Translations under genes and position numbers: made by a program | Notes under the pieces: model-generated | What the model was told of the DNA's origin: nothing | Databases searched by the model: none | What the model saw: the letters and a program-made list of their open reading frames with translations, nothing else | IMG/VR virus record: IMGVR_UViG_2728369185_000003 | Reading direction: 5' to 3' (one strand) | DNA length: 12,972 nucleotides | From: a virus | Taxonomy: Duplodnaviria; Heunggongvirae; Uroviricota; Caudoviricetes | Part shown: positions 1 through 12,972 of the stretch, one piece after another | How positions within the stretch are numbered: position 1 is the first letter of the stretch | Layout of the letters: every line of letters begins with the position of its first letter

Positions 1-736
1 TGAAGGCGATGTATGCAGCGACGATTGAAAGTGAACTTGATACCGAAAAGGCCTTTGAATATATCGCCGGTGCGCCGCAGGGGCAGAAGGATAATCCGCT
101 TATTAATATTCTGGATAAGTTCTCCACCTGGTATGACACGAATAGCGTGACGCTGGGCGGTGTCAAAATTCCGCACCTTTTCCCCGGTGATGATCTGAAA
201 CTTCAGACCGCGCAGGATTCAGACAATGGATTTTCGGCGCTTGAACAGGCGCTGCTGCGGTATATCGCCGCCGGTCTTGGCGTTTCCTACGAACAGTTGT
301 CCCGTGNNNNNNNNNNNNNNNNNNNNNNNNNNNNNNNNNNNNNNNNNNNNNNNNNNNNNNNNNNNNNNNNNNNNNNNNNNNNNNNNNNNNNNNNNNNNNN
401 NNNNNNNNNNNNNNNNNNNNNNNNNNGTTTGATTTTTATCAGGCGCGATCAGCCTGGTCACGGGCTGAGTGGATTGGAGCCGGAAGAATGGCCATTGACG
501 GGCTCAAGGAGGTTCAGGAATCAGTGATGCGCATTGAGGCCGGACTGAGCACGTATGAGAAAGAGCTGGCGCTGATGGGCGAGGATTATCAGGACATTTT
601 CCGCCAGCAGGTCAGGGAATCTGCAGAGCGGGAAAAAGCCGGACTCTCACGTCCGGTGTGGATAGCGCAGGCGTATCAGCAGCAGATAGCGGAGAGTCGC
701 AGGCCGGAAGAGGAGACAACACCACGTGAGACGTAA
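1..736 (+). CDS. B: Portal protein, 3' portion (5'-partial; interrupted by a 120-nt N-run at 307..426)
   Basis: Frame-0 ORF runs from the window edge to 306; after the N-run the reading continues in a different frame (ORF 488..736, ending PRET-stop at 734..736). Residues such as ESVMRIEAGLSTYEKE and QQVRES match my recollection of the C-terminus of lambda gpB. Position immediately upstream of the C protease gene fits lambda order. The frame change across the gap means the N-run length is not exact. Confidence 0.8.
307..426. other. Assembly gap (120 N) inside portal gene
   Basis: Run of N; portal reading frame differs before and after it. Confidence 0.95.
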
Positions 737-2233
737 TCTTTCACACATTATTGCAGCAGCATTCAATGAACCGCTGCTTCTGGAGCCCGCCTATGCGCGG
801 GTTTTCTTTTGCGCGCTGGGGCGCGAGATGGGGGCAGCAAGTCTTTCGGTACCGCAACAGCAGGTACAGCTTGATGCTCCCGGGATGCTGGCTGAAACGG
901 ACGAGTACATGGCCGGAGGTAAACGACCGGCCCGTGTTTACCGGGTGGTGAACGGTATTGCGGTACTGCCGGTGACCGGCACGCTGGTGCACCGGCTGGG
1001 GGGGATGCGGCCATTTTCCGGAATGACTGGCTATGACGGCATTGTCGCCTGTCTTCAGCAGGCAATGGCAGATAGCCAGGTGCGGGGCATACTGCTGGAC
1101 ATTGACAGTCCGGGCGGGCAGGCCGCCGGCGCGTTTGACTGCGCTGACATGATTTACCGCCTCCGGCAGCAGAAGCCGGTCTGGGCACTGTGTAATGACA
1201 CGGCCTGTTCTGCGGCCATGCTGCTGGCGTCGGCCTGCTCCCGACGGCTGGTTACCCAGACATCCCGTATCGGTTCCATTGGCGTGATGATGAGCCATGT
1301 CAGCTATGCCGGTCATCTGGCGCAGGCCGGTGTGGATATCACGCNNNNNNNNNNNNNNNNNNNNNNNNNNNNNNNNNNNNNNNNNNNNNNNNNNNNNNNN
1401 NNNNNNNNNNNNNNNNNNNNNNNNNNNNNNNNNNNNNNNNNNNNNNNNNNNNNNNNNNNNNNNNNNNNNNNNTTACCGGTCTGTCTGTTGATGCAGTCAC
1501 GGGAACAGAGGCCGCTGTTTTTGAAGGTCAGTCCGGCATTGAGGCCGGGCTGGCGGATGAATTAATCAATGCGTCGGATGCCATCAGTGTGATGGCCACG
1601 GCGCTGAACAGTAATGTCAGAGGAGGCACTATGCCGCAATTAACTGCAACGGAAGCCGCCGTGCAGGAGAACCAGCGAGTGATGGGGATCCTGACATGCC
1701 AGGAAGCGAAAGGACGTGAACAGCTTGCCACGATGCTGGCAGGACAACAGGGCATGAGCGTTGAACAGGCCCGGGCGATTCTGGCCGCGGCGGCACCGCA
1801 GCAGCCGGTGGCATCCACGCAGAGTGAAGCCGATCGCATTATGGTGTGTGAAGAAGCGAACGGTCGTGAACAACTGGCGGCAACGCTGGCGGCGATGCCG
1901 GAGATGACGGTGGAAAAAGCCCGCCCGATCCTGGCGGCTGCACCACTGGCGGATGCCGGGCCCTCGCTTCGTGATCAGATCATGGCCCTGGATGAGGCAA
2001 AAGGGGCAGAAGCGCAGGCTGAAAAACTGGCGGCCTGCCCGGGAATGACCGTGGAGAACGCCCGGGCTGTGCTGGCTGCGGGATCAGGTAAGGCCGAACC
2101 GGTCTCTGCATCCACAACCGCCCTGTTTGAACATTTCATGGCGAATCATTCACCGGCAGCGGTGCGGGGTGGCGTGTCACAGACGTCAGCAGACGGTGAT
2201 GCGGACGTGAAAATGCTCATGGCCATGCCATGA
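726..2233 (+). CDS. C: Head maturation protease / scaffold, S49 (ClpP/SppA-like) family, gpC-like; interrupted by a 128-nt N-run at 1345..1472
   Basis: GTG start at 726 overlaps the portal stop by 11 nt. N-terminal part (AAFNEPLLLEPAYARVFFCAL, GIAVLPVTGTLV, GILLDIDSPGG, CSAAMLLASA, RLVTQTSRIGSIGVMM) closely resembles lambda gpC as I recall it. After the gap the protein continues in frame 2 (from 1475, TGLSVDAVTGTEAAVFEGQSGIEAGLADELINASDAISVM) into ORF 1589..2233. The 726..1565 track ORF tail after the gap is a wrong-frame artefact. Confidence 0.85.
1345..1472. other. Assembly gap (128 N) inside C gene
   Basis: Run of N; C reading frame is 0 before and 2 after. About 43 codons of the protease domain are missing, judged against my recollection of lambda gpC. 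Confidence 0.95.
1631..2233 (+). CDS. nu3: Nu3-like internal scaffolding protein, in-frame C-terminal product of C
   Basis: In-frame ATG at 1631 preceded by AGGAGG at 1621..1626. In lambda the Nu3 scaffold is translated from an internal start in the C frame. The product is Ala-rich and carries three tandem motif copies. Exact start is unverified; ATG 1589 is an alternative. Confidence 0.55.
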   Translation: MPQLTATEAAVQENQRVMGILTCQEAKGREQLATMLAGQQGMSVEQARAILAAAAPQQPVASTQSEADRIMVCEEANGREQLAATLAAMPEMTVEKARPILAAAPLADAGPSLRDQIMALDEAKGAEAQAEKLAACPGMTVENARAVLAAGSGKAEPVSASTTALFEHFMANHSPAAVRGGVSQTSADGDADVKMLMAMP

Positions 2234-2269
2234 AGTCAGTGCTGACCATCAATAGGAGGTTTTTACAAT

Positions 2270-2617
2270 ATGGTGACGAAAACCATCACTGAACAGCGTG
2301 CGGAAGTACGTATTTTTGCCGGTAATGATCCGGCTCATACCGCCACAGGCAGCAGCGGGATTTCTTCTGCAACACCGGCTCTGACGCCCCTGATGCTGGA
2401 TGAAGCCACCGGGAAACTGGTGGTCTGGGATGGACAGAAAGCCGGTAGTGCGGTTGGCATACTGGTACTGCCGCTTGAAGGCACAGAGACGGTGCTGACC
2501 TATTACAAGTCGGGGACCTTTGCGACGGAGGCAATCCGCTGGCCTGACAGTGTGGATGAACACAAAAAGGCAAATGCCTTTGCCGGCACAGCCCTGAGTC
2601 ACGCGGCTCTGCCGTAA
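2270..2617 (+). CDS. D: Head decoration protein gpD-like
   Basis: 115-aa ORF with AGGAGG RBS upstream. Motifs NDPAHTAT, TPLMLD, KLVVWDG, AVGIL, YYKSGTF and AFAGTA match lambda gpD as I recall it. Sits between C and E. Confidence 0.9.
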   Translation: MVTKTITEQRAEVRIFAGNDPAHTATGSSGISSATPALTPLMLDEATGKLVVWDGQKAGSAVGILVLPLEGTETVLTYYKSGTFATEAIRWPDSVDEHKKANAFAGTALSHAALP

Positions 2618-2674
2618 CACGTTATCAGGCCACCATGGTGACCTGACTGATTTCTGAATGAAAGGAACTGATTT

Positions 2675-3709
2675 ATGGGATTGTTTACGACCCGCCAGTT
2701 ACTCGGTTATACCGAACAAAAAGTGAAATTCCGTGCGCTGTTTCTGGAGCTGTTTTTCCGCCGTACGGTGAATTTCCACACCGAAGAGGTGATGCTGGAC
2801 AAAATTACCGGAAAAACGCCGGTGGCGGCCTATGTCTCCCCGATCGTTGAAGGAAAAGTGCTTCGCCATCGCGGTGGTGAAACCCGCGTGTTACGTCCGG
2901 GCTACGTCAAGCCGAAACACGAATTTAATTACCAGCAGGCGGTTGAGCGCCTTCCTGGTGAAGNNNNNNNNNNGGCTCAGCTGAACGACCCGGCCTACCG
3001 TCGTCTGCGTATCATTACCGATAACCTCAAACAGGAAGAGCACGCCATTGTCCAGGTGGAAGAAATGCAGGCGGTGAATGCCGTGCTGTATGGCAAATAC
3101 ACCATGGAAGGGGATCAGTTTGATACTGTCGAGGTGGATTTCGGGCGCTCTGAAGGAAATAACATTGAGCAGGCTGACGGTAAAAAATGGTCTGAGCAGG
3201 ACCGTGATACGTTTGATCCGACGCATGATATTGACCTCTACTGCGATCAGGCCAGCGGCCTTGTGAATATCGCCATTATGGACGGTACGGTCTGGCGTCT
3301 GCTGAATGGCTTTAAGCTGTTCCGCGAAAAACTGGATACCCGTCGCGGCTCAAATTCACAACTCGAAACGGCAGTGAAAGATCTGGGCGCAGTGGTGTCC
3401 TTCAAGGGGTATTACGGCGATCTGGCCATTGTGGTGGCGAAAACGTCTTATGTGGCAGAGGACGGTACCGAAAAACGTTATCTGCCGGAGGGCATGCTGG
3501 TGTTGGGGAATACGGCGGCAGAGGGGATTCGTTGCTATGGTGCCATTAAGGATGCACAGGCGTTGTCTGAAGGAGTGGTGGCTTCTTCCCGTTACCCGAA
3601 ACACTGGCTGACCGTGGGCGATCCGTCCTGTGAATTCACCATGACGCAGTCCGCTCCGCTGATGGTGCTGCCGGATCCGGATGAGTTTGTGGTGGTACAG
3701 GTGAAATAA
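2675..3709 (+). CDS. E: Major capsid protein gpE-like (contains a 10-nt N-run at 2964..2973, frame preserved)
   Basis: 344-aa ORF. Strings YVSPIV, PGYVKPKHE, DPAYRR, VEEMQAVNAVLYGKYTMEG, LDTRRGSNS.LETAVKDLG, RYPKHW and EFTMTQSAPLM.LPDPDEF match lambda gpE. Confidence 0.95.
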   Translation: MGLFTTRQLLGYTEQKVKFRALFLELFFRRTVNFHTEEVMLDKITGKTPVAAYVSPIVEGKVLRHRGGETRVLRPGYVKPKHEFNYQQAVERLPGEXXXXAQLNDPAYRRLRIITDNLKQEEHAIVQVEEMQAVNAVLYGKYTMEGDQFDTVEVDFGRSEGNNIEQADGKKWSEQDRDTFDPTHDIDLYCDQASGLVNIAIMDGTVWRLLNGFKLFREKLDTRRGSNSQLETAVKDLGAVVSFKGYYGDLAIVVAKTSYVAEDGTEKRYLPEGMLVLGNTAAEGIRCYGAIKDAQALSEGVVASSRYPKHWLTVGDPSCEFTMTQSAPLMVLPDPDEFVVVQVK

Positions 3710-3716
3710 TCCGTGA

Positions 3717-3746
3717 GCGGGGGCGAAATGCCCCCGTGTCTTTTTT
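3717..3746 (+). terminator. Intrinsic-terminator-like hairpin just downstream of the major capsid gene
   Basis: GCGGGGGC (3717..3724), loop GAAAT, GCCCCCGT (3730..3737; 7 Watson-Crick pairs plus a G-U closing pair), followed by a T6 run at 3741..3746. Lies between the E stop (3709) and the FI start (3761). Confidence 0.4.
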
Positions 3747-3760
3747 CACAGGAGGCTGAG

Positions 3761-4144
3761 ATGGCAACAAAAGAAGAAAATCTGAATCGTCTTCGTCAAC
3801 TGGCTGACCTGCTGGGGCGCGAGGCGGATATGTCGGGGAGTGCTGCGGATATTGCTCAACGTGTGTCTGAGTGGGAAGAGGAGCTTGCTGTTTCCCCGGA
3901 GGGCATTATGCACTCTGATGAGAGCGGGGCTGATCAAAATCACACAGACGATGGTGAGCAGTTGAACAACACGGATGCTCCGGATGATGTTAAAGCCGTC
4001 CGGGTACGGAAGTGCCTGCAAGTAATGGGGTATTGCCCGGAGACAGGTCGTCCCGTTGAGCTGGCGTTACGGGGTATGCGTGTTCTGGTGCCATCATCAC
4101 TGGCAACGGCCATGATACAGCACGGAACGGCTGAATATGCGTGA
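3761..4144 (+). CDS. FI: FI-like DNA-packaging / head completion protein; lambda-like N-terminus, divergent C-terminal domain
   Basis: ATG at 3761 preceded by GGAGG at 3751..3755. The track ORF starts at an upstream GTG (3713) that lies inside the hairpin and is less likely. N-terminal helix (MATKEENLNRLRQLADLLGRE) resembles lambda FI, followed by an acidic linker. Stop overlaps the FII start. Confidence 0.7.
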   Translation: MATKEENLNRLRQLADLLGREADMSGSAADIAQRVSEWEEELAVSPEGIMHSDESGADQNHTDDGEQLNNTDAPDDVKAVRVRKCLQVMGYCPETGRPVELALRGMRVLVPSSLATAMIQHGTAEYA

Positions 4145-4490
4145 TTTTCAGAATGCCTTTGATGCTGCCCTCGCCGGGGTAGACAGTACGATCGTTGAAG
4201 TGATGGGGCTCTGTGCGCAGTTCACCTCGGGGGCACAGTGTGGCAGCGAAGTTCAGGGGGTTTTTGATGATCCGGAGTCGCTGGGGTTTGCCGGTGGCGG
4301 GGTCCGTATTGAAGGAAGCAGCCCGTCATTATTTGTGCGGACGGATACGGTTCGTGCCGTGCGGCGTGGTGACACGCTGACCATTAATGGTGAGATATTC
4401 TGGGTGGATCGTGTTTCTCCGGATGACGGGGGCAGCTGTTATCTCTGGCTCAACCGTGGTCAACCACCCGCAGTTAACCGGCGACGATAA
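4137..4490 (+). CDS. FII: Head-tail joining protein gpFII-like
   Basis: 117-aa ORF. GVFDDPE, GSSPSLFVRTD, RRGDTLTI, FWVDRVSPDDGGSC.LWL and PPAVNRRR match lambda FII. Confidence 0.9.
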   Translation: MRDFQNAFDAALAGVDSTIVEVMGLCAQFTSGAQCGSEVQGVFDDPESLGFAGGGVRIEGSSPSLFVRTDTVRAVRRGDTLTINGEIFWVDRVSPDDGGSCYLWLNRGQPPAVNRRR

Positions 4491-4505
4491 ACGCAGGGTG
4501 AAATT

Positions 4506-5039
4506 ATGGCGATAAAAGGGCTTGATCAGGCGATTGACAATCTGAGCCGGGTTCGTAAAAACGCCATTCCGGCGGCTTCAGCAATGGCCATTAACCGCGT
4601 GGCCACAACGGCGATTAATCAGTCTTCATCACAGGTTGCCCGGGAGACAAAGGTTCGCCGGAAACTGGTTAAGGAACGGTCCAGACTGAAACGGGCGACG
4701 GTCAGAAATCCGAATGCCAGAATTATCGTTAACCGCGGTGATCTCCCTGTGATTAAGCTGGGGATCAGGATGCTGGGGCGTCGCCCGAACAGCATACTTA
4801 AAGCCGGTCAGCATCGGTATCAGCGGGCATTTATTCAGAGATTAAAAAATGGTCGCTGGCATGTCATGCAGCGTGTGGCCGGGAAAAACCGTTACCCCAT
4901 TGATGTGGTGAAAATCCCGATGGCGGCCCCACTGAAACAGGCATTTGATGAGAATGTTGACCGTATCCGGCGTGAACGCCTGCCTAAAGAACTGGCATAC
5001 GCGCTGAAACAACAACTGAGGATTGCAATAAAACGATGA
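4506..5039 (+). CDS. Z: Tail completion protein gpZ-like
   Basis: 177-aa ORF. MAIKGL, SQVARETKVRRKLVKER.RLKRATV, NRGDLPVIKLG, LKNGRWHVMQRVAGKNRYPIDVVKIPMA and RIRRERLPKEL match lambda Z. Confidence 0.9.
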   Translation: MAIKGLDQAIDNLSRVRKNAIPAASAMAINRVATTAINQSSSQVARETKVRRKLVKERSRLKRATVRNPNARIIVNRGDLPVIKLGIRMLGRRPNSILKAGQHRYQRAFIQRLKNGRWHVMQRVAGKNRYPIDVVKIPMAAPLKQAFDENVDRIRRERLPKELAYALKQQLRIAIKR

Positions 5040-5431
5040 AACACACTGACATTCGTGCCGCAGTGCTGGATGCACTCGAGCAGCATGAACACGGGGCGAC
5101 GCTGTTTGATGGTCGCCCCGTTGTTTTTGACGAAGAGGATTTTCCTGCGATCGCGGTTTATCTGACGGATGCAGAGTATACCGGTGAAGAGCTGGATGCA
5201 GATACCTGGCGGGCCACGCTGCATATTGAGGTGTTTTTACCGGCACAGGTACCGGATTCAGAGCTTGATCAGTGGATGGAAAGCCGGATTTACCCGGCGA
5301 TGACCGCGATCCCGGCACTGGCAGGACTGATTACCACGATGGTTACGCAGGGCTATGAGTATCGTCGTGATGACGATATGGCGTTATGGAGTTCTGCAGA
5401 TCTGACTTATTCCATTACATACGAGATGTGA
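5036..5431 (+). CDS. U: Tail terminator protein gpU-like
   Basis: 131-aa ORF with ATGA overlap to [54 protein letters not shown] and [14 protein letters not shown] match lambda U. Confidence 0.92.
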
Positions 5432-5438
5432 GGACGAT

Positions 5439-6191
5439 ATGGCAACACCAAATCCCCTTGAGCCGGTAAAAGGTGCCGGTACCACTCTGTGGGTTTACAA
5501 CGGCAAGGGTGATGCTTATGCAAACCCGTTGTCAGACGATGACTGGCAGCGACTGGCTAAGGTGAAGGATCTGACGCCGGGCGAGATGACGGCAGAATCC
5601 TACGATGATAACTACCTGGATGATGAAGACGCGGACTGGACCGCGACCGGGCAGGGGCAGAAATCTGCAGGTGATACCAGTTTTACGCTGGCCTGGAAAC
5701 CGGGAGAGGAAGGCCAGAAAGGGCTTATAGGCTGGTTTGAAAGCGGCGATGTCCGGGCCTATAAAATCCGTTTTCCGAATGGCACGGTGGATGTGTTTCG
5801 TGGCTGGGTCAGCAGTATCGGTAAGGCCGTGACGGCGAAAGAAGTGATCACCCGCACGGTGAAAGTCACTAACGTGGGTAAACCTTCTGTAGCGGAAGAA
5901 CGCAGCAAAATTACGCCGGTCAGTGCGATTAAGGTGACGCCGACATCCGGTACGGTGGCAAAAGGGAAAACAACCACCCTGACGGTTTCTTTTGAGCCGG
6001 AAAGTGCAACCGACAAGACGTTCAGAGCGGTTTCCGCCGATCCGTCGAAAGCCACCATTAGTGTGAAAGATATGACAATTACGGTAAACGGCGTGGCGAC
6101 AGGTAAGGTGCAGATCCCTGTGGTGAGCGGAAATGGTCAGTTCGCCGCAGTGGCTGAAGTCACCGTTACTGAAGCGGGCGCTGCAGGGTAA
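5439..6191 (+). CDS. V: Major tail tube protein gpV-like with C-terminal Ig-like (Big_2-type) domain
   Basis: 250-aa [75 protein letters not shown] and [40 protein letters not shown] match lambda V. The C-terminal part ([26 protein letters not shown]) is the Ig-like region. Confidence 0.95.
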
Positions 6192-6204
6192 ACGGAGGTA
6201 ATAC

Positions 6205-6636
6205 ATGTTTCTGAAAACAGAACAATTTGAATATAACGGTGTGTCTGTCACGCTTTCCGAATTGTCTGCGCTGCAGCGTATCGAGCATCTTGCCCTCCTG
6301 AAACGGCGTGCAGAACAGGCAGAATCCTGCGGCAACCTGCAGGTAAGCGTGGAAGAGCTCGTCAGAACCGGCGCGTTTCTGGTGGCGATGTCCCTGTGGC
6401 ATAACCATCCACAGAAAACGCAGTCACCGTCAATGAATGAGGCCGTGATGAAGATAGAGCAGGAAGTGCTCACCACCTGGCCTGCCGATGCCATTGCCCG
6501 GGCGGAAGACGTGGTGTTGTGCCTGTCCGGGATGATCGAAGCTGTTCGTCCGGATACTGATATTACTGAAGTGGCGAAAAATAACACGCTGACTGATGAT
6601 GATTTTTCTGCGGGAAAGTCTTCGACGGCGAGCTGA
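6205..6636 (+). CDS. G: Tail assembly chaperone gpG-like
   Basis: 143-aa ORF with GGAGG RBS. MFLKTE, VTLSELSALQRIEHLAL, RTGAFLVAMSLWHNHPQKTQ.PSMNEAV and QEVLTTWP match lambda G. Confidence 0.92.
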   Translation: MFLKTEQFEYNGVSVTLSELSALQRIEHLALLKRRAEQAESCGNLQVSVEELVRTGAFLVAMSLWHNHPQKTQSPSMNEAVMKIEQEVLTTWPADAIARAEDVVLCLSGMIEAVRPDTDITEVAKNNTLTDDDFSAGKSSTAS

Positions 6637-7076
6637 ACTTTGCCCTCAGACTGGCGCGTGAGATGGGGAGACCCGACTGGCGCGCCATGCTTGCCGGGAT
6701 GACATCCACCGAATATGCCGACTGGCACCGTTTTTACCGCACGCATTATTTTCAGGATACCCAGCTGGATATGCATTTTTCCGGGCTGACGTACGCTGTA
6801 CTCAGCCTGTTTTTTTGCGATCCGGATATGCATCCCTCTGATTTCAGTCTGCTTGTCCCCCGGCATGAGGAAGAGCAGGTGGAGAGGCCGGATGAGGACA
6901 AAATGCTGATGCAGAAAGCGGCAGGACTTGCCGGAGGCGTCCGGTTCGGTGGGGACGGAGGGCGCGATATTTTATCGTCTGCGGATGTGGCGGATGTCAT
7001 GGTGGATGATGCCGCATTAATGATGGCTTCAGCGGGGATTCCGGGAGGTGTGAGATATGTCCCAGCCGGTTGGTGA
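6205..7076 (+). CDS. T: G-T fusion tail assembly chaperone made by -1 frameshift; T portion about 6617..7076
   Basis: The -1 frame after the slippery site reads LNFALRLAREMGRPDWRAMLAGM.STEYADWHRFY.THYF and GLTY.VLSLFF.DPDMHP, matching lambda gpT. T has no independent start near the shift point. Stop at 7074..7076. Confidence 0.85.
6612..6618 (+). promoter_or_regulatory. -1 programmed ribosomal frameshift slippery heptamer G GGA AAG (G to G-T)
   Basis: GGGAAAG sits in the X XXY YYZ register relative to the G frame (codons gga 6613..6615, aag 6616..6618), near the 3' end of G. The -1 frame continues without a stop into ORF 6663..7076. This is the same heptamer and geometry as the lambda G-T frameshift. 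Confidence 0.85.
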
Positions 7077-10000
7077 TCTTGTTATTGACCTGAGTCTGGA
7101 TGCTGTCCGTTTCGATGAGCAGATGAGCCGGGTAAGGCGTCATTTTTCAGGTCTGGATACCGACGCCAGAAAAACCGCCAGTGCTGTTGAACAGGGCCTG
7201 AGCCGCCAGGCGCTGGCTGCACAAAAAGCCGGGATTTCCGTCGGGCAGTATAAAGCGGCCATGCGAACCCTGCCCGCACAGTTTACGGATATCGCCACGC
7301 AGCTTGCCGGTGGTCAGAATCCCTGGTTGATCCTGCTGCAACAGGGCGGTCAGGTGAAGGACTCCTTCGGCGGGATGATCCCCATGTTCAGGGGGCTTGC
7401 CGGTGCGATCACCCTGCCGATGGTCGGGGTCACCTCGCTGGCGGTGGCGACAGGTGCGCTGGCGTACGCCTGGTACCAGGGCGACGCCACGCTTTCAGAA
7501 TTTAATAAAACGCTGGTCCTTTCCGGCAATCAGGCCGGACTGACTGCCGATCGTATGCTGACGCTCTCAAGAGCCGGGCAGGCAGCAGGGCTGACGTTTA
7601 ACCAGGCGAGAGAGTCACTGGCAGCCCTGGTGAATGCCGGTGTGCGTGGTGGTGAACAGTTTGATGCCATCAACCAGAGTGTCGCGCGTTTTGCGTCTGC
7701 ATCCGGTGTGGAGGTGGATAAAGTCGCTGAAGCCTTCGGGAAGCTGACCACTGACCCGACGTCGGGACTGATGGCGATGGCGCGCCAGTTCCGTAACGTG
7801 ACGGCAGAGCAGATTGCGTATGTTGCACAGCTGCAGCGTTCCGGAGACGAGGCCGGGGCATTGCAGGCGGCGAACGATATCGCCACGAAAGGCTTTGATG
7901 AGCAGACCCGTCGCCTGAAAGAAAACATGGGAACACTGGAGACCTGGGCGGATAAAACAGGGAAGGCATTCAAATCGATGTGGGATGCCATTCTGGATAT
8001 CGGTCGTCCGGAATCCTCAGCGGATATGCTCGCCAGTGCGCAGAAGGCATTTGATGAGGCGGATAAAAAATGGCAGTGGTACCAGAGCCGGAGCCAGCGC
8101 CGGGGAAAGACCTCCTCTTTTCGTGCGAACCTTCAGGGGGCATGGGATGACCGGGAAAATGCCCGTCTGGGTCTGGCAGCGGCCACGCTGCAGTCGGATA
8201 TGGAAAAAGCCGGTGAACTGGCGGCAAGGGACAGGGCTGAGCGTGAGTCGTCACAGCTGAAGTATACCGGAGAGGCGCAGAAGGCGTATGAGCGCCTGCA
8301 GACGCCGCTGGATAAATATACCGCCCGTCAGAAAGAGCTGAATAAGGCCCTGAAAGACGGAAAAATCCTGCAGGCGGATTACAACACGCTGATGGCGTCG
8401 GCAAAAAAGGATTATGAATCGACGCTGAAAAAGCCGTCAGGTGTGAAGGTGTCTGCCGGTGAGCGCCAGGAAGACCGGGCGCATGCAGCCCTGCTGGCGC
8501 TTGAAACCGAGCTCAGGACGCTGGAAAAACACAGCGGTGTGAATGAGAAAATCAGCCAGCAGCGCCGGGATTTATGGGAAGCGGAAAGTCAGTATGTGGT
8601 CCTGAAAGAGGCCGCCACGAAACGGCAGTTATCTGAGCAGGAAAAATCCCTGCTGGCTCATGAGAAAGAGACGCTGGAGTACAAACGCCAGCTGGCTGAG
8701 CTGGGAGACAAGATTGAACACCAGAAGCGGCTGAATGAGCTGGCACAGCAGGCGGCGCGGTTTGAACAGCAGCAAAGCGCGAAGCAGGCGGCAATCAGCG
8801 CAAAAGCCCGCGGCCTCACCGACCGTCAGGCGCAGCGGGAGTCGGAAGAGCAGCGCCTTCGTGAGGTGTACGGTGATAATCCGGCTGCGCTGGCGAAGGC
8901 CACATCGGCACTGAAGAACACCTGGTCTGCGGAGGAGCAGCTTCGTGGAAGCTGGATGGCCGGGATGAAGTCCGGCTGGGGAGAGTGGGCGGAAAGTGCG
9001 ACGGACAGTTTTTCGCAGGTTAAAAGTGTGGCCACGCAGACCTTTGACGGTATTGCACAGAATATGGCGGCGATGCTGACCGGCAGCGAACAGAACTGGC
9101 GGGGATTCACCCGTTCCGTGCTGTCCATGATGACAGAAATTCTGCTTAAGCAGGCAATGGTGGGGATTGTCGGGANNNNNNNNNNTCTGGCGCTGAATAA
9201 CGTCATGTCAGAGCAGAAAAAGACCTGGGCGGCTGAAGACCTGCTTCGCGGGAACTGGATGGCAGGCCTGAAGTCCGGCTGGAGTGAGTGGGAAGAGAGT
9301 GCCACGGACAGTATGTCGCAGGTTAAAAGTGCTGCCACGCAGACCTTTGATGGTATTGCGCAGAATATGGCGGCGATGCTGACCGGCAGTGAACAGAACT
9401 GGCGCAGCTTCACCCGTTCCGTGCTGTCCATGATGACAGAAATTCTGCTTAAGCAGGCAATGGTGGGGATTGTCGGGAGTATCGGCAGCGCCATTGGCGG
9501 GGCTGTTGGTGGCGGCGCATCCGCGTCAGGCGGTACAGCCATTCAGGCCGCTGCGGCGAAATTCCATTTTGCAACCGGAGGATTTACGGGAACCGGCGGC
9601 AAATATGAGCCAGCGGGGATTGTTCACCGTGGTGAATTTGTCTTCACAAAGGAGGCAACCAGCCGGATTGGCGTGGGGAATCTCTATCGGCTGATGCGCG
9701 GCTATGCCACCGGTGGTTATGTCGGTACACCGGGCAGTCTGGCTGACAGCCGGTCGCAGGCGTCCGGGACGTTTGAGCAGAATAACCATGTGGTGATTAA
9801 CAACGACGGCACGANNNNNNNNNNAAATCTCTACCGGCTGATGCGCGGCTATGCCACCGGCGGTTATGTCGGTGGCACCGGAAGTCCGGCGCAAATGCGG
9901 CGTTCAGAGGGTATCAGGTTTGAGCAGAACAACAACGTGGTGATTCAGAACGACGGTACGAATGGTCTGCCAGGTCCACAGATGATGAAGGCGGTGTATG

Positions 10001-10080
10001 ACATGGCCCGCAAGGGTGCCCGTGATGAAATCCAGGCACAGATGCGCGATGGTGGTCTGTTCTCCGGAGGTGGACGATGA
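7057..10080 (+). CDS. H: Tail tape measure protein gpH-like; the ORF contains two 10-N runs, each flanked by diverged tandem copies of the same segment
   Basis: 1007-aa apparent ORF, start overlapping the T end. N-terminal and central motifs (VGDLV.DLSLDA.RFDEQM, GISVGQYKAAMR.LPAQFTD.ATQLAGGQ.PWLILLQQGGQVKDSFGGMIPMFRGLAGAITLPMVG, SGNQAGLTADRML, VARF.SASGVEVDKVAEAFGKLTTDPTSGL) and the Gly-rich C-terminal region match lambda H. Apparent length is inflated by about 130 aa of duplicated sequence. Confidence 0.9.
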   Translation: MSQPVGDLVIDLSLDAVRFDEQMSRVRRHFSGLDTDARKTASAVEQGLSRQALAAQKAGISVGQYKAAMRTLPAQFTDIATQLAGGQNPWLILLQQGGQVKDSFGGMIPMFRGLAGAITLPMVGVTSLAVATGALAYAWYQGDATLSEFNKTLVLSGNQAGLTADRMLTLSRAGQAAGLTFNQARESLAALVNAGVRGGEQFDAINQSVARFASASGVEVDKVAEAFGKLTTDPTSGLMAMARQFRNVTAEQIAYVAQLQRSGDEAGALQAANDIATKGFDEQTRRLKENMGTLETWADKTGKAFKSMWDAILDIGRPESSADMLASAQKAFDEADKKWQWYQSRSQRRGKTSSFRANLQGAWDDRENARLGLAAATLQSDMEKAGELAARDRAERESSQLKYTGEAQKAYERLQTPLDKYTARQKELNKALKDGKILQADYNTLMASAKKDYESTLKKPSGVKVSAGERQEDRAHAALLALETELRTLEKHSGVNEKISQQRRDLWEAESQYVVLKEAATKRQLSEQEKSLLAHEKETLEYKRQLAELGDKIEHQKRLNELAQQAARFEQQQSAKQAAISAKARGLTDRQAQRESEEQRLREVYGDNPAALAKATSALKNTWSAEEQLRGSWMAGMKSGWGEWAESATDSFSQVKSVATQTFDGIAQNMAAMLTGSEQNWRGFTRSVLSMMTEILLKQAMVGIVGXXXXLALNNVMSEQKKTWAAEDLLRGNWMAGLKSGWSEWEESATDSMSQVKSAATQTFDGIAQNMAAMLTGSEQNWRSFTRSVLSMMTEILLKQAMVGIVGSIGSAIGGAVGGGASASGGTAIQAAAAKFHFATGGFTGTGGKYEPAGIVHRGEFVFTKEATSRIGVGNLYRLMRGYATGGYVGTPGSLADSRSQASGTFEQNNHVVINNDGTXXXXNLYRLMRGYATGGYVGGTGSPAQMRRSEGIRFEQNNNVVIQNDGTNGLPGPQMMKAVYDMARKGARDEIQAQMRDGGLFSGGGR
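9176..9185. other. 10-N gap inside H at a duplication junction
   Basis: Run of exactly 10 N flanked by diverged copies of the same H segment (about 8884..9175 and 9186..9477). Confidence 0.95.
9815..9824. other. 10-N gap inside H at a second duplication junction
   Basis: Run of exactly 10 N flanked by diverged copies of the same H segment (9679..9814 and 9825..9960). Confidence 0.95.
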
Positions 10081-10406
10081 AAACCTTCCGCTGGAAAGTG
10101 AAACCCGGGATGGATGTGACATCGGCTCCTTCCGTCAGGGAGGTGCGCTTTGGTGATGGCTATTCCCAGCGTGCGCCTGCCGGGCTGAACGCTGACCTGA
10201 AAACGTACAGCGTGACGCTGTCTGTCTCCCGTGAGGAGGCCACGGCGCTGGAGTCGTTTCTGGCTGAGCACGGGGGCTGGAAGGCCTTTCTGTGGACGCC
10301 GCCTTATGGTTACAGGCAGATAAAGGTGACCTGCGCAAAATGGTCGTCGCGGGTCAGTATGCTGCGTGTTGAGTTCAGCGCAGAGTTTGAACAGGTGGTG
10401 AACTGA
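10077..10406 (+). CDS. M: Tail tip protein gpM-like
   Basis: 109-aa ORF with ATGA overlap to H. MKTFRWKVKPGMDV, VRFGDGYSQRAPAGLNA.LKTYSVTLSV.REEAT.LESFL.EHGGWK.FLWTPPY and RQIKVTCAKWSSRVSMLRVEFSAEFEQVVN are near-identical to lambda M as I recall it. Confidence 0.95.
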   Translation: MKTFRWKVKPGMDVTSAPSVREVRFGDGYSQRAPAGLNADLKTYSVTLSVSREEATALESFLAEHGGWKAFLWTPPYGYRQIKVTCAKWSSRVSMLRVEFSAEFEQVVN

Positions 10407-11107
10407 TGCAGGATATCCGGCAGGAAACATTGAATGAATGCACCCGTGCGGAGCAGTCGGCCAGCGTGGTGCTCTGGGAAATCGATCTGACAGAGGTCGG
10501 TGGAGAACGTTATTTTTTCTGTAATGAGCAGAACGAAAAAGGTGAGCCGGTCACCTGGCAGGGGCGACAGTATCAGCCGTATCCCATTCAGGGGAGTAGT
10601 TTTGAACTGAATGGCAAAGGCACCAGTACGCGCCCCACGCTGACGGTTTCTAACCTGTACGGTATGGTCACCGGGATGGTGGAAGATCTGCAGAGTCTGG
10701 TCGGCGGAACGGTGGTCAGGCGTAAGGTTTACGCCCGTTTTCTGGATGCGGTGAACTTCGTCAACGGAAACAGCGACGCCGATCCGGAGCAGGAGGTGAT
10801 CAGCCGCTGGCGCATCGAGCAGTGCAGCGAACTGAGTGCGGTCAGTGCCTCCTTTGTACTGTCCACACCGACGGAAACGGATGGTGCCGTTTTTCCGGGG
10901 CGCATCATGCTGGCTAATACCTGCACCTGGACCTATCGCGGTGATGAGTGCGGTTATCACGGTCCGGCGGTCGCGGATGAATATGATCAGCCGACTTCCG
11001 ATATCACGAAGGATAAATGCAGCAAATGCCTGAGCGGCTGTAAGTTTCGCAATAACGTCGGCAACTNNNNNNNNNNNNNNNNNNNNNNNNNNNNNNNNAT
11101 CCCATGA
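10406..11107 (+). CDS. L: Tail tip protein gpL-like with C-terminal Cys cluster; 3' end obscured by a 32-nt N-run at 11067..11098
   Basis: Start overlaps the M stop (TGATG). The sequence up to the gap is near-identical to my recollection of lambda L (MQDIRQETLNECTRAEQSASVVLWEIDLTEVGGERYFFCNEQNEKGEPVTWQGRQYQPYPIQGS, CTWTYRGDECGY, CSKCLSGCKFRNNVGN). The exact stop is uncertain because of the gap. Confidence 0.88.
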   Translation: MQDIRQETLNECTRAEQSASVVLWEIDLTEVGGERYFFCNEQNEKGEPVTWQGRQYQPYPIQGSSFELNGKGTSTRPTLTVSNLYGMVTGMVEDLQSLVGGTVVRRKVYARFLDAVNFVNGNSDADPEQEVISRWRIEQCSELSAVSASFVLSTPTETDGAVFPGRIMLANTCTWTYRGDECGYHGPAVADEYDQPTSDITKDKCSKCLSGCKFRNNVGNXXXXXXXXXXXIP

Positions 11108-11847
11108 CAGAGACAGAATCAGCGATTCTGGCGCATGCCCGGCGATGTGCGCCAGCGGAGTCGTGCGGCTTCGTGGTGAGAGCGCCGGAGGGGGAAAGAT
11201 ATTTTCCCTGCGTGAATATCTCCGGTGAGCCGGAGGCGTATTTCCGGATGGCTCCGGAGGACTGGCTGCAGGCAGAGATGCAGGGTGAGATTGTGGCGCT
11301 GGTCCACAGTCATCCCGGTGGTCTGCCCTGGCTGAGTGAGGCCGACCGGCGGCTGCAGGTGCAGAGTGATTTGCCGTGGTGGCTGGTCTGCCGGGGGGCG
11401 ATTCATAAGTTCCGCTGTGTGCCGCATCTCACCGGGCGGCGCTTTGAGCACGGGGTGACGGACTGTTACACGCTGTTCCGGGACGCTTACCATCTGGCGG
11501 GGATTGAGATGCCGGACTTTCATCGTGAGGATGACTGGTGGCGTAACGGCCAGAATCTCTATCTTGATAATCTGGAGGCCACAGGGCTGTATCAGGTGCC
11601 GTTGTCAGCGGCGCAGCCGGGCGATGTGCTGCTGTGCTGCTTTGGTTCATCGGTGCCGAATCATGCCGCTATTTACTGTGGTGACGGCGAGCTGCTGCAC
11701 CATATTCCTGAACAACTGAGTAAACGAGAGAGGTATACCGACAAATGGCAGCGACGCACACACTCCCTCTGGCGTCACCGGGCATGGCGCGCATCTGCCT
11801 TTACGGGGATTTACAACGATTTGGCCGCCGCATCGACCTTCGTGTGA
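11104..11847 (+). CDS. K: Tail tip assembly protein gpK-like, two domains: N-terminal JAMM/MPN-type metalloprotease motif and C-terminal NlpC/P60-like cysteine peptidase fold
   Basis: Full ORF is 247 aa from the ATG overlapping the L stop. An internal in-frame ATG at 11248 (GGAGG at 11232..11236) would give 199 aa. HSHPGGLPWLSEAD forms an HxH-x7-S-x2-D JAMM motif; an upstream Glu (AESCG) exists only in the long form. C-terminal Cys (VTDCYTLF) and His (NHAAIY) suit NlpC/P60. The 3' end overlaps I by 103 nt. Confidence 0.85.
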   Translation: MTETESAILAHARRCAPAESCGFVVRAPEGERYFPCVNISGEPEAYFRMAPEDWLQAEMQGEIVALVHSHPGGLPWLSEADRRLQVQSDLPWWLVCRGAIHKFRCVPHLTGRRFEHGVTDCYTLFRDAYHLAGIEMPDFHREDDWWRNGQNLYLDNLEATGLYQVPLSAAQPGDVLLCCFGSSVPNHAAIYCGDGELLHHIPEQLSKRERYTDKWQRRTHSLWRHRAWRASAFTGIYNDLAAASTFV

Positions 11848-12416
11848 AAACGGGGGCTGAAGCCATCCGCGCACTGGCCACACAGCTCCCGGTGTTTCGT
11901 CAGAAACTGAGCGACGGCTGGTATCAGGTACGGATTGCCGGGCGGGACGTCAGCACGTCCGGGTTAACGGCGCAGTTACATGAGACTCTGCCTGATGGCG
12001 CTGTGATTCATATTGTTCCCAGAGTCGCCGGGGCCAAGTCAGGTGGCGTATTCCAGATTGTCCTGGGGGCTGCCGCCATTGCCGGATCATTCTTTACCGC
12101 CGGAGCCACCCTTGCAGCATGGGGGGCAGCCATTGGGGCCGGTGGTATGACCGGCATCCTGTTTTCTCTCGGTGCCAGTATGGTGCTCGGTGGTGTGGCG
12201 CAGATGCTGGCACCGAAAGCCAGAACTCCCCGTACACAGACAACGGATAACGGCAAACAGAACACCTATTTCTCCTCACTGGATAACATGGTTGCCCAGG
12301 GCAATGTTCTGCCGGTTCTGTACGGTGAAATGCGCGTGGGGTCACGCGTGGTTTCTCAGGAGATCAGCACGGCAGACGAAGGGGATGGTGGTCAGGTTGT
12401 GGTGATTGGTCGCTGA
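11745..12416 (+). CDS. I: Tail tip assembly protein gpI-like
   Basis: 223-aa ORF that is, to my recollection, essentially identical to lambda gpI (MAATHTLPLASPGMARICLYGDLQRFGRRIDLRVKTGAEAIRALATQLP). Includes the Gly/Ala-rich hydrophobic stretch GGVFQIVLGAAAIAGSFFTAGATLAAWGAAIGAGGMTGILFSLGASMVLGGVAQMLAP. Confidence 0.95.
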   Translation: MAATHTLPLASPGMARICLYGDLQRFGRRIDLRVKTGAEAIRALATQLPVFRQKLSDGWYQVRIAGRDVSTSGLTAQLHETLPDGAVIHIVPRVAGAKSGGVFQIVLGAAAIAGSFFTAGATLAAWGAAIGAGGMTGILFSLGASMVLGGVAQMLAPKARTPRTQTTDNGKQNTYFSSLDNMVAQGNVLPVLYGEMRVGSRVVSQEISTADEGDGGQVVVIGR

Positions 12417-12434
12417 TGCAAAATGTTTTATGTG

Positions 12435-12461
12435 AAACCGCCTCCGGGCGGTTTTATCGTT
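12435..12461 (+). terminator. Stem-loop with U-rich tail in the I-J intergenic region
   Basis: AAACCGCC (12435..12442), loop TCCG, GGCGGTTT (12447..12454) form a perfect 8-bp stem, followed by TATCGTTTAT. Lies between the I stop (12416) and the J start (12477). Confidence 0.35.
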
Positions 12462-12476
12462 TATGGAGCATGAGGA

Positions 12477-12972
12477 ATGGGTAAAGGCAGCAGTAAGGGG
12501 CATACCCCGCGCGAAGCGAAGGACAACCTGAAATCATCCCAGATGCTGAGCGTGATAGACGCCATCAGCGAAGGGCCGGTTGAAGGTCCGGTGGATGGAT
12601 TAAAAAGCGTGCTGCTGAACAGTACGCCGGTGCTGGACAGTGAGGGGAATACCAATATATTCGGCGTCACGGTGGTGTTCCGGGCCGGTGAGCAGGAGCA
12701 GACTCCGCCGGAGGGATTTGAATCCTCCGGCTCCGAGACGGTGCTCGGTACAGAAGTGAAATATGACACGCCGATCACCCGGACCATCACGTCGGCAAAC
12801 ATTGACCGTCTGCGTTTTACTTTCGGCGTGCAGGCACTGGTGGAAACCACCTCAAAGGGGGACAGGAATCCATCGGAAGTCCGCCTGCTGGTTCAGATTC
12901 AACGTAACGGTGGCTGGGTGACGGAAAAAGACATCACCATTAAGGGCAAAACCACCTCGCAGTATCTGGCCT
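12477..12972 (+). CDS. J: Central tail fibre / host specificity protein gpJ-like, N-terminal portion (3'-partial, runs off the window)
   Basis: ATG at 12477 with GGAG 8 nt upstream. MGKGSSKGHTPREAKDNLKSSQMLSVIDAISEGPVEGPVDGLKSVLLNSTPVLD matches the lambda J N-terminus. The ORF is open to the window end. Confidence 0.92.
   Translation, partial: MGKGSSKGHTPREAKDNLKSSQMLSVIDAISEGPVEGPVDGLKSVLLNSTPVLDSEGNTNIFGVTVVFRAGEQEQTPPEGFESSGSETVLGTEVKYDTPITRTITSANIDRLRFTFGVQALVETTSKGDRNPSEVRLLVQIQRNGGWVTEKDITIKGKTTSQYLA

Follow-up and report, generated by a model that had tools for sequence, protein, structure and literature searches.

Why should the scaffold region of a phage prohead protease carry the same small segment three times in a row? 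The question is raised by a 12,972-nucleotide stretch of viral DNA (IMG/VR record IMGVR_UViG_2728369185_000003, hereafter the window), in which an earlier note, made from the letters of the DNA, had described three tandem alanine-rich segments of about 40 amino acids at the C-terminal end of a gpC-like protein. The lambda counterpart of this region is the scaffold protein Nu3, which is essential (PMC10695390). Self-association of Nu3 and interactions with C, E and B have been reported (PMC3224144), as has a need for Nu3 in portal incorporation (PMC3224144; PMC10275583). Here we describe what the three segments are, to which phage they belong, how their number varies among relatives and what they may do.

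Results

The repeats lie at the end of a gpC-like gene

The order of the open reading frames identifies the window as a lambdoid head-tail module. The portal end is followed by the gpC-like gene, a decoration gene of the Shp/D type (115 amino acids) and a major capsid gene (344 amino acids, 2675-3709); downstream of the latter are head-completion and tail genes, a tape-measure gene and tail-tip genes. The gpC-like gene is flanked by the portal gene on one side and by the decoration and major capsid genes on the other, in agreement with the annotated orders of phage 21 and Gifsy-1. Within the tape-measure gene there are near-duplicates beside runs of N, which seem to be assembly or scaffolding artefacts.

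The gpC-like gene spans positions 726 to 2233 on the plus strand, as do the nested gene, the units, the linkers and the tail described below, and encodes a homologue of the phage 21 gene 5 product (501 amino acids) with an S49 prohead protease and a C-terminal scaffold region. A match to Pfam Peptidase_S49 (PF01343, E=2.4e-13) covers residues 146-205 of the part before a run of N (128 nucleotides, 1345-1472), the C-terminal end of the same profile matches after it, and the run masks part of the S49 domain. PHROG 53, 'head maturation protease', matches the gpC-like protein with E=3e-104. The repeats fall in the 3' third of the gene, behind the protease domain, and their assignment to the Nu3-like scaffold part of gpC is thus borne out by an S49 peptidase in the N-terminal part of the same frame.

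The reading frames need a correction. Both flanks of the N-run, whose own bases are masked, align in frame with phage 21 gp5. Because the run is 128 nucleotides long and phage 21 has 126 nucleotides at the same place, gpC is split into the open reading frames 726-1565 and 1589-2233. The GTG at 1589 is merely the first start codon past this frame break and therefore no gene start. The frame 1589-2233, which the earlier note had taken as the gene, is a product of the N-run; the frames proper are probably 726-2233 and a nested one, 1631-2233. A Shine-Dalgarno sequence (AGGAGG, 1621-1626) precedes the nested ATG (1631-1633) by a spacer of 4 nucleotides, and in both phage 21 records gene 6, with its ribosome binding site, is annotated as starting at the homologous site. 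The nested frame is thus a putative in-frame scaffold gene of the Nu3 type, with an internal start and a C-terminus common to gpC; its predicted product has 200 amino acids and is a homologue of phage 21 gp6.

Three diverged copies at the protein level

The three peptides quoted in the earlier note were located exactly, at 1676-1798, 1835-1945 and 1976-2086; the end of the array had been put at 2083, 3 nucleotides short of the end of unit 3. We use slightly wider bounds that take in conserved N-terminal residues. Unit 1 (ENQRVMGILTCQEAKGREQLATMLAGQQGMSVEQARAILAAAAP) then covers 1667-1798, unit 2 (EADRIMVCEEANGREQLAATLAAMPEMTVEKARPILAAAP) 1826-1945 and unit 3 (LRDQIMALDEAKGAEAQAEKLAACPGMTVENARAVLAAGS) 1967-2086, unit 3 being the most diverged. 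The in-frame units are separated by short linkers rich in proline, glutamine and alanine. Linker 1 (QQPVASTQS, 1799-1825) is predicted to be disordered, has a pLDDT below 50 at residues 58-62 and evolves with a dN above that of the units; linker 2 (LADAGPS) occupies 1946-1966. Behind unit 3 a C-terminal tail of 48 amino acids (2087-2230) has two predicted short helices (ALFEHFMANH and VKMLM).

The similarity of the three segments is far beyond chance. Pairwise BLOSUM62 local-alignment scores are 82-103, compared with means of 21-24 for shuffled sequences (z = 12-20), and none of 2000 shuffles reached an observed score. Each pair shares 19-22 identical residues over 35-36 aligned columns, and sixteen columns are invariant across the three units. 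At the nucleotide level the units are 54-64% identical, and a codon is shared at only 9 of 25, 9 of 19 and 10 of 21 identical residues in the three unit pairs. Tandem Repeats Finder reported no DNA repeat in the unit region, and a repeat search gave short chance matches there. As the earlier note had remarked, the repeats are free of N-runs; there is none within 1473-2233, and the nearest is that at 1345-1472. Since nucleotide identity is this low and identical residues seldom share a codon, the duplication is old and neither a recent slip nor an assembly duplication, in keeping with the earlier description. The repeat exists at the protein level only.

The repeats are the Tri boxes of phage 21

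A comparison with phage 21 accounts for the region. Over 759 nucleotides (1475-2233) the DNA identity is 96.6% to phage 21 (M81255.1 and OL657228.1) and 99.2% to a prophage record of E. coli, and the gpC-like gene is 96.5-97.6% identical in DNA to phage 21 gene 5. The nested 200-residue protein shares 192 of its 200 residues with gp6, the remainder being 8 substitutions. In M81255.1, entitled 'Bacteriophage 21 head gene operon', gene 6 carries three repeat_region annotations, 'Tri1 box', 'Tri box' and 'Tri3 box', all commented as 'function unknown; putative'. Mapped to the window, these boxes lie at 1698-1801, 1838-1948 and 1979-2092 and overlap units 1, 2 and 3. The triplication was therefore already known. 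The source of the annotation we take to be Smith and Feiss, Gene 1993. The region is almost certainly the phage 21 allele of the lambdoid gene 5/gene 6 pair (C/Nu3 in lambda), on a prophage-like E. coli segment. The Tri-box repeats go unmentioned in the 2022 announcement of the phage 21 genome, in which M81255 is identified as a phage 21 fragment.

One copy is the norm in the family

A profile of the unit has one match in lambda gpC (residues 357-399) and three in phage 21 gp5, in agreement with the earlier note, which had tentatively given lambda about one unit. Among 1.84 billion cluster representatives the profile found 430 proteins with E<=1e-3, 45 of them with E<=1e-10 and 5 with E<=1e-30. 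In this ranking, which favours proteins with several copies, nearly all of the best 150 of the 430 matches have a single matched stretch. When the representatives were scanned again, 136 had one unit, 5 had two and 2 had three; one unit was found in 53 of the 54 that are at least 350 amino acids long. The distance from the unit to the C-terminus has a median of 52 residues (range 39-183) among the representatives. These statistics are drawn from the representative library and from a phage collection, since a separate protein search had given mostly truncated gene calls. In the phage collection the unit occurs in 230 records at 249 places in total. More than one matched place was seen, among the matches listed, in phage 21-like coliphages and in Salmonella Gifsy-1; lambda, 434, HK630, phi80, mEp237 and the Stx1 phages have a single place each, and so have many phages of Proteus, Klebsiella, Aeromonas, Vibrio and Xylella. 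With one unit in lambda and in nearly all full-length representatives, the three-copy form is a derived, minority architecture.

This minority form is nevertheless common in one host. Of 5426 complete E. coli genomes, 1864 (34%) carry the three-unit scaffold region (coverage of at least 80%), with up to 5 copies in a genome, and 3200 carry the lambda-type region with one unit. The two forms are the two common alleles of the gene in E. coli prophages.

Other copy numbers occur as well. Three proteins (P0013, P0016 and P0022) are two-unit deletion derivatives of the phage 21 type. Unit 2 is mostly or wholly lost from P0013 and P0016, and in P0022 the first of the remaining units is a hybrid of units 1 and 2. 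A four-unit variant, P0025, has units 2-4 that are mutually close, a sign that the unit was amplified more recently in this lineage. The unit is also found in stand-alone proteins of 120-200 amino acids. Two unrelated ones, P0092 and P0111, have two units of their own type, and no S49 protease gene was seen near P0092. Copy numbers in the family thus run from 1 to 4 after repeated changes, one copy being the norm.

History and selection

In a neighbour-joining tree of the units every unit 1 clusters with the single unit of lambda, and all of these have a longer N-terminus (ENxRVMGIL). The additional units form a clade of their own, have three residues fewer, and several of them group by position and not by protein. 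Unit 1 is therefore the orthologue of the lambda unit, and units 2 and 3 descend from a copy that lost the three N-terminal residues. The gpC homologue of Gifsy-1 carries the same three units, and the triplication is therefore older than the split of the E. coli and Salmonella lineages.

Compared with Gifsy-1, dN is 0.16 for unit 1, 0.22 for unit 2 and 0.30 for unit 3. The linkers have values of 0.37-0.57, and the C-terminal tail, at 0.81, has the highest of any segment; dS is saturated. The low dN of the units relative to linkers and tail, at saturated synonymous sites, means that all three units are under purifying selection, with a constraint that is strongest on unit 1 and weakest on unit 3. 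No other part of the scaffold region is as well conserved as the unit. In a set of 102 diverse units the positions I5, E10, A11, G13, R14, A18, L21, A22, M27, A32 and L36 are nearly invariant. The consensus of the unit reads E-r-x-R-I-L-x-C-E-E-A-K-G-R-E-x-L-A-x-x-L-A-x-t-P-G-M-T-V-E-x-A-k-a-I-L-A-A-A-P. In unit 3 of both the window and phage 21, R14 of the EAxGRE motif is replaced by alanine, whereas unit 3 of Gifsy-1 has the arginine.

Predicted structure

An AlphaFold2 model built with an alignment of 23 sequences places three short helices in each unit, at residues 6-21, 30-37 and 44-53 in unit 1, 66-71, 80-87 and 94-103 in unit 2, and 113-118, 127-134 and 141-151 in unit 3, with a pLDDT of about 75-83 within the units (about 80 in unit 1). 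A single-sequence run was poor (pLDDT 63), and the alignment-based run, although better, is still of moderate confidence. The linkers are modelled with low confidence and the pTM is 0.28, so that no fixed arrangement of the units relative to each other is predicted. The model suggests that each unit would fold alone as a small three-helix domain on a flexible chain.

Neither Pfam nor NCBIfam had a model that matched the unit when the scaffold region and nine diverse homologues were scanned. Among PDB sequences the protein and the unit profile had chance matches only, none with E<1, and a Foldseek search of the AlphaFold model, which is multi-domain and of moderate confidence, returned none from the PDB at E<=0.001. 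Against viral models the three top Foldseek matches were S49 prohead proteases, local and over 57-64 columns, and these only restate the homology.

Discussion

We have shown that the three segments are real, old and maintained, and that they are the phage 21 version of a scaffold region that has a single unit in lambda. The finding is correct but ordinary, as the phage 21 triplication was put on record decades ago. What is modestly new is that the unit lacks a curated family and a structure, that one copy is the norm, and that the copy number varies from 1 to 4 by repeated gain and loss. The explanation as a whole we regard as highly probable, a judgement that applies mainly to identity and evolutionary history.

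For the role of the unit, the most likely reading, which we hold tentatively, is that of a protein-protein interaction module of the scaffold. It is suggested because conservation in the region peaks at the unit, which is present in both the protease and the scaffold protein and occurs in stand-alone proteins also. An interaction module common to the protease (gp5/gpC) and the scaffold (gp6/Nu3) would help to bring both into the procapsid. Three copies might then make a multivalent, longer-reaching scaffold arm without any new activity. An altered oligomerisation or stoichiometry, as raised in the earlier note, is conceivable too. Speaking against an interaction module, unit 3 has lost the nearly invariant arginine. 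Moreover, the phage 21 type has natural two-unit derivatives, so that the third copy may be dispensable, although the derivatives may come from defective prophages. A wider claim is possible but doubtful: that the unit of about 40 amino acids is an uncurated, autonomously folding three-helix scaffold domain, widespread in the S49 prohead protease/scaffold proteins of Proteobacteria phages, and that its copy number, moved between 1 and 4 by repeated independent gain and loss, acts as an evolutionary dial for the valency of the scaffold or for its reach toward capsid protein, portal or scaffold itself.

The strongest competitor, which we nonetheless consider unlikely, is that unit 1 alone is specific and that units 2 and 3 are mainly tolerated padding, at most a spacer in a flexible scaffold arm, their number drifting by unequal recombination. 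Copy number does vary from 1 to 4 in close relatives, and the two-unit in-frame forms, for example P0022, resemble the products of unequal crossovers. The loss of the near-invariant arginine from unit 3 and the drop of constraint along the array (dN 0.16, 0.22 and 0.30) fit padding as well, and about 35 fewer low-complexity residues before unit 1 than in lambda would compensate part of the added length. However, with synonymous sites saturated, the constraint on units 2 and 3 clearly exceeds that on the linkers and on the C-terminal tail, and both units retain the family positions I, E-A, G, A, L-A, M and A...L. The three-unit form also persists across E. coli and Salmonella and in 1864 E. coli genomes. 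That three units are simply the plain family architecture, shared by lambda and most homologues, might be gathered from the close relatives, as the 19 phage 21-like records (all close relatives in the phage collection) and Gifsy-1 are alike; this is refuted by the one profile match of lambda gpC and the single copy in 53 of 54 full-length representatives, and by the single place per record in 434, HK630, phi80, mEp237 and the Stx1 phages, and we hold it to be very improbable.

Two further accounts were considered. An assembly or scaffolding artefact is not a strange idea in this window, where apparent tape-measure duplicates abut N-runs (8887-9175 versus 9190-9478, and 9679-9814 versus 9826-9961). 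Yet the interval 1473-2233 is free of N, the units are too diverged at the nucleotide level (54-64%), and the same arrangement recurs in phage 21 records that were sequenced independently, in another 19 phage records and in 1864 complete genomes; an artefact is refuted and has next to no probability. The idea of a DNA-level element, such as a set of regulator-binding sites, takes some colour from OL657228, in which two matches to the CII site TTGYN6TTGY are annotated on the minus strand, at 1636-1649 and 1870-1883 of the window. These 2 matches compare with 2.3 expected, at least two were found in 128 of 200 shuffled sequences, and they are out of register with the units. Scans of Rfam gave no match, and promoter and terminator scans gave nothing relevant. 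As there is no DNA repeat and the conservation is one of amino acids at saturated synonymous sites, a DNA element is hardly credible.

What interest is left is of a descriptive kind: within an essential scaffold protein there is a module, conserved and selectively constrained, that has neither a curated family nor a solved structure. The natural variants with one, two, three and four units are a ready series in which the valency of lambda-family scaffolds can be set against procapsid assembly and protease incorporation.

Small helical modules in phage scaffolds are not without parallel. The scaffolding protein of P22 has a C-terminal helix-turn-helix coat-binding domain, a small helical module that makes a transient interaction in procapsid assembly. 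We draw this as a functional analogy only; no similarity to a P22-type domain emerged as a PDB sequence match with E<1 or, for the multi-domain model of moderate confidence, as a Foldseek PDB match with E<=0.001. The P22 domain is single-copy and at the extreme C-terminus, while the units lie a median of 52 residues before it. The capsids of phage 21 and lambda are both T=7 and of similar size, so the extra units are without obvious effect on capsid geometry, which also counts against the interaction module.

Within the lambdoid phages the likenesses are closer. To phage 21 the window is alike in gene order, in the putative nested start of gene 6 and in three units at the same positions; it differs in being a copy in a draft assembly with N-runs and in eight amino acid substitutions, and not in architecture. 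The Gifsy-1 homologue (STM2605.Gifsy1, 498 amino acids), the annotation of which refers to phage 21 gp5/gp6, agrees with the window in its three units, their order and the flanking genes, at about 60% protein identity, with GHE in unit 1 where the window has GRE, and with the conserved arginine in unit 3. Lambda gpC/Nu3 likewise combines an S49 protease domain with a scaffold region and a common C-terminus. Its single unit, the orthologue of unit 1 of the window, is identical to it at 24 of 39 residues, and its tail, TALDRLMQG...NDLLNTPV, corresponds to the 48-residue tail of the window. The RefSeq start of lambda nu3 is placed upstream, at 5132, and not at the start homologous to that of phage 21 gene 6. 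Lambda further differs in having one unit against three in the window, in a gpC of 439 instead of 501 amino acids; the low-complexity stretch before the unit is longer in lambda, and phage 21 has about 35 residues fewer there.

Assembly gaps and gene length

Six runs of N interrupt the window, at 307-426, 1345-1472, 2964-2973, 9176-9185, 9815-9824 and 11067-11098. The run at 1345-1472 lies in the gpC-like gene (726-2233) and exceeds the phage 21 sequence in its place by 2 nt, and hence the frame break in gpC is probably false. The portal end, the capsid gene and the gene L/K region also contain ORFs spanning runs of N, and these may be distorted in a similar way.

Within the tape-measure ORF (7057-10080) two stretches occur twice. 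The segment 8887-9175 recurs as 9190-9478, with the 10 N of 9176-9185 between the copies, and 9679-9814 recurs as 9826-9961 around the 10 N of 9815-9824; identity is 86% in both cases. The copies sit directly on either side of the 10-N runs. Rather than true tandem duplications, both repeats look like the contig ends of two diverged prophage alleles that were joined by the scaffolder, and therefore the 1007-aa length of this ORF is probably inflated. The cluster representative P0147 (844 aa) carries the tape-measure N-terminal domain PF06791 fused to a complete lambda-type gpC. This fusion most likely stems from misassembly or from a chimeric gene call.

Scaffold units in the window and in related phages

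The number of units varies among E. coli proteins. P0025 has four, with units 2-4 closely alike, and the phage 21-type scaffolds P0013, P0016 and P0022 have two each, through three distinct in-frame deletions. Two units of a diverged type are found in P0092, a stand-alone protein of 195 aa (5001-5588 of locus L004). It is preceded by a small-terminase-like gene and followed by a 297-aa protein whose family is unknown and by a tape-measure gene, and no S49 protease gene is present in the 10.6 kb of L004 around it. P0092 may represent a scaffold gene in its own right, belonging to a small phage or a satellite.

Inside the scaffold gene the pattern TTGYN6TTGY matches the minus strand at 1636-1649 and 1870-1883. 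Such matches are annotated as CII binding sites in the phage 21 record OL657228, but their frequency in the window is at chance level (2 observed against 2.3 expected).

In unit 3, codon 126 of the Nu3-like gene (2006-2008) places an alanine in the arginine position of EAxGRE, so that the motif reads EAKGAE. Arginine occupies this position in 97 of 102 diverse units, and unit 3 may be weakened or specialised in function. The same alanine is present in unit 3 of phage 21 and PhiR5_1, whereas the Salmonella phage Gifsy-1 has retained the arginine.

RefSeq NC_001416 gives lambda nu3 as 5132..5737 (833-1438 of our lambda locus), a product of 201 aa that starts within the protease domain. In the phage 21 records gene 6 starts at an ATG with a Shine-Dalgarno sequence, homologous to lambda gpC codon 309, and from the equivalent start the lambda product would be 131 aa. 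The lambda nu3 and phage 21 gene 6 annotations are not equivalent.

What the first reader, a model, noticed from the sequence alone, without database searches (positions are those of the whole stretch)
8884..9960. Tape measure gene H has two diverged tandem duplications, each abutting a 10-N run: chimeric scaffold or genuinely lengthened tape measure
Protein segment TWSAEEQLRGSWMAGMKSGWGEWAESATDSFSQVKSVATQTFDGIAQNMAAMLTGSEQNWRGFTRSVLSMMTEILLKQAMVGIVG (nt about 8884..9175) recurs after the 10-N run as LALNNVMSEQKKTWAAEDLLRGNWMAGLKSGWSEWEESATDSMSQVKSAATQTFDGIAQNMAAMLTGSEQNWRSFTRSVLSMMTEILLKQAMVGIVG (9186..9477). The 3' halves are nearly identical at nucleotide level and the 5' halves are clearly diverged. 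Likewise NLYRLMRGYATGGYVGTPGSLADSRSQASGTFEQNNHVVINNDGT (9679..9814) recurs after the second 10-N run as NLYRLMRGYATGGYVGGTGSPAQMRRSEGIRFEQNNNVVIQNDGT (9825..9960). The block between the two gaps (9186..9814) looks like the lambda-type allele, while the flanks look like a different lambdoid allele. Most parsimonious reading: three contigs from two co-resident lambdoid prophages were scaffolded with unmerged overlapping ends, so the real H is about 130 aa shorter than the 1007-aa ORF. Alternative: real in-frame duplications, which would lengthen the tail because tape measure length sets tail length. Both gaps happen to preserve frame, which does not settle it.
Basis: partly seen in the sequence, partly recalled or inferred. 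Interest (0 to 1): 0.55.

Follow-up and report, generated by a model that had tools for sequence, protein, structure and literature searches.

The report
False duplications in a mis-scaffolded tape-measure gene
The two "duplications" in this phage tail tape-measure gene are an assembly artefact: pieces of two different, related prophages of the same E. coli strain were strung together across placeholder gaps, so the real gene is an ordinary 853-857 codons long.

Summary
Window 8883-9175 recurs at 9186-9478 (offset 303 nt, 248/293 identical) and 9678-9814 recurs at 9825-9961 (offset 147 nt, 102/137 identical). Each pair is split by a 10-N run, giving a 1007-codon ORF.

It is not a biological duplication. 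Everything left of the first gap is 100% identical to one lambdoid prophage of E. coli UTI89 (P1, 1.42 Mb). Everything right of the second gap is 100% identical to a second UTI89 prophage (P2, 1.27 Mb, 146 kb away). The 629-nt middle contig is an exact two-parent chimera with no private variant: 46 informative sites are all P2, 83 nt are shared, then 39 sites are all P1.

All six other contig ends stop exactly 70 nt after the last P1/P2-discriminating base, the mark of a k=71 de Bruijn graph. The 10-N run is a floor value, used also for a true 4-nt gap; here it hides overlaps of 293 and 137 nt.

In 5,426 complete E. coli genomes and 146 phages, both copies always map to one 293-nt stretch. The 120 best protein homologues are 837-862 aa.

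The true H is 150 codons shorter (857 or 853 aa).

The parts
7057..10080 (+). Apparent 1007-codon tape-measure (lambda H-type) ORF. It is an artefactual concatenation of three contigs.
   Evidence: ORF list and translation with 8 X. Pfam finds TMP_2 once and Tape_meas_lam_C twice, against once in each UTI89 H.
2974..9175 (+). Contig A, the prophage P1 allele. It carries capsid to tail genes and H codons 1-706. Its last 70 nt (9106-9175) are shared with P2.
   Evidence: 6202/6202 identical to UTI89 1.42-Mb prophage (L001), only 77-87% to P2. Longest exact suffix shared with P2 is 70 nt.
8883..9175 (+). Copy 1a of the first apparent duplication (P1 allele).
   Evidence: 100% to P1 H nt 1827-2119, 88.6% to P2.
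9176..9185 (.). 10-N placeholder that hides a 293-nt overlap (negative gap) between contigs A and B.
   Evidence: A ends at L001 10119, and the start of B is equivalent to L001 9827. The same 10-N value is used at 2964-2973 for a true 4-nt gap.
9186..9814 (+). Contig B, an exact chimera. 9186-9408 is the P2 allele, 9409-9491 is identical in P1 and P2, and 9492-9814 is the P1 allele. It contains copy 1b (9186-9478) and copy 2a (9678-9814).
   Evidence: In the three-way alignment 46 sites equal P2 only, then 39 sites equal P1 only, with 0 private variants. The exact prefix in P2 is 306 nt and the exact suffix in P1 is at least 400 nt. The best match in 5,426 complete genomes is only 98.9%.
9815..9824 (.). 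10-N placeholder that hides a 137-nt overlap between contigs B and C.
   Evidence: The end of B is equivalent to L002 12137, and C starts at L002 12001.
9825..11066 (+). Contig C, the prophage P2 allele. It carries the H 3' end (copy 2b = 9825-9961), M and most of L.
   Evidence: 1242/1242 identical to the UTI89 1.27-Mb prophage (L002), 94% to P1.
11099..12972 (+). Last contig of the scaffold, also the P2 allele (K, I, start of J).
   Evidence: 1874/1874 identical to L002, 87-94% to L001. It ends 70 nt after the last P1/P2 difference.
1..2963 (+). Three further P1-type contigs (1-306, 427-1344, 1473-2963), separated by N runs that replace stretches shared by P1 and P2.
   Evidence: 100%, 100% and 99.6% to L001. 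The six mismatches in 1473-2963 are all P2 alleles. Each contig ends with a 70-nt suffix shared with P2.

Best explanation
The window is one short-read scaffold from an E. coli strain of the UTI89/ST95 type. That strain type carries two related lambda-like prophages, P1 and P2.

Shown:
- A de Bruijn-graph assembler with k = 71 broke the sequence wherever the two prophages share at least 70 nt.
- The scaffold then chained the allele-specific contigs, writing N runs for the shared stretches with a floor of 10 N.
- Inside the tape-measure gene H it chained a P1 contig (A), a 629-nt contig that crosses from the P2 allele into the P1 allele through an 83-nt identical segment (B), and a P2 contig (C).
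- A overlaps B by 293 nt and B overlaps C by 137 nt. The overlapping ends are different alleles, so they were not merged and were written one after the other with 10 N between them.
- The outcome is two false duplications and a 1007-codon ORF.

Inferred:
- The real genome most likely holds two ordinary H genes. P1 H would be A plus the right part of B and its continuation (857 aa). P2 H would be unseen P2 upstream sequence, the left part of B, and C (853 aa).
- The assembler is Velvet-like. This rests on my recollection of the Velvet manual and on the asymmetry of contig starts and ends.
- Contig B is an assembler chimera rather than a real recombinant.
For: 1. Source of each piece.
- Segments 1-306, 427-1344 and 2974-9175 are 100% identical to UTI89 prophage L001, and 1473-2963 is 99.6% identical.
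- Segments 9825-11066 and 11099-12972 are 100% identical to UTI89 prophage L002.
- Segment 9186-9814 is only about 95% identical to either.
- The two prophages lie 146 kb apart in UTI89, and both are present at 100% in many of the same complete genomes.

2. Contig B is a perfect two-parent chimera: 46 consecutive informative sites are P2, then 39 are P1, with no private variant. No complete genome holds it above 98.9%.

3. Alignment-free test. For 6 of 6 other contigs the longest exact suffix shared with the other prophage is exactly 70 nt. The first contig's prefix is also 70 nt (alignment-based version).

4. Gap sizes.
- N runs of 120, 128, 10 and 32 stand for true distances of 166, 126, 4 and 38 nt. 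So N lengths are estimates with a floor of 10.
- The two H gaps stand for -293 and -137 nt.
- The gaps of 126, 4 and 38 nt equal the P1/P2-shared stretch minus 70 nt.

5. Allele mixing elsewhere in the scaffold. All six mismatches of contig 1473-2963 to P1 are P2 alleles, and no complete genome matches that contig above 99.6%.

6. Tandem test.
- Copy 1a plus copy 1b (586 nt), and the copy-2 region (430 nt), always map as two pieces onto a single 293-nt stretch.
- This holds in 3,711 and 3,657 complete E. coli genomes and in 146 phage records.
- Best mean identity is 94.6% and 93.3%, and none reaches 99%.

7. The 120 best homologues among 5.8 billion proteins are 837-862 aa. The best local alignment covers only 70% of the ORF, which is up to the first gap.

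8. Both junctions of both 'duplications' coincide exactly with N runs. This is the hallmark reported for false heterotype duplications (PMC9516828).
Against: - No reads are available, so depth and pair or long-read spanning cannot be checked.
- The two ends of contig B do not follow the 70-nt fork rule and are unexplained.
- Contig C starts 29 nt after a site where UTI89 P1 and P2 already differ. The source strain's P2 must therefore differ slightly from UTI89's, or the assembler trimmed the contig.
- Natural recombinants between the two alleles exist (ST95-32). The true connectivity could therefore be parental, or A could join to C.
- The source assembly was not found in the public gene index.
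Confidence: 0.95

Rival explanations
1. Genuine in-frame tandem duplications. The prophage would encode a roughly 1007-aa tape measure with a doubled Tape_meas_lam_C region and a doubled segment of the C-terminal fragment, possibly changing tail length or tip assembly.
For: The ORF stays open and in frame across both gaps. Tape-measure length is known to set tail length, at about 0.15 nm per residue (PMC5099701).
Against: - Each copy is 100% identical to the allele of a different prophage found in more than 100 related complete genomes.
- All four duplication boundaries fall exactly on contig ends or N runs.
- The contig ends carry the k=71 fork signature.
- No tandem arrangement occurs in 5,426 complete genomes or 146 phages.
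- No homologue longer than 862 aa is among the best 120.
- The duplicated parts lie at the hydrophobic/Gly-rich cleavage region and in the tip-bound C-terminal fragment of gpH, not in the ruler part (PMC12617516).
- Frame preservation has a 1/9 chance.
Confidence: 0.01
2. There is no duplication, but the scaffold's left-right join is real. The strain would carry a hybrid prophage, P1 up to the conserved segment of H and P2 from there on, made by recombination between its two prophages. Contig B would then be the real reciprocal or converted allele rather than an assembler chimera.
For: - Natural P1/P2 recombinants in H exist. ST95-32 H is P1 up to nt 2277 and P2-type for nt 2289-2550.
- Lambda H itself has the P2-left/P1-right combination, at 97.3% and 97.5%.
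- Read pairs through the shared segment could place B between A and C in this case too (inference).
Against: - No complete genome holds B at more than 98.9%.
- None holds the A-shared-C join followed by P2-type L, K and I. ST95-32 returns to P1 after H.
- Both recombinant products in one genome would require a reciprocal exchange between direct repeats 146 kb apart, which normally gives a deletion or a duplication instead (inference).
- The same scaffold shows allele mixing elsewhere.
Confidence: 0.1
3. Contig B comes from a third lambdoid prophage of the strain with a lambda-type H. The scaffold would then mix three prophages.
For: - B is 97.3-97.5% identical to lambda H over both halves.
- Thousands of genomes carry alleles 95-99% identical to B.
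- Some ST95 genomes have 3-4 H homologues.
- The odd ends of B could be forks against a third allele.
Against: - B has no private variant at all. It is 100% P2 on the left and 100% P1 on the right.
- No complete genome has it at 99% or more over its full length.
- UTI89, the closest genome found, has only two H homologues.
Confidence: 0.05

Closest known systems
False 'heterotype' duplications flanking assembly gaps (Ko et al. 2022, Genome Biol 23:205, PMC9516828)
   Same: Two diverged versions of one region are placed next to each other on a scaffold, separated by an assembly gap. This produces a false gain or lengthening of a gene.
   Different: In that work the two versions are haplotypes of a diploid vertebrate. 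Here they are paralogous alleles of two prophages in a haploid bacterium, and the middle contig is itself an allele chimera.
Phage lambda gpH tape measure (853 aa) and its prophage homologues WP_000082348.1 (857 aa) and WP_000840269.1 (853 aa) of E. coli UTI89
   Same: The gene is in the same position, after G/T and before M, L, K, I and J. It has the same Pfam domains. Contig A is 100% identical to WP_000082348.1's gene and contig C is 100% identical to WP_000840269.1's gene.
   Different: The window ORF has 150 extra codons, which are an artefact. No real homologue has them.
Engineered or natural in-frame tape-measure length variants (lambda H deletions, Katsura and Hendrix 1984, as cited in PMC5099701; tandem repeats in tape-measure proteins, PMC13585406)
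   Same: On paper the window shows an in-frame change of tape-measure length.
   Different: Real variants are contiguous sequence and affect the helical ruler part. Here the junctions are N runs and the copies are alleles from two loci.

Membership tests
Lambda-family tail tape measure protein (gpH type) | Pfam TMP_2 N-terminal domain plus the Tape_meas_lam_C domain | tested here: met
   TMP_2 E = 2.9e-69. Tape_meas_lam_C E = 4e-41, but in 2 stretches against 1 in each UTI89 H.
Lambda-family tail tape measure protein (gpH type) | Gene order V-G-T-H-M-L-K-I-J, with the G-T frameshift heptamer upstream | tested here: met
   The window is collinear with the annotated UTI89 and lambda regions. G GGA AAG lies at 6612, in phase with G.
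Lambda-family tail tape measure protein (gpH type) | Length about 850-860 aa in close relatives | tested here: not met
   The ORF as written is 1007 aa, and the 120 best homologues are 837-862 aa. The excess is explained by contig overlaps of 293 + 10 and 137 + 10 nt.
False (heterotype-like) duplication created by scaffolding | An assembly gap lies exactly between the two copies | tested here: met
   N runs at 9176-9185 and 9815-9824 sit exactly at both junctions.
False (heterotype-like) duplication created by scaffolding | The two copies are alternative alleles that exist at separate loci | tested here: met
   Copies 1a and 2a are 100% P1, and copies 1b and 2b are 100% P2. The two loci are 146 kb apart in UTI89.
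False (heterotype-like) duplication created by scaffolding | Contig ends carry an assembler signature at allele forks | tested here: met
   An exactly 70-nt shared suffix is found at 6 of 6 other contig ends. The ends of contig B are an exception.
False (heterotype-like) duplication created by scaffolding | Aberrant read depth and discordant read pairs across the gap | not testable with these tools
   No reads are available, and the source assembly was not found.
Genuine tandem in-frame duplication of a tape measure | Contiguous sequence across the duplication junction | tested here: not met
   Both junctions are N runs.
Genuine tandem in-frame duplication of a tape measure | The same arrangement is seen in independent closed genomes or phages | tested here: not met
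   Both copies always map onto one 293-nt stretch. This holds in 3,711 and 3,657 genomes and in 146 phages.

The most novel reading that the evidence does not exclude
The duplications are real. Unequal exchange between the two resident prophages would have produced a functional tape measure of about 1007 aa, with a doubled Tape_meas_lam_C/hydrophobic segment and a doubled part of the tip-bound C-terminal fragment. Both junctions would happen to fall in unsequenced 10-nt gaps.

A milder and more likely novel reading is that contig B, or the A-to-C join, is a real inter-prophage recombinant at the 83-nt conserved segment of H (probability about 0.1, of modest interest).
Probability: 0.01. Interest if true: 0.45.

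Novelty: not a real feature. Interest (0 to 1): 0.04.

Why it matters
It matters only as a caution.
- An automatic annotator would call a 1007-aa tape measure, and a reader might infer a longer phage tail or a gene-internal duplication. Neither exists.
- The scaffold also falsely joins two prophages that lie about 146 kb apart in related genomes.
- The contig-end test used here is a cheap, read-free way to recognise such artefacts in draft genomes with several related prophages. It asks whether each contig's exact suffix shared with the paralogous locus equals k-1.

Tried and rejected
- Exact look-up of the 1007-aa product in the public gene index found nothing, so the source assembly and its reads could not be identified.
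- I tested whether the strain's P2 allele could be 'B-left plus C'. The best complete genomes still differ at 3 sites (9492, 9562, 9648), so no closed genome confirms that exact merge.
- I tested whether ATCC 11775 is a closer relative than UTI89. It is not, being 99.0-99.97% against 100%.
- I looked for repeats near the two ends of contig B within the fetched loci that would explain where it stops, and found none.
- Two literature searches for a citable statement of the '10 N minimum gap' convention of Velvet failed. The floor of 10 N is instead shown from the window itself. Naming the assembler rests on my memory of the Velvet manual.
- The 444-aa antisense ORF at 5532-6866 has no Pfam match and was dropped.

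Full report
**Observation**

The window contains six N runs: 307-426, 1345-1472, 2964-2973, 9176-9185, 9815-9824 and 11067-11098. ORF 7057-10080 reads through two of them and gives 1007 codons, eight of them X.

- 8883-9175 recurs at 9186-9478, offset 303 nt, with 248/293 nt identical. The last 70 nt are identical and the first 30 nt are at 50%.
- 9678-9814 recurs at 9825-9961, offset 147 nt, with 102/137 nt identical.

Both offsets are multiples of three although each N run is 10 nt, which is why the frame survives. The chance of that is about 1/9 and it carries no weight. The excess is 150 codons. Pfam finds the Tape_meas_lam_C domain twice in this ORF and once in each real homologue.

**Where the pieces come from**

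- The part of H left of the first gap is 100% identical to 168 or so complete E. coli genomes of the UTI89/ST95 type.
- The part right of the second gap is 100% identical to many of the same genomes, but at a different chromosomal position.
- In UTI89 the first position is a lambdoid prophage at 1.41-1.43 Mb, called P1 here (locus L001). Its H is 857 aa, WP_000082348.1.
- The second position is a lambdoid prophage at 1.26-1.28 Mb next to sitABCD, called P2 here (locus L002). Its H is 853 aa, WP_000840269.1.

Blasting every N-free segment of the window against both loci gave:

| Segment | Identity to P1 | Identity to P2 |
|---|---|---|
| 1-306 | 100% | 96.1% |
| 427-1344 | 100% | 97.6% |
| 1473-2963 | 99.6% | 96.4% |
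| 2974-9175 | 100% | 77-87% |
| 9186-9814 | about 95% | about 95% |
| 9825-11066 | 94% | 100% |
| 11099-12972 | 87-94% | 100% |

So the scaffold changes prophage inside H.

**The middle contig**

- A three-way alignment shows that 9186-9814 has no variant of its own.
- Its first 46 informative sites (9186-9408) all carry the P2 base.
- The segment 9409-9491 is identical in P1 and P2.
- Its remaining 39 informative sites (9492-9814) all carry the P1 base.
- Its exact prefix in P2 is 306 nt and its exact suffix in P1 is at least 400 nt.
- No complete genome among 5,426 holds this contig at more than 98.9%, although each half occurs at 100% in over a hundred.

Copy 1a is therefore the P1 allele and copy 1b the P2 allele of one region. 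Copy 2a is the P1 allele and copy 2b the P2 allele of another.

This is because lambda H naturally combines a P2-like left part with a P1-like right part.

**Assembler signature**

- For six of six contigs other than the middle one, the longest exact suffix that also occurs in the other prophage is exactly 70 nt. The first contig's prefix is likewise 70 nt (alignment-based version).
- Four of the five internal contig starts outside contig B (427, 1473, 2974, 9825) lie exactly on a P1/P2-discriminating base.
- This is what a de Bruijn graph with k = 71 produces when two near-identical loci fork and merge. It also shows that the window is one whole scaffold.
- The N runs stand for the shared stretches. 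True distances in UTI89 are 166, 126, 4 and 38 nt where the scaffold has 120, 128, 10 and 32 N. For three of these, the shared stretch equals 70 nt plus the true gap.
- N lengths are therefore estimates with a floor of 10.
- At the two H gaps the true distances are -293 and -137 nt, also written as 10 N.
- From memory, the Velvet manual states that gaps under 10 bp are written as 10 N, and Velvet nodes lack their first k-1 bases. I could not find a citable source, so the name of the assembler is an inference.

**Further sign of allele mixing**

The only six mismatches of contig 1473-2963 to P1 are all P2 alleles, in two patches. No complete genome matches that contig above 99.6%.

**Is such a duplication seen anywhere?**

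- I concatenated copy 1a with copy 1b (586 nt), and the copy-2 region (430 nt), without the Ns and searched all complete E. coli genomes.
- In every record the two halves map as two pieces onto one and the same 293-nt stretch.
- The best mean identities are 94.6% and 93.3%, and no record reaches 99%.
- A real tandem would give about 100% over a stretch of 586 or 430 nt.
- The same holds for 146 phage records.
- Among 5.8 billion proteins the 120 best homologues are 837-862 aa, and the best local alignment covers 70% of the ORF, which is up to the first gap.

**Mechanism**

*Shown:*
- The ORF is a concatenation of a P1 contig, a P2-to-P1 crossover contig and a P2 contig.
- The overlapping but allelically different ends were left unmerged around floor-value gaps.

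*Inferred:*
- Read pairs from A fall in the P1-type right part of B.
- Read pairs from the P2-type left part of B fall in C.
- The scaffolder therefore chained A, B and C at negative distances.

This is the bacterial, paralogue-driven counterpart of the 'false heterotype duplications separated by an assembly gap' described for vertebrate assemblies (PMC9516828).

**What remains open**

1. The ends of contig B (9186 and 9814) do not follow the 70-nt rule, and nothing in the fetched loci explains them.
   - Possible causes are a third H allele, coverage breaks, or a local gap-fill assembly of mates recruited from A and from C.
   - B starts 492 nt upstream of the start of C and ends 336 nt downstream of the end of A, roughly one insert length.
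2. Contig C starts at the equivalent of 9678, although UTI89 P1 and P2 already differ at 9636 and 9648.
   - ATCC 11775 P2 is P1-like at 9636, so the source strain's P2 may be P1-like at both sites.
3. The true connectivity is uncertain because natural P1/P2 recombinants in H exist.
   - In strain ST95-32 the P1 prophage carries a P2-type patch over H nt 2289-2550 and then returns to P1.
   - I therefore cannot exclude that the A-to-C join or contig B is a real recombinant (about 0.1).
   - No closed genome supports it, and neither case would involve a duplication.

**Biology, had it been real**

- Tape-measure length sets tail length at about 0.15 nm per residue (PMC5099701).
- The duplicated segments map to gpH residues of about 609-706 and 774-818.
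- The first segment ends at the hydrophobic stretch just before the Gly-rich cleavage region. The second lies in the C-terminal fragment that binds gpI in the tip (PMC12617516).
- A real duplication would therefore more likely disturb tip assembly than simply lengthen the tail.

**Verdict**

This is an assembly and scaffolding artefact, not a real feature. Interest is very low.

Noticed in passing
window 1-12972, switch point inside 9176-9824: The whole scaffold is chimeric. 1-9175 is the UTI89-type prophage at 1.42 Mb and 9825-12972 is the prophage at 1.27 Mb next to sitABCD, 146 kb away in UTI89. Any synteny or prophage-typing inference from this scaffold would be wrong.
   Followed up: yes
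window 306, 1344, 2963, 9175, 11066, 12972 (contig ends) and window 1: Every contig end lies exactly 70 nt after the last base that distinguishes the two prophages. This implies k = 71 and shows that the window is a complete scaffold. The N runs replace the stretches shared by the two prophages.
   Followed up: yes
window 1744, 1817, 1845, 2255, 2264, 2269: Six isolated P2-allele bases sit in an otherwise P1 contig (protease/scaffold gene region). No complete genome has this combination; the best match is 99.6%. This is probably bubble collapse by the assembler, or less likely small gene-conversion patches.
   Followed up: partly
L006 (NZ_CP043950.1, strain ST95-32) 11745-12006, which is H nt 2289-2550: A closed genome has a natural P2-type patch at the 3' end of an otherwise P1 tape-measure gene (WP_001596712.1, 857 aa). 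Co-resident prophages therefore do exchange sequence here.
   Followed up: partly
window 9409-9491; lambda NC_001416 H nt 2038-2121: This 83-nt segment is identical in P1, P2 and lambda. It encodes FTRSVLSMMTEILLKQAMVGIVGSIGS, just before the Gly-rich cleavage region. It is the switch point of allele mosaicism in lambda H, in contig B and in the scaffold.
   Followed up: partly
window 6612-6618: The G GGA AAG heptamer lies in phase with the G ORF (6205-6636). This is the conserved lambda G-T -1 frameshift site, followed by the T reading frame (6663-7076).
   Followed up: no
window 5532-6866, minus strand: A 444-aa antisense ORF lies over the V and G genes. It has no Pfam match and is probably spurious.
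   Followed up: partly
window 9186 and 9814 (ends of contig B); 9825 (start of contig C): The ends of contig B do not obey the 70-nt rule. Contig C starts 29 nt after a UTI89 P1/P2 difference. This hints at a third allele, at strain-specific P2 variants, or at a gap-filling step.
   Followed up: partly
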